Below, one piece after another: positions 1 through 64,000 of a DNA stretch of 64,000 nt (positions within the stretch are counted from its first letter, which is position 1; every line of letters starts with the position of its first letter). The translations under genes and the position numbers were made by a program. The stretch is from Candidatus Freyarchaeum deiterrae (lineage in GTDB: Archaea; Asgardarchaeota; Jordiarchaeia; Jordiarchaeales; Jordiarchaeaceae), in assembly GCA_037305845.1 (NCBI GenBank), contig CP147778.1, forward strand, positions 2,176,001-2,240,000, read 5' to 3'. Below the pieces are notes generated by a model. That model had not been told where the DNA came from and ran no database searches. It worked only from the letters and a program-made list of their open reading frames with translations.

Positions 1-299
1 TGGAGCTTACTCCCGAGGGAGATGTTGTGGTTCACTACGATAATTTGCAGAATGAGGAACCAGATTTGATGATTTCCTCGGAAACTGTGGTGTTTGATGG
101 GGTCATGACTCAGAGGGTTTCTCCAGTGGCGGTCTTTTTGAAGCGGAAGGCTAAAGTGAAAGGTTCCATTAGGGAGTTGAATAAGTTCAGACCTATAATA
201 CCTGAGATGAGCGTTTCTTACAAAAAGGCTAGGGCTCACATAGCGGAAAAGCACGGTTTACAAGAGGCTCTTAAGAAGCTGGACGAAACTAAAATTTAG
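1..299 (+). CDS. SCP2 sterol-binding-domain-like protein (5' partial)
   Basis: Frame is open to the window edge; PDLMIS...FDGVMTQRVSPVAVFLKRKAKVKGS resembles the SCP2 C-terminus. Confidence 0.6.
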   Translation, partial: ELTPEGDVVVHYDNLQNEEPDLMISSETVVFDGVMTQRVSPVAVFLKRKAKVKGSIRELNKFRPIIPEMSVSYKKARAHIAEKHGLQEALKKLDETKI

Positions 300-331
300 C
301 GAAAATTAAATCTAAATATCTTAGAAGAAGC

Positions 332-1576
332 TCAAAAGATTATTTGTAGAACTCTATCTATTTTTTGCAAGTTGGTTTCAGCGGTTCTTGCGTCTTTCAG
401 GCTTAATTTGTTTTGTTCTCTTTGAGTGTTGAGTTTGGAGATGATTTGGAAGAGCTGGTCGAAAGAATCTTTTACATTTAAATCGTTGTTCATGTTCTTT
501 TCAAAACTTGAGATTATCTCTTCGACAAGTTTTTCGGTTTCGTTATTTGATTCGGTTGTTTTTGTTTTCTGCAGGTTATTGACCATATTTTTTAGGGTGT
601 CTAGTTTTTGGCTTGTTTTCTTGAATTTTTCGAAGGTAAAGTTCAACCTTTTTCTATAATTTCCGTAGATGAGGAAGAAGCGTAAGTGTTCTTTTCTGTA
701 GCCCATTTTGATTAAATCGTTTGGGTAGTAGACGTTGCCTATGCTTTTGGACATTTTCTTTCCATCTACGTAAAGGTGTGCGCCGTGTAGCCAGTAGTTT
801 GAGAATTCTTTTCCTGAAACTGCTTCCATAATTGCGATGTTATAGTCGTGGTGTCTCACTAGGTTATCTATTCCTCCGCATGCTACGTCTATGGTGGAGC
901 CTAGGTGTTTGGTTACCATGGCGGCGTCTTGAATGTTCCAAGCGGGTGCACCTCTGCCGATCTCCGTGTCCCAGTAGACTTGGTCTCCTTCTTTATAGCC
1001 ACGCCATAATATGAAATCGCCCTTGTTCCAGGGTGTGCCGGGATAATTGTCCTTATGAAAGCGGCGTTTCTTTTTCGGCCATTTGCTCGTGTCTATCTTG
1101 GAGAGTTTGCCGAATCCTTGGAATTTTAAGGGTTCAAAATACACGTTGCTAACACCTTGATGTTTATACCAGTAAGCGTAGCCTTTTTCAAGAAGAATTT
1201 TGATTATTTTTACGGCTTGGTCAACGGTTGTTGATGAACGAGGATTATATGTTGCTGGTTCAATCCTTAAAAGTTCAGCATCTGCGAAAAAAATGTCTGC
1301 GTTTCTCTGTGTCAATTCTTCTAAGGAAACCTTTTCATTTTCGGCTTCGGTTATTGCCTTGTCTTCAACATCGGTGAAGGTGATTAATCTAGTCACGTAA
1401 TAACCCAGGTATTCTAGGTAGCGCTGAAGCATGTCCTCGAAAAGAAGTGTGCGATAATTTCCAATGTGGGGCTGCCTATATATTGAGGGCCCACACGTAT
1501 ACATTTTGACCTTCTTATCCTCACGTGGCTTGAAAGGTTCAATTTTTCCCGTTAACGTGTTAAATACTTCGAGCAA
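332..1576 (-). CDS. Cysteinyl-tRNA synthetase-like class I ligase, truncated and with altered Zn ligands
   Basis: YTCGP, HIGN and KMSKS motifs; WNIQD replaces WHIEC, HHDYN replaces HHENE; ends without the anticodon-binding tail. Confidence 0.8.
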   Translation of the reverse strand: MLEVFNTLTGKIEPFKPREDKKVKMYTCGPSIYRQPHIGNYRTLLFEDMLQRYLEYLGYYVTRLITFTDVEDKAITEAENEKVSLEELTQRNADIFFADAELLRIEPATYNPRSSTTVDQAVKIIKILLEKGYAYWYKHQGVSNVYFEPLKFQGFGKLSKIDTSKWPKKKRRFHKDNYPGTPWNKGDFILWRGYKEGDQVYWDTEIGRGAPAWNIQDAAMVTKHLGSTIDVACGGIDNLVRHHDYNIAIMEAVSGKEFSNYWLHGAHLYVDGKKMSKSIGNVYYPNDLIKMGYRKEHLRFFLIYGNYRKRLNFTFEKFKKTSQKLDTLKNMVNNLQKTKTTESNNETEKLVEEIISSFEKNMNNDLNVKDSFDQLFQIISKLNTQREQNKLSLKDARTAETNLQKIDRVLQIIF

Positions 1577-1730
1577 GATTCCCTTCCTTCTACCTTGAGA
1601 AATCTTCTACCAAGATATTCTAACTTTATTCATATACAAAGAGTTCTTGACTATTCAAAAGGTTAAAAAGGGAATAAGAACTTTATTGTTTTTCTCAAAT
1701 GTTGTTTATAATTTCTCAAGGGGTTATGTG

Positions 1731-3728
1731 ATGCGGTTATTTTTCCTAAGTTTGTTTCGCAGCTTTTATCGAATCCCCTGTAAGTATCCTATTGGATTTC
1801 CGATTATTGCAGTGGAGGGTGTTTTTCTATACTTATTCTTTAATGGGTTAACTTTTCTGGATAGGAATATAATAGTTCCTCTTTTTCCTTTTTGGTTTTT
1901 CTTCTTTCTAACCTTGGTCATTGATATTGGATTGTATTCCCTTGCTATTCCTAAGAATTCAATTATGTTTCCAGAACTTGGAAGGAAAAACAGGATTTAC
2001 GTGTTTTCTTGTGCTACCGCTGTCACTTTGTTGTTATTGATGGTTTTGGTTTATCCTTTAGTGTGGAGTTTAGCGAATTATCTTGTAGTAGTAAAGTCCG
2101 TAGGAAACCAACTTTTTTCATCCTATGTTTCCTCTTCCCCCGGGATTCTTCAAGACCCCTTTAGACTTTTTAGCGTGTACCAGGGACTAAACGGATTAGT
2201 CTCAAATTCTACGGGGCTTGTCACGGGTTTCACAGAGGTTGTGAATAGACTTTTCTTGGTTGTCGGTCTGCGGTACTTCTATTTGCTGGCAGCTACCGAG
2301 AGGTCGAGCCGAGTTAGATTTCTGAGAATTCCAATAGCGGTCGCTCCTGCCATTTACCTGGTAGAGGTGTTCAAGTTAGCGGGTTCTCCATTTACTTACA
2401 TTATATCGGCTACGATTTACTGTGTGCTGATACCTATACTTATCTTTGAGGCAATAGCTTTGGGAACATCGGCAACTTTTCGTCTTGGTGAAAAGAAAAT
2501 TTGGGTGAGCCAATTTGACATTATTCACAAATTAATAACTTGGGATATTTTGAAGGATTCTCCCCAAGCGGACAGTTTAAGCCTCACAGAGTTCAGCCAA
2601 AAGGTTCGCATCTGGACTGGTGTAGCTGCTTTTAAAGATGATGAGAAGGGAGATTCCTCCCTAATTATCGTTCCTTCGCTTCACCCCGGGCCTTTGCTTT
2701 CTTTTTGTGGTTCCCTACTGTCGTACAAAATTTCTGAAAATTTGAAAGACGATTACAGCATGGTAATGGTTCCTCATTCTCCCAGCACACATGATTTCAA
2801 CCCCAGGTCGGCTTCTGAAATATCCACAGTTGTGAACTCTGTGCGTGGACTCCCTGAAAATGGAAAAATCGAGTTCTACGAGTTCGCCTCACCCCTCTTA
2901 GTTGAGGAAGGTGGTAAAAATGGGGACAAGTTTAGAGTTTTCTGTCAGGCTTTCGGTTCCGGCAGAAACCAAAAGGTTCTAATCTTTTGCGACCTTTCGA
3001 ACGAAAATAATGGCGATATATCTTATGGTGTTGGAAAATATCTTATTGAAGCTGCAAAAAGTGAAGGAGCGAAAGACGCTATAATTGTCGATAAGCATTT
3101 TAACCCTCATAAGAATGAACGCCCACTTTACATGGAAGACCCTCTCGCAGAAGAACTAAAAGAACTGGTGAAAAGAGCTGTTAAAAACGCATTGAAGGCT
3201 GAAAAGGGTAGGATATTCTTTGCTGGAGCCAAAATGACCAGGCAGGAGATAAAAGAGGAGAACAAGAAACTCGCCAAGGAGATTGGTAGAGACGGAATAA
3301 CCTTGTACGTTCTAAAACTAGAAAATCGGGATGAACAATCCGCCTATATTCTCATAGACGCAAATACTGTAGATCCCGAATTAGGAAGAAAAATTCTGAA
3401 GCTTTTCCTTAATAGGGGATTCAAGGAGAATAATATCATCATTATGACCAGTGACACCCACCAAGACCTACTTTTTCTCAATCCGTTCGGCTCTAAAGAG
3501 AATATTCATGAACCAGTCATCACCACGCTGAAAAAGCTTCTAAAACAAGTACCGAAGCCCCGAAAAGCCACCGTATCAATAAATAGAATAATGAGTGATG
3601 CGAATGTGTGGGGCTTATTAAACGGCGAACGCTTCTTTACACTTCTCCTAAGGGCATTCCCAAAAGCGACGGCAGCTTTACTAATCTACTGGATGGTGGC
3701 TTTCATATTATCAATACTCACGCTTTAA
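1731..3728 (+). CDS. DUF2070-family membrane protein
   Basis: N-terminal TM helices, HPGP, HSPSTHDFNP, SDTH, C-terminal TM. Confidence 0.75.
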   Translation: MRLFFLSLFRSFYRIPCKYPIGFPIIAVEGVFLYLFFNGLTFLDRNIIVPLFPFWFFFFLTLVIDIGLYSLAIPKNSIMFPELGRKNRIYVFSCATAVTLLLLMVLVYPLVWSLANYLVVVKSVGNQLFSSYVSSSPGILQDPFRLFSVYQGLNGLVSNSTGLVTGFTEVVNRLFLVVGLRYFYLLAATERSSRVRFLRIPIAVAPAIYLVEVFKLAGSPFTYIISATIYCVLIPILIFEAIALGTSATFRLGEKKIWVSQFDIIHKLITWDILKDSPQADSLSLTEFSQKVRIWTGVAAFKDDEKGDSSLIIVPSLHPGPLLSFCGSLLSYKISENLKDDYSMVMVPHSPSTHDFNPRSASEISTVVNSVRGLPENGKIEFYEFASPLLVEEGGKNGDKFRVFCQAFGSGRNQKVLIFCDLSNENNGDISYGVGKYLIEAAKSEGAKDAIIVDKHFNPHKNERPLYMEDPLAEELKELVKRAVKNALKAEKGRIFFAGAKMTRQEIKEENKKLAKEIGRDGITLYVLKLENRDEQSAYILIDANTVDPELGRKILKLFLNRGFKENNIIIMTSDTHQDLLFLNPFGSKENIHEPVITTLKKLLKQVPKPRKATVSINRIMSDANVWGLLNGERFFTLLLRAFPKATAALLIYWMVAFILSILTL

Positions 3729-3918
3729 AATTGGTTGCATACTCAAATCCAAATTAGAAAAATAATTACCACAAAAAGAAAAAATACATACTGATTCATT
3801 GCTTTTCTTCAGAGTGAAAATGCATAAATTACTAAATTACAAGTTTTTATAATAAAAAAAAAGATAGGGAATCTGAGCTAACAGAGGATCTGTTAGTCGT
3901 TCTTTCTTTCTGGGTGCT

Positions 3919-4152
3919 TCATCTGCTCAGCCGAATCCTTATGCGACCATACGCGAAGATGGCGAATCCTCCGACCCAAACCACAGCCAATCCTATGAGC
4001 GACGTGAAGAGTATAGGCAGTGTGGATACCCCGTTAAGCCCGGTTCCAATCACCATCGAGAGACCCAGACCCACCACGAAAGCGATGACTGTCACTACCA
4101 TTAGTATCCAGCCCCAAAGGCTGAGCCGTTCAAACAACGCGGTATTAACCAT
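3919..4152 (-). CDS. Small two-TM membrane protein
   Basis: Two hydrophobic helices; directly downstream of the surface-protein gene. Confidence 0.6.
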   Translation of the reverse strand: MVNTALFERLSLWGWILMVVTVIAFVVGLGLSMVIGTGLNGVSTLPILFTSLIGLAVVWVGGFAIFAYGRIRIRLSR

Positions 4153-4180
4153 ATCAATCAAGACCTCCAAGCCTCATTTC

Positions 4181-6130
4181 TCACTCACTTTCCGTATTCT
4201 CTTCACTCTTGGACCCACCGGAAGACCTACTGAACGCCTTTCTCAGGCGTGCAAACCGTTCCCTAAGCATAATCAGCATTACCCCAGGAATCTGAACCAG
4301 CATCCGCCTATCTTGGTATCCTATGTAGATGCCTCTCGCTACTACGAAGATTGTGCCAATGGCCATTATACCCAAAGCTACCAGCCCCAATGGACTATAC
4401 TGTATGGATATGTTCGAGATAGGTAACCCCATTAGTGAACCGCTGGGAATCTGAAGAATCGTCGATGACGAAATCATGGGAGTATTGCTAGTGGAAACTA
4501 ATCCCGTTAGACCAACAACACCGTTAATCGCCAACCCGCTAGATGAAATCGTCACAGAGCCTATTACGTTGTTGACTCCGCTGATCAATGTTTGACCGGA
4601 CAATATAATGTTTCCCATAGTAGTCAGGATACCATTAATCGTACCAAGACTTCCCATACTAGTAACACCAATTGTCGTCATGGCACCCGTGATACTCAGG
4701 GGTATCATTAACTGGAATGTGCCGCTCATAGTCACCAAGCCAGAATTTACCACAGTACCCGACAAAGTAAGGTCACCATTGATAACCGTTGGGCTACCAC
4801 TGGTTATCGATCCGTTGTTCATTATCATGCTGCCATCTGTCTGCAAGTAACCATCGGATATGCCAATGGTAACGTTTCCCGTTCCCCTCATCGTGCCGCC
4901 GTTGATATTAAGAGGAGACGCATAAATATCGATAGGTGCCTTCATAAGGCTCTGTCCACTGAGCGCAAAAGAGCCCGTAATAGTCATTGCGCCTGTAAAG
5001 TCTAATTTGCCGTTGATTATCTGTTGCTGAGGTACAAGGGTGATTCCTGCCATGGACAAATTACCGTTTGTAATGTATGTGGAACCCAGTCCCGTGATGA
5101 CTTGAATCGGAGTCACCGCGTCCATCTCCGCTCTTGTAAATTTTTGCGCACCGGGTGTTATTACGATACCGGCCTGTGAGGAGGTGTTAAGGAACGTGTA
5201 GTTAACAAGTCCATTGGCTACCATGTGGATATGGGTGTCTGTCACACTGATATAACCGCTGCTTATTGCGAAAAAGCTACTCGGACCAGTCGGGTCACCC
5301 CATGCTTGGAAAGTAGTGCTTTGATTCCACCACAGGGCGTTAGAAGGCAACGTAGTTCCACCAGGTTGTACAAGACCGCCAGCGCCGTTATCGATCAATA
5401 TTTGAGACGCATTGGCAATGCCACTATAATTTTCTAAACTGACAGTAAGACCTAAAATGGTACAATTTGTGCTGTTGATTGTCATAAGTGGAGTTGAGGG
5501 AAATGTTCCAATGTAAACCGTTCCTTGTAATACTTTTATGGCGGTATTGGTATTTACGGGTAGAGTTGAATTGGTGCCGATGGATCCAATATATCCTACC
5601 CCCTGAGATTCGATTGTTTGGTTGAAATTAGTAACGTTCATGTACATTCCATTGGCTGTTGTTGGATCTCCGACTAGTATGTTTCCATAAAGGTCTACTG
5701 TTGAGGGGTTTCCGCTCATGAGTATTGAGCCGTTTTGGTTGCTGGGCTTGCCTATTTCTATTTTATCTGCGGTTATATTCATTGCTCCCAGCTGAATTAG
5801 TGGGGAGCCGAGAGTTACCTGTTGAGCGTTGGTGAGGTTCAGGTTTCCGTTCAGTAAGGTGCTACCGTTTGTAGTTAAATTTCCATTTATTGACATGCCG
5901 CCGCTGGAACCAGCTAGGGTTGATACAGTGTTTGCGTTGAGGGAGAAGCCGGTTGGGTTATTGGTTGAGGATGGCATAGCGGTTACATGGCTTGGCGCTA
6001 GGGTTGTGGCTAGGATGCCTGTTAAGAGTAGGATTGCTGGGATGAGCAGTAGGATGTATTTGGTTTTGCCTTTGAAGAGTCTAGTTTTTCCCTTGTAGTG
6101 TGCTGAGTTGTTTTTGCTGCTCACTTTCAT
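4181..6130 (-). CDS. Secreted/surface glycoprotein with probable beta-solenoid repeats and C-terminal membrane anchor
   Basis: Signal peptide, G/T/S/N/I-rich body with 6-residue Gly periodicity, many N-x-S/T sequons, C-terminal TM and basic tail. Confidence 0.7.
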   Translation of the reverse strand: MKVSSKNNSAHYKGKTRLFKGKTKYILLLIPAILLLTGILATTLAPSHVTAMPSSTNNPTGFSLNANTVSTLAGSSGGMSINGNLTTNGSTLLNGNLNLTNAQQVTLGSPLIQLGAMNITADKIEIGKPSNQNGSILMSGNPSTVDLYGNILVGDPTTANGMYMNVTNFNQTIESQGVGYIGSIGTNSTLPVNTNTAIKVLQGTVYIGTFPSTPLMTINSTNCTILGLTVSLENYSGIANASQILIDNGAGGLVQPGGTTLPSNALWWNQSTTFQAWGDPTGPSSFFAISSGYISVTDTHIHMVANGLVNYTFLNTSSQAGIVITPGAQKFTRAEMDAVTPIQVITGLGSTYITNGNLSMAGITLVPQQQIINGKLDFTGAMTITGSFALSGQSLMKAPIDIYASPLNINGGTMRGTGNVTIGISDGYLQTDGSMIMNNGSITSGSPTVINGDLTLSGTVVNSGLVTMSGTFQLMIPLSITGAMTTIGVTSMGSLGTINGILTTMGNIILSGQTLISGVNNVIGSVTISSSGLAINGVVGLTGLVSTSNTPMISSSTILQIPSGSLMGLPISNISIQYSPLGLVALGIMAIGTIFVVARGIYIGYQDRRMLVQIPGVMLIMLRERFARLRKAFSRSSGGSKSEENTESE

Positions 6131-6625
6131 ACTCTCTCCTTCTCCGTTTTGTGTCAACTTCTGTTTATTTTGTATTTAAATTTATTGTAAAAATGCCTTA
6201 TCTTTATGTCATTTTTAAAACTGAATTAATTAATTAATACTAAAAATTGGGGTATTTATATTTTATCAAAAATTGGTTTAAAAAATTATGAATTTTTAAA
6301 AATAAGTATGATTTATGAATTTAGTAATTACTCAAAGGCATAAACACTCATCGTGGTTACGGGTTGGAGACGCCACGCTTTTGTTTTTATCCAACTTATT
6401 CACGGATTCCTGTTTACTTCTCATGCTTTTAATCTAGTTTAAACATTTTTGAGTGAAAAAGAAAAGCATCAGAATGCGGAGAGAACAAGGTCGCTTTATC
6501 ACTACGATAAGTCAGTTTGTTTGGAGTTGAGTTATGCCTATGAAACTGAAATAGATAGAAGCTAATAAATCTAGTAAAAGGGTATTTGTTTTGATTTTTC
6601 TTTTGTTTCTGTTTGGTTTGCGTTG

Positions 6626-7141
6626 TCAGGGTTCTTTTTTGGTTTTCTTTGGTATAATTATTTTTGCGCCTTTGTCGCCTACTGCTTCTGTTTTTCCGTC
6701 GAGGAACATTGCTGCTGTTATGCAGCACGCTGTTGCATCTAGTTCGTGTTTGCTTTGGGGTTTGTGTTCGAATCTTACGAATCTTTCTAATTGGTTCTCG
6801 TTTACTTCCATTATTTTGTAGAAGGCGTGTGGAAAAACTTCAATTACGTTGCCTAGTTTTGTTTTCAGTTTTATTGCTCTCCAGGTTAGCTCTTTTATGA
6901 AATTCGGTGGGAAGGCTTGTATTCCTCTGCGGATAAGTTCTCTTTCCGCTTCTCTGTATCCTTCGCTGTAGGTTAGGGGTGCGTCCATGGCTATTAGCTC
7001 GGGGTAGGCGCGGATGGTGCTGTTAATTATTTGTATGTCTGTGTAAACTATGGTGGTTACTACATATCCGTCATCGTAGAGTGCGACTCCTGTGGGATTT
7101 GTTTCCTTTGAAGCTAGGTCTAATCCCACTACAACTACCAA
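6626..7141 (-). CDS. DUF429-family protein (RNase H-like fold)
   Basis: VGLDLA, IAMDAPL, IEVFPHA, HELDA motifs. Confidence 0.8.
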   Translation of the reverse strand: MVVVVGLDLASKETNPTGVALYDDGYVVTTIVYTDIQIINSTIRAYPELIAMDAPLTYSEGYREAERELIRRGIQAFPPNFIKELTWRAIKLKTKLGNVIEVFPHAFYKIMEVNENQLERFVRFEHKPQSKHELDATACCITAAMFLDGKTEAVGDKGAKIIIPKKTKKEP

Positions 7142-7285
7142 TTTTTAAACCTCTTTTTGGAACAATTATTCATATTGTTTAAAAAATACGCCCTTTATAG
7201 GTTATTTCTCCTAAATCAATAGATAAATATATGGCTTTTGTGTGATAATTTAATGATGATTTTAGCGAGTTTTGGGTGTTAGCTG

Positions 7286-7711
7286 TTGACTGTCTACGAA
7301 ATCGGAATCATGAGGGATGGAGTGTTGCTAGTTCTGCGGGAGTACCGTACCACTTCCACTGTGGATAAGGATTTGAAGAGTGCACTTTTCTCCGCCCTTG
7401 AGACCGCGTCTCAGAGTACTTTTGGAGACAGTTTGGATTTTATACAGCTGAAGACCATGGGCATTATATATTCCAAATCTCCTGATGATGAGGGAAAATT
7501 TGTTGTTTACGCTATTTGTGATCGTAACACAGATTTTAAATTTGTAAGGGGCATTCTGTCAAAAATACTCGAACAATTTTTAAAGGATTACTCGGATAAC
7601 CTTGACTCTCCGAAGAGAGCGGATTACACGAAATTTAGAGAAAAAATAGATGTGTTCCTTAAAGATCTCTCTGAGAGTCCAGAGGAACGAGCAAAATCGC
7701 TATTCCGTTAA
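7286..7711 (+). CDS. Longin-like domain protein
   Basis: Predicted beta-beta-alpha-beta-beta-beta-alpha-alpha pattern with DKDLKSALFSAL and ILEQFLKDY. Confidence 0.6.
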   Translation: MTVYEIGIMRDGVLLVLREYRTTSTVDKDLKSALFSALETASQSTFGDSLDFIQLKTMGIIYSKSPDDEGKFVVYAICDRNTDFKFVRGILSKILEQFLKDYSDNLDSPKRADYTKFREKIDVFLKDLSESPEERAKSLFR

Positions 7712-7878
7712 TTAAACAATAATTTTTGTTTTTGCGTGTAACTTCCTTTCTGGGCTCTTTCCTTTTTATCCATTGAATTATACTAATAAAGCGAAAAATA
7801 TTTATCTAATAAGAGCGTTATGATAAGAGACGCACTAATCAAAATTATTTTAAAAATAAATAGGTGCGGTGGGATTAA

Positions 7879-8706
7879 ATGCCGTCTCTGTTGGAATACC
7901 TTCTCATATACTATTTTGTACCTTCCCTGTTTAATATAGTAGTATTCTATCCCTCAATTTTGAACTCAATAATACCCGACTTCATTAAAATGATGTTACC
8001 ACTTGAAAGCAATTACGTGGATTACACACAATTTATAGCAGCATCAATTGTATCAGTCATGGTTCTGATTCTGGGGTATAACATTTACAGGAAGGACCCC
8101 AGTTATTGGCTTAACAAAGTATTTACAGCCTTTTATGTAGGGTTAGCCGCAGCGGCAATTAGTTTCAATTCAGGACTTTTCATAAGCCCCACTGCTTTAA
8201 TAGTTGGAGAACAATTCTTGTTAAGCTTCATTATGATATCTCTAGGGTTACTACTAGTGGTTGCTGTTGGCCTCAATTACGGAGAAGTCCAAATCCTAAA
8301 ACCAAAAACCATTATACCTATAATAATATTTGTTGCTTTGCCTTTAACGGTATTATGGTTATCCGGAACGATAATAACGTGGTTACCGAGTTCTTTAACC
8401 ATAGTGGATGTATCTCCTCCTCACACCGCCTTCTCCGTTTTTACAATATTGTCACTTGGTATTGTCTTGGTAGTGGGTTTGAGTGTGCTCTCCTACTTCT
8501 TAGTAAAAGTTTACCGCGCATCGGAGGGCATAGTGAAAAGACGAATTTTCTTTTTCCTCGTAGGAATCTTGTTTTCTATCCTTGTTGCAGCAGCCTCTAC
8601 CAGCATTGCAAGCATCACAGCCATTCACCTCTTCGACATCGTAACACCGTTAGCACTTTTGGTAGGCTTATCAATAGTATACTACGGATTCGCCATATCA
8701 GAGTAA
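7879..8706 (+). CDS. Multi-pass (about 7 TM) membrane protein, standalone sensor-like
   Basis: About 7 hydrophobic helices; YRKDPSYWLNKVF resembles N-terminal 7TM sensor modules. Confidence 0.6.
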   Translation: MPSLLEYLLIYYFVPSLFNIVVFYPSILNSIIPDFIKMMLPLESNYVDYTQFIAASIVSVMVLILGYNIYRKDPSYWLNKVFTAFYVGLAAAAISFNSGLFISPTALIVGEQFLLSFIMISLGLLLVVAVGLNYGEVQILKPKTIIPIIIFVALPLTVLWLSGTIITWLPSSLTIVDVSPPHTAFSVFTILSLGIVLVVGLSVLSYFLVKVYRASEGIVKRRIFFFLVGILFSILVAAASTSIASITAIHLFDIVTPLALLVGLSIVYYGFAISE

Positions 8707-8826
8707 ACTCACACATTCGGCTACGGTTTTGATGATACTGCTATACGCCATGAACATTGCATACTCCCAATCCCCTAAGTATGTGGGATATAATTAAAAC
8801 CATTTTTTTGGGAAGTCGGAAAGAAA

Positions 8827-9486
8827 ATGGAAAATGACCTACAACAAAGAATAATCAAAGCTATACTTGAAATCGACGAGGAGGAGACACTAAGATTAAC
8901 AAGGAAAGCTCTCAAAGAAAAGGTACCGCCTGAAAAAATAATTGGTGGTCTATCTGAAGGACTAAGGCAGATGGGAAATCTTTTTGAAAAGGGAGAAAGG
9001 TTCATACCGGAACTTGTGATAGCTGCGGAATTCGTTAATAAGGCTTTCAAAATTCTTGAACCACACCTATCCCCCGAAGAAGGAAAAGCCGGAGGTTGGC
9101 GAAGCGTTAAAGTGGTGATTGCTACTGTTGAAGGAGATATTCACGATTTGGGTAAAAACCTTGTCGCCACTATGCTATCCGCTGCGGGTTTTCAAGTAAT
9201 CGACCTTGGAAAAGACGTAGCCGCCAAAACTATTGTTTCAAAGGTTAAGGAAACCAATGCGCAGGTTGTGGGTCTATCCGCCCTGTTAACAACCACCATG
9301 GCGCATCAGGAAGAAGTAATAAAATTACTGATCGAGGAAGGAATAAGAGAAAAAGTAAAGGTTATGATAGGCGGCGCTCCCGCTTCCCAGAGCTGGGCGG
9401 AACGGATAGGTGCCGACGCATACGCGGAGAACGCTATGGATGCCGCGAGAAAGCTTAAGGAAATTCTAGGCGAGGGTGTAAGTTAA
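8827..9486 (+). CDS. Methyltransferase cognate corrinoid protein (MttC/MtbC-like)
   Basis: B12-binding motif GDIHDLGKNLV...SALLT...GGA plus cap domain. Confidence 0.92.
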   Translation: MENDLQQRIIKAILEIDEEETLRLTRKALKEKVPPEKIIGGLSEGLRQMGNLFEKGERFIPELVIAAEFVNKAFKILEPHLSPEEGKAGGWRSVKVVIATVEGDIHDLGKNLVATMLSAAGFQVIDLGKDVAAKTIVSKVKETNAQVVGLSALLTTTMAHQEEVIKLLIEEGIREKVKVMIGGAPASQSWAERIGADAYAENAMDAARKLKEILGEGVS

Positions 9487-10923
9487 ATGCCAGAAACGAC
9501 CGTTAACCGTCCAATTCTAAGTTTTTTGGAAGAAGATAGCATAAAGGAGATTTATGGTGCCGCTACACGAATACTAGAAAACACCGGGGTCGAAATTGAT
9601 AATGTTGAGGTTCTCGAACTTTTACACCAAAACGGCTTAGAGGTCAACTTTGATAATAAGAGAGCCAAGTTTCCTCAGGATCTTGTGAAAAAATGCGTTA
9701 AATCCGTCCCCTCGGAAGTTAAACTGCATAGCCGGGACGGAAAAAATGATCTTCTTCTCAAAGATAATAATGTCTTTTTCGATCCAGGTTCAGCCGCCAT
9801 AAATATTCTCGATGACGGAATTATTCGAAAACCGGTATCTGCGGATCTTGAAAGTTTTGTGTGTATCGCGGATTATCTTAAACATATTAACGCCCAAAGC
9901 ACAGCATTAGTCATAACAGATGTTCCAGCTAGATACGTAGATCGATACCGTCTTTTCATCGTTCTAAAAAATTCCACCAAACCCGTGATAACGGGTGCCT
10001 TTACCAAGGACGGCGTTCATGATATGAAGAAACTGCTGGAAATCGTTTTAGATAAAAGCGATGTGGCGAAAAAACCCATGGCTATCTTCGACTGCTGTCC
10101 AACTCCTCCCCTAGAATGGAGCGAAATAACCTCACAGAACTTAATTGATTGCGCCAGATACAGAATTCCCGTGGAACTTGTTTCTATGCCTCTAGCTGGT
10201 GCAACAGGTCCTGCAACTCTCGCTGGTTCTATTGTTCAGCACACCGCGGAGACACTGAGCGGAATAGTTATCGCTCAGCTTGCAAATCAGAGGGCTCCAT
10301 GTATTTACGGCGGTTCTCCAGCCATTTTTGATATGAGCCAAGGCACAACGCCAATGGGCGCGGTAGAGACCATGATGATTAGTTGCGCCTATGCCCAAGT
10401 TGGAAAATTCCTAGGTCTGCCAACACATACATATTTGGGACTGAGCGATTCAAAAACTGTTGATTCTCAGTCGGGATTCGAATCCGCGCTCGGAATTCTT
10501 CTCGGGGCTCTAACCGGAATTAACGTTATTTCTGGACCCGGTATGCTGGGTTTTGAAAGTTGCCAGAGTATGGAGAAACTTGTGATTGACAATGAGCTCT
10601 GTGGAATGGCTCTAAGGATGATTCGCGGGATTCAAGTTTCAGAAGAATCGCTTGCTGAGAAATTAATTAGAGACTTGGGTCCTGGGGGGCATTACCTGAA
10701 CTCAAGACATACTCTTAAATGGTTTAGAGAAGAACAGTTCTTACCCTCCATCATAATTGATCGGTTGACAACTTCCCTTTGGCAGGAAAAAGGCTCTAAA
10801 GATTCTTATCAAAGAGCTAAAGATGAGGTAAAAAGAATTTTATCTGAACACAAACCTGAGGGCTTGCCACCAGACATAGAGAGAGAATTAGACAGCATGG
10901 CAGAGAAGTGGAAAAAAGACTAA
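9487..10923 (+). CDS. mttB: Trimethylamine methyltransferase (MttB) superfamily, non-pyrrolysine member
   Basis: GATGPATLAG, SDSKTVDSQSGFES, EKLVIDNE, GPGGHYL; no in-frame TAG. Confidence 0.88.
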   Translation: MPETTVNRPILSFLEEDSIKEIYGAATRILENTGVEIDNVEVLELLHQNGLEVNFDNKRAKFPQDLVKKCVKSVPSEVKLHSRDGKNDLLLKDNNVFFDPGSAAINILDDGIIRKPVSADLESFVCIADYLKHINAQSTALVITDVPARYVDRYRLFIVLKNSTKPVITGAFTKDGVHDMKKLLEIVLDKSDVAKKPMAIFDCCPTPPLEWSEITSQNLIDCARYRIPVELVSMPLAGATGPATLAGSIVQHTAETLSGIVIAQLANQRAPCIYGGSPAIFDMSQGTTPMGAVETMMISCAYAQVGKFLGLPTHTYLGLSDSKTVDSQSGFESALGILLGALTGINVISGPGMLGFESCQSMEKLVIDNELCGMALRMIRGIQVSEESLAEKLIRDLGPGGHYLNSRHTLKWFREEQFLPSIIIDRLTTSLWQEKGSKDSYQRAKDEVKRILSEHKPEGLPPDIERELDSMAEKWKKD

Positions 10924-10937
10924 ATATTGGAAAGTTT

Positions 10938-11843
10938 TTATTTTATTTCTTTTACCGCTTTGACCATTCTCACCATTTTTTCGGCAGCTATCTTATCGTC
11001 TTTTAGTCCTCTTAATCCACAGTCTGGATGCGTGATGATATTTTCCTTTCCCACCATCTCTATAGCTTTTTTCAGTAGTTCCACTATGCTCGGCACTCCT
11101 TCCAATTCTGGAGTATCGGAGCGTACGCACCCGACACCCAACTTTTTTTTCGCTTTTACCAGTTTGTCTCTTGAGATAACATTGAAGTTTTGTGGGTACG
11201 CTGCAAATGCGTGGCTCAAAACATCCACTGGGAAATCGAGTAGAGTATCAAATACTTTAGTAATGTCTCCGCACGCGTGGAGGTGGACTGGTTTTTGTAC
11301 GTTATTTCTTGCTATTCTAACAGCTTCTCTCGCTAAATCCATGGGTGCTCCTACGCTGTAGAATGGTTCATCTATCTGTATGATGTCTACGCCTGACTCC
11401 AACTGCAATTGGGCTTCTATGTTTACGAACTGCCCCATGTCATTGTATAATTCGGGGTCTCTGTAACCCTTGTACTCTTTTGTTTTAAGCAATCCGCTCA
11501 TAACCATTGTAACCGGTCCAGTAACTATTCCCTTAAGTAGGGGTGCTTTTTGACCGTATTTCTCTTTGAGATAATCCTTAACCCATCTGAGGTCTTCGGC
11601 TGCTGTGCTCTTGCCGTCATGTTCAATTCTATTCGTTATGTACCATTTCTTATTTCTACTCTGGAAACTCTTCGTATGCTCTGCAAAGTAGGTTATCATA
11701 TCGGCCCGCGTCTGTCCATCGCTGATAATATTTATTCCCGCTTTTATCTGGGACTCCACAGCAAGGATGATATTCTCCCGAAAATTCAGATTTTCAAGTC
11801 TGGGAAAGCTTCCAATAACCGTTGCCAGTAACATAAACTTCAC
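10938..11843 (-). CDS. Core methionine synthase (MetE C-terminal half, MesA-like)
   Basis: IGSFPR, TGPVT, IQIDEP, HACG and PDCGL Zn ligands; 301 aa. Confidence 0.85.
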   Translation of the reverse strand: MKFMLLATVIGSFPRLENLNFRENIILAVESQIKAGINIISDGQTRADMITYFAEHTKSFQSRNKKWYITNRIEHDGKSTAAEDLRWVKDYLKEKYGQKAPLLKGIVTGPVTMVMSGLLKTKEYKGYRDPELYNDMGQFVNIEAQLQLESGVDIIQIDEPFYSVGAPMDLAREAVRIARNNVQKPVHLHACGDITKVFDTLLDFPVDVLSHAFAAYPQNFNVISRDKLVKAKKKLGVGCVRSDTPELEGVPSIVELLKKAIEMVGKENIITHPDCGLRGLKDDKIAAEKMVRMVKAVKEIK

Positions 11844-12042
11844 ATCACCGATTATTTTATGGATTCATTAATTTAAACCTTAATACTTATATCTATTTCT
11901 CATATTTTTTATTATAAAATATTACCCTTATTCATAGATATCTTTGACCCGACTAAGATCAGCTAAAATAAGAACTTCTTAGAAAAATAGGGAGTAATAT
12001 AATAAATTAATTAGAATATTTTGACGAAAAAATCGATTTTTA

Positions 12043-12246
12043 CTAAACATCTGAGCCTCTACGGCCTCCCCTTCTAGGAGGTGCACGGCTTTGTTGGCCA
12101 GCGATTCTTTCGTTAACTATTCTCTTAACGTAGTTACGCTTATTTCTTATTCTGGGAATAGGCATTCTCCTCTGTTTATGCTCAACCTTTGGAGTCTGAC
12201 TACGAACTTTTCCCGCTTTTGTTAAACTACCGTGAGAACCTGGCAT
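12043..12246 (-). CDS. rps30e: Ribosomal protein eS30
   Basis: HGSLTKAGKVRSQTPKV. Confidence 0.95.
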   Translation of the reverse strand: MPGSHGSLTKAGKVRSQTPKVEHKQRRMPIPRIRNKRNYVKRIVNERIAGQQSRAPPRRGGRRGSDV

Positions 12247-12374
12247 TCTTAAAATCCTCCATCATGTAACAAATGAATAAAGAAACATGCACATTTAAAG
12301 GTTATCCAAAAATTTCCGCGTAACAGAGGAAAGCCTGTAAAAATAAGAAAAATTAAAAAATGTGAGGAATGGTG

Positions 12375-13751
12375 TTATTTTTTCCTAGCGATTTTCTTGG
12401 TAACGGGTTCTGCTACCAGAGTTAGAACGTCCCAGGTTGGACAGCTAGCCGGCGCGTAGCAAGTCTCTAGCCACTCAAGATCATAGACTGACATGCCTGA
12501 CTGCATAGCAGCCGCGATTACGTTAATTTTCTGGTGTACATCCTCGAAGCCCACAATTTGAGCTCCAAGAATCTTACCGCCCTCATCGGATAAAATCTTG
12601 ATTCTGATAAGCTTCCCACCAGGGAAATACTCCGGCTTAGAAGAGCCAGTAATTTTACCAACAATAGGTTTAATTTTGTTCTTCTCTAACTGACTCGTGG
12701 TAGGACCGACAGCAGCAAGCTGGCACCCAAAAACTTTTGTGATTCGCGTTAAAAGCACACCCTTAGGCATCTTGGCTTCGCCGCCCACAGCGTTAATACC
12801 ACACACCTTACCCATTCTTACAGCGATGGTTCCCATTCCCTGTGGAGTGGGTTCTCCTGTTACGAAGTCTGGGTATTCCGTGCAGTCGCCTGCGCTGTAG
12901 ATGTCTGGAACATTGGTTTCACACTTTTCGTTTACTTTTATGTATTTGGTGGTTCCCATTGCTACTCCTGCTTTCTGGGCTATCTCGACGTAGGGTCTGA
13001 CTCCGGCTCCAATTACCACTAGGTCCGCCGGGAGTTCTTTTGTTTCTTTAGTTTCGCGGTTCTCGATTAGTACTTTCTGCACCTTATCCTTGCCTAGTAC
13101 GGCTTTTGCTGCAGTGTTAGTGTACACTTCCATTCCATGTTTGATCATTTCCTCTTGTACCAGTTCTGCCATATCTGGGTCTATCATTAGTGGCACGATG
13201 CTTGGTAGAAATTCCACCATAGCTACTTTTAGTCCCTTTTCTACAAGGTTTTCCGCGGTTTCCACACCAATGAGGCCCGCACCTATCACTACCGCATTTT
13301 TTGCTTTTCTCGCCGCAGCTTCAATGTCCATTGCATCTTGAAGAGTTCTCAAGTAAAATATCCCTTTCATATTCTGCACGCCTTCTATTGGTGGCGTTCC
13401 AGGGTGGGAGCCTGATGCGATAATCAGTTTGTCATAATTTACAGTTTCCTCTTTGCCAGTTTTGAGGTCTTTCAATTTTACTGTTTTAGCTTTAGTATTG
13501 ACATCAGTTACTTCAGTTTCCAGTTTAATGCCTATTTTCGCGAAGCTTTCAAACCATCCTGCGTCGTGCTCCCTGAGATTAAGAAATTCGGGTATAACTT
13601 TTGAAATTGTGTAAGGTAATCCACATCTAGAATATTCCGGGTATGGTTCACGATTTATTAAAAGAACTTCACATTTTCTATCAGTTTTTTTAGCCCAAAA
13701 TCCAGCGGTTGTGCCAGCAGCTCCAGATCCAATAATTACAACTTTGGTCGT
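12375..13751 (-). CDS. FAD-dependent NADH oxidase / CoA-disulfide reductase family; start uncertain
   Basis: GSGAAG, YSRCGLPY active Cys, GAGLIG, AGDC; no canonical start next to the first strand (ACG at 13751, TTG at 13826). Confidence 0.88.
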   Translation of the reverse strand, partial: TTKVVIIGSGAAGTTAGFWAKKTDRKCEVLLINREPYPEYSRCGLPYTISKVIPEFLNLREHDAGWFESFAKIGIKLETEVTDVNTKAKTVKLKDLKTGKEETVNYDKLIIASGSHPGTPPIEGVQNMKGIFYLRTLQDAMDIEAAARKAKNAVVIGAGLIGVETAENLVEKGLKVAMVEFLPSIVPLMIDPDMAELVQEEMIKHGMEVYTNTAAKAVLGKDKVQKVLIENRETKETKELPADLVVIGAGVRPYVEIAQKAGVAMGTTKYIKVNEKCETNVPDIYSAGDCTEYPDFVTGEPTPQGMGTIAVRMGKVCGINAVGGEAKMPKGVLLTRITKVFGCQLAAVGPTTSQLEKNKIKPIVGKITGSSKPEYFPGGKLIRIKILSDEGGKILGAQIVGFEDVHQKINVIAAAMQSGMSVYDLEWLETCYAPASCPTWDVLTLVAEPVTKKIARKK

Positions 13752-13965
13752 TTTACATCCCTTCTTTACGTTTCTTATTTTGTTAGCCAAGCATGGATTC
13801 GACTTATAATTAAAATTTTTTGTCAACCTTTAACTTATAGAAAAATAAGTCTCGATGATAGTTTCATTACTCGGCTTTCAGAGATGCCATAATAACGTAC
13901 TATTTGAGGGATTTTAATATTCCGTTCCCTATTTTGTTACCTGCTTAGACTCTCTACGGATGCTC

Positions 13966-14127
13966 TTACCCCGTTCCTTTGCAAACGGGACAGATGACCT
14001 TACCAGTACCCCAGCAAGTCTTGCATATTGTCTTCGAGTAAGGGTCAGTTACACCAAGCCCTCCACATGTTCCGCATGCTATTTTTCCAGTTCCTTTGCA
14101 TTTTGGACATTTTGCCTTTCCAGCCAA
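13966..14127 (-). CDS. 53-aa DnaJ-type (CXXCXGXG)4 zinc-finger microprotein, copy 1
   Basis: MAGKAKCPKCKGTGKIACGTCGGLGVTDPYSKTICKTCWGTGKVICPVCKGTG; TTG start after GAGGA; not in ORF track. Confidence 0.85.
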   Translation of the reverse strand: MAGKAKCPKCKGTGKIACGTCGGLGVTDPYSKTICKTCWGTGKVICPVCKGTG

Positions 14128-14297
14128 TACATATTCCTCTCCATTTATTTTTTGTCAACCTTTAACTTATAGAAAAATAAGTCTCGATGATAGTTTCATT
14201 GATCCGCTTTCAGAGATGCCATAATAACGTACTATTTGAGGGATTTTAATATTCCGTTCCCTATTTTGTTACCTGCTTAGACTCTCTCTGGATGTTT

Positions 14298-14459
14298 TTA
14301 CCCCGTTCCTTTGCAAACGGGACAGATGACCTTACCAGTACCCCCGCAAGTCTTGCATATTGTTTTCGAGTGAGGGTCAGTTACACCAAGCCCTTTACAT
14401 GTTGCGCATGCTATTTTTCCGGTTCCCATGCATTTTGGACATTTTTCCAATCCAGACAA
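14298..14459 (-). CDS. 53-aa DnaJ-type zinc-finger microprotein, copy 2
   Basis: MSGLEKCPKCMGTGKIACATCKGLGVTDPHSKTICKTCGGTGKVICPVCKGTG. Confidence 0.85.
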   Translation of the reverse strand: MSGLEKCPKCMGTGKIACATCKGLGVTDPHSKTICKTCGGTGKVICPVCKGTG

Positions 14460-14523
14460 TACATATTCCTCTCAATTTTTTAGGATACTAAGCAATGTAC
14501 TGCATTATAGCGGTTTATATTAC

Positions 14524-15757
14524 TTACTTCATCCCTTTGGCTGATACGATTCTAATAATATCTCTGTCCTTTAGTTCCGCGTTCTCAGATAACCTGATCC
14601 TCTTTCTGGCATCTTCTGCGTAGATGAAGGTTTCACCGAGGTCGGTGTGTACTGCGTAGGCTAGTTCTTTTGCTGTTGTTCCTTTTGGTACTAGGTATAC
14701 GTCGGGTAGAACGTTTCCGTTGTGGTCGCTGTATTTGTTCGCGTCTTCGACTGGATATACTGCGATCATGTTGAGTACTCCGAAAACCATTTGGTTGAGG
14801 GTTTCCTGTATTCCCGTGGAGCCGTATTTGCTTAGTATTTCTTCGCGTATTTTTTCTAAAACTGGTTTCTGGTTCTGGGGTATTTTGTCCGGTTTTAAGA
14901 TCTTAAATTCGGAGTCGCCGGGTCTGTATTCAATCGCTCCATCTTCTGCTAGTTTTCTGAGCATGTATTCTGCGAGTGAGCTTGCTGGTACGACTTTTCC
15001 TTTTTTCTTGAGTTTTTCTAGGTTTTGTACTGATGTTTTTCGGTCTATTTTGTTTGCGCATATCAGCATTGGTTTTGAAGCTTTTTGCAGTTCTCGTGAA
15101 AAATTGTATATTTGGTCATCGTTCCAGGCTTTGGGTTTTTCCGGGTCGAGTTTTGCGTTTTGTAAAGCTTTTTTGATGTGGGCTCTCTTTATTGCTAATC
15201 CCGATAATCTGTCTATAAGGAGTTCATCTAGCTTCCCTTTGGATGTATCTACTTCCCTAGCTATCTTTGGCCATTCACGTGTTATTATCTGTTTGAACCA
15301 CATTGCGATTTCTTTTTCAAGAAAGTCTACTTCCTCCTCCGGGTTTCCTGTTCCTGGTTCGATAGGTTTCCCCTCGAGGTCTGTGGCTCCTGATGCGTCA
15401 ACTACCTGTATTAATGCGTCGGCGCGTCGAAGGTCGTCCAGAAATTGGTTTCCTAATCCGCGTCCCTGCCAAGCGTCGGGCACCAGTCCTGCGACGTCGA
15501 GCAAGTTTACTGGTATGTAGCGTATGCCATCTACGCATATGGAGTTTTTGCAATTGTCTTTCACTCCGAGTTCTTTGCATACGCAATCTATTCGAACATA
15601 GCCCGTTCCTTGTTGGGCGTTTATTGTTGTAAAGGGATAGTCCGCTACCTTGTATTCTGTTAGGCAAGCCGCGTTCAGAAAAGTGGTTTATCGGTCCAAT
15701 GCACTATTTCGTGCGTTGGATTCCCGAATTAGGCTTACCTACAATTCCCACCAACAT
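14524..15757 (-). CDS. ychF: Obg-family YchF/OLA1-like NTPase, intron-split: join(15757..15721,15689..14524), 400 aa
   Basis: Exon 1 MLVGIVGKPNSG plus exon 2 KTTFLNAA...YPFTT...DVAGL...NKID...TGS domain. Confidence 0.9.
15690..15720 (-). other. Putative 31-nt mRNA intron with relaxed BHB motif
   Basis: Removal restores GKPNSGKTT; insert is a hairpin (CCAACGCAC/GUGCAUUGG) flanked by CGGG/ACCG and 3-nt bulges. Confidence 0.8.
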
Positions 15758-15974
15758 TTTCCATCACTTTTGACCAATTTTGTTTTTCCTACCTAAATAA
15801 CTTTGTCCTCATTACATTCATGCACTGAGAAAAATGTTTTACTAAACCAGTTTAAGGTCTTTAATGCTCCAGGCTTTCTAAATTTTTTGATGATGAATTT
15901 GAGCAAAATTAGAATTTAAATGGTGTAAAATGGGCTGACCGGTTGATAGAGCTTTTTATTCTTTTTGCCCCTTT

Positions 15975-16286
15975 TTATCGGTACTCTCTTTCGAGGTGTC
16001 CCCAGGTAACTTTACTTCCGAAGGATCTTAAACCGTTTTCTTTAAGTTGTTTGAGAATGTTGTCTGCGTGCTCCTGGGCGATTTCTCCTCTTTTCAGCAT
16101 GTAGTTAATTATTTCGATGACTTGTTCTTCATTGTCGCATCTTCTGATTACTCTAATTATGTCTAAATCGCGGGTCTCTTCGCTTCTTACTCCTTCTATG
16201 GGAGCAGCCATTTCCACCCCTTCCCCTTCCAATTCCTTGGATAGGTTGGGGTATTCTTCACGAAGTTTTTTCTTATCGATTTCCAT
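15975..16286 (-). CDS. DUF2095-family protein
   Basis: YPNLSKEL, IRRCDNEEQVIEIINY, GLRSFGSK. Confidence 0.75.
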   Translation of the reverse strand: MEIDKKKLREEYPNLSKELEGEGVEMAAPIEGVRSEETRDLDIIRVIRRCDNEEQVIEIINYMLKRGEIAQEHADNILKQLKENGLRSFGSKVTWGHLEREYR

Positions 16287-16339
16287 TGCCCATTCCCAAT
16301 CAAAACTTCACGTAGCGCTATAAAAAATGTTTTGTAACA

Positions 16340-17971
16340 CTAGTTACATTTTAACCCACATTTAGAACATTTTATACCGCATGGTGGCGTCATCCTTCCC
16401 TCATAAGCATTGTCTCTTTCTGCTAGAAGAAACTCCCTATTAACTCCGATATCTACTATATCCCACGGATATACCGCTTCAGGGTTTCTCTCGGTACCTA
16501 CAACCTCTCCAATAGAGATTTTGGTTTCCTTTAAAGCACGTCTCCAAGCTCCTAAGCCTCCTCCATATAAGGAGGATAACTCAATAGGCTTCCCAATGCT
16601 ATTATCCCCGAGGGAGAGAAGCGCTTCTATCACGCCCCATCTAGGATCATAACCCTCAATACTAATTCTAGGATTTCTTCCCAATTTTGAGGAAATGAAC
16701 TTTAATTCCCTTCTAAAATATTCTATGGGCGGCTGCGGTTCCCACATAAAAGGCGTGTGCGGTTTTGGAACAAAGGGATTGATACTTAACCTAATACCTT
16801 GGGAGGGGAAACCCAGAGAGCCGATGCGGCTGGCTAGATTCACTATACCCTCTACGTCAAGCTGTTCTTCAGTTGGTAAACCCAGAATAAAATACATCTT
16901 AAGGTTTTGAAGTCTCTCCCGGATCATCTCTGCTGCAGAAAAAACCTGATCATTGCTAAAGCCTTTGTTTTGCGCTTCTCTTAATCTATCGGTCCCCGCT
17001 TCTGGTGCCAATGTTGCGGTTCTCTGACCTCCCTTGGCTAGAGCCTCCAATAACTCCTCCGAAACATTATCCACACGAAGGCTGGAGACCGAAAGCTCCA
17101 AACCCGAATTAACGATACTCCAGCAAAGATTAACCAAATCCTTATATCCGGAAAGACAAGGCGCTATGAGAGTAACCTTCCTAACACCGGAACGCTCAAC
17201 TCCTTCCTCAATGGTTGACAGCGCGGTTTTCATGCTGAGATTTCGCATGGGTCTGCTTGCGTATCCTGTCAAACAAAACCTGCACCCCCACTCGCAACCC
17301 CTAGAAATCTCTAAAAGAAGAGTTTTTCCAAAAACTGGCATCAAAGGACTATTAGTGTCTACCTGCGGAACCACTTGGGTTACTGGTCGATAAGCTTCCT
17401 CAAGATTTTTGCAGCAGCTTCTTTTTACAGGCTCCTTAGAAAATCTGGGAACATAGATGCCGGGCAGCTCAGAGAGCGTTTCAAGGTTTTCCCGGGAAAG
17501 ATTTCCCTCAATATATGTGTCTAGCAAATCATCAAGTACTGGTTCGGCATCGCCTAAAAGAAAGAGGTCAACATATTCAGAAAGGGGTTTAGGGTTTTCC
17601 AAGGCGCAAGGACCACCAGCAATTATCAGAGGATGATTAACCCCCCGCTCTTTAGAACGGATTGGGATACCTGCATTTGAGATCATTCTTAAAACATTTG
17701 TATAATCTGTTTCGAATTGAAGCGAAAAACCTATTATATCAAAATTGTCTAGAGGTTGCCTTGACTCAACGGAAAAGGCAGGAGTTTGTCGAGAATTGAA
17801 TACTCTTTCGCAAGCCACATCTGGGCGAGTATTAAGCATAGCATAAAGTGTGTGAATTCCTAAACAAGACATGCCTACCTGATACCCGCTAGGGTAGGCT
17901 AGAGCAAACCTGATGTCTACTTTCCTAAAATCCTTTCTAATAGTATTAATTTCCGAAATACTGTCTTTCAA
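16340..17971 (-). CDS. Radical SAM protein (TIGR03960-like, B12-binding-like N-terminus)
   Basis: RGCEWGCRFC, APEAGT, FVPKPHTPF, C-terminal Cys cluster. Confidence 0.85.
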   Translation of the reverse strand: MKDSISEINTIRKDFRKVDIRFALAYPSGYQVGMSCLGIHTLYAMLNTRPDVACERVFNSRQTPAFSVESRQPLDNFDIIGFSLQFETDYTNVLRMISNAGIPIRSKERGVNHPLIIAGGPCALENPKPLSEYVDLFLLGDAEPVLDDLLDTYIEGNLSRENLETLSELPGIYVPRFSKEPVKRSCCKNLEEAYRPVTQVVPQVDTNSPLMPVFGKTLLLEISRGCEWGCRFCLTGYASRPMRNLSMKTALSTIEEGVERSGVRKVTLIAPCLSGYKDLVNLCWSIVNSGLELSVSSLRVDNVSEELLEALAKGGQRTATLAPEAGTDRLREAQNKGFSNDQVFSAAEMIRERLQNLKMYFILGLPTEEQLDVEGIVNLASRIGSLGFPSQGIRLSINPFVPKPHTPFMWEPQPPIEYFRRELKFISSKLGRNPRISIEGYDPRWGVIEALLSLGDNSIGKPIELSSLYGGGLGAWRRALKETKISIGEVVGTERNPEAVYPWDIVDIGVNREFLLAERDNAYEGRMTPPCGIKCSKCGLKCN

Positions 17972-18182
17972 CTAAACACCTAGCCCTCTTTTCAGCGTTA
18001 AAAAACTTGGAAAACGCTTTCTAAAGTGTTAAGAAGAGGCATAACTAGAAATCAGCCTAAAACTTATTTTATTCATCTTTTTCATTAAATACAGAAATTA
18101 GCCCCAACTTTTGAAATTTTCGTATTTAATCCAAGTTCTATAAAAATTCTAACCTAAGCTTACCCAATAAAAGGGATAGGTT

Positions 18183-19475
18183 TCACTCTTCCGATGCTTT
18201 ATCTGGATTAATTTTTTTGACTACCACTTTTTGTTTCTCTACGACTAGCGAGTTTTCTGGTACATCTTCCCACAGGTTTATGTTGGGCCCTATTAGGCTG
18301 TTTGGTCCTATTTTGACTCCAGGCATTATATTGGTTCCTATTCCTGTTTTTACGTTGTCTCCTATCATCGCTCCCAGTTTTCTTCTACCGGTGTCCACCT
18401 TTTCACCCTTCACTGGTGTTACGACACACTTTTCGTCCAACCTCAAGTTTGCTGTGATGGTTCCTGCACCAAAATTCACATTTTCCCCGATTATACTATC
18501 TCCAACATATGACAGGTGCGCGATTTTCGTTCCGTCTAAGATAATTGTGTTCTTGATTTCACAAGCATTACCCACATGGCATTTGTTTCCTATGGTGGTA
18601 CATTCCCTGATATAGCAGTTAGGTCCAATGTCGCAATCCTCTCCTATATGAACAGGTCCTCTGATATAGGTTCCCGATCTAATAATAGTATTCTTACCAA
18701 CATATACCGGCGGGATTATCGTTACCCCGTTTTCTCTTTCACCCTCTATTTTAGTTTCCACGTCTTTGATGAGAGTTTTATTAGCGTCTAGCAGATCCCA
18801 AGGAAGACCTATGTCAAACCAGTAATTTGTTATTTTGTATGGAAGTATGGTTTTTCCCTGATTGATTAATATTTGAATAGAATCTGTTATCTCGTATTCG
18901 CCGCGCTGTGATTTTTCCGTTCTTCTTATCGCTTCAAAAATTTGTGGTGTGAAAATGTATACACCTGCATTCACAGAATCAGATGGTGATTTTTGCATGG
19001 GTTTCTCGAGTATTTTTCTGACCCTGTCCTTTTCTATTTGGATGATTCCATAATTGGATGGGTCTGGAACCTGTGCAACTGCGAGTATAGCATCGGGTCT
19101 CTCTCTTTCGAATTTGCTTTTCAATCCTTGGTATGTAGTTTCTTTAGTTATCACATCACCATTAACTAGCAGAAAATTTTCATTATCTACGAATTTTTCA
19201 GCAAAGCCAGCTGCGTGGGCTGTACCCAAAAATCTGGTTTGTTCCACATAGGATATTTTAATTCCTAATTTTTCGCCGTTTCCCAGCATTTCAACTATTT
19301 TTTCTTTGAGGTATCCTACTACGATGAGAATCTCTTTGATGCCCGTGTTTTTCAACGCGTTTAGCGTGTGTTCTAGAAGCGGCTTTCCCGCAATTGGAAA
19401 GATTTGCTTGGGACGAGTGATTGTGAGCGGTCTTAGTCTTGTTCCTTCACCGGCGGCTATAATAACTGCTTTCAA
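18183..19475 (-). CDS. glmU: Bifunctional sugar-1-phosphate nucleotidylyltransferase/acetyltransferase (archaeal GlmU)
   Basis: AAGEGTRLRPLT, hexapeptide repeats, HLSYVGDS. Confidence 0.9.
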   Translation of the reverse strand: MKAVIIAAGEGTRLRPLTITRPKQIFPIAGKPLLEHTLNALKNTGIKEILIVVGYLKEKIVEMLGNGEKLGIKISYVEQTRFLGTAHAAGFAEKFVDNENFLLVNGDVITKETTYQGLKSKFERERPDAILAVAQVPDPSNYGIIQIEKDRVRKILEKPMQKSPSDSVNAGVYIFTPQIFEAIRRTEKSQRGEYEITDSIQILINQGKTILPYKITNYWFDIGLPWDLLDANKTLIKDVETKIEGERENGVTIIPPVYVGKNTIIRSGTYIRGPVHIGEDCDIGPNCYIRECTTIGNKCHVGNACEIKNTIILDGTKIAHLSYVGDSIIGENVNFGAGTITANLRLDEKCVVTPVKGEKVDTGRRKLGAMIGDNVKTGIGTNIMPGVKIGPNSLIGPNINLWEDVPENSLVVEKQKVVVKKINPDKASEE

Positions 19476-19528
19476 ATAGAACCCCCTTAAACCATCTTTA
19501 TTTAGCGGTTAACATTATTCCCATACAT

Positions 19529-20137
19529 TCAAGGAATGAATTTTTTTAAAGGGTCGTTTTCAACTATTTCTTTTAATTCTCTTATTCTTAACCCCTTCAA
19601 CTCATCACAAAATATTTCACACTTTTCTTTAACATTAATATCTTCTAATGGGCGTACCACAATTTCAACCTCGTAGTCTTGTGGTGTTTTAACAAAAATG
19701 TGTAGATACGATTTTCTATCGGTACCTACGGTTTTAATTGCTCTTTCTTGCCTGATTAGCTTATATTTACTCTGATTTATTGTTTTTATCACTTCTGTTT
19801 CATCATCACAGTAAACTCTCAAGTCGATGTCGCTTCCTCTGTGCGCTGTTCCTCTCCACACCGAGCCCACTAGTACAGGGCTAAATCTTTTGAGAACCTT
19901 CATGATTTCTAAGGCTTCTTTTCGCATGTTCTTAAGTTGCTCCACCTTTTGTTGTCCCTCTAGTAAATCAGATAGCTGATCTAATTCATAGGCAATTTCT
20001 CTATTCGAAGGGAGCACCTTTACCCCTAGAGATTTTGCCGCCTCACGTTTGGCTGTATAATACTCACCTGAAAACCCGTAATAAAGAAGACGGGCGGCTT
20101 CCTTTGCTACCTGACTTTTCTTATCCAGATTGACCAC
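19529..20137 (-). CDS. Pol-beta-like nucleotidyltransferase domain protein
   Basis: GSVWRG...SDIDL. Confidence 0.8.
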   Translation of the reverse strand: MVNLDKKSQVAKEAARLLYYGFSGEYYTAKREAAKSLGVKVLPSNREIAYELDQLSDLLEGQQKVEQLKNMRKEALEIMKVLKRFSPVLVGSVWRGTAHRGSDIDLRVYCDDETEVIKTINQSKYKLIRQERAIKTVGTDRKSYLHIFVKTPQDYEVEIVVRPLEDINVKEKCEIFCDELKGLRIRELKEIVENDPLKKFIP

Positions 20138-20298
20138 CTAGAAACTTGTAATTTCTAATAATCAGTCCCTGTTCTAAAAAACGCTTAAACTATTTAGATT
20201 CTAATCAAAAATCTGCATATCCACTTTTTGGTAGATTTAGTAACCAATATCTGTCCTCTGAGCATTTAAAAAAAAATGGGAGAATTGCTAATTATATT

Positions 20299-21303
20299 TT
20301 AGCATTTCCTTATATGATCTCTGAAGTAAAACCCACCGTTTGCGAGTATAAATGCACTCGCAACCACTGTCGCAAGGATTGCGATTATTAAGAACAGTAC
20401 CTGATACAGTGACCAGAACAAAAATACCTGATTTAGTAAAGCAACACCGTATACCATACCTGCTATACCGACAAACAAGTTCCTAGCGTTCTCCTTTTTA
20501 CTAGCAGCCATGATTTTAAAAATTAGCCCTACGCCAACTAACAGAAGCGCAGTTCCTTCTATATCGGGATTTCCCATAAACAGAGACGAAGGAAGCAACT
20601 GTAAAGTTGAGAACTGTCTAACAGTTGAGATGATTAGGGATCCCTTGTTCCAATCAACAATAGCAAGAATCCAGACAAAAATGGCGCCTCCAATAAAAAC
20701 TACTTCTTTGAGATCCTCCTGAACACTTGGGAATATCCAATTTACAAGAGTCAAGAAAACCAATATTATGACGGCAACTAATAGGAAATACGGCCATAAT
20801 CCCATGCTTAAAGTAAATGGTAACCCTATTATAGTCAATTGGAAATTCACTTGGTCATATACGTAAATATCGGCCAATTGTATCCACGCGATAGAATATA
20901 GAGTCATATATGCTGCTCCAGTGAGAAATCCGGCAAGCATAACAATTCTCTGCAATCCCGCCCTTACGCTTTGGAAATAGAATAAAACGCCGTATGTCAC
21001 TATCAATCCGCCACCGGCCATTAAGCAAATAATACCAATACGAGAAATTAGAATCGGACCAAGCATTGAATTAACTATGAGAAAGCCAAATAAGTTTAAG
21101 TAATTTCTAAACAGAAACCAGTACTGAATTGCATCACTTTGAATGAAGTAAGCTACACAATTAAGTATAACCATAATGCCTACTACTATCATGGTTATGG
21201 GCACCAGTCTACCAGAGAACTCCTCAAACCCTGTAGATACTACAATGCGACGTTTGGGTTTTTTTTGAGTTGGTTTAACAGTCTTCACGCTCTTTGCAGT
21301 CAT
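20299..21303 (-). CDS. Polytopic membrane protein of unknown function
   Basis: About 9 hydrophobic helices. Confidence 0.65.
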   Translation of the reverse strand: MTAKSVKTVKPTQKKPKRRIVVSTGFEEFSGRLVPITMIVVGIMVILNCVAYFIQSDAIQYWFLFRNYLNLFGFLIVNSMLGPILISRIGIICLMAGGGLIVTYGVLFYFQSVRAGLQRIVMLAGFLTGAAYMTLYSIAWIQLADIYVYDQVNFQLTIIGLPFTLSMGLWPYFLLVAVIILVFLTLVNWIFPSVQEDLKEVVFIGGAIFVWILAIVDWNKGSLIISTVRQFSTLQLLPSSLFMGNPDIEGTALLLVGVGLIFKIMAASKKENARNLFVGIAGMVYGVALLNQVFLFWSLYQVLFLIIAILATVVASAFILANGGFYFRDHIRKC

Positions 21304-21808
21304 TTTTAAGACACTCCATTCCTTTTACTTTTTCATATTATTAGAACTTTTGTAATTAAAAATTTTTTTATATTTTAAAAAAATAACTACAATAACTCTG
21401 TACTTTAAAGGTTATTTGCTTTTAAAAGTATCTCTAATAATTAGATATTACAAAAAATAAACTATTTATGGATTCCAGTGCGGGGAGCAATCTTGCAGAT
21501 TTCAAGCCAGAAGATTCTAGTAGTATATTGAGAGGTATCTGCGCACTGTTTGAATTTTTTTAAAAAAAGGGCAAAAATATGGATTGCTTGATGGTTGAAA
21601 AAGGCTAATGTACGGGTAAAATTAAATTAAAAAGCAAAATGAGGAATTATTAGGGAAGGCAGTCTGGGCCACACCTAATAATTAATCACTTTAACTATAT
21701 TTTGTTAGGCACTGCGGGTATTACTTTTATGCGGCTTTCTATTTTTGGGAGGATGTTTAATTTTTGAATGCCCCAAATACTCTTATCTCCCCGATTACAA
21801 TTTTTGTT

Positions 21809-22123
21809 TTAAGTAAGTCTGTATTTGTTTTGTCTTAGATCCATCAGATTCGGTACCTTTTCTATGACATTGCTTTCGAGCAAAGTTTTCAGAGCGTACC
21901 GGACAGTCCTAGGCGCGAAGTTTGTTTTTTGAAAGATATCTTTGGGGGTAAGGGCACCATCTTTTCTCAAAATTTCCACTACCACTAATGCTGATTGGGG
22001 TAGATGACCGATTTTATCCTCTCCATTCTGGGGTAGTTGAACAATTTTACCTTCTCCATTCTCCACAAGTTCAGTTTCCTCAACCTTTCCCACAAAAATT
22101 TCAGCTACCGAAGTCATAGCCAT
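21809..22123 (-). CDS. Winged-helix DNA-binding protein
   Basis: LPQSA...LTPKDI...PRTVRYAL...DLRQNKY. Confidence 0.8.
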   Translation of the reverse strand: MAMTSVAEIFVGKVEETELVENGEGKIVQLPQNGEDKIGHLPQSALVVVEILRKDGALTPKDIFQKTNFAPRTVRYALKTLLESNVIEKVPNLMDLRQNKYRLT

Positions 22124-22607
22124 TTTTCCTCCTTTTCTTTATTTTTAGTATAAGCTTTTATTTAGTCTTATTAAAAGATTTTACATAAAAAGGATATGTC
22201 CTTATGTTCACTTTATGTTCACATAAAAAACATAAAAATCGGAGAAATAAAAAGCACCACATAAATTTTTTACATTGAAAAGAAAAATAAAATCGATTTT
22301 ATGCACAAAAACTATTTTCAAATAAAACACAAGGGCTAATTAAAGCTCAAATAACCGTTGAAACTGATTTCTGACCTATCAAACTAGCTATAACACTAAT
22401 CAGCAAATGTCCTCTCGAAGATCTGAAAAATTCATTCAAAGCCTCTGTTTTTATAAATCATCACTAAAAGGGCGTTATCAGATTTTGTTTTTAAAGAGTA
22501 TACAGGGCTTAGTAAAATAAAAGTTCGGAAATGTTTATGCACACGATAAGTTTTAAAGGGAAAGCATAAATTGCTTATCATGCTATGAATATTTTGAGAG
22601 TGATACT

Positions 22608-23282
22608 TTGAGTCGAAAAACAGATAAAACGCGGGCAAGGGACTCCTGGCGCGAGAAGCAATGGTACACCATAATTGCTCCTCCGTATTTTGGCAATATC
22701 GATGCAGGAGAAACTCTAACAGATGACCCCGATAAATTGGTTGGCCGAGTTATAGAAACCACGCTTTATGATGTCACTGGGGACTTCTCTCTTATTCATG
22801 TTAAAATATTCTTAAAGGTAATTGAAGTCAAGGGAGACAAAGCCTACACAGAGTTTAAGGGTCACGACCTGACCAGGGATTACTTGAGAAGCTTGGTGCG
22901 CAGAGGAAGCAGCAGAGTTGATGGAATTTTTGATATAGGAACCAAAGACGGTAGGATTCTACGCATTTCCGCGGTGGCTTTCACCAACAGTCGTGCCAAA
23001 ACCAGTCAGGAAAAGGTTATGCGCAAAATAATGCGCGATATTATTTTAGATAAGGCTGAGCAACTCAGTTATGGTGAGTTTGTGCAAGAGGCTGTTTTGG
23101 GTAAAATTGCCTCCGAGATTTATAATAAGGCAAAGAAGATAACTCCTCTAAGAAAATGTGAAGTAAGAAAATCCAAATTATTGTCTAAATCTAAGATGAA
23201 GGAAAAAGTAAAGAGCAGAAGTGCCGCAGAGAGAAAAGCGGCGGAAGTAACTAAAGAAGAAGAGGAGGAAGCAGCTGCCTAA
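22608..23282 (+). CDS. rps3ae: Ribosomal protein eS1 (S3Ae)
   Basis: KQWYTIIAP, GRVIETTL, DYLRSLVRR. Confidence 0.95.
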   Translation: MSRKTDKTRARDSWREKQWYTIIAPPYFGNIDAGETLTDDPDKLVGRVIETTLYDVTGDFSLIHVKIFLKVIEVKGDKAYTEFKGHDLTRDYLRSLVRRGSSRVDGIFDIGTKDGRILRISAVAFTNSRAKTSQEKVMRKIMRDIILDKAEQLSYGEFVQEAVLGKIASEIYNKAKKITPLRKCEVRKSKLLSKSKMKEKVKSRSAAERKAAEVTKEEEEEAAA

Positions 23283-23342
23283 AATTAGATTCCAAATTTA
23301 TACTCACTTTTTTTAAAATTTTGTAGGAAGTGTTTCATAGAA

Positions 23343-23477
23343 ATGTCTGAAAAGTGTATTAGGTGTGGTTCAACGGAAGTAGAAACTGTATTAAAACAAC
23401 CTTCGCCAAAGGGCTTTAAATACACCTACAAGTGTTCAAAGTGCCAGCAAACTTGGTCCAAAGAAAAAAAGCACTAA
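23343..23477 (+). CDS. 44-aa zinc-ribbon microprotein
   Basis: MSEKCIRCGSTEV...YKCSKCQQTWSKEKKH; two CxxC pairs; not in ORF track. Confidence 0.7.
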   Translation: MSEKCIRCGSTEVETVLKQPSPKGFKYTYKCSKCQQTWSKEKKH

Positions 23478-23483
23478 ACTCTT

Positions 23484-23741
23484 TCATACATCTTCTTGCT
23501 TGCTTTCCCTAATAGGGATTAAACTCTCGGTTAAGCATAGGCTTTCAAGTATATCATCTACGGTTGAAATTAGTGTTTCGGGCTTACAAATGCATTCCAC
23601 AATTATGTTGGCTTTCCTTCCCTTAGCAGACATATCTATTGAAATCCCTTTGGGTAACGGCTTATTATCTGGTATTAGTGATTTGGTCACGATTTCCGCT
23701 TGCTTCTGGTTCTGGTATTCAATGCTAATTTTCGCTTTCAT
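23484..23741 (-). CDS. pcc1: KEOPS subunit Pcc1
   Basis: SLIPDN...TLISTVDDIL; conserved position after rps15 and the DHH gene. Confidence 0.8.
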   Translation of the reverse strand: MKAKISIEYQNQKQAEIVTKSLIPDNKPLPKGISIDMSAKGRKANIIVECICKPETLISTVDDILESLCLTESLIPIRESKQEDV

Positions 23742-25185
23742 TTGAAGCACTTTTTCCACCAAGCTGGCTTTTAATTATTTTATTTAAAACCTCTAAGAGT
23801 TTAGATTCTGCTCCTATAGGTATATGCGCACCAGCAGCGATATTGTGGCCACCTGCGGTAGCTTCTGAAGATACCTCCTTTACGGCTACTCTAAGAGCGG
23901 CCCCCAGATCTATTCCCTGTTGTACTTGGTAATCGGTGGCTCTTGCGGAAACTTTTACCGTACCGTCTCCGGATTCTGCGAAAGCGAATACCGGTTTATC
24001 TTGTGGAATTATTCCTGAAGATATCGCTATAGATGCTATTGTTCCTATTATTCGGTCGTCTATGGTCTTACCTCCATGGAAGCTTTGGAGGTACTCTGCC
24101 TGAGTTACTGTTCCCGGTTTCGTTAGCCAGCCCATATACCCTGCTAGTTTTTCGCGGTAATCCGTGGTAACGCTCTCCACTTCTTCCAATGCTTCTAATC
24201 TGCCACCGAGGCATATGGCTACTCCTAGACCCGGTTTCCTCATGCGTCCACACGCGTTTAGTAGAGATGAGTATTCTCTGGCATCTCGAAGTGGGGTTTG
24301 TTTTTCTTCTTTGGGCAGGATATATATGACACCCACTATACTCTGTGCTTCTTCGGGGGTCATTTCTCCTGGCCCGAGCATGTATTGGATAAGTTCAGAA
24401 ACCAATGTTGTTTTCTCGTCTTGTGAGAGATCTGATATTGTTCTCCAATTACCATTGGTTTTTAACGGTATTTTGACATTCTCTGTTAGAAACTTAAGGC
24501 ATGCTCCATGATTTCCTGATAATCCGGGTATAAAGGGATCTGTAGTATATTCCAGTGCCATTGCTATGGGACGCGTTTCTCTTCCAAAAAGGCGAATGCC
24601 TGTGGTTTCCTCAAGTATCCCCCTATTTACTCCGTCTTTCACTATCTCGGAGTTTGTCTCGCTTAAACGATGTTGTTCTCCCTTATCCTGTCTATCTCCG
24701 AGTGCGCCCACGACTGCAAGTGGTGCAAAATCTATGTTTGACTCATTTATATTCTTCGCCACCAGATAGGCTACTCCTGAACCGCTTATTTCTGTAGCTC
24801 CATCAATACCGCATAAGTGAGGATTTGCTTGAAGAATTGTGGTTTCTTTTTCTGGAGGGTGATGATCTATTATCAAAACCATATCTGGTGGGAGATTTTT
24901 TTCTATAATTTCTAATTGCCCGCTTCCCAAGTCTGTAAAAATGAATATACTCTCTTTTGACTCTTTGATTTCACGGAGGTTTTCTTCTCTAAGTTGTTGA
25001 ATTATTCTTAGATGGAAATGCGCTTTAAGTCTAGAAAACAAAGAAGAAATTATGCTCGCGGCAGCTATGCCGTCCGCATCAAGATGCGACATTACGCGAA
25101 AAAATAGGCCTTTTTCACAAGCTTCTAGTATTCTCTCAGAAACTTTCTTACTGTTTTCATTCAGTTCTAGAAATTTTTTGCTCAA
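23725..25185 (-). CDS. RecJ/GAN/Cdc45-like DHH family nuclease
   Basis: HLDADG, DLGSG, DHH, GGHNIAAG. Confidence 0.9.
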   Translation of the reverse strand: MSKKFLELNENSKKVSERILEACEKGLFFRVMSHLDADGIAAASIISSLFSRLKAHFHLRIIQQLREENLREIKESKESIFIFTDLGSGQLEIIEKNLPPDMVLIIDHHPPEKETTILQANPHLCGIDGATEISGSGVAYLVAKNINESNIDFAPLAVVGALGDRQDKGEQHRLSETNSEIVKDGVNRGILEETTGIRLFGRETRPIAMALEYTTDPFIPGLSGNHGACLKFLTENVKIPLKTNGNWRTISDLSQDEKTTLVSELIQYMLGPGEMTPEEAQSIVGVIYILPKEEKQTPLRDAREYSSLLNACGRMRKPGLGVAICLGGRLEALEEVESVTTDYREKLAGYMGWLTKPGTVTQAEYLQSFHGGKTIDDRIIGTIASIAISSGIIPQDKPVFAFAESGDGTVKVSARATDYQVQQGIDLGAALRVAVKEVSSEATAGGHNIAAGAHIPIGAESKLLEVLNKIIKSQLGGKSASNESEN

Positions 25186-25207
25186 AATTTATCTATCCTG
25201 TGCCTGT

Positions 25208-25663
25208 TTACCGAAGGAGAGTAGCCGCTCTTTCTGGCGAGTATTTCCAATCTGCTGGTAAGATTCCACGCCGCTTGTAATACTTTGATATTCTGTTAAT
25301 TTTTACTTCGGTATCTTGTAATCCTCTTCTTGAATGCAGATCTTTGGGGTTTTCTTCTAAATGTTTTCTCATTAAAACTGCCTTTTTTATAAGGTTCCTT
25401 ATTTCCTCAGGCATTGAGGGAGCTAATCCATTTTCAGCCATTACTTGGGTAATCGATTTGCCGAGAACCGCTTTTACTAACGGTACTCCATATTGGTCTC
25501 TCAGAATTAACCCTATCATGGATGATGGTTGTCCCGCTTTTCCAAGTTCAATTATCTTATCCGTTACCCATTCTGGGGTGCGTTCAAACCATTCTGCTGG
25601 TTTTAGCACCGGGGGTCTTGTGGATCCTGATTTTCCTTTTGCTCCTGAATGCATTCTAGCCAT
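25208..25663 (-). CDS. rps15: Ribosomal protein uS15
   Basis: MARMHS...GKSGSTRP, IGLILRDQYGVP. Confidence 0.96.
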   Translation of the reverse strand: MARMHSGAKGKSGSTRPPVLKPAEWFERTPEWVTDKIIELGKAGQPSSMIGLILRDQYGVPLVKAVLGKSITQVMAENGLAPSMPEEIRNLIKKAVLMRKHLEENPKDLHSRRGLQDTEVKINRISKYYKRRGILPADWKYSPERAATLLR

Positions 25664-25723
25664 TATTAATCCTCTCTTTTAAACATAAATAATGTTTCGT
25701 AGGAATAGAGAAAGAAATCCCCT

Positions 25724-26308
25724 TTAAATAAATTTCGAAGAATCTGTACTTTTAACCCATTCTACGAATTTCCTTAGGGCTCTTGTTCTGTGTGAGATGG
25801 CTGCTTTTTCGGATATATCCATTTCTCCAAATGTTCTCCCGTCTCCTTCTTCAGGAATAAATATTGGGTCGAATCCAAACCCATGTTTTCCCCGAATCTC
25901 TCTACTTATTTCTCCCTTAATTTCGCCTTTGAATGTTAATGTTTTTTTACCGTTACAAAAGGCTATTACCGCCTTGAAGTAAGCGGTTCTATCCTCTACT
26001 TGCGACATTAATTTCAATATTCCCTCGTTTGAGATCGTTTTGGAAACATATGAGGAGTAGGGTCCTGGAAACCCTTTCAGTTCTTTTATGAAGAGGCCAG
26101 CATCTTCCACGAATAAGGGCTTCTCTTGGTCTTCCCATGTTTTCTGGGCGCTGAAAACTGCTATCTCCTCCACGTCATCTGCTTGGATTTCCATAAGTTT
26201 TACTGGTAAGTGCAAAAGAGGTATATTCTCCTCCTTAAAAATTCTTTCCGCTTCTTCTACCTTCATAATGTTACCAGTTGCGAAAAATACAGTTACACGT
26301 TTACTCAT
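25724..26308 (-). CDS. rdgB: XTP/dITP diphosphatase (RdgB/HAM1)
   Basis: ATGN, EDAGL, GFPGPYS, GFGFDPIF, SHR. Confidence 0.93.
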   Translation of the reverse strand: MSKRVTVFFATGNIMKVEEAERIFKEENIPLLHLPVKLMEIQADDVEEIAVFSAQKTWEDQEKPLFVEDAGLFIKELKGFPGPYSSYVSKTISNEGILKLMSQVEDRTAYFKAVIAFCNGKKTLTFKGEIKGEISREIRGKHGFGFDPIFIPEEGDGRTFGEMDISEKAAISHRTRALRKFVEWVKSTDSSKFI

Positions 26309-26333
26309 GTGTACACTTCCCGTAACTTTTTCT

Positions 26334-26960
26334 TTATCTTTCTTTGTGGTATCTTCCTCTTTTTTCAATTTCATTCATTCTTTCGATGACATCCTCTGAT
26401 TTATTCATTGTTGTTTTATACCCCTCGAGAACCGCTTTGAAGCCAAGTTCTGCATAAGCGTAATGGGTGCTTTGAAGAGCTCTGTTCATAAGGTGGAGGT
26501 CGACTCCCTGATCTTCTATTTCGATGGAGTAATCCCCTAGCCCGAAATCAATGAAGTATATACTACTAGAATTTTGGAGTATCATATTTGATGTAGTAAG
26601 ATCCCCGTGTATGATTCCGGCGTTGTGCAGTCGCCCAATTAAGATTCCGATATGGATAAAAAGACTATTTTTTTCCTGCTCACTCATATTTTGGATAACT
26701 GTCTTAATTGGGAATCCTTGGATAAAATCCATTATGATTGTGTTTTCGGCAAGATCAATAGAATAAATCATAGGTGTTGGTACACCTGCTTTTCTAGCAT
26801 CTGAAAGTAAACGAGCCTCTTTAACGGTGCGATCCTTTCTCAGTCTTTCATCGAGTTCCGGAACTCTATATGGTTTAGACACTCTCCTCTTTATAATCAC
26901 TTTTCTGTCGTACCAGTCTTCTAGGTACAGATATGCTTCAGCGCCCTTTTTGTAAAGCAT
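26334..26960 (-). CDS. bud32: KEOPS kinase Bud32
   Basis: KGAEA, HGDLTTSN, IDFGL, RGRY. Confidence 0.95.
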   Translation of the reverse strand: MLYKKGAEAYLYLEDWYDRKVIIKRRVSKPYRVPELDERLRKDRTVKEARLLSDARKAGVPTPMIYSIDLAENTIIMDFIQGFPIKTVIQNMSEQEKNSLFIHIGILIGRLHNAGIIHGDLTTSNMILQNSSSIYFIDFGLGDYSIEIEDQGVDLHLMNRALQSTHYAYAELGFKAVLEGYKTTMNKSEDVIERMNEIEKRGRYHKER

Positions 26961-28011
<1,051 letters not shown>

Positions 28012-28185
28012 AATCTATCCCTAACCTAAAAATCGAGTTGGGTTGACTATTTTTAAAAAAATTAAACAAATAGCCAGACTAGATACCTCGAAGCCTTTTC
28101 TCTATTTTACCCTTTGGGAAGGCTTCTATAATAAAGTGTTAACAGGTTCTTTGAAAGTCAGGAGCGCTATTACTAGTCACCTTAA

Positions 28186-28365
28186 TTAAGAACCCTCTTT
28201 TTCTTCTTCTTTGGGTTCCTTCTTTTTGAATTCCGTATAACCGCACTTTCCGCAAGACAGTCGATCGTAATGCGCGGCCATGAAATAACCTGCTCCACAT
28301 CTCGGGCATTGAACCTTCAATCTTTCAATCTTGTTTCCTGCTATCTTATAGTATTTACCATTCAA
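28186..28365 (-). CDS. rps27ae: Ribosomal protein eS31 (S27ae)
   Basis: MNGKYYKI...[27 protein letters not shown]; GGAGG then TTG; not in ORF track. Confidence 0.93.
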
Positions 28366-28384
28366 TCAGAATACCTCCAATTTG

Positions 28385-28756
28385 TTATTTTTTTTCTGGT
28401 TTTTCTTTGGGTTCTGCTTTCTTTTCTTTTTCTGGTTTTTCTTTGGGTTCTGCTTTCTTTCCCTTCTCGGTTTCTGGTTCTCCTAGGTTTCTCTTAACGA
28501 TGTATTTTGGTTCTACTAGAAGAGCTCTTTCTGAAGATTTGTATATGTTTGCAGTGCCTTTTGATTTGGATGCGCCGTACTCTGTTTCGATTTTTTTAAT
28601 GAACAGTTTTTGTGTATCAACGTTTAGGAGGGCTGCTAACTTGTTTTTTATTTCTTCTCTTGAGGGGGTTCCTTTTAAGTCGTGGTTAACTGTAAATGTT
28701 ATTTCTTCTCGTTCTAGTAATTGGTTTTCCTTTTTTGAGTTTATACTTACTTCCAT
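28385..28756 (-). CDS. rps24e: Ribosomal protein eS24
   Basis: NQLLEREE, TPSREE, TEYG; tail has a duplicated KKAEPKEKPEK. Confidence 0.93.
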   Translation of the reverse strand: MEVSINSKKENQLLEREEITFTVNHDLKGTPSREEIKNKLAALLNVDTQKLFIKKIETEYGASKSKGTANIYKSSERALLVEPKYIVKRNLGEPETEKGKKAEPKEKPEKEKKAEPKEKPEKK

Positions 28757-29283
28757 TAGATGGCCTCCATCTGATTTAGGATTTCTTTTACTTCTTTTCT
28801 TTTATTATCGTTAACTTCGACTACAACCAGCCCTTGCTTGGGCTGACCGTAAACTACAAAGGATTTGTCTGGGGCAAGGAGAATTGCTGGAATGGTGAGT
28901 AAATCTTCTTCTCCTTCTATGAAGAGTTCTATGGGAACCTCTGAGTCGTAGGCTTTTTTTAATGTGTTCCAAATGCCTGCGCTGATCATTGCTGCTGGGT
29001 TTTGAGCCTTCATCTGGACACTGTTCGGCACATTCACATTTTCATTTACGCTTCTCAATGTTTTCCCATCAATTATGCATATGTCGGGAATTAACCCTAC
29101 GTCTATTAGGCTTCTGGTTACTACGTCTCCTACGGCTACAAGTTTGGGCGGCATTTCTTTCAGTATCATATCCTTAGCTTTGAGTGTAGTTTCCGGATGT
29201 CTGCCTCTTAAGAGGGTGCCGAATGGCTGTTTAAGTCTTTCTCTGAGCTTGGCGGGAAGAACAAGGTCTCCTAATGCTTCCAA
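28756..29283 (-). CDS. GTP-dependent dephospho-CoA kinase (DUF359)
   Basis: VGDVVT, DGKTLR, GEEDL, YGQP. Confidence 0.9.
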   Translation of the reverse strand: MEALGDLVLPAKLRERLKQPFGTLLRGRHPETTLKAKDMILKEMPPKLVAVGDVVTRSLIDVGLIPDICIIDGKTLRSVNENVNVPNSVQMKAQNPAAMISAGIWNTLKKAYDSEVPIELFIEGEEDLLTIPAILLAPDKSFVVYGQPKQGLVVVEVNDNKRKEVKEILNQMEAI

Positions 29284-29293
29284 TGGTTGAACC

Positions 29294-29479
29294 TCACCGG
29301 ACTTTTAGTGCATATTTTCCTTTGTTTTTTATTTTTAGCTTTTCAGCTATTTGGGAGTTTTCAGGATCAAAAATTATAACTACTCCGCTGTAATCGCTAG
29401 ATAGTGAGGAAGTTTTACAGTAAGGGCACGTCTGCCCTGTAAATATGAGATGACAATTTTTGCAGGCTTTTTCTTTCAT
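29294..29479 (-). CDS. spt4: Transcription elongation factor Spt4
   Basis: ACKNC...CPYC...SQIAEKL...GKYALKVR. Confidence 0.95.
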   Translation of the reverse strand: MKEKACKNCHLIFTGQTCPYCKTSSLSSDYSGVVIIFDPENSQIAEKLKIKNKGKYALKVR

Positions 29480-29481
29480 TT

Positions 29482-30144
29482 TTAAGAACCTTCAGCTATC
29501 GCTTGTTCTTTGGATTTAGCTTTTTTCTCTTTTTTTGCCCTTTTTGCTGCAGGCTTCGCTTCTTTGGCTTCTTTTCCCTCTTCTTTAACTTCTTCTTTAA
29601 GACCATGAATTTCTTCTTCTATCCACTCAATCTTTCCTAGGAAAGGTTGGCGCATTGTTAATCCCAATTTTCCGCTTCTTATACCCCCTCCTATGGAAAC
29701 CGCAACAATTCTGGCTCTCACCTTATCATTTTCTTGTATTATGCGTCCGCTTTCCTTTCCTATTAGGGCGGATCTTTTTTGGTCGTAAGATATGAAGTCG
29801 TCTGTGATTTGGCTTACGTGGCACAGTCCGTCAAGAGGGCCTAATCTGATAAATGCACCAAAATCTACTACTTCAACAACTTCTCCCTCAACTATTTCAT
29901 GTTGTAAGGGTTTGAATATAAGCACGCTAAAAAGTACTTTGTGGAAAGCCGCCCCATCTCCCGGGAGCAGTTTACCCACCTTCACGTCCTCTACATCTAC
30001 TACGCATATTACAACACCAAGATCCGGGTCAATGATTCCCTCGTATTCCTTCATTAGAATTTCCAGAGCCACTTTTTTTATTGGTTCACCGAATCTTTGT
30101 GGCGGTATGCGTACAGTGTCATCAAGTGTGATTATCTCGTACAT
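29482..30144 (-). CDS. rpoE: RNA polymerase subunit Rpo7 (E')
   Basis: VRIPP, GPLDGLCHVSQI, LTMRQPFLGK. Confidence 0.95.
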   Translation of the reverse strand: MYEIITLDDTVRIPPQRFGEPIKKVALEILMKEYEGIIDPDLGVVICVVDVEDVKVGKLLPGDGAAFHKVLFSVLIFKPLQHEIVEGEVVEVVDFGAFIRLGPLDGLCHVSQITDDFISYDQKRSALIGKESGRIIQENDKVRARIVAVSIGGGIRSGKLGLTMRQPFLGKIEWIEEEIHGLKEEVKEEGKEAKEAKPAAKRAKKEKKAKSKEQAIAEGS

Positions 30145-30385
30145 CTTTCTATTCACCTAGATAATAGTGAAAATTTTTATGAACATTATTCATAGGAAGC
30201 TCCTTCTATGAGGTCTTCCCCACTAAATTTCGGGTTACGTTTTTTACAAGCTTAAAAGCGTTTTTAAGGGTAACGCTATTTAATTTGAAGTAATTTTAAC
30301 CTGCTTTTATTATAACAAGGTATTTTCCTCTTCCACGTTCTCCTTCTTTTTTTCTAAAATCTTGCAATCCCGCAATAATATTTCT

Positions 30386-30823
30386 TCAAGGCTTAAAGTA
30401 GCCTTCCATTTGTAAATGCGATTTTTGCCGAACATATATTGTTGGTATTCCTTCTGATTTAAGTTTTCTTCGTAGATTCTGGTCGTTAGTGGCTACAGCG
30501 CAGCCTTCCTTTTTCGAAAACTTAACTATTAAGTCATCCATATTTCCATTTTCGGGTACTACATCTACGATCTTGTACCTTTGGGCTAGTTCTAGAGCTA
30601 GTTTTGCAGCTTTTCTTACTTTCAGACTCGGATTTTTCACTAATCGTTTTAGCTCCTCGATTGTTCCTTTAAGAATTATTATCTCAAATTTTTGGTTGAT
30701 TATCCTGTCCAAATCAGAGATTACGTCTAGTCCCAGATTGAATGGGGTCATGAGAAAATTTGTGTCCAAAACTACCCTCAAAACCGGGCCTAGGTTATCA
30801 GTCCCCATCCAATCAATCTCCAA
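30386..30823 (-). CDS. PIN-domain ribonuclease (Fcf1/Utp24-like)
   Basis: VLDTNFL, DD, VATND; real start probably downstream of 30823. Confidence 0.88.
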   Translation of the reverse strand: MEIDWMGTDNLGPVLRVVLDTNFLMTPFNLGLDVISDLDRIINQKFEIIILKGTIEELKRLVKNPSLKVRKAAKLALELAQRYKIVDVVPENGNMDDLIVKFSKKEGCAVATNDQNLRRKLKSEGIPTIYVRQKSHLQMEGYFKP

Positions 30824-32040
30824 CGACCCGCAATTCTTCTACTAATGGCGATTCTCTGCCCTTTTTCCGCAACTATCGGTCTTCTCAAAGAGATTTCTAC
30901 AACTCCCCTATAAGAAGCAGTCGAGGCTCCTATAGTTGCAGTAGGCCCGATATTCAACATTAATGGCTCCTTCGTCGAGATAGGTTCCACCTTTGACAAT
31001 TCTGTAGTACCAAGAACTCTATCTAAAAGATTAACTTCAATACTAAAATTATTTATTAACGGTGGAAGTGTACCTGGCTGACCAGCGACGCTACCAATCA
31101 TTCCGTCAGCCTTTGTTAATGACGGGTCGAGTTTGGTTCCCAAACCTATCAACCCGCCGGGTTTCGCTTCTTCTAACTCAACGCCTTCACCTGCTTGAAT
31201 GCTAGTAACCTCAGAAAACAATGGCTCATAGCTAACCTTAACTCCCACATCAAGTCTCAACCCTGGCTTAATCTCTATCTCATCCCCTACCTTAACCTTA
31301 CCCTGAATTATCGATCCTCCAATCACTCCACCTTTGAGATCCTCGGGAAGGGTTCCCGGCCTGTTAACTTCAAACGATCTGGCTACATGCATACGCATGG
31401 GCTTCGTGAAATCTCTCTCCGGGGTCGGAATAATCTTCTCCATCGCTTCAATCAAAACATCAAGATTAGCCCCAAAAACGGCGGAAGTTGGGATAATAGG
31501 AGCGCTCTCAGCGGAAGTTCCTTTTACAAAGTCCAAAATTTCCTGATAATTTTTCAAAGTCTTTTCTTTTGAAACTAATTCAATCTTGTTCTGAACAATT
31601 ATAAGATTTTTAACTCCAACAATCTGAAGAGCCGCAAGATGCTCCCTCGTTTGAGGCTGAGGACAGGTCTCATTAGCCGCTATGACTAGGATACCCCCGT
31701 CAACCAATGCGGCGCCGCTTAGCATAGTAGCCATAAGTGCCTCGTGTCCGGGAGAATCAGCAAATGATACGCGGCGAACAAAAACCAAATCAGATTCACA
31801 GTTTGGACACTTATAATTATGCTTTTTAGCCATCGCCGCGGTAAGGTAACATTGGGGCGGCGGGCAGTTCGGACATTTCAAAATTATCGCATCAGCGTAA
31901 CCAAGCTTTATCGAGATACCTCTCCTTTTCTCTTCACTATGACGATCTGTCCACGCACCTGATAAAGCTTGAACCAATGTAGTCTTTCCATGGTCCACAT
32001 GGCCAAAAGTACCGATATTCGTGGATGATTGCTTTTGCAT
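30790..32040 (-). CDS. eif2g: Translation initiation factor 2 gamma
   Basis: GHVDHGKT, RGISIKLGYA, NKIE, WRLIGWG. Confidence 0.96.
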   Translation of the reverse strand: MQKQSSTNIGTFGHVDHGKTTLVQALSGAWTDRHSEEKRRGISIKLGYADAIILKCPNCPPPQCYLTAAMAKKHNYKCPNCESDLVFVRRVSFADSPGHEALMATMLSGAALVDGGILVIAANETCPQPQTREHLAALQIVGVKNLIIVQNKIELVSKEKTLKNYQEILDFVKGTSAESAPIIPTSAVFGANLDVLIEAMEKIIPTPERDFTKPMRMHVARSFEVNRPGTLPEDLKGGVIGGSIIQGKVKVGDEIEIKPGLRLDVGVKVSYEPLFSEVTSIQAGEGVELEEAKPGGLIGLGTKLDPSLTKADGMIGSVAGQPGTLPPLINNFSIEVNLLDRVLGTTELSKVEPISTKEPLMLNIGPTATIGASTASYRGVVEISLRRPIVAEKGQRIAISRRIAGRWRLIGWGLIT

Positions 32041-32165
32041 AGCTTCCTCGATTGCTTTGATTTCAGACAGTTATATAGCCTCCTCTTCTTATCTAACTCT
32101 TCACTTTCCACTTCTATAGATAAAAAATCTTTTAAAGTTTATCTAAAAAAATATACTTAATATAA

Positions 32166-33515
32166 TTAACGCTTGATATTAATAATACTTCCAGTTCCTT
32201 GGGGAGCTATTATTTGTTCATCGGACATTACGCATAAACCTTTAATGAAGACCATTTTGGCTTTTCCTGTGACTTTCCAGCCATCGAAGGGGGAGAATTT
32301 TGATTTGCTGTAAAATTTTTCTGGATTTATTTTCCATTTTTCTTTGAAGTCAACTAAAACCATATCCGCCTCATATCCTTCCAAGAGCATACCCTTATTT
32401 TCAAGTTTGAATATTTGGGCAGGCGAGCGGGATGTCAACTCAATCAGTTTCTCCAATCTCAAATCTCCACGGGCAACCTTCGTGAGCATCAGGGGGAGCA
32501 TCGTTTCTAAGCCGGGAAATCCGGATGGAGCATCTTGGAAGGGCTTCTCTTTTTCCGCGAGACTGTGTGGTGCGTGGTCGCTTGCAAGTGTGTTTATCAA
32601 TCCCCCCAATAAAGCTGCCCATAGCGCGGAGTTATCGTTTTGCGTTCTTAGGGGTGGTAGTACTTTGGCGAATGCTCCTTGCTTTTTAATTTCATCTTTT
32701 GTCAAAAAGAGATGGTGCGGCGTGGTTTCGCATGTTAATTTAGCTCCTTTGATCTGTTCCTCTTTTATGGTTGCTAATGATTCTCCAGAGGAAACGTGGC
32801 AAATGTGTATGTGACATCCTGTTTTGATTCCCCATTTCGCGAACTTGATTATCGCTTTTTTCTCAGTTATTGCTGGGTGTGAACCTAAAAAAACTTCTAT
32901 GTCAGTTAGCTTTTGCTGTCTTAATTCTGATTGCAATTTATTTATGGTTTCCAAATCGTCAGGATGTATGGAAACTGGTAGGTTATTATTTGCTGCTGCT
33001 TTAAGATATGAAAGGGTTTCTTCTTCGTTCTTCCAATCGATTTCTTCGGATGGATCATGTGGATATATCTTGAATCCAACTATTCCTTCCTTTGCCATCT
33101 TTTCAACTTCGTTTAGCCTTGAAGGGAATCCTGCGTGAAAAGCCAAATTTACAACAATTTTCTTCCTAGCTTCCTCCTTCTTTTCTACAAGCGCTTTCAA
33201 AGAGGATGTTCGGGGAACAGTGTTAGGCATATCAATAACTGTGGTTATTCCCCCTGCCGCAGCGGCGCATGTCCCGGTATAGAAGTCTTCCTTATAAGAA
33301 AGTTCCATATCCCTCAAATGAACATGCGAGTCAATAAGGCCCGGCAATAGAAGAAAACCTTTCGCGTCTACAACTTCGTCTGCTCTGGGTAATTCTGGCT
33401 CTTTCGAAAGCTTTACAATCTTTTGTTTCTCGACCGCCAGTCCCCCAGTTACTATCCCTTGGAAAGTAAATATTTTAGCGTTTTTTAAAACCAGATCCAC
33501 AGTAGAGGACGTCAT
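32166..33515 (-). CDS. pyrC: Dihydroorotase (type I) / cyclic amidohydrolase
   Basis: DSHVHLR, DMPNT, HICHVS, SDHAPH. Confidence 0.85.
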   Translation of the reverse strand: MTSSTVDLVLKNAKIFTFQGIVTGGLAVEKQKIVKLSKEPELPRADEVVDAKGFLLLPGLIDSHVHLRDMELSYKEDFYTGTCAAAAGGITTVIDMPNTVPRTSSLKALVEKKEEARKKIVVNLAFHAGFPSRLNEVEKMAKEGIVGFKIYPHDPSEEIDWKNEEETLSYLKAAANNNLPVSIHPDDLETINKLQSELRQQKLTDIEVFLGSHPAITEKKAIIKFAKWGIKTGCHIHICHVSSGESLATIKEEQIKGAKLTCETTPHHLFLTKDEIKKQGAFAKVLPPLRTQNDNSALWAALLGGLINTLASDHAPHSLAEKEKPFQDAPSGFPGLETMLPLMLTKVARGDLRLEKLIELTSRSPAQIFKLENKGMLLEGYEADMVLVDFKEKWKINPEKFYSKSKFSPFDGWKVTGKAKMVFIKGLCVMSDEQIIAPQGTGSIINIKR

Positions 33516-33538
33516 AGTTTTGGCATCTGTTTTTTGTT

Positions 33539-34339
33539 TTAAACCGTGAATTTATTGGCTACTAGCCTGGTCAAATCTGTTTTAGTTAAAATTCCATTTA
33601 AACGCTCTTCGTAGTTTATGACTGGTAAACTCTTAACTCTCTCTTTACGCATCTGATCCGCTGCAAGACTAATTTTATTGTCAGGATGAAGCTTTGTAGG
33701 CGCTTTTTGCATTATTTCGTTCACATCTATGTGTCTTATTCTCTCTTCCTGGTATTTTCCGGGTACATTATCACGGAACTGCGCCAAATATAACGCAATT
33801 TGGCCCTCGGTTACCATTCCCACCACTTTTCCTTCTTCTAAGACGGGTAAACTACTGATATTTCTTTCAAGCATTGTTCTTCTAACATTTACAACTCTGT
33901 CAAAGGGTGTGGTGGTAATGGGAGACTTTGTCATTATCTGTCCGACAAAGATGTTTTCTATGTGGAAGCAGAGGCGTGTCATAGTGGATTTGGTTATAAC
34001 ACCTACCAATTCTCCGTTCTCAATCACTGGTAGACTCGAAATTTGTTTGTCTATCATCATTTTAGCTGCTTCAACAACATCTGTTTGTGGAGCGACGGTT
34101 AGGGGATTACCACTCATAACTCCAGAAACATGAACGCCCGAAGCGGTGAGTGACTTCATCTTACTGGAGCCCAATCGGTCGAAAATATCTTTTTCCGTTA
34201 TTACTCCAACTAATTTTCCTTTATCAACGACCAAAAGGCGGGAAACACGTTTCTTCACCATCAGCTCCATGGCGTAAGAAACCATATCATCTTTATCAAC
34301 TGTATACAAGCCTTTAACCATAATGTCCTTAACCAGCAA
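33539..34339 (-). CDS. CBS-domain protein (4 CBS)
   Basis: Repeated LPV...GxxT CBS motifs. Confidence 0.9.
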   Translation of the reverse strand: MLVKDIMVKGLYTVDKDDMVSYAMELMVKKRVSRLLVVDKGKLVGVITEKDIFDRLGSSKMKSLTASGVHVSGVMSGNPLTVAPQTDVVEAAKMMIDKQISSLPVIENGELVGVITKSTMTRLCFHIENIFVGQIMTKSPITTTPFDRVVNVRRTMLERNISSLPVLEEGKVVGMVTEGQIALYLAQFRDNVPGKYQEERIRHIDVNEIMQKAPTKLHPDNKISLAADQMRKERVKSLPVINYEERLNGILTKTDLTRLVANKFTV

Positions 34340-34549
34340 TTTGATTTCCTCCTATTAAATAACCTACTTTGCTTTCATCATTGATTATTGACCAAACTGA
34401 ACTCATGGACTCTATTATCTACGTTATAAAATACTTCTTTCATGTTATATTTGATTGGTCCCTTTTCCCATTACTTATTTTCACTAAGTGTGTGTAGTTT
34501 TTAGTTCGAGTATTATGTTATGACACTTTTAAGTATACATTTATTGTTT

Positions 34550-36544
34550 TTATGAGTTTTGCGAAATTTCAGCTCCCCCAGAAGGCAGGATGTTTTCTAT
34601 ATCATTTACTGAAATTAGATTAATTTTTTCTACCAGTTCAGGTGTGGACTTTTTCGATAACTGATATTTTATCTGCTTGGCTAGTTTTCCTTTGGCGATT
34701 GATCCGGGTTTGATAATCACGAAGTTTTTTGTCTGTGCTTCAATCGCTGATGGGGGGCCGCATACAGGTAAAATTTCGTCGTCGCTTTCAATCACTCCCA
34801 CAGCGAGTTTCAGCGGAACCCCCTTAACATAGTTCCTCTGACCTTTGATTATAAATGAGCCGCGTTCCAAGTATTCCCCCGAAGGGGGGCTTTCAGAGAC
34901 TTGGTCACTAGTTACCCAGTATACGTCAGCCTGGCCCCACCCCGATTTCCAAGCGCTCGAAAATGAAACCGCAAATTGCGCGGCTTCTTGTAAAGTCTCA
35001 TCCGAGACTGGTTTTTCGCTCTTTTTGATTATCACTACGGGGGCGCCTTTAAAATCGGCGTGCATGAAAAGGTCATCAGGTTCCATGTGTTTATTGTAAA
35101 GGGTTGTGTTGGTTTTAACATCTCGTCCACCCAACACTAAAACACCTTCCGATGATTTGAACCATCTGAAGGATTCGTACCATTTTTTCTTACGCCCTTT
35201 TAAAAGCTTAGTAGGAGCTATTTCCGTAGGTGGTGTTTCTTCTGCAGTCTCGATCAGCTTAAGTGTTTTTTCAATAGCCTTTTTAGCTCCCTCGGCCTTA
35301 GAAGCTGCCTTCTTCGCTTGTACATAAAATAGATTTGCGTTTTCAACTGCTGATTTTCGATAATCCAGTTCTATACGCTCTCCCTCAATATTAACAAATA
35401 TTTTTGCGGACTTGGAGTTTAACTCCTCAAAAATCTTTGCCGAAGGGACTTTATCACTCGCTTCTCTAACCTTTTCCTCTATCTCTGACCAGGGGTAGTT
35501 TCTCTGTCTTGCGGAAACGATAGTTTCCAGCAACTCTTTAACTGAATTTAGATTTCCATAGATTAAGTCTCCGTGCTTTCTATATTTCTTCTCGGAAGAC
35601 TCCATTTTGGCTATCTTTGTCTTCTGCTCTTCAAGCATTCTCTGATAACGATCAACCTCGGATTCGACTACTTCTGAAACCTTTTGCTCTGATTCAAAAA
35701 CTTCTCCAGCACTGTAGAACTCATCAGCCGCCTGATTAAAGCTGTCAAAAGTTCGAAACTGCATTCCCTCATACAATTTAAGTTCAAAGGGATCAACAGA
35801 GACCAAATCCGAGTTTTTTGAAACTATTCTTGGACTAAATTCTCTCTTATCCAGTGAACCAATTAGACCCTTTAAGGTGAAAAGAATTTTCTCCAAGTCC
35901 TGGGAAGACATAGTAGATGCGGGTGTGTTCTTATCTATACCCGCCCTAATACACAATTCCTCAGCGTAAACGCCACCAATGTTTAGATTTCTCGCAATTG
36001 TGCGTACCATATCGGTATCCGACTGAGAAAAAGTAGTCTTCAGCCAATCAAAGTCTACGTTCCGTGGATCAGCCCCTCTCGTAGGAGGGTACTGAAACTC
36101 CCTCTTGGGAAGTATTTCCCTATCTTTCATTCTAAGAAAGTGTCTGGCAATAAAGATTTTTCCCTCTGGATCCAAAAGAATAATGTTTCCATCACCGAAA
36201 AATTCAATAATAAGCGAGTACCTATCATCGGGCAATCCAACGTCAATAATTACAAGACGGTCAAAATCATACTGGCGTATCTCTGTAACACGCCGATTTC
36301 GAAGATACTTTCGAAGAGTCATACAAAAATTACTTGGTAACCTAGGTTTCGGACGCTGGTATCCCGTTAAATGAATTCGGCGCCCCAAATCAACCAAAAG
36401 AGTAGCGCTCCCATGCACCTGGGACCTCAACTTAAAAAGGAAAATATCGTTAAACTGATATATGTTACGAATCCATGACCCATCAAGAACGGGTTTCAAC
36501 TCCGAAATAATAGCCGCAATATCCACGTTAGACATTCCATTCAT
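34550..36544 (-). CDS. rqcH: Ribosome quality-control factor Rqc2/NEMF/RqcH
   Basis: FCMTLRKYL, QYDFDR, WYESFRWF, GRD, PSGEYL. Confidence 0.93.
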   Translation of the reverse strand: MNGMSNVDIAAIISELKPVLDGSWIRNIYQFNDIFLFKLRSQVHGSATLLVDLGRRIHLTGYQRPKPRLPSNFCMTLRKYLRNRRVTEIRQYDFDRLVIIDVGLPDDRYSLIIEFFGDGNIILLDPEGKIFIARHFLRMKDREILPKREFQYPPTRGADPRNVDFDWLKTTFSQSDTDMVRTIARNLNIGGVYAEELCIRAGIDKNTPASTMSSQDLEKILFTLKGLIGSLDKREFSPRIVSKNSDLVSVDPFELKLYEGMQFRTFDSFNQAADEFYSAGEVFESEQKVSEVVESEVDRYQRMLEEQKTKIAKMESSEKKYRKHGDLIYGNLNSVKELLETIVSARQRNYPWSEIEEKVREASDKVPSAKIFEELNSKSAKIFVNIEGERIELDYRKSAVENANLFYVQAKKAASKAEGAKKAIEKTLKLIETAEETPPTEIAPTKLLKGRKKKWYESFRWFKSSEGVLVLGGRDVKTNTTLYNKHMEPDDLFMHADFKGAPVVIIKKSEKPVSDETLQEAAQFAVSFSSAWKSGWGQADVYWVTSDQVSESPPSGEYLERGSFIIKGQRNYVKGVPLKLAVGVIESDDEILPVCGPPSAIEAQTKNFVIIKPGSIAKGKLAKQIKYQLSKKSTPELVEKINLISVNDIENILPSGGAEISQNS

Positions 36545-36577
36545 CTAAAAAACCACCCAAAATTGGAGGATAAATCA

Positions 36578-37006
36578 ATGACAATGGCAAATAAGGAAAA
36601 GTCAACGACAAATATACTAGTAAGAAAATGGCAAGAACAATCACCCAAAGATAAACTGTACTGGATGAGAGCCCTTTTCGCAGCAATAGGCGCGTTCATA
36701 AGCACAATAATCCGTCCAATAATGTTCTCTCCGCTTTTAGACACACCATTTACGAGCATTCGCCCCGCCTTAGACGCCGCAGTTATAGGCGTCCTCGTGA
36801 TGCTAGGGTTGTCCACGTTAGTAAGCTACGTGCTCCTGAAAATCACACCGGACCTCGTCGGCAGCCGGTCAAGCTTCATCACTGCGGGTTTCGTAACAGG
36901 GTTATTCCTATGGTTAGTAATTTGGACTGTACTATATAACATCATCCTATCCTTATCACCACCAATAACACTAATGCAGCTTATTTCAGTACTGGCTTCG
37001 ATTTAA
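36578..37006 (+). CDS. EMC6/Rab5ip-like small membrane protein
   Basis: DKLYWMR...; GFVTGLFLWLVIWTVLYN matches the EMC6 C-terminal pattern. Confidence 0.6.
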   Translation: MTMANKEKSTTNILVRKWQEQSPKDKLYWMRALFAAIGAFISTIIRPIMFSPLLDTPFTSIRPALDAAVIGVLVMLGLSTLVSYVLLKITPDLVGSRSSFITAGFVTGLFLWLVIWTVLYNIILSLSPPITLMQLISVLASI

Positions 37007-37648
37007 TCCAATCTAAGAACAATTCAGATTAGCTAAATATTTTTTTAACAAACCAAGCAAACTCCATAAAACTCTACACGCAATAGAACCAAAATTACAC
37101 CTAAATTGTCAACTATAAAACAAAATTCTTCTTAAATACCGGTTCGAACGAAAACCCCGTTCTAATCTGAACTCCGAATCTCAGTTTACTCCGCAAATCC
37201 ATTAGAAAGGCGCCCCAAAAGGGATTCATAATCTCCCTTAAACTATTTCACAATTCTATTTTTCTCGAATACACGTTGCATAAATCGCTTTCTTTTTAAG
37301 AGAAAAAATTCTTTTAAACTCTGTGGGTATAAAAACTTCCCAAAATCAAGCAAAACTGCGGAGGAAATCATAGTTTCCACAGAGTATGGGCGGGGTTTTA
37401 ACCTAAAAATTAAGAAGCTCATGTAATACGAAAATGTTTTCAAAATGTTCTAAGCAGTTAATATGTTATGTTTCGTAAAAATTAAAAAATTACTATTAAT
37501 CATAAACTTATCAATAAAAGTTTAATAAACAAGTGATAAAATTGCGAAAATCACAGAAAAACTTTTATTCAACTCCAACGTACTACTAAACAAGAAACTA
37601 AAATAATAAAAAAAACTAAAAAATTTTATAAAATAGACAGAAAACGTA

Positions 37649-38146
37649 ATGGGAAGGAATAGAATGCTTGTAGAAATAGACGACCTCGACCGAAAAATAT
37701 TAGCCTACCTTCAAGAAAATTCCAGAGTACCATTCACACAAATTGCCAAAGAACTAGACGTACCAGATACAACCATACATTTCCGAGTAAAAAAACTCCT
37801 AGAAAATCAGGTTATACGCCAATTCACCGTCGTAGTCTCAGCAGAAAAACTAGGTTACGGAGCATCTGCCATAGTTAGAATCAACATCGGAGGACACATA
37901 ATACCCGATATAAGCTTACAAAGAACAAGAGAAATCGCGGATAAACTCAAAAAAACGAACCAAGTAAGATTCCTTGCAACTGGCGACCACGGCACCTCAC
38001 TATACGCAGTAATACTAGCCCGCTCCAAACAAGAACTAGAAAAACTACTATCCGATCTACAATCTAACCCGGATATACAAGACCTAAACGTTTGGGAATT
38101 ACAAAATCTCCTGAAGGGGGAAGAAATCATAAGCCCGCTACCATAA
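37649..38146 (+). CDS. Lrp/AsnC transcriptional regulator
   Basis: DDLDRKILAYLQENSR HTH. Confidence 0.9.
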   Translation: MGRNRMLVEIDDLDRKILAYLQENSRVPFTQIAKELDVPDTTIHFRVKKLLENQVIRQFTVVVSAEKLGYGASAIVRINIGGHIIPDISLQRTREIADKLKKTNQVRFLATGDHGTSLYAVILARSKQELEKLLSDLQSNPDIQDLNVWELQNLLKGEEIISPLP

Positions 38147-38155
38147 GATAAAAAG

Positions 38156-38890
38156 GTGAACACAATGATGGAAAGAATAAAATCAGGAATCCCTGGACTG
38201 GATGGAATACTACACGGAGGATTCGTAAAAGGAACAAACATCCTAGTCTCTGGAGGAGCAGGAACAGGAAAAACAATATGCTGCATGCAATTCCTACACG
38301 CTGGAGCAAGCAAATACGAACAACCGGGAATCTTCGTAACCCTTGAAGAAAAACCACGAGAAATAAGAAGAGAAGCTAAACAATTCGGGTGGGACTTCGA
38401 AAAACTAGAACAGGAAAACAAACTCATAATCATAGACGCTGCATCAAGCAAGGCTGGACTACCAACCACGGAACCGTACACATTAAGAAGAGGCTTCGAC
38501 ATAAGCACACTGGCACAAGAAATCTACAAAGCCACAAAACAAATAGACGCCCAAAGAATAGCCATAGACTCACTCAGTGGGCTAGGAATAAGATTCGAAT
38601 CCCAAACAGCAATCAGAAACGCAATCTTCAAACTCGCATCACTCCTAGGAGAACTACAAACAACCAGCCTCATGACCAGCGAAATGACAGGAAAAACAGG
38701 ATACAGCCGATACGGAGTTGAGGAATTCATTTCTCAGGGCATAATTGTTTTGTACTTGAATGAGGAGAATGGTGAGTTACGTCGCAGTTTGGTTGTTCGT
38801 AAGCTTCGTTTCTCGAGTCACAGTCTTAAGGTGTACCCAATCGAGATTGGTAGTCGGGGTATTGTGATTATGCCTGGGGGCGAGCTCTAA
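38156..38890 (+). CDS. KaiC-like RecA-superfamily ATPase (single domain)
   Basis: SGIPGLD, GGAGTGKT, TLEE, IDSL, VRKLR. Confidence 0.9.
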   Translation: MNTMMERIKSGIPGLDGILHGGFVKGTNILVSGGAGTGKTICCMQFLHAGASKYEQPGIFVTLEEKPREIRREAKQFGWDFEKLEQENKLIIIDAASSKAGLPTTEPYTLRRGFDISTLAQEIYKATKQIDAQRIAIDSLSGLGIRFESQTAIRNAIFKLASLLGELQTTSLMTSEMTGKTGYSRYGVEEFISQGIIVLYLNEENGELRRSLVVRKLRFSSHSLKVYPIEIGSRGIVIMPGGEL

Positions 38891-39112
38891 GTATTTTGTT
38901 TTTGTCTGGTTTGTTTGGGTTTAGTTGGGTCTATGTCGTAATTTAGATTTATTGACCGAGAGTTTCCTAGTAGGAGCTTTGTATCTGATTTTCGATTACT
39001 TGTTCGGCTCGTTTTATCTGTCCTTTTCTTCTTTTGTTGGATTTTAGGTTTTGTTGTTTATTCGAAGTAGATAAACCATAATCCCATTTATTTTGTGTTT
39101 TCGTCTTTAGAT

Positions 39113-39871
39113 TTACTGAAATCCATTAATTAGATCGTTGAGGAATATTAGGCGGTTCGTTGCGTTGTAGCTTTTGAGGAGGTTTAGGGGATATTCTATG
39201 TTTCCAACGCGTGTTTTTATGTGAGCGTCAGTTCCTATAGAGAGTTTTATATCTTCCTTTTTTAATATAGAATTGAATTTTTCATGTTTGTAATTATCTT
39301 TGGAAGTGTTTAGTTCTACGAAGAGTTGGGCGTCGGTCAACTTGTCGATGACTTTTTCCAATTTATCCTCATTTAGAAAACGTACTTCCATATGTGCAAT
39401 TCCTACCGGAAGATTGTCTGGGAGTATTTCTTTGAACTTTTTTATTTTCGATATGATTATTTCGGGGTCTCTTATTTCAATCGGGTAGTAACTGTATGGA
39501 TCTGTTACATACTCAAACAAGTAGTAGTCGAATTTTTGACTGGTTAGCACTTCAATGGATTTGGCGGATAAAAAATCGGATGTTCTTGCATCAACTTCCA
39601 GAGCTGCTTTTATCCTGATCTGTTTTTCGAACTCTTTCCCAAGGGATTTAACCTCTTCGTAATAGTCTGGAAGCTTTTTTACTATTTTGGGGCTTTTTTC
39701 AGGATCCGTAGAAAAATGGTCTGAAAAGCCTATTACGTGCATATCTTTGGATATGGCATACTCCACGATTTCTCGGCAGGTCGAAACTCCGTCAGACCAT
39801 TTTGTGTGAATGTGGAGATCAAAATTCGGTTTTAAAACCAATTTTGAAGCCTCTTGTCGATTGGTGTTCAT
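39113..39871 (-). CDS. PHP-domain phosphoesterase
   Basis: DLHIHT..SDG, SDH, GTDAH. Confidence 0.88.
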   Translation of the reverse strand: MNTNRQEASKLVLKPNFDLHIHTKWSDGVSTCREIVEYAISKDMHVIGFSDHFSTDPEKSPKIVKKLPDYYEEVKSLGKEFEKQIRIKAALEVDARTSDFLSAKSIEVLTSQKFDYYLFEYVTDPYSYYPIEIRDPEIIISKIKKFKEILPDNLPVGIAHMEVRFLNEDKLEKVIDKLTDAQLFVELNTSKDNYKHEKFNSILKKEDIKLSIGTDAHIKTRVGNIEYPLNLLKSYNATNRLIFLNDLINGFQ

Positions 39872-39994
39872 TATTTTTTGCTCGCGGCTTACTATGCTAT
39901 TCTTGTATTGATGGACTGTGTGATGGTTATTAATGCTTTTTCTAATGGTTTGGTTTGAGAACTCCTGTTACTGGAGCGGAGGTGTTCTTTGTTT

Positions 39995-40549
39995 CTACGG
40001 TTTTTCATCTCGGAAAGCTACTATTACGATATCTTCGCTTACTTCGTATACTTCCTTTTCTTTTAGGCCATTGTTTTCAATTAATTCAAATATTTCTTTT
40101 TTTGTTGCCTTTTTCTTAAGAGTGGAGAGAACTGCTAAGCCTTTTTTCTCAAGTGTTCTCTTGATTTCTCTAACCGTTATTTGTGGGTGTTCTACGTTCT
40201 GTAGAATTGTTACTCCGAATACTTTGCTAAATGTTTTGTCTTTGAATGGTAGGTTGTTTAAATCCGCTTGAATAAGGTCAGAATCCCTAACTTTACTCTT
40301 GGCGATTCTTATCATTTCCTTGGAAAAGTCTACTCCCACCACTCTGTGTTTTGAGGAAAATTTCTGCAAAAGCATACCTGTTCCGCAGCCAGCATCAAGA
40401 ATCAAGTCCCTTTTTTTGAAAGCTATTTTGGAGAGCATCGCACTGTACTTCTCTTCCTGAATTTCTCTATATCTTTGATCGTAAATCCTGGCCGTCTGAT
40501 CGTATAAAGACATTTTGTTTTTAGGGGTGGGGGTGCTTTCATTTTTCAT
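39995..40549 (-). CDS. Class I SAM-dependent methyltransferase
   Basis: LDAGCGTG, GVDFS, LPF. Confidence 0.88.
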   Translation of the reverse strand: MKNESTPTPKNKMSLYDQTARIYDQRYREIQEEKYSAMLSKIAFKKRDLILDAGCGTGMLLQKFSSKHRVVGVDFSKEMIRIAKSKVRDSDLIQADLNNLPFKDKTFSKVFGVTILQNVEHPQITVREIKRTLEKKGLAVLSTLKKKATKKEIFELIENNGLKEKEVYEVSEDIVIVAFRDEKP

Positions 40550-40593
40550 GGCGAATCTCTTTTATTGTTTTACGCAGATTAATAATCATTAAG

Positions 40594-41382
40594 GTGGTAT
40601 ATATGGTTGAGCGTCAACCCGTAGAATACTTTAGCAATCCCGCCCCTGCAAACGCGGCTAAGACTATTATCGATGCTCTTAACCAAATCCGTACAATAAT
40701 TATTGTTGGTGAGTGTACCATAAAGTACCAAGGGCGGGCAAGTTCAGAGCTAGGTTCAGGTGAACGTGTTGTATTCCTTAAAAAAGATGGCTCTTTTCTT
40801 GTTCATAGAGCTTGGGATTCTCAACCAGTGAACTGGCAGCCCCCGGGATGTATTTTTCAAACTAATTCGACGAAAAAAGGTATGCTTCTAAAAGCAATCA
40901 GGAAGAAACCACGGGAATCAATCGAAATCCTGTTCTCAAAAGTTTTTAGTATTCTCGTTTTGAACCTGAAGGATGAAGCAGAGTTTATTATGTTTGGTAG
41001 CGAGGAAGACATGCAGACGGCGGTTCTAGCAAAGCCTGAACTTATTGAAGAAGGGTTTAAACCGATTTTGAAAGAAAAAGTGGTTGATCAAGGATTTGTA
41101 GACGTGTACGGTGTTGATAATCAGGGGAGAATTCTCATGATTGAGTTGAAGAGGAGGAAGGCACAGGTTCAGGATGTAGTCCAGTTATTAAAGTACATTG
41201 AGGATGTTAGAAGAAAGAGCCCAGGGAGATCAGTTCGGGGTATGCTTGCAGCGCCATCCATTTCAAAAGAAGCGTCAGTAATGATTCAGACTAACGGGCT
41301 TGAATTCAAGGCGCTGAATCCCCAAACATGCGCTGAAGTTTTAAAATTAACATCCTCCAAGAAGATAACCGAATTCATTTGA
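40594..41382 (+). CDS. nucS: Mismatch endonuclease NucS/EndoMS
   Basis: YQGRA, KDGSFLVH, PVNWQPPG, IELKR. Confidence 0.93.
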   Translation: MVYMVERQPVEYFSNPAPANAAKTIIDALNQIRTIIIVGECTIKYQGRASSELGSGERVVFLKKDGSFLVHRAWDSQPVNWQPPGCIFQTNSTKKGMLLKAIRKKPRESIEILFSKVFSILVLNLKDEAEFIMFGSEEDMQTAVLAKPELIEEGFKPILKEKVVDQGFVDVYGVDNQGRILMIELKRRKAQVQDVVQLLKYIEDVRRKSPGRSVRGMLAAPSISKEASVMIQTNGLEFKALNPQTCAEVLKLTSSKKITEFI

Positions 41383-41554
41383 AAAAATGCGTTTAGTTTA
41401 TAGGAAAAAAAATATAATAAAAGTTAATACTGTTAAATATCTTCACATATCTAGTATAATAGGACTTTTCTTAAAATGGTTGGAATTGGGTTTGGTTTAA
41501 GTTCATATTACTCCTGAAAGAATTGTAAAGGAGGCTTTGTAGGAGGAACAATTT

Positions 41555-43309
41555 TTGGAGTCAAGATTTGAAGAAATATTGGATAAAATTGTCAATGAAG
41601 GTAATATTAGTCGTGAGGATGCTTTAAAACGTATAAACGAGAAAAAGAAAAAGATGGGCGGATTACTCACGGACGACGGTGCAGCTCACCTTGTAGCAAA
41701 GGAGTTGGGATTGGATGTATTCGAGAATATTGATTATAAGAAACCCACGCTCGAAATTAAGGATATATCCCTGGAGATGAGGAATGTAACAATTACTGGA
41801 AGAGTTGCCCGTATGTTTCCTCCCCGAGAATTTACTTCAAAGGATGGAAGAAAGGGAAAAATGGCCAGTATTGTACTCGCGGATAAATCTGGAGAAATTC
41901 GGGTTATCCTATGGGGCGACCACGTACAAAACATAGAAAAAGACAAATTGAAAGATGGGCAGATTATTCGCATATTCTATGGTTACATAAAAGAGGGGCT
42001 GAAGGGCGAACCGGAGTTACACGTAGGTTACAGAGGAAGAATAGAGGTGGGGCCCAAGGATGTAAAGGCAGGCGATTACCCCAAAATAAAAACTGGGCTA
42101 ATAAAAATAAATGAAATCAAACCGAATATGATGAGTGTGGACACAGTAGGCGCTATTCAGAGGCTTTCTCCCACATCAGAATTTAAGAGACAGGATGGCA
42201 GTCAAGGAAAAGTCTGCAACATAACTCTAGTAGATGAAACTGGAGGAATTAGAACTGTTTTTTGGGACGATCGAGTGGAGATAGCCGAAAAGCTAAGCGA
42301 GGGAGACACTATTAAAATAGAAGGCGGATACACAAGAGTCGGTTTAAGAGAGGAACCGGAACTGCACGTAGGCAAACTAACAAATGTGACTGTAAATCCC
42401 GATATAAAAATAGATGTGAAAATTACACCCCAACTCAGAGAGTCATTTCAAGAATTATCTGTTAAAATTAAGGATTTACAACCAGACATGAGAAGCGTGA
42501 ACATAGAAGGACGCGTAGTCAGCGTTTCCGATGCCCGAGAATTCACCAAAAAGGATGGATCAAGCGGAAAGATGATTCCATTCACCATCGCGGATGATAC
42601 AGGGGGTGTTCGTGTGGTAGCGTGGGGAGACCATTCTGAAACTGTAAGCGGGATATCCGAAGGCGACACTGTGAAAATAAAGAGGGCGTACACTCGAACT
42701 GGTTTACAAGGAGAAGTTGAAGCGCATTTAGGTAGATACTCAGAGGTGGAATTGAATTCAGCCGAAATCGAGATTCCCGATGTTAAACTCGTTAAACCCA
42801 AAGCTACAAGTATAGTGAGAAAAAATATAGCCGAATTGGAAAAAAATCAGATTGTTGAAATTAGAGCAACTCTAGTTCAGCTATATCAGAGAAAACCGGT
42901 TTACGAAGCTTGTCCGAAGTGTGCAAAAAAAGTTGAAAAAGTAAATGATGAATGGACTTGTAAGGAACACGGGGCGATAGACAAACCTGTTATCCGCTAT
43001 GTATTCAGCGGTGTTCTAGACGATGGAAAGGGAGTGATACGAGGAAACTTCGTGGGAGACGCAGCTCAAAAGCTACTTAATATGTCTCCGGAGCAAGCGT
43101 ATGATTTGATTAAAAAAACAAACAACCAGACAGAACCCCTAAAGGTAAAGGCTCCCGAGGTAGAAGGAAAGGAAATAATGGCCATTGGGAGAGTCGTTTA
43201 CAACGAGTATTCAAAACTATTAGAACTTAATGTACAGGATATTAAAGAAGCCAATCCTGAAGAAGAATCAAAAGTACTTTTGTCAAAACTAAATAAGAAA
43301 AAGAAATAG
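41555..43309 (+). CDS. rpa: Replication protein A large subunit (multiple OB folds plus Zn finger)
   Basis: Three repeated OB folds (DxTG.IR...W) and a CPKC...CKEHG Zn-OB fold. Confidence 0.9.
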   Translation: MESRFEEILDKIVNEGNISREDALKRINEKKKKMGGLLTDDGAAHLVAKELGLDVFENIDYKKPTLEIKDISLEMRNVTITGRVARMFPPREFTSKDGRKGKMASIVLADKSGEIRVILWGDHVQNIEKDKLKDGQIIRIFYGYIKEGLKGEPELHVGYRGRIEVGPKDVKAGDYPKIKTGLIKINEIKPNMMSVDTVGAIQRLSPTSEFKRQDGSQGKVCNITLVDETGGIRTVFWDDRVEIAEKLSEGDTIKIEGGYTRVGLREEPELHVGKLTNVTVNPDIKIDVKITPQLRESFQELSVKIKDLQPDMRSVNIEGRVVSVSDAREFTKKDGSSGKMIPFTIADDTGGVRVVAWGDHSETVSGISEGDTVKIKRAYTRTGLQGEVEAHLGRYSEVELNSAEIEIPDVKLVKPKATSIVRKNIAELEKNQIVEIRATLVQLYQRKPVYEACPKCAKKVEKVNDEWTCKEHGAIDKPVIRYVFSGVLDDGKGVIRGNFVGDAAQKLLNMSPEQAYDLIKKTNNQTEPLKVKAPEVEGKEIMAIGRVVYNEYSKLLELNVQDIKEANPEEESKVLLSKLNKKKK

Positions 43310-43515
43310 TCGTACTTGGGCCTAAGGCACGTATCTAAACTTCTAAAAACCACCTTTGTAAGTCGAAACTCAAATGAAGTTTGTATCTTACTCTAGCTAG
43401 AGCAAATAAGGAGAAACGTATAAGACAATTCCCTCGTATTGTTTTCAGGTACAGCAAATCCGCCTCCTAACAAGAGTTGGAAATTAAAAATTGAAATACT
43501 TGTACCCGAATTGTT

Positions 43516-44139
43516 TTGGTGATATTTTTGGAAGAAAAGTCAGAATGCCCTTTCTGTGGTAGAGAATCTCTGGAAAGCTCCTTTACTAGTCTAAATATAC
43601 CTTATTTTAGCGAAATATTTCTGGTAAAATTTCACTGCCCATTATGCGGTTATACTGCTAGCGACTTCCTAAGTACTCGATATGGAAGACCGACTAGATG
43701 CATCTACAAGGTCAAAAACGAAAAAGAACTAACTGCACGTGTGATCAGAGCTGCCACCGGGACAATAAAAATTCCCGAATTAGGCACAGTGATTGAGCCT
43801 GGTCCGGCCTCTCAAGCATTCGTCACCAATGTTGAAGGAGTCATAGCAAATATACTAGCTGTTGCAGAAACGGCTAGAAAATGGACAGAGACAGAGGACG
43901 AAAAGAGAAACTGCGATTTAGCCATAGAAAAAATAAAAAAGGCACAAACCGGTGAATTACCTTTCACGATTATACTTGAGGATCCATTCGGAAACAGCAT
44001 GATAATCGCAAAAAATCAATCTAGCGTAAGTGTAGAAGAATTAACCGAAGAAGAATTGGAAAACCTCAGAACCGGAGGCTTAATGCTCTTCACACCCAGC
44101 GACCCAAATGAAAAAGTAGGAAATACCGATTATAAATGA
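43516..44139 (+). CDS. ZPR1 zinc-finger protein
   Basis: CPFC, IPYF, CPLCGY, NVEG, DPFGNS. Confidence 0.92.
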   Translation: MVIFLEEKSECPFCGRESLESSFTSLNIPYFSEIFLVKFHCPLCGYTASDFLSTRYGRPTRCIYKVKNEKELTARVIRAATGTIKIPELGTVIEPGPASQAFVTNVEGVIANILAVAETARKWTETEDEKRNCDLAIEKIKKAQTGELPFTIILEDPFGNSMIIAKNQSSVSVEELTEEELENLRTGGLMLFTPSDPNEKVGNTDYK

Positions 44140-44189
44140 AAAGTTCTTTCCTACCATCCTAATTCGGGCAATCTCTGCTTTTTGATTTC

Positions 44190-44411
44190 TTAAAAGAACG
44201 GAAGAATACTACGTATAAGACTTGAATTTTGGGTTGTAAAGAATAGCGAAGCAATGACTACAATGATGAGCCCTACACTCATAACGACCACTAGGGTGGG
44301 TCCTATCTTAGGTCCTGCAGTTTCTTCCTCAAAGAATCGTATCAAACCAGCGCCTGCAATGGGCATAGGAGCTTGATCTGAACTCTTTCTCCTTTTCTTA
44401 ACCTTCGACAA
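44190..44411 (-). CDS. secG: Preprotein translocase Sec61-beta
   Basis: AGLIRFFEEE..GPKIGP plus TM helix. Confidence 0.9.
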   Translation of the reverse strand: MSKVKKRRKSSDQAPMPIAGAGLIRFFEEETAGPKIGPTLVVVMSVGLIIVVIASLFFTTQNSSLIRSILPFF

Positions 44412-44670
44412 TTGTTTTCCTCCTAAGGTCTTGTTTAGGAACCGTATATAAAAATGTTTTCTGTCACCAATTATATGCGGTATGTACCTGTTTGTTATTA
44501 TAACACTTTCAAGGATTTAACTCCTAAAAGGGGCTTTTTAAAAATTCCTCTCAAATCAAAACCAAATGATTTCCACGCCCGCCGTTTTTATTGATTAGAA
44601 ATAAAACTAATCTATTTCGAAAATAATGCAAATTTCGCCTTTTTTTTAAAATCCTGTTCATTTGATACTT

Positions 44671-44964
44671 TTATAATCTGAATTCGCATTGGCACGGATT
44701 ATCTTTACATCTGGGGCACTTTCCAGGATATTTTTTTTGAGCCGCTTCTTCCAAGTCTATGTCAAGTACATTAGCGAGGCTAGCAAGCCAAGCAAAAACA
44801 TCAGCAAGTTCTTCTTTTATTTTATCCTTGTCTTCGGTTCTCAGAACACGAGCCAATTCTCCAATCTCACTCACCAACCAAACAAAATTACCAAGTCTGC
44901 CTCGTTTTTTATCGTTCTTAAAATAAAGATCGTGCATTAACTGTTGAAACTCTTTTATTTCCAT
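44671..44964 (-). CDS. MazG-like NTP pyrophosphohydrolase
   Basis: EIGEL...EELADVFAWL, C-terminal CPRC. Confidence 0.88.
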   Translation of the reverse strand: MEIKEFQQLMHDLYFKNDKKRGRLGNFVWLVSEIGELARVLRTEDKDKIKEELADVFAWLASLANVLDIDLEEAAQKKYPGKCPRCKDNPCQCEFRL

Positions 44965-45269
44965 AAAACCACCTCAATTTGAACTCATATCTTAAAAGCG
45001 GGGAAGAATTGGTGTTCTTTCGACTTCAATAGTTCTGTATTCTTCTTTTATATTTTTGAATGTGGCGTGTATTCTCACCTACAGTCCACCATTATATGGC
45101 TGGTAAAGAACGCCTTGCTTATAAAGCATCAGCATCCAAATTTTAAAATCGTTAAATATATTTAATAATGCACGTGAAGTATAAATATTTAAAAATTAAA
45201 CCTAATTTTAAAAAAGGGAATACATAGGATCTGGGTGTGGCGTTGAACTTAGCATGGAGGTAGTAGATT

Positions 45270-46118
45270 TTGAAGGTTCAGGATATCATAGAAGAAAAAG
45301 TGCCATATGTAACTGTGCCGGGAACGAGAGAGGATGTACTCAAAGTCATGGGAGAGAGTGGAATAACATTCTTACCGGTAGTTAAAAAGGGCAAGATGGA
45401 AGTTGTGGGAACAATCTCGGAAAAAAGTCTGATGGACAAACCAGAAGAAAGCCAAATTGGATTATTGATGACTAGGGATCCCATAACTGTATCCAAGGAA
45501 ACCCCCATCAAAGATTTAGTGAAGATATTATTAGAAAACAATCTGCGATATGTTCCAGTCACTAAAAATGGTAAAGATCTCGTGGGACTAGTGTCGGTAG
45601 CGGATGTGGTTAGAAAAGCAATCGCGGTTGAAAAAGAATCCGGACCAATAAAAAATTATGTTAAAAAAGAGCTGGTAACCGTCTGGGAAGGGACGCCCGT
45701 CCTTGTCGCGTTCACAATAATGAGACTTGCAAGAGTAAGCATATTACCTGTACTGGATGACAATGGAAAACTCTCAGGAATAATTGACGCATCTGATTTT
45801 CTACATTTAAGCGAGGTTGTGTCTGAGGAGAAGGTATCGAGTATAACTGCTGGCAGCGAAGGAACAGATTGGAGCTGGGATTCAGGAGACGTATTCCACA
45901 TTACCACCAAAACACTTCGTTTACCTAATAAACCAATTAAAGAGGTAATGACAAGAAGCGTGGAGGCGGTGACGGAACTCACAAGCTTTGATGACTGCGC
46001 GAAAAGAATGAGAAAGCTTGATTTAAATCAGATACCAGTTACTGATGCAACAGGAAATATCAGCGGTATAATCCACGATGTAGATTTAATCAAAGGCTTT
46101 TTCCAAATCTCCGTATAG
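45270..46118 (+). CDS. CBS-domain protein (4 CBS, archaeal WSWDS type)
   Basis: CBS repeats. Confidence 0.88.
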   Translation: MKVQDIIEEKVPYVTVPGTREDVLKVMGESGITFLPVVKKGKMEVVGTISEKSLMDKPEESQIGLLMTRDPITVSKETPIKDLVKILLENNLRYVPVTKNGKDLVGLVSVADVVRKAIAVEKESGPIKNYVKKELVTVWEGTPVLVAFTIMRLARVSILPVLDDNGKLSGIIDASDFLHLSEVVSEEKVSSITAGSEGTDWSWDSGDVFHITTKTLRLPNKPIKEVMTRSVEAVTELTSFDDCAKRMRKLDLNQIPVTDATGNISGIIHDVDLIKGFFQISV

Positions 46119-46233
46119 CGATACCAAGGTGCCAACGTTAAAAAAAGAGACATTGCAACTGCTTTCTCCTAAAAAAAGCCCACATAGATTTAATCTGAGA
46201 AAAATTTAGAAAATGAAAACTTGAGAAAATGGC

Positions 46234-46398
46234 CTACTTCTTTGTGGCTTGTCGTTTCTTAAGCCTGAGCCTTTTGCTTTTGCACCTGCGGCATTTGGTT
46301 GCTGATAAAGCGTTCCGTGCGTAGCACTTCCTGCAAATTTTGACATACAATAAGTGTTCCTGCGCGATTCTTCTTTTATCAGGGTCTCCAATAGGCAT
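46234..46398 (-). CDS. rpl40e: Ribosomal protein eL40
   Basis: MPIGDP...KICRKCYARNALSATKCRRCKSKRLRLK; the ORF track shows a different frame. Confidence 0.94.
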   Translation of the reverse strand: MPIGDPDKRRIAQEHLLYVKICRKCYARNALSATKCRRCKSKRLRLKKRQATKK

Positions 46399-46532
46399 AA
46401 TCACTCACCTGTAGTGCTGAGTACTGTCTTCTTGAAACCATAATACGCTTTTAAGCTTTTTCTCTAAAGTTCGTTGCATAATAAATAGATATGTTTTTGG
46501 TGAGGTTAAATCAAACTTTTTTTTCTAAAAAG

Positions 46533-47018
46533 TTAGGTTATTGTTTCTAGTACAACATGGGCGTTGGTTTCTTCTACTCCATCAATTTCTGAAACTATTT
46601 TTAGGAATTTATCAAGCTTGGGTTGAGTAACCAGCGCGATAATGTCAACGGTGCCTGTGACCCTAAAAATTCTTGAAGCTCCCGCATTTTTTATCTCCTC
46701 ATAGGCTTTTATCCTCTTTTGTGGAAAGACCTTTATGAATACAAATGCATCGGTGTCTGATTCTCCAAGAAGACTTAGGGCTTTACTCGTGAGATCAATA
46801 AACCCTCTCCCCGTTCTAATAAAGTTGCCATCTCGAAGTTTTCTAAGATGGTTGCTAAGACCCTGTCGCGTTATTCCCATTTCTTTTGCAAGAGCGGTCT
46901 GGGTCCTGTAAATTGAGCAAACTCTAATGTTCTTACCGTTATCGTGCAACTTTTTTAAGATCTGAATCTGCTTCTCGGTTAGTTTGAAGACATTTTCGTT
47001 ATCCATCCTAAAACTCAT
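46533..47018 (-). CDS. Lrp/AsnC-like regulator
   Basis: HTH (TQTALAKEMGITRQ), RTGRGFID, RVTG. Confidence 0.82.
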   Translation of the reverse strand: MSFRMDNENVFKLTEKQIQILKKLHDNGKNIRVCSIYRTQTALAKEMGITRQGLSNHLRKLRDGNFIRTGRGFIDLTSKALSLLGESDTDAFVFIKVFPQKRIKAYEEIKNAGASRIFRVTGTVDIIALVTQPKLDKFLKIVSEIDGVEETNAHVVLETIT

Positions 47019-47228
47019 CCTAGACCTTTTAATCTACATCTTTACATATGTAAATAAAAAAGTTTTTGTAGAATAACCATAAGAATTGAAACTGATAATT
47101 TACAAAAAATAGTGTTTAAAAGAATTAATCACAAAATCTGTTAAGTTTTATAAATCACAAAAGCTATAATTCAAATTACCAACATTTTTACCACAATTTC
47201 TTCGTAAAAAGTGTAGGAGATTATTTCC

Positions 47229-47858
47229 ATGCCGGCTGTTGAATTCAAATCTGGAGAATTAACACTAGAAGGTTACCTTGAAATTCCAAAAGGAGACGGC
47301 CCTTTTCCCGTTTCTATAGTTTGCCATCCACATCCCCTATATGGGGGCGAAATGCACAACAACGTAGTAATTGGTGTATGCTCGAACCTTATTAAGAACC
47401 AAACAGCTGCATTGAGATTTAACTTCCGAGGCGTAGGGAGAAGTGAGGGAGAATACGGCGATGGAATAAAAGAACAGGATGATACAAGAGCAGCTCTCGA
47501 ATTTCTTCTTCAAAGCGATGAAATAGATCCTAACAGAATAACACTCACCGGATACTCTTTCGGAGCATTTGTAGGATTAGCAGCTCTCTACAATAATGAA
47601 AACATCAAAGCACTAGTAGGAATCTCTCCTCCTCTAACACTATTCGAATTCAACTATCTGAAAACCTGCACAAAACCAAAACTGCTAATCATAGGGAACA
47701 TGGACCAATATACACCCGAAAAAATGTTCAACAGTTTTTACGAAAAACTCCCCGAACCCAAAGAAAAAAGAATACTTCAAGGAGTAGACCACTTCTACGG
47801 GGGTTACGAAAACGAGGTGGGAAGAATAACCTCTCAATTCCTACAAAAAAACCTGTAA
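47229..47858 (+). CDS. Alpha/beta hydrolase
   Basis: HPHPLYGG, RFNFRGVG, GYSFG, DHF. Confidence 0.9.
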   Translation: MPAVEFKSGELTLEGYLEIPKGDGPFPVSIVCHPHPLYGGEMHNNVVIGVCSNLIKNQTAALRFNFRGVGRSEGEYGDGIKEQDDTRAALEFLLQSDEIDPNRITLTGYSFGAFVGLAALYNNENIKALVGISPPLTLFEFNYLKTCTKPKLLIIGNMDQYTPEKMFNSFYEKLPEPKEKRILQGVDHFYGGYENEVGRITSQFLQKNL

Positions 47859-47928
47859 GAAATCATTAATTGAAAAACACCTTAAAATTATAAGGTATCA
47901 TCTACAATTTAATAATATAAAAAAATAG

Positions 47929-47961
47929 GGACCAAATAGTTCTTATGGCATTTTTTGGTCC
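47929..47961. terminator. Inverted repeat between convergent genes
   Basis: ggaccaaa...tttggtcc. Confidence 0.35.
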
Positions 47962-47982
47962 ATTTAACTTCTAACCTCTGGA

Positions 47983-48429
47983 TTACTTCTTCTTCTTGGC
48001 TTTAGCTTTTGACTCCTTTCCTTCTTCGCCTTCCTCTTCTTCAGCTTTCTCAAGCTCTTCTAAGGGGACAGGTGGAGGTGTTGTAAGCATTGTATAACCA
48101 ATCCAGGCTGCGATGACAAGGATTAGAGTTACCGCGAGCCAGATAGGAATCGCTACAGCTACGAACCTCGGCGGGACAGCTACCAAACTCAGAAGTCCTC
48201 CGAATATTGGTGAAAATGAGAAATAGTACTGTATATACACGAGAGTGTTGAAGCCTAATAGTTGGCTTGTATTTCCGTAATATGCTAGTAGGAGTTGCAT
48301 TGTTGAGGTTCCGTTGTCTACTTGTGATCCTATAAAGACTCCGTAGACCAATGTTATCCAGCTGTACCAGAGGATAATTACCACTGCAACAATGAGTATT
48401 ATGGCGCCATAAATTTTGTCTCTAGCCAT
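47983..48429 (-). CDS. DPM2-like membrane protein
   Basis: DKIYGAII...WYSW...PRFVAVAIP...IGYTML resembles eukaryotic DPM2. Confidence 0.55.
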   Translation of the reverse strand: MARDKIYGAIILIVAVVIILWYSWITLVYGVFIGSQVDNGTSTMQLLLAYYGNTSQLLGFNTLVYIQYYFSFSPIFGGLLSLVAVPPRFVAVAIPIWLAVTLILVIAAWIGYTMLTTPPPVPLEELEKAEEEEGEEGKESKAKAKKKK

Positions 48430-48639
48430 TTTTATTCTCTCCAAATATTGCCTTTTACGCATTACTCTTTTGGGTTATTAGCTTTTCGGGTGATGCTGTT
48501 AGGAAGTCATTGATACTGATGCTTTCATATTTACCCTACAAGACATTAATAAAAATTTCTCTAATGGCACAAATTCCAGTGAGTGGATTACTCTCGTTGA
48601 GTTGATTATTTTTAGTTTTAAGGTTTTCAAAATAGAAAA

Positions 48640-49500
48640 TTAAATTTCTATTTCTTTCAGATATTCGCTAATTGTAACTATCTTATTATAATCTTCTTTT
48701 AACTGAGTTAACAAAATCTTCAGATCATTCACATTTTTTCCCATTTCCTTCTCCCCAAGAACCCTTTTTTCTTTAATAAAATAAGCTAGATGCCAAGGAT
48801 GGAAAGAGATTTGAAGCAATCCACCCTTATCGTTTTTTTGATATACCTTTAAGATTTTCTTGTATTCATCTATGCTTCTCCCTCTCTCAAAGAGCGCCCA
48901 GGTATAGAGTGACATTTTCCCCGGATTCAGTGGATAAACAGGGAGTGGAACCTCTATTATGCTATTCTGCTTTTCTTTTATGCGATACGGGAATGGAGGT
49001 TCAGTAGTTTCTACCGTTATTGATGAGTCGTATAAATATCCGAGTTTGACCAGAGCTTTAATGGTGTCGGAGTTTGCTCTAAGATACGGCGCCCTAAATC
49101 CCTTAGGCTCAACGTTTAACATTCTCTTAATGGTTTGCGTTGCTTCTTTCAAAATTCCAAGCTGTTGATTATAATCTATTCTTATACCAGTTCCCTCCCC
49201 CGTTAAATCCTCGTGATCCATTCCGTGGCAACCCACTTCATTTTTTAACAACGGTTTTACCAGTTCACCTTGCTGCTCTTTGAGATATAATAAGGCTCTC
49301 GCCTCAATAAAAAACGTGGCTTGTATCTCTAATTCGTTCAGAAGCTCTAGTGTTCTAGTAAGGCCCCTAACTGTGCAGTCAAAAACGGCATCTGTTTTCC
49401 CATCAAAATTGGATATCAGAACATCGCTAACCGCTTGCTTAACTCCTTTGACCGGCATAGGGCAATCTCTGTCCAAGTCTATGGAAATTGCAACGTTAAT
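48640..49500 (-). CDS. Polysaccharide deacetylase (CE4 family); start uncertain
   Basis: SIDLD, ATFF, HGMDH, GFRAPY, YDSS, FHPW. Confidence 0.85.
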   Translation of the reverse strand: MNVAISIDLDRDCPMPVKGVKQAVSDVLISNFDGKTDAVFDCTVRGLTRTLELLNELEIQATFFIEARALLYLKEQQGELVKPLLKNEVGCHGMDHEDLTGEGTGIRIDYNQQLGILKEATQTIKRMLNVEPKGFRAPYLRANSDTIKALVKLGYLYDSSITVETTEPPFPYRIKEKQNSIIEVPLPVYPLNPGKMSLYTWALFERGRSIDEYKKILKVYQKNDKGGLLQISFHPWHLAYFIKEKRVLGEKEMGKNVNDLKILLTQLKEDYNKIVTISEYLKEIEI

Positions 49501-49599
49501 CCTTATTTCCTCCTTCAGACATTTGAATGATGAGAGAACAACATAGACGTCAACTTTAAAAATAATTCGGCAAAACTCAACTTGGAGGTTTGGTTGGTA

Positions 49600-50454
49600 A
49601 TGGTTGCGAAGATACTTGATGGCAAGGAAATTGCGGCTAGTATAGAAGAAGAGATAATGGAAGAGACAAGGGAACTCTTGGAAAAATACGATGTGACACC
49701 CGGTCTTGCAGTTATCCTTGTGGGAAGCGATCCGGGTTCTCAAGTTTATGTAAATATAAAGAAAAAGTCCAGTAGTAGAATGGCTTTCCACTTTGAGGAT
49801 TACGTGTTACCAGACACGTCTGAGGAAGCGGAAATAATTGAACTCATCCAGCGATTAAACGAGAATGATAGAATTCACGGAATTTTGGTTCAGCTTCCCC
49901 TGCCAAAACATTTGGATGAAAATCGGATAATCTCCGCCATTTCTCCCGAAAAGGATGTGGATGGCTTGCACCCGGTTAATGCTGGCAAACTTCTCCTGAA
50001 GCAGGAGGGATTTGTTGCTAACACGCCCGCCGGTATTTTGGAGATGCTGAGGAGAAATAACATAGATGTAAAAGGTAAGGACGTTGTTATCGTGAATAGA
50101 AGTAAGATTGTGGGCAAACCACTCATGGTTCTGTTAATTAATAACGATGCAACGGTTACCGTTTGCCACACAAAAACAAGGGACATAAAAGCCCACACAA
50201 GACAAGCGGATATCCTAGTAGTCGCAGTAGCAACACCGAAATTCATAACCGCTGACATGGTAAAAGAGGGAGCTATCGTTATTGACGTTGGGACGAATAG
50301 GGTAGAAGGTAGATTATGTGGAGATGTGGATTTCGAAGGAGTAAAGGAAAAAGTCTCCTATATCTCTCCTGTTCCGGGCGGAGTTGGACCCATGACTGTG
50401 GTTATGCTGATGAGAAATGTTCTTCTGGCGGCGAAACGAAATCTAAAAAAATAA
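49600..50454 (+). CDS. folD: Methylene-THF dehydrogenase/cyclohydrolase
   Basis: GILVQLPLP, KDVDG, PVPGGVGPMT. Confidence 0.96.
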   Translation: MVAKILDGKEIAASIEEEIMEETRELLEKYDVTPGLAVILVGSDPGSQVYVNIKKKSSSRMAFHFEDYVLPDTSEEAEIIELIQRLNENDRIHGILVQLPLPKHLDENRIISAISPEKDVDGLHPVNAGKLLLKQEGFVANTPAGILEMLRRNNIDVKGKDVVIVNRSKIVGKPLMVLLINNDATVTVCHTKTRDIKAHTRQADILVVAVATPKFITADMVKEGAIVIDVGTNRVEGRLCGDVDFEGVKEKVSYISPVPGGVGPMTVVMLMRNVLLAAKRNLKK

Positions 50455-50562
50455 TGACTTCTTCTTCTGCTGTTTTAATTCCACAATTTTCTCCTTCCTG
50501 AGTTTTATTTAGTTGTATTAGCTTTGAATAAAAAAAAGAGAGGGTGCTGATAACCCTTTTTA

Positions 50563-51405
50563 CTATTTGCTTTTTGGTTTCGGCTTTGGTTTTTCGTATC
50601 TTCTGCGGAACCAGTCTGGTAACACGTAACCTACGTATGTGGGTATTGCGGATATCAGTACTAATGTCCATCCAATGAATAGAAAGATTGTCCAACCGCC
50701 CAAGATGCTGTCGATGAGGTAGCACCCGAAGAACAAAATAAAGAGCACCGCTGTGAGGGATACAAGCAGGAAGCCTCTCTTGTAGAGTTTGCTGTCTGTT
50801 AGGCGCATAGCTTTTATAGAGTAATAAATCAGTAATCCCTGAGTTACCAATCCAACCCCAAAAGCGAGGAACCAGTTAATTGTTATGTTTGTGTTTGCTA
50901 TGAGTACAAAGATGACTGCACCTATGAAAACACCGTAGGGTGCAACATACTTTGCTTTCACTTCTTTGAAGGCCGAAAGGGTGAACAGGAAGATGAACAA
51001 GTGTCCTATCGCCGCGGCTATGAGTGAGGCGCTCCACTGATAAATCAAAAGCATCGTATAACCCCACACGTGATAGACTAACCATGTTGCCAAATTGTTG
51101 AAAGTGGAAAATAGTATTGCTACGAACCCAAATGGAATGAAATAACCAGTCAGTGCATATGTTAGTGCGGGGGGGAACAAAGAGTCCATCAGTATTAAGC
51201 TCCAGTAACTAGTATAGATAATATGTCCATAGCCAGCGAACAATGCACCAAAAACGTACACGAAATATGTTAAAGACAGATATCCTATAGCTGCACTTCG
51301 CCTTTGTCGCCAGCGTACCGCAAAGATAGCACCGATTACAAAAAGTAGTACCGCCATTAAAATCTCGTATATTATCAGTTCGTTTAAAATATCTAAGCTA
51401 ATCAA
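50563..51405 (-). CDS. Multi-pass (about 7 TM) membrane protein
   Basis: Hydrophobic helices, C-terminal YVGYVLPDWFRR. Confidence 0.6.
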   Translation of the reverse strand: MISLDILNELIIYEILMAVLLFVIGAIFAVRWRQRRSAAIGYLSLTYFVYVFGALFAGYGHIIYTSYWSLILMDSLFPPALTYALTGYFIPFGFVAILFSTFNNLATWLVYHVWGYTMLLIYQWSASLIAAAIGHLFIFLFTLSAFKEVKAKYVAPYGVFIGAVIFVLIANTNITINWFLAFGVGLVTQGLLIYYSIKAMRLTDSKLYKRGFLLVSLTAVLFILFFGCYLIDSILGGWTIFLFIGWTLVLISAIPTYVGYVLPDWFRRRYEKPKPKPKSK

Positions 51406-51740
51406 ACTTTCTATCCCCGAAAATCATTGTAACTCTTATAATTATTATTCTGTTAATGTTTTTAAATTATATTTAGAATAACTAATAATTATAGCTTTTG
51501 TTAAGAAAAATACTAATAATTATTTTTATAAAATTTGATTAAATTTCAATCTCCTCTCGTTGAGTTTAAATGCTATAAGTGTCTTCTAATTTTTAGTTAG
51601 AGAATATTTAATAGTTTGTGAAACATGATTCTTTCAAGAATCTTAATATTTATACCAGTAATCTAAAAAGTGTTAGATATTTTCTCTGTCCTTTGCATCA
51701 TTTTTGCTTCTTAAATCTAAATAACAGGGAAGTGAGAAGT

Positions 51741-53276
51741 TTGCCGATTAAGAGGGCTTTAATCAGTGTTTCAGACAAGAGTGGAATTGTGGATTTTGCA
51801 GTAAGGCTGTATGAAATGGGTATTCAGATAGTTGCCACCGGAGGAACCGCAGAATTGTTGAAAGATTTGATCCCTGTGGTCACTGTTTCAAGCATTACCA
51901 AATTCCCCGAAATGCTTGACGGACGAGTGAAAACTCTTCACCCCAACATTCACGCCGCCATACTCGCAAAACGAACTCCTGAGCATATGAAGCAGTTGGG
52001 TGAGCACAAGATTGTGCCTATAGACTTGGTGGTAGTGAATCTTTACCCCTTCAAAAAAACCATCGAAGAGAGTGATGATCTGGAAAGGGCACTGGAAAAC
52101 ATAGACATCGGAGGACTGGCTCTCATTAGATCTTCTGCGAAGAACTACCAAGACGTAGTGATTGTAGTGAATCCCTCAAGATACACCGAGATTATTGAGG
52201 AGTTAGAAGAAGGGGGAGATATTAGCAAAACAACCAGGGAACGACTGGCGGTGGAGGCCTTTCTACACACCGCCGAATATGACGACATAATATCGCGTTT
52301 TCTACAGAAAAAATTTGCCAGCCCAGAGGAATTTCCGAAAAACCTGAATTTAAGGTATGAGAAAATTCAGGATCTAAGTTACGGAGAGAATCCGCATCAG
52401 AAGGCTGCGTTTTACAGGGAGCCCGATGTTAAGGAATCATGTGTGTCTAACGCTGTTCAACTACACGGTAAGGATCTTTCCTTCAACAACGTCTATGACG
52501 CGAATTCGGCTTTAGAGCTAGTGAAGGAATTTGAGGAACCTACTGCAACAATCATAAAACACACCAACCCCTGCGGCACAGCGATTGGAAAAACCATAAG
52601 TGAAGCTTATAGAAAAGCCTACGAAACCGATACTGTATCTGCCTATGGAGGCATTGTGGGTTTAAACCGCGAAGTGGATAAAGAGACCGCAGAGCAAATA
52701 GCCACCACTTTCATTGAGGTGGTCATAGCTCCAGGCTACACCGATGAGGCTCTCGAAATACTAAAGCAAAGGAAGAATCTGAGGTTACTCGGAACGCCTC
52801 CCATAACACCCCCACTCCCAGGCTGGGACATGAAAAAGATTGTAGGAGGAATCCTAGTGGAAACCAGAGACGTAGTAAAGACAGATCCGAGTCAATTTAA
52901 AGTTGTGAGTAAGAGGAAGCCCACTCAGAATGAGTGGAAAGCAGCTCTTCTTGGTTGGAGAGTAGCGAAACACGTGAAATCAAACGCTATAGTTCTTGCA
53001 ACTGAGGATACAGCCGTGGGAATCGGAGCTGGCCAGATGAACAGAGTTGACTCAGCAAAGATCGCTATTGAGAAAGCCGGTGAAAAGGCAAAAGGCTCTG
53101 TTCTATGCTCGGATGGATTCATTCCTTTCAGAGACACCGTTGATGAAGCGGCAAAGGTGGGAGTAACTGCAATAATACAGCCCGGAGGCTCGGTGAGAGA
53201 CGCAGAGGTTAATACAGCTGCGGATGAAAACAACATGGCTATGATTCACACGGGAATAAGACACTTCAGGCACTAA
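51741..53276 (+). CDS. purH: Bifunctional AICAR transformylase / IMP cyclohydrolase
   Basis: RALISVSDK, GRVKTLHP, YGENPHQ, RHFRH. Confidence 0.96.
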   Translation: MPIKRALISVSDKSGIVDFAVRLYEMGIQIVATGGTAELLKDLIPVVTVSSITKFPEMLDGRVKTLHPNIHAAILAKRTPEHMKQLGEHKIVPIDLVVVNLYPFKKTIEESDDLERALENIDIGGLALIRSSAKNYQDVVIVVNPSRYTEIIEELEEGGDISKTTRERLAVEAFLHTAEYDDIISRFLQKKFASPEEFPKNLNLRYEKIQDLSYGENPHQKAAFYREPDVKESCVSNAVQLHGKDLSFNNVYDANSALELVKEFEEPTATIIKHTNPCGTAIGKTISEAYRKAYETDTVSAYGGIVGLNREVDKETAEQIATTFIEVVIAPGYTDEALEILKQRKNLRLLGTPPITPPLPGWDMKKIVGGILVETRDVVKTDPSQFKVVSKRKPTQNEWKAALLGWRVAKHVKSNAIVLATEDTAVGIGAGQMNRVDSAKIAIEKAGEKAKGSVLCSDGFIPFRDTVDEAAKVGVTAIIQPGGSVRDAEVNTAADENNMAMIHTGIRHFRH

Positions 53277-53380
53277 GCACAGATACTTGTGAACTCATAG
53301 GTCGCAGAATTTTTAAGCTATCTAGTTCTTGTTTTTCCAAGCAAATAACTCAAATCCTTAATTTTTTGAAGGAAACTATT

Positions 53381-54352
53381 ATGCAGGAGCCGCTGATTCC
53401 TAGTGATGTTTTGAAGCTTCTTAAGAAGCAGAAATACCAGATTGTAGGAAGACACTCCGCGGTGAAAAAATGTCGTTGGCTGCAAAACAGTCTGGTTCAG
53501 AATAGGCATTGCTACAAACAGGAATGGTATAACATCAATTCTCACAGATGTCTACAGATGACTCCCACCGTTATCTACTGCACCAATAGCTGCCTGTCAT
53601 GCTGGCGGGTGGAACCTGGAGACCACGGGTACAACTGGAACCAAATGGCTATCAAAAACTATGAGGTAGACTCCCCTGAAGAAATAATTGATGGGTGCCT
53701 TAAAGCTCAGAAAAAAATTTTATCCGGCTTCAAACCCCTCCACCATGAAAAGGTTTCTTGGGATAAATGGGAGGAAGCGATGGAACCAAAACACGCGGCG
53801 ATAAGTCTGGCTGGAGAGCCAACTCTTTATTCTCGCTTGAGTGAGCTGATTGAAGAGTTTCATAGAAGAGAAATGACCACTTTCCTCGTGAGCAATGGAA
53901 ATCTGCCCGAGGTACTCGCTGAAATCACGGAACCCACACAGCTCTATGTTTCTGTTTACGGACCTAATGAGGAAGTTTATAGAAGGAGTTGCCGCCCCCT
54001 TCTCAAAGACGCTTGGGACAGGCTAATGAAATCTTTGGAATTACTCAGCAGTTTTAGTTGCCCCACAGTTATGCGGTTAACATTGACAAACGGTTTGAAT
54101 TTCTCTGACCCAGAGGGATACGCCAAACTTGTGGAGAGAGCCAACCCCACATATGTAGAATGTAAAAGCTACGTTTCGGTGGGATACTCCCTACTGAGGA
54201 ACATGAGTGTGAACAACATGATCTGGGCCAGAGATGTAAAGGGATTCGCAGAAAAAATCGCCGAACATTCGGGATATAATGTGATTGGTCATTCCATCCC
54301 CAGCAGGGTTACTCTTCTAAGCCGGCTAAAAAAGCCCATAAAATTAGCTTAG
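53381..54352 (+). CDS. taw1: 4-demethylwyosine synthase Taw1/TYW1
   Basis: HSAVKKC, CYKQ, CTNSCLSCWR, SLAGEPT. Confidence 0.92.
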   Translation: MQEPLIPSDVLKLLKKQKYQIVGRHSAVKKCRWLQNSLVQNRHCYKQEWYNINSHRCLQMTPTVIYCTNSCLSCWRVEPGDHGYNWNQMAIKNYEVDSPEEIIDGCLKAQKKILSGFKPLHHEKVSWDKWEEAMEPKHAAISLAGEPTLYSRLSELIEEFHRREMTTFLVSNGNLPEVLAEITEPTQLYVSVYGPNEEVYRRSCRPLLKDAWDRLMKSLELLSSFSCPTVMRLTLTNGLNFSDPEGYAKLVERANPTYVECKSYVSVGYSLLRNMSVNNMIWARDVKGFAEKIAEHSGYNVIGHSIPSRVTLLSRLKKPIKLA

Positions 54353-54511
54353 TTAAAACCTTTGGTTATATACCAATAAGATATTACTGAAGAAGTTCTT
54401 AGCTTTGGTGCAGCTATTTGCCTGTCTTCCCAAGATTATTAAATTTTCTGCAAAACTCTTAAATTGTTAAAAGAGTTTATAATACCAATTCCCTTTTAGG
54501 GGGCAGGAATA

Positions 54512-54991
54512 TTGGTTGAAATAACGGAGGAAAAAGTAAACGCGATAAAAGCCTTATCACATCTCGCGCCCTTTTACGACTATTTAGGAATGGAAGTCGT
54601 AGACGTAAGGAACTGTTATGCTAAATTGAGAATACCTTGGAGAAAGGAATTGCTTCAAGTACAAGGTCTGATTCATGGAGGCGTCTTAGCAACATTATGC
54701 GACTCCGCTGTAGGTGTAGCATTACTCACATCATTAGATCCAGAAGACATTACAGTTACCATCGAATTGAACGTGAACTACTTGCTTCCTGTAAGAGCCG
54801 GAGAAATTGTCGCTGAAGGTAGAATACTCCACAGAGGCCGTAGAACCGCCTTGGGCGATGTGGAAGTTATGAATGAAGGCAACATCGTGTGCCATAGTTC
54901 GGCTACTTACATGATTATCAAAAAAGAGGATAGGGCATCAACTGAAGCGGCACCCACTTACAAAACTAAAAAATACAGATGCGATTTCTAA
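54512..54991 (+). CDS. PaaI-family thioesterase, paralog 1
   Basis: HGGVLATLCD. Confidence 0.9.
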   Translation: MVEITEEKVNAIKALSHLAPFYDYLGMEVVDVRNCYAKLRIPWRKELLQVQGLIHGGVLATLCDSAVGVALLTSLDPEDITVTIELNVNYLLPVRAGEIVAEGRILHRGRRTALGDVEVMNEGNIVCHSSATYMIIKKEDRASTEAAPTYKTKKYRCDF

Positions 54992-55211
54992 ACAGTTTTT
55001 CTTGCGATTTTTTGTAAGGCTAGCACCATTCACTTCTAAACTTTTTAAAACTCCTTTTATATTTCGAATTTTTATTTTTACATTTGACTACTGCTAGTTG
55101 AGCCCTTACCAAAATCTACTATGTTAGCCTCTTGGATTGAGTTTTTACACCTAAATTTTTAAATCCTTAAAAACAATTTTGTAACTCGTCCTATTTTAGG
55201 AGTAGATACAA

Positions 55212-55673
55212 TTGGTTAAACTGACGAATGATAATGCAAAATTGGTAAAAGATATTTTGAATTCCTCACCATTTTACAAACTTTTAGGTATGGAAATACT
55301 AGACATAAAAGAAAACTATTCCAAGTTGAGAATACCCTGGAAAGAAGATTTATTACAGTTACAGGGAGTTGCCCACGGAGGGGTGTTAGCGTCAATAGCC
55401 GACGCTGCAGTAGCAATAGCATTATTCTCCTTAGTGGATTTGAACGACATCATATCCACTATCGAGCTAAAGATAAACTATTTAGCCCCAATAAAATCTG
55501 GAGAAATCATTGCTGAGGGGAGAATAGTCCACAAAGGAGCCAGAATCGCCCTAGGCGAAGTTGACGTAAAAAACGAGGGTAGGCTCGTAGGCAAAGCCTT
55601 GTCTACCTACATGATCATAAAAAATGAGGGAAAAGATTTACCGTACAAAATACCAAAGGCAGAAACCAGATAA
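55212..55673 (+). CDS. PaaI-family thioesterase, paralog 2
   Basis: HGGVLASIAD. Confidence 0.9.
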   Translation: MVKLTNDNAKLVKDILNSSPFYKLLGMEILDIKENYSKLRIPWKEDLLQLQGVAHGGVLASIADAAVAIALFSLVDLNDIISTIELKINYLAPIKSGEIIAEGRIVHKGARIALGEVDVKNEGRLVGKALSTYMIIKNEGKDLPYKIPKAETR

Positions 55674-55884
55674 ACGGGTTATGAATCGCATATTTTTTGG
55701 TGAATATCTGCGACTCTTGGAGTTCGCCATTCTCTCGCTTTTTGCAGTTTCATTGAAAGCTCGTTATCGAACTGCTCCCCGATAAGGTCGAATCCACCCC
55801 ATGCATTTTCCCTCCGACCCTTTCGAGACCGAGTTCACACACATGAGGAAGGTTCCTACCGTATCTCAGTTGAGCTTTGTACGC

Positions 55885-56109
55885 TCATCTTTTTCTCTTT
55901 GTCTTCTTTACTGTTTTTTTCTTTTGTTCTTGTTTCTTCTTTTCCTGTTTCTTTTTCTCTTCTTGTTTCTTCTTTTCCTGTTTCTTTTTCTCTTCTTGTT
56001 TCTTCTTTTCCTGTTTCTTTTTCTCTTCTTGTTTCTTCTTTTGTTCTAGTTTCTTCTTTTGTTCTTGTTTCTTCTTCTCGTCACTTACCTTTTTTTTTCT
56101 TTGCGGCAC
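55885..56109 (-). CDS. Lys/Gln/Glu-rich low-complexity small protein
   Basis: 74-aa ORF with repeated KKKQE; repeat units keep the frame. Confidence 0.45.
   Translation of the reverse strand: MPQRKKKVSDEKKKQEQKKKLEQKKKQEEKKKQEKKKQEEKKKQEKKKQEEKKKQEKKKQEQKKKTVKKTKRKR
55927..56042. repeat. 33-bp tandem repeat (about 3.5 copies)
   Basis: ttcctgtttctttttctcttcttgtttcttctt at 55942, 55975 and 56008. Confidence 0.9.
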
Positions 56110-56415
56110 TTCTTTTCACTTCTCCTCTCTTGTTGCTCCATTCGGGACTTTTCACATCCTCAACATTTGGAGCACATATTATTTAGAGCAGATAACTATT
56201 ATTTATTTATGTCTACTTTACCTAAAGCCGAAACTGTTTCGATGGATGTGAGAGAAGAGGAGGTTTCGTCGTGGGGTTGCGAGGTTTGGTCATCTGCTCT
56301 AAAAAAAGATGTTCTTCAAAAGACGAAAAGGATACGATAGAATAGAATCAGGACAAGTGGTTTCTCGATCTTGACCTCGTGGAAGTCCTCCCCTTCCTCC
56401 CTTCCTCTCCAGTCC

Positions 56416-57243
56416 TTAATCACTCTTTGATCTTTCCCGCCCTAGCTCCTTCAGCTCCTTAATTTTTTGAACAATCAGGGGTAAAGCTATGTTTGATGGA
56501 AGTCTAATCACTACGTCGCATAAATCTGAGATACCAGTTTCGTAAGGATTAACTTCAATCAACCATGCATTGTTCATCTCTTTGGCTCTAATAGGCAATC
56601 CCGCTGCAGGATACACGAGCGCCGACGTTCCGATTGCTAAGAAACAATCGGATTTCGAAGATTCTAGGAAACACTTTCCAAGTACATCTCCAGGTATATT
56701 TTCACCGAATAACACGGTATCATTCTTAATTATCCCCATTTTGCATTCTGGGCATTTTGGTGGGAGACTATCTAGAGTGATTGAGAATGTTTTGGGTTCG
56801 AATCTCTTTCCGCAGGCGATGCATCTTAGAAGTGAGGCGTTTCCATGGATTTCGGCTATATTTTTGCTTCCTGCTCTACGATGTAGATTATCAATATTCT
56901 GAGTAATTAGGCATTTTAGGAATCCCATTTTTTCGAGTTCTGCCAGAGCTAAGTGTGAGGGATTAGGCTCAGCTGTTGAGAGCGTCTCTGTAAAATCACG
57001 GTAAAAACCCGTTTTATTGATTCTCTGTTCCCACCATTTCACTGGGTCTTCTAGGAATCTCTGGTAATCGTTTAGCGGGGGTTCTCCGTGCTTAGTCCAA
57101 AGACCGTCCGGTCCTCTAAAAGGAGGTATTCCGCTTGCAACTGATACGCCGGCTCCGGTAAGCGCTACGACATATTTGGAAACCTTAATTATTCTTGCGG
57201 CTTCTTCGATTTCTTCCTTGTATTGATTTATTTCCTCTCCCAT
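56416..57243 (-). CDS. cobB: Sir2-family NAD-dependent deacylase
   Basis: GAGVS..SGIPPFRG, TQNID, HG, Zn cysteines, GTS. Confidence 0.92.
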   Translation of the reverse strand: MGEEINQYKEEIEEAARIIKVSKYVVALTGAGVSVASGIPPFRGPDGLWTKHGEPPLNDYQRFLEDPVKWWEQRINKTGFYRDFTETLSTAEPNPSHLALAELEKMGFLKCLITQNIDNLHRRAGSKNIAEIHGNASLLRCIACGKRFEPKTFSITLDSLPPKCPECKMGIIKNDTVLFGENIPGDVLGKCFLESSKSDCFLAIGTSALVYPAAGLPIRAKEMNNAWLIEVNPYETGISDLCDVVIRLPSNIALPLIVQKIKELKELGRERSKSD

Positions 57244-57461
57244 TTTGGATCAGCTCATTTCATTTGGGGATATTAGGCTTTGAAGCATGCTAATTATACT
57301 TTTGCTTGTTAGATTTTAAATCGTTTTTTGTTTTCATTATTGGTTTTATTGTATTTTTGTAATTGTTTGGGAAAGATTCAAATTAATAGTATACATAATC
57401 CTCTCAAAATTACGTGTGTTGTCCTCACGCTTTAAGACAAGCCTAATAGGGGAGTATAAAG

Positions 57462-58133
57462 TTGAGTAAAAAAGAACCAGAAGGAACATCTGATTTAGAG
57501 CGTATAATAGCCAGTATTGTTCATAATCTGGATGAGCAATATGATTTGAGAGAGTTAACTTTAACACTTTCAAGAGATATAATCAGGATTTCTGGGCAGG
57601 CCATTAAATTGATTCACCGCCTAGATTTTGATAACGCTGCAATAAAAATTGAAGAGGCTAGGAATAAGTTAGACGAGATCGATGAAAAAATTATGAAATA
57701 TCCTGAATTTAGGGAGAAGGGTTTCATTAGCTCGGCTTTTCAGGAATATACTGAGGCTCGGGTTCTTTTATCGCTTCTTAAAGATAACAAGTTTATTTCC
57801 AACGAGGATTTACGTGTACCCAGCGTTCCTTACCTATTGGGATTGGGTGATTTGATAGGTGAATTAAGGAGACATATTTTGGATTCTATAAGGCGGGAGG
57901 AAGTAGAAAAAGCCGAAAAGCTACTTGACCTTATGGAGGAAGTGTATATACAGCTGGTGGCAATCGATTATCCCGACGCCTTAATTTCGGGTCTTAGGCA
58001 CAAATGCGACGTCGCTCGGAGCCTGGTTGAAAAAACTCGGGGCGACATAACCTTAGCACTTCAAAACAAGAAACTCATAAAGAAAGTTGAAAATCTTTCA
58101 GAGCTTCTTGGAGGGAAAAGTAACGAAACTTGA
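57462..58133 (+). CDS. Translin/TRAX family protein
   Basis: RE..SRDI, QEYTEA, YLLGLGDLIGELRR. Confidence 0.9.
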   Translation: MSKKEPEGTSDLERIIASIVHNLDEQYDLRELTLTLSRDIIRISGQAIKLIHRLDFDNAAIKIEEARNKLDEIDEKIMKYPEFREKGFISSAFQEYTEARVLLSLLKDNKFISNEDLRVPSVPYLLGLGDLIGELRRHILDSIRREEVEKAEKLLDLMEEVYIQLVAIDYPDALISGLRHKCDVARSLVEKTRGDITLALQNKKLIKKVENLSELLGGKSNET

Positions 58134-59673
58134 TATCAATAAAATACTCGCTAGGGCGGAGCAGGATTATGAGAAGGCTTGGCTTGAAACGAAGGTTTTA
58201 CTCACCCTGAAGGGCAGAAGATTCAAGTTGAAGCGTAAGGGCGTTCCCAATCCCATAACTGAATTTATGATTGAGTTTAGAAAAACACTAATCGAAATGG
58301 GATTCGAGGAAGTCATACTTCCCATGATCACGAGTGAGTCGGATATCTACAAGGAATACGGACCTGAATCCGCTGTGATTCTTGATAGATTGTTTTATTT
58401 GGCTGGCCTTCCGAGGCCTGATATCGGGCTGAGTGAAAACTCTATCAAAAAAATAATACAAATTGTGCCCGGGTTTACCAAGACTAAAGAATTGCAAGAT
58501 ATTCTTAGAAGATATAAAAGGAACGAGATAGAGTCGGATGACTTGGTTGAGATTATGGTTACAGAGCTAGCAATAAGAGAGGAGCAAGCAACAAGTATTG
58601 TTGACAACGTTTTTCCCGAATTTAAGAAACGAATACCGATTCCCACCGACTTGACTTTAAGATCGCATATGACTGCACTATGGTTTCCTGTTCTCTCAGC
58701 TCTTCAGAGTAAATGCGAACTTCCCGTTCAACTTTTCACTATGGGAAGTAAATTTAGGAGGGAACAGAAATTGGATGCTACACACCTTTACTCATCCTAT
58801 ACAACCTCCTTTGTCATTATGGCGGAGGAGATAACCCTAGAAGATGGCATGGAAATAGTGCGTGAGCTTCTAAAAAAAATTGGTTTCGAGGAAGTGGATT
58901 TCAGAGTTAAAAAAGCCACTTCTAAATATTACGCGCCTCAAACAGAGTTTGAAATATTCGTCAAGCATCCCAAAACAGGACAGTGGCTAGAAGTGGGAGA
59001 CAGTGGTTTTTACTCCCCAGTCAGCCTTGCAAAATTTGGTATCGAATACCCTGTTTTAAATGCCGGTTTCGGAATGGAGCGATTTGTAATGATAAAAACT
59101 GGAGAAACCGACATTCGACAGCTTACTTACCCCTACTTCTACAAGGAGACAACTTTTACTGATGAAGAACTCGCCAAAGGAATTTGTATAGAGGAGGAGC
59201 CGATAACTGAAACAGGTAAAAAGATTAGGGAAGCGTTGATTAAAACCGCAGAAACTTGTAAAAACGAGGAAGCTCCCTGTGAATTTGTCGCTTGGGAGGG
59301 GATGGTTGATGGAAAAAACATTAAGGTTAAAATCTGGGAGAGAGACACGGATACGAAGCTTTTAGGGGCGGCGATTCTGAACCAAATATACGTTCTTGAT
59401 GGGAATGTGTTCGGTCTTCCAGAGGACAAGGCGGTTGGAACACCAACTGGTATTAGATATCTTGACGCCCTGGCAGCTTATGCGGCTCGGAAGATTGAGG
59501 AAATGATTGAAAGAAACGAAAGAGAAATAAGCCTAAGAATAAGAATGGCGAAGAAAGCTTCGGATGTAAACATAGAAGTAAAGACATCAGTAAGGCGTTT
59601 TATCACCTCAAACAGTAAAAAAATAGATATAAGGGGCCCCGTATTCTTTGGTGTGGCCGCAACAGTGGAATGA
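58087..59673 (+). CDS. sepS: O-phosphoseryl-tRNA(Cys) synthetase
   Basis: LDRLFYLAGLPRPDIG, LRSHMT, FRREQ, SKYY, YSPVSL, IDIRGPVF; homologous start probably near 58123. Confidence 0.93.
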   Translation: MKIFQSFLEGKVTKLDINKILARAEQDYEKAWLETKVLLTLKGRRFKLKRKGVPNPITEFMIEFRKTLIEMGFEEVILPMITSESDIYKEYGPESAVILDRLFYLAGLPRPDIGLSENSIKKIIQIVPGFTKTKELQDILRRYKRNEIESDDLVEIMVTELAIREEQATSIVDNVFPEFKKRIPIPTDLTLRSHMTALWFPVLSALQSKCELPVQLFTMGSKFRREQKLDATHLYSSYTTSFVIMAEEITLEDGMEIVRELLKKIGFEEVDFRVKKATSKYYAPQTEFEIFVKHPKTGQWLEVGDSGFYSPVSLAKFGIEYPVLNAGFGMERFVMIKTGETDIRQLTYPYFYKETTFTDEELAKGICIEEEPITETGKKIREALIKTAETCKNEEAPCEFVAWEGMVDGKNIKVKIWERDTDTKLLGAAILNQIYVLDGNVFGLPEDKAVGTPTGIRYLDALAAYAARKIEEMIERNEREISLRIRMAKKASDVNIEVKTSVRRFITSNSKKIDIRGPVFFGVAATVE

Positions 59674-59720
59674 AACAAATATTACACCTGCTTGTTACTC
59701 TAAATGGTTAAGAGGGTTGA

Positions 59721-60404
59721 TTGTTGGACGAAGAGCTTTGGTTTACTCTGTTTACGCTCGCAAGAATGGGAGCTCAGTCAAAGGCCCTAGAAATATCATC
59801 CACTATACTGGGTGAAAAAATGAACGTAAGTCAGCAAACGGCTTCTCGTCGTTTACAACAGTTAGAGGAAAAGGGTTGGCTGAGCCGAGAAATAACAAGA
59901 AAAGGTCAGTTTGTTCGGCTGACGGATCAGGGAATGAATATCCTCTTGGAAATATATCTGTGGCTTCAAACAATATTTGACAAGAAACCACCTGTTCTCA
60001 TAATTGAGGGTGAACTATTCAGCGGAATGCGTGAAGGAGGATACTACATCTCAGAAGAAGGCTACAGGCGCCAGTTTAAAGAAAAATTGGGATTCGAACC
60101 TTATCCCGGAACACTGAATTTGAAACTCAAATCCCGCTCCGACCAACAAGCCAAAAAAACGCTCCAAAACTACCCAGGAATTATTATCGAACAATTCGAA
60201 AACAAGGGAAGAACATTTGGAGCGGTAAAATGTTTCAAAACCCTGATTAATGATAAAGAAGAGGGGGCTGTTCTGCTAATTCAACGCACACACTATGGAG
60301 AAGATGTTTTAGAAGTCATATCACCGGAACGTCTCAGAGAAAAATTGAGACTTAAAGACGGGGAAAAGGTCAGACTAAATATATTCCTCACTCAAGTTGA
60401 GTAA
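59721..60404 (+). CDS. ribK: CTP-dependent riboflavin kinase with N-terminal HTH
   Basis: SQQTASRRL, SGMREG, PYPGTLN, RTHY. Confidence 0.92.
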   Translation: MLDEELWFTLFTLARMGAQSKALEISSTILGEKMNVSQQTASRRLQQLEEKGWLSREITRKGQFVRLTDQGMNILLEIYLWLQTIFDKKPPVLIIEGELFSGMREGGYYISEEGYRRQFKEKLGFEPYPGTLNLKLKSRSDQQAKKTLQNYPGIIIEQFENKGRTFGAVKCFKTLINDKEEGAVLLIQRTHYGEDVLEVISPERLREKLRLKDGEKVRLNIFLTQVE

Positions 60405-60514
60405 AGGGAGAGTAAAATTACAAAATTTTTGATAATCAATAACCACAAAAAATAAAACAAAAAGAATTTTCTGTCTAATCGCAAAAGATTCGTAGGAAAG
60501 CAGGGAAAAAAACA

Positions 60515-60994
60515 TTGACTGATCATGGAAAAATAGTTATTGCATTTGGAACCTTTGATTTGGTGCACATTGGGCACATAAAATTCTTTGAAGAAGCTAA
60601 GAAACTCGGAGGTAAAAATGCGCAGTTAATAGTGGTCATCTCTAGAGATTCTAATGTACTAAAAATAAAGAAACGCCCACCTATTTTTAACGAAGAAGAA
60701 AGAAAAGCGGTCATTGAAGCACTGAAACCGGTAGATAAAGCAATACTGGGCTATGAAGGAGAGGACATGCTCCAAATAGTTAAGGAAAACAATCCCGACA
60801 TAATTGTTCTTGGTTACGACCAAAGAATCAAACCTCAAGATTTTCAAAAATTTGAACAGGACTTAAAAGAAAGGGGAATTAAAGCAAAAGTGGTGCGTCT
60901 TCCCAAATACGGCACAGGGTTAAACAGCTCCACAGTCATTGTAAAGAGAATTCTAGAAAGAAACAAAAATAATTCAGAGAACCAAAAGGAGTAA
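60515..60994 (+). CDS. ribL: FAD synthase (cytidylyltransferase fold)
   Basis: GTFDLVHIGH, LGYDQ; next to ribK. Confidence 0.85.
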   Translation: MTDHGKIVIAFGTFDLVHIGHIKFFEEAKKLGGKNAQLIVVISRDSNVLKIKKRPPIFNEEERKAVIEALKPVDKAILGYEGEDMLQIVKENNPDIIVLGYDQRIKPQDFQKFEQDLKERGIKAKVVRLPKYGTGLNSSTVIVKRILERNKNNSENQKE

Positions 60995-61079
60995 CCCTCT
61001 ATCCTTATACAATTTGTATACGACCGCCATTTTGTGTTTCTAAAAAATTAAAAGATCTTGATTATTTGGGGGAGCGTTA

Positions 61080-61853
61080 TTGAAAACAATAAAAATCGAA
61101 GAAGGCTTACCCTTATCCCAAATTCTGGAAAAATATCCAGAATCAATAAGTCCCTATCTAAAATCAGTAAACCCCCCAAAAATAGACTTGAAAAACAAAA
61201 ATGCTCTCGCGATTTATAATAAAATAATTGCTCAAGAAATTCTAGGAATCGAATTTTCTTTTCATCCAAAAGCATTAGTCCCTGCTGTAATGAGTAGATT
61301 CGAATTCGTTAAACTGGCAGTAAAGCCACACGAGACCGTTATCGATGCAGGAACCGGATCGGTGGCTATATGTGCAATAATAGCAGCCAAGTATTTAGAA
61401 GCCGAGGTCTATGCCACAGAAGTGATGGGAGAGTACTACGAAAACGCAAAAAGAAATATAATTCAGAACTCTCTTCAGGACAGAATTCACTTGATAAAAT
61501 CCTATGGTGGAATAATTGATGGTGTTATCCCTAGCGGCTTAAATTTCGATGCCATCATAAGCAACCCTCCCTACCTGCCCTCGAAAGCAAGGCTTGCCGA
61601 TAACAAATTCGGAGGAAGCGTGGAGGAGTTAACAGGCGGAGGAAAAACCGGCGCCGATTTTTCATTAAAGTTTGTGGAGGAAAGTGTTTCTCGCTTAAAT
61701 GATGGCGGTAGAATAGCGCTTATGATACCTATGAAAAAGAAAAAAATCTCTGAGAGCATCGCCCTGCAGATGGAAAATGAGAACTTGAATATTCAGAGCA
61801 TTCGTTTGATAACTGGGAACCGGGAACGTCTAGTAATAATTGGAAACAAGTAG
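61080..61853 (+). CDS. SAM-dependent N-methyltransferase (RlmF/HemK-like)
   Basis: DAGTG, SNPPY, LVP. Confidence 0.8.
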   Translation: MKTIKIEEGLPLSQILEKYPESISPYLKSVNPPKIDLKNKNALAIYNKIIAQEILGIEFSFHPKALVPAVMSRFEFVKLAVKPHETVIDAGTGSVAICAIIAAKYLEAEVYATEVMGEYYENAKRNIIQNSLQDRIHLIKSYGGIIDGVIPSGLNFDAIISNPPYLPSKARLADNKFGGSVEELTGGGKTGADFSLKFVEESVSRLNDGGRIALMIPMKKKKISESIALQMENENLNIQSIRLITGNRERLVIIGNK

Positions 61854-61869
61854 ATATTCTCAAACGCAA

Positions 61870-62664
61870 TCAATTCTCAAGAATTTTCTTAGGCGCTCCC
61901 GCTAGTTTCACCAGTGCTTCGGCTTCCTTAAAGTGAAGCTTCCCTGCAACTATAAGAATATGTGGAGGGGGACCGAAATCAAAGGAATTTAGATCATCGA
62001 TAAAGCCTGCATGCACCACTGGTTCGGGTGAACCCGCTCTCGCAACTCCCACTAAAACGGTGTCTCTGAGTATCTGTCTTCTTTTTTTACTATCAAAGTG
62101 AATCAAAAACTCTAATCCCTCATTAATAGTCATATATCGAGATGCGTCAGCTTTAATATCCAAAAAAACGAGGGTGTGAAGCCCTCTGAACCAGTTCTTC
62201 CTAACCACTGAATAGGGAGACTCTGGAAAATAACTCGCCTCGGGAAATGGTATACTAACCGACATTCCAAACTTGTAATTAGCCAACCCACAAATACTAG
62301 GAGCTGCAGAAATAATTGAGGGTGCATGAATAATTTTAGAATCTATACCCATCTCGAGTGCACGCAGCCTCAAATCAACGTGGGTTGTCGAGATTAATGG
62401 ATCTCCAGGAACCAGAAAAACAACATCACTCTCCAATGCCTCTCGTAAAATGGATTCATGGGGATTCTCCTCAACATCCTTTCTGGAGAGCACCAAAATA
62501 CTCTTACCAATCAGCTTCTCCAAATGTTTAAGGTTAAGGCCCCCCATTATGCTCGTGTAAAATTCGGCGTAAATCTTCTCAGCTTTCCGTGCTTCCTCTA
62601 ACCCTCTCAGTGTTAAATCGCACTCATCCCATAAACCCAAACCAACAAATACTAGTTTACCCAT
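61870..62664 (-). CDS. dph5: Diphthine synthase
   Basis: GLGL, EFYTS, GDPLISTTH, YKFG, HTLVFLDI. Confidence 0.95.
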   Translation of the reverse strand: MGKLVFVGLGLWDECDLTLRGLEEARKAEKIYAEFYTSIMGGLNLKHLEKLIGKSILVLSRKDVEENPHESILREALESDVVFLVPGDPLISTTHVDLRLRALEMGIDSKIIHAPSIISAAPSICGLANYKFGMSVSIPFPEASYFPESPYSVVRKNWFRGLHTLVFLDIKADASRYMTINEGLEFLIHFDSKKRRQILRDTVLVGVARAGSPEPVVHAGFIDDLNSFDFGPPPHILIVAGKLHFKEAEALVKLAGAPKKILEN

Positions 62665-62742
62665 TCGAAAACATCCCCGTGAAACAAACTGGTATCTAGA
62701 AGAATCCTAATCGAACAATCAAAGTCGCCGTCTACTTGGTAA

Positions 62743-63162
62743 CTAACTTTCAACTATAGGCATGAAAACCGCTTTTACTTGTTGAATTCCTCTAATTCCT
62801 CTTATTCTGCCCATTAAATCTAATAATCTTTTAGACTCGCCTTCAGCAATAAGAATCTCCAAGCAGTACTGATCTTTTATATGCCGGTGTATGTTCTCAA
62901 TGATAATGTCATTAAATTCGTGGCGAAATTCCGAGATTCTGTTTTCTACATCACTTCTCTTATACTCGCTGGTCACCATAATTGTCGCTGACGATTTTTT
63001 CTCTCCAAGTTTATTAATCTCCGACTCAGCAATTAGATTGCGGATTGCATCTCTAAAAGCCTCAGACCTGCTGTAATAACCTCTAGTTTCCATAAACTTT
63101 TCAAACTGCTCCAATAAATCCTCAGGCAAAGTTATACTAACCACAGTCACATAAATCACCAA
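62743..63162 (-). CDS. nikR: NikR-family ribbon-helix-helix regulator
   Basis: SITLP...YYSRSEAFRDAIR; HRH...CLE metal site. Confidence 0.85.
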   Translation of the reverse strand: MVIYVTVVSITLPEDLLEQFEKFMETRGYYSRSEAFRDAIRNLIAESEINKLGEKKSSATIMVTSEYKRSDVENRISEFRHEFNDIIIENIHRHIKDQYCLEILIAEGESKRLLDLMGRIRGIRGIQQVKAVFMPIVES

Positions 63163-63269
63163 TATTAATCATTAATCTCGAAATTAATATCTAAGTAATA
63201 TTTATTAGCTGTTTTCTGACACTAAGTTAATATATTTTACATTTATAGTTTCCGATGAGGGCGTTACAT

Positions 63270-64000
63270 ATGGAAAAAAGTGTAGACCAAGAAACCGAGT
63301 GCCAAACTGTATGTGAACTTGAAGGCGTTCACTGCGCTGCCTGCGCAGACAGAGTAGAGAAGGTTCTATCGACCGTAGAAGGAGTTAGCAAAGCGAAAAT
63401 AAATTTCGCTGCAAAAACACTAACTGTTAAATATAACAAAGAAAAGGTCAGCATAGACGAAATCAAAGAGACGGCAAAAAAGATAGGTTACAACCTTAAA
63501 TACCACGAAAAACCGAAGACTGGGACCAGAAAATATATTCCAGATATAATTAGAATTGCCACAATTGGCATCCTCATGTTTCTTAGTTGGTCTGGTTTAT
63601 CACCCTTATACATGGGATATGATGTATCCGTAATTGCAGTAGCTCTGGGTACCTATCCCATACTAAAGGATGCTTTCTTTTCTCTGAGAGCTAAGGATAT
63701 TGATGTTTCTGTTTTTATGAGCATTGCAATTATTGCCACAGTCATTCTGAAACAGTTTCTAGCCGCAGCTGCTATAACGTTCTTCGTTCTCATAGCTTGG
63801 TTTGTAGAGGAGTTCACGGTGGACAGAAGTCGAAAAGCTATCGAGGAAATCATGGAAATAGCCCCAAAGAATGCACTAGTACTAAGAGATGGAAAAGAAT
63901 CACTAGTATCCACGGAAGAAATCCAAAACGCAGATGTAGTTATAGTACGATCAGGAGAAAAAATTCCGGTAGATGGCAGAATAATATCCGGAGATGCTTT
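63270..64000 (+). CDS. Heavy-metal P1B-type ATPase with N-terminal HMA domain (3' partial)
   Basis: GVHCAAC HMA motif, TM helices, SGEKIPVDG actuator motif; not in ORF track because it runs off the window. Confidence 0.9.
   Translation, partial: MEKSVDQETECQTVCELEGVHCAACADRVEKVLSTVEGVSKAKINFAAKTLTVKYNKEKVSIDEIKETAKKIGYNLKYHEKPKTGTRKYIPDIIRIATIGILMFLSWSGLSPLYMGYDVSVIAVALGTYPILKDAFFSLRAKDIDVSVFMSIAIIATVILKQFLAAAAITFFVLIAWFVEEFTVDRSRKAIEEIMEIAPKNALVLRDGKESLVSTEEIQNADVVIVRSGEKIPVDGRIISGDA

What the first reader, a model, noticed from the sequence alone, without database searches (positions are those of the whole stretch)
15680..15735. Second micro-intron splits the Walker A lysine codon of ychF/OLA1
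Seen: ATG at 15757 encodes MLVGIVGKPNSG and then runs into a stop. The downstream frame (TTFLNAA...YPFTT) is preceded directly by UAA. Removing exactly 15720..15690 (31 nt) rebuilds AAA (Lys), GKPNSGKTT and a 400-aa protein. The insert is a hairpin (CCAACGCAC-gaaaua-GUGCAUUGG). The productive cuts fit a relaxed BHB: central CGGG/ACCG (3 bp plus G-A), bulges AA^U and AU^A, and only a weak outer helix. Caveat: a register slipped by one base (UCGG/CCGA, bulges GAA and UAA) pairs better but would excise 33 nt and leave the frame broken. Inference: a broad-specificity endonuclease is needed, and competing registers could tune splicing.
Basis: partly seen in the sequence, partly recalled or inferred. 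Interest (0 to 1): 0.85.

Follow-up and report, generated by a model that had tools for sequence, protein, structure and literature searches.

The report
tRNA-type mini-intron in Asgard GTPase gene
The only YchF-related GTPase gene of a soil Asgard archaeon is broken inside its key lysine codon by a 31-base intron of the kind normally cut out of tRNAs, so its messenger RNA almost certainly has to be spliced, which the papers searched document for just one other archaeal protein-coding sequence (cbf5).

Summary
Confirmed. A 31-nt hairpin (15720..15690, minus strand) splits the Walker A lysine codon of the single YchF-related (PRK09602/YGR210-like) GTPase of Freyarchaeia SRVP. No other 31-nt deletion restores GKPNSGKT and the 400-aa protein.

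The insert is real: four independent Logan assemblies carry it. Nine sequence variants (30, 31, 32 nt) sit at the same site in orthologues under purifying selection. Two public assemblies match an intron-bearing contig at all 2,971 bases but lack exactly the 31 nt. Whether these are RNA or DNA libraries is unknown. The 33-nt product was not found.

The genome encodes a two-subunit EndA with the broad-specificity loop, and RtcB. The rtcB gene has an intron with the same G·A mismatch. At least 16 mRNA introns are predicted genome-wide.

The slipped register folds about 3.7 kcal/mol better in seven of eight variants tested but loses in one clade. 'Tuning by competing registers' is therefore unsupported. 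The protein is not OLA1/YchF proper.

This scan has noted similar introns before, in other Asgard and DPANN genomes, including ychF P-loop introns in Loki-type genomes. The papers found report only cbf5 and one Haloferax 5'UTR.

The parts
15721..15757 (-). Exon 1: codons M1-G12 plus the first A of the Walker A Lys13 codon
   Evidence: Sequence. Only synonymous or V/I changes among intron-bearing orthologues.
15690..15720 (-). 31-nt BHB intron; stem 15719-15711 with 15704-15696, loop 15710-15705; in-frame TAG at 15706-15704
   Evidence: Unique restoring deletion; absent in 29 relatives; 30-32-nt homologues; exact presence/absence pair L067 vs L047/L048.
14524..15689 (-). Exon 2: last two A of Lys13, then T14 to the stop; carries PFTT, DVAG, NKID motifs and the TGS domain
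   Evidence: dN/dS about 0.05-0.11 against intron-bearing orthologues.
15720..15726 (-). Productive register, 5' side: central strand CGGG (15726-15723) and bulge AA^U (15722-15720)
   Evidence: Invariant in all variants aligned, including two synonymous third positions that vary in intron-less relatives.
15687..15695 (-). Productive register, 3' side: central strand ACCG (15695-15692; G.A mismatch at 15695, a G-C pair in the L036 clade), bulge AU^A (15691-15689), outer pairs 15688-15687 with 15727-15728
15688..15727 (-). Competing slipped register (UCGG 15727-15724 with CCGA 15694-15691; bulges GA^A and UA^A); would excise 33 nt and break the frame
   Evidence: Predicted minimum-energy fold here; product not found in the collections searched.
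15661..15741 (-). Possible distal exon-exon helix, 15741-15732 with 15670-15661 (10 bp), that could hold the exons together
   Evidence: Predicted fold. Largely dictated by the codons and partly present in intron-less relatives; role is inference only.
27715..27742 (-). Second mRNA intron of the window: 28-nt canonical BHB intron in kae1 (GPGL|GPCL)
   Evidence: 29-nt homologues at the same site in four same-genus genomes.

Best explanation
This is a tRNA-type (bulge-helix-bulge) intron in a protein-coding mRNA. The pre-mRNA folds so that the end of exon 1 pairs with the end of the intron in a 4-pair central helix (three G-C pairs plus a terminal G.A), flanked by two 3-nt bulges. The cell's (alpha-beta)2 splicing endonuclease cuts after the second base of each bulge, RtcB joins the exons, and the Walker A lysine codon is rebuilt to give a 400-aa GTPase. 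Unspliced RNA stops after 17 codons. The intron was most likely gained once inside the Freyarchaeia genus and is kept because it can be spliced and because its position in an invariant codon allows only exact loss. It is one of at least 16 such mRNA introns in the genome. Shown: sequence, conservation, selection, enzyme genes, an exact intron-less twin sequence. Inferred: cleavage by EndA, choice of register, RNA origin of the twin.
For: 1) Unique restoring deletion at canonical BHB cut positions. 2) Single-copy gene, over the family cut-off in 263 of 301 genomes of the phylum searched. 3) Inserts of 30, 31 and 32 nt at one site, each with a stop or frameshift, with invariant ends and a variable stem-loop that includes two pairs changed on both sides. 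4) dN/dS 0.05-0.11, and exon 1 conserved as coding sequence. 5) L067 (run SRR28530383) and L047/L048 (SRR28530379, SRR28530378) are identical over 2,971 nt except for exactly the 31 nt. 6) A second gene shows the same pattern: Logan RtcB P0071 (485 aa, uninterrupted) and P0072 (interrupted) have identical exon 2 and contigs that differ by 29 nt, although the rtcB intron is in all 6 genomes read and all 22 close cluster representatives are N-terminally short. 7) The mismatch site alternates G.A / G-C in both ychF and rtcB orthologues, and 10 of 39 well-formed tRNA introns of this genome have one central mismatch. 8) EndA alpha has the loop that gives broad specificity (PMC3241643, PMC5829648). 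9) Census: 14 strict candidates against 0-1 when the excised length is shifted by 1-2 nt.
Against: The library type of SRR28530378/9 could not be established. The contigs run through the upstream intergenic region and start at the same base as the intron-bearing one, which also fits DNA, and they come from a relative (88% aa), not this strain. The slipped register is predicted 3.7 kcal/mol more stable in 7 of 8 variants tested. Bulge composition does not exclude it: U at the first 3' bulge position is rare in tRNA introns (2 of 39) but occurs in kae1. Covariation is modest (23 of 500 shuffles as high, among related sequences) and does not separate the registers. No biochemistry.
Confidence: 0.9

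Rival explanations
1. Splicing happens, but both registers are cut in the cell and their ratio acts as a regulated brake on GTPase output. This adds to the best explanation rather than replacing it.
For: The slipped register is a perfect helix-bulge-helix and the predicted minimum-energy fold in 7 of 8 variants tested. A regulatory role was proposed for the cbf5 intron (PMC2738675).
Against: The L036 clade favours the productive register by 2.5 kcal/mol, and many relatives lack the intron. Alternative registers also occur at other introns here. No 33-nt junction in the loci and collections searched, although assemblers hide minor forms.
Confidence: 0.12
2. No splicing: the ribosome hops over the insert (translational bypassing), or a protein lacking the P-loop lysine is made from an internal start, as databases annotate (384, 391 or 346 aa).
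For: Databases carry the shortened forms. A stop codon inside a hairpin is a feature of phage T4 gene 60 bypassing (own knowledge).
Against: The junction lies inside a codon, there are no matched take-off and landing codons, and the insert length varies over all three frames. Exon 1 and T14-F16 are under purifying selection. The exact intron-less twin matches the BHB cut sites.
Confidence: 0.03
3. The insert is handled at DNA level: cells carry a mix of alleles with and without it, and the intron-less contigs are simply DNA alleles that supply the working gene.
For: Otherwise identical contigs with and without the 31 nt exist in one accession series; close relatives lack it.
Against: No direct repeats flank the insert to allow slippage. 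Four independent assemblies of this strain all carry it. An exact-loss allele would not explain why the BHB ends are conserved in nine variants. Even if the twin is DNA, its boundaries are those of the productive register.
Confidence: 0.04
4. The gene is a pseudogene with a neutral insertion, or the insert is an assembly error.
For: YchF-family genes can be deleted in model organisms (abstract of PMC11237923).
Against: Identical insert in four separate sequencing runs; genome manually curated and its topology checked with long reads (PMC11291895); homologous inserts in orthologues down to 80% identity with intact frames and low dN/dS.
Confidence: 0.01

Closest known systems
cbf5 pre-mRNA intron of Crenarchaeota (Watanabe 2002; Yoshinari 2006; Yokobori 2009, PMC2738675)
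   Same: [quoted passage not shown]
   Different: Different gene and phylum. Here it is one of at least 16 predicted mRNA introns (cbf5, kae1, rtcB, alba, pcm among them), and it has a better-pairing unproductive register. Splicing of cbf5 is shown by cDNA and in vitro; here it is not.
Non-canonical tRNA introns of Freyarchaeia/Atabeyarchaeia (PMC11291895; bioRxiv 10.64898/2026.10.13.758758)
   Same: Same genome, same size class (mostly 19-34 nt), same BHB geometry, tolerance of one central mismatch, no close copy elsewhere in the genome.
   Different: Host is an mRNA. Word searches of the two papers found only tRNA introns discussed. The outer helix is only 2 bp, without a tRNA scaffold.
BHB intron in the 5' UTR of Haloferax volcanii HVO_1309 (PMC7714728)
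   Same: EndA-processed intron in an mRNA.
   Different: That one is outside the reading frame and cut by a narrow-specificity enzyme type; this one must be removed to the base.
IRE1/HAC1-XBP1 non-spliceosomal mRNA splicing of eukaryotes (from own knowledge)
   Same: A short intron that shifts the frame, removed by an endonuclease and sealed by the tRNA ligase (RtcB in animals).
   Different: Uses a dedicated stress-regulated nuclease and two stem-loops, not EndA and BHB. No regulation is shown here; an analogy only.

Membership tests
Archaeal BHB (EndA-spliced) intron | Two 3-nt bulges on opposite strands with cuts after the second base giving the correct product | tested here: met
   AA^U and AU^A give exactly the 31-nt deletion that restores Lys13.
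Archaeal BHB (EndA-spliced) intron | Perfect 4-bp central helix (strict form) | tested here: not met
   3 pairs plus G.A here and in 7 of 8 aligned variants; perfect in the L036 clade. The relaxed form applies: 10 of 39 tRNA introns of this genome have one mismatch.
Archaeal BHB (EndA-spliced) intron | Intron-side helix next to the bulge | tested here: met
   8 of 9 pairs; 89% of cells paired across variants; 2 pairs changed on both sides.
Archaeal BHB (EndA-spliced) intron | Exon-side outer helix | tested here: inconclusive
   Only 2 invariant U-A pairs, plus a possible distal 10-bp helix.
Archaeal BHB (EndA-spliced) intron | Exact absence in orthologues and intact, selected exons | tested here: met
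Archaeal BHB (EndA-spliced) intron | Host encodes EndA able to cut relaxed motifs, and RtcB | tested here: met
   Two EndA paralogues, alpha with catalytic His and the CSL/L1 loop, beta without the His; one rtcB.
Archaeal BHB (EndA-spliced) intron | Spliced RNA observed | tested here: inconclusive
   Exact intron-less twin contigs in a relative, library type unknown.
Archaeal BHB (EndA-spliced) intron | Cleavage by EndA in vitro | not testable with these tools
   Needs an enzyme assay.
YchF/OLA1 ATPase (TIGR00092) | Score above the curated cut-off; ATP-type G4 motif | tested here: not met
   96 bits against 279 for a full-length relative; G4 reads NKID; nothing over the cut-off in the genome.
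YchF-related archaeal GTPase PRK09602 / YGR210-like | NF007171 above cut-off; PF01926 + PF08438 + TGS | tested here: met
   527 bits against 387; Pfam domains.
Group I/II self-splicing introns or other Rfam RNA | Catalytic core of hundreds of bases; Rfam match | tested here: not met
   31 nt; no Rfam match at E<=1 in 14400-16400.

The most novel reading that the evidence does not exclude
Freyarchaeia routinely splice many housekeeping mRNAs (at least 16 genes, including the ligase RtcB itself) with the tRNA endonuclease and ligase, and at this GTPase intron the enzyme picks the weaker-pairing register to the base, possibly with the unproductive register serving as a regulated brake. The probability given is for routine splicing with correct register choice; the regulatory add-on alone I put near 0.12.
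Probability: 0.7. Interest if true: 0.85.

Novelty: new variant of a known kind. Interest (0 to 1): 0.74.

Why it matters
The papers found know EndA-type splicing of an archaeal coding sequence only for cbf5. A clade of Asgard archaea, relatives of the eukaryotic host cell, with introns in catalytic codons of many core genes would show that mRNA introns can spread without a spliceosome. It also explains why databases list these proteins as truncated. This intron is a clean test case for how EndA chooses between two overlapping motifs, because the wrong choice breaks the frame and natural G.A and G-C variants exist. The question can be settled now from public reads: the runs are named.

Tried and rejected
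1) Source of the intron: no close copy elsewhere in the genome (best 9 mismatches of 31).
4) Using bulge composition of tRNA introns to choose the register: overall likelihoods are about equal; only the first 3' bulge base favours the productive one, and kae1 shows U is tolerated there.
5) Early census versions without a bulge filter gave little or no excess over the shifted controls in most classes. The strict filter requires A at the first bulge positions, so it cannot be used as evidence for that rule, and it misses kae1 and multi-intron genes.
6) Stops reported in distant genomes G027 and G037 are terminal, not introns. A degenerate phylum pattern was too loose. The sigma-70 promoter scan is uninformative for an archaeon.
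7) Single clade of intron bearers: rejected at p-AU 0.02, but the backbone is unresolved; one gain with losses remains the simplest reading because the inserts are homologous.

Full report
Observation. On the minus strand, ATG 15757 reads MLVGIVGKPNSG and then runs through the insert to a TAG at 15706-15704. Of all deletions tried between 15740 and 15670, removing 15720..15690 is the only one that gives GKPNSGKT and a 400-aa protein. The insert is a hairpin. The productive cuts follow the second base of two 3-nt bulges (AA^U, AU^A) around a central helix CGGG/ACCG with a terminal G.A. The slipped register (UCGG/CCGA) is the minimum-energy fold. It would remove 33 nt and give a frameshifted 108-aa peptide.

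Organism and gene. The genome length, 3,576,204 bp, and the tRNA coordinates match SRVP_Freyarchaeota_curatedFINAL of PMC11291895, a manually curated Asgard genome whose topology was checked with long reads. The gene is single-copy. It belongs to the archaeal YchF-related family PRK09602 (YGR210-like, G4 motif NKID, so probably a GTPase by inference), not to the YchF/OLA1 equivalog. The family passes its cut-off in 263 of 301 genomes of the phylum searched; among the 150 best matches listed, only this genome's begins as late as model position 16, after the P-loop lysine.

The insert is real and old. Four separate Logan assemblies are 100% identical to the window and carry it. The 29 relative loci read from GTDB genomes, five of them from the same genus, have no insert. 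Protein homologues that databases list as N-terminally short led to contigs with a homologous insert at the same base. There are nine variants of 30, 31 and 32 nt, in hosts down to 80% amino-acid identity. The 30-nt variant keeps the frame but ends in a stop. The ends are invariant, including two synonymous exon positions that vary freely in intron-less relatives; the stem-loop varies, with two pairs changed on both sides. That covariation is modest and shared by both registers. dN/dS to intron-bearing orthologues is about 0.05-0.11, and exon 1 shows only synonymous or V/I changes. The gene is alive and exon 1 is translated. A tree needs two changes of state; the backbone is unresolved.

An exact intron-less twin. 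L067 (run SRR28530383) carries the insert. L047 and L048 (SRR28530379, SRR28530378) are identical to it at all 2,971 bases compared and lack exactly the 31 nt, with the productive junction. If these two runs are RNA-seq, this is direct evidence of splicing; if DNA, it is a precise loss or gain allele with the same boundaries. I could not find the library type. A second gene favours RNA. The rtcB intron is present in all six genomes read, and all 22 close cluster representatives are N-terminally short. Yet a Logan protein P0071 is full length, has an exon 2 identical to the interrupted P0072, and lies on a contig 29 nt shorter, the length of that intron in this genome. I could not tie that pair to runs, so RNA origin is an inference (roughly 70%). 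No 33-nt junction appeared in the loci held or in the two collections scanned; assemblers would hide a minor form.

Machinery. The genome has two EndA paralogues. The alpha subunit is closest to the Aeropyrum pernix catalytic subunit (E 8e-43) and keeps the crenarchaeal loop, K66 aligning with K44. That loop confers cleavage of relaxed motifs (PMC3241643) and is already known in Asgard EndA (PMC5829648). The second paralogue lacks the catalytic His and reads as the beta subunit. There is one rtcB.

Which register? Energy favours the slipped register by 3.7 kcal/mol in seven of eight variants tested; in the L036 clade an A-to-C change makes the productive helix perfect and favours it by 2.5. 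The same G.A versus G-C alternation at the same helix position occurs in the rtcB intron: G.A in this genome, G-C in five relatives. RtcB is needed for tRNA splicing (established knowledge), so this enzyme should tolerate that mismatch. Of 39 well-formed tRNA introns listed for this genome, 10 have one central mismatch, and the first base of the 3' bulge is A in 34 and U in 2. That favours the productive register, but kae1 has U there, and whole-bulge composition is neutral. Where alternative registers exist at other introns, the productive one has an equal or longer outer helix; this may be the tie-breaker (inference). Nothing shows that the slipped register is used or regulated.

Context. 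The window's kae1 gene has a 28-nt canonical intron, with 29-nt homologues in four same-genus genomes. A genome-wide scan for BHB motifs whose removal joins two reading frames gave 14 strict candidates against 0-1 when the excised length was shifted by 1-2 nt. They include alba, pcm and cbf5, the last at its known site. With ychF, rtcB and kae1, and leaving out one doubtful strict hit, the list holds 16; this is a lower bound, and only ychF, kae1 and rtcB were checked against relatives.

Comparison with the known. It works like the cbf5 intron of Crenarchaeota and meets the relaxed, not the strict, BHB definition. Papers found report cbf5 and a Haloferax 5' UTR intron as the only mRNA cases (PMC2738675, PMC7714728); the 2009 paper notes that others had been predicted. 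Word searches of the two papers on Asgard introns found only tRNA introns discussed. The library searched lacks most subscription journals. Earlier notes of this scan describe similar introns in this genome and in other Asgard and DPANN genomes, including ychF P-loop introns in Loki-type genomes; these are unchecked leads, not support.

Verdict. Observation confirmed; interpretation partly supported. EndA/RtcB splicing in the 31-nt register: 0.9. Regulation by competing registers: about 0.12. New variant of a known kind; interest 0.74.

Noticed in passing
G000:C1:1452824-1452796 (-), locus L060: The single rtcB gene has a 29-nt intron in LPD|AHQGYGF with a G.A mismatch; five same-genus genomes have 30-nt, stop-containing versions. 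The ligase mRNA would need the ligase to mature. A full-length Logan protein (P0071) lacks it.
   Followed up: partly
G000:C1:1483446 (-): cbf5 has a 32-nt BHB intron at the Asp codon of GHSGTLDP, the position known from Crenarchaeota.
   Followed up: partly
G000:C1 1125569+, 1472189-, 1589381-, 1619887+, 1863944+, 1876927-, 2244134+, 2285374+, 2434719-, 2458220+, 2494680+, 2636190-: Further strict BHB mRNA-intron candidates of 28-34 nt from the census (alba and pcm among them); not checked against relatives.
   Followed up: partly
window 14298-14459 and 13966-14127 (-): Two tandem copies of a 53-aa CxxCxGxG zinc-finger-like ORF follow the GTPase gene (85-91% DNA identity over 167 nt); relatives L034, L035 and L068 show one such called gene.
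   Followed up: no
L047, L048, L067 positions 1-26: All three contigs start at the same base with 26 nt that do not align to relative L034; possibly the end of an insertion element upstream of the gene.
   Followed up: no
window 15791-15805 (-): An AAAGTTATTTAGGT motif about 40 nt upstream of the ATG is shared with L047/L067 and looks like an archaeal BRE/TATA promoter.
   Followed up: no
G000:C1:2174580-2174638 (-), locus L075: The 59-nt intron B of the RuBisCO-like gene contains AATTCGGGA, CGCAC and AGTGCA in the same order as the ychF exon end and intron; statistically weak.
   Followed up: yes
Genomes G098, G108, G140, G182, G197, G203, G227, G248, G251 (family f9): Several fairly complete genomes of one distant family gave no strong PRK09602 match; the gene may be lost, unassembled or interrupted there.
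   Followed up: no
whole genome: ARAGORN finds only 17 tRNA genes, many mis-called, because most carry non-canonical introns.
   Followed up: partly
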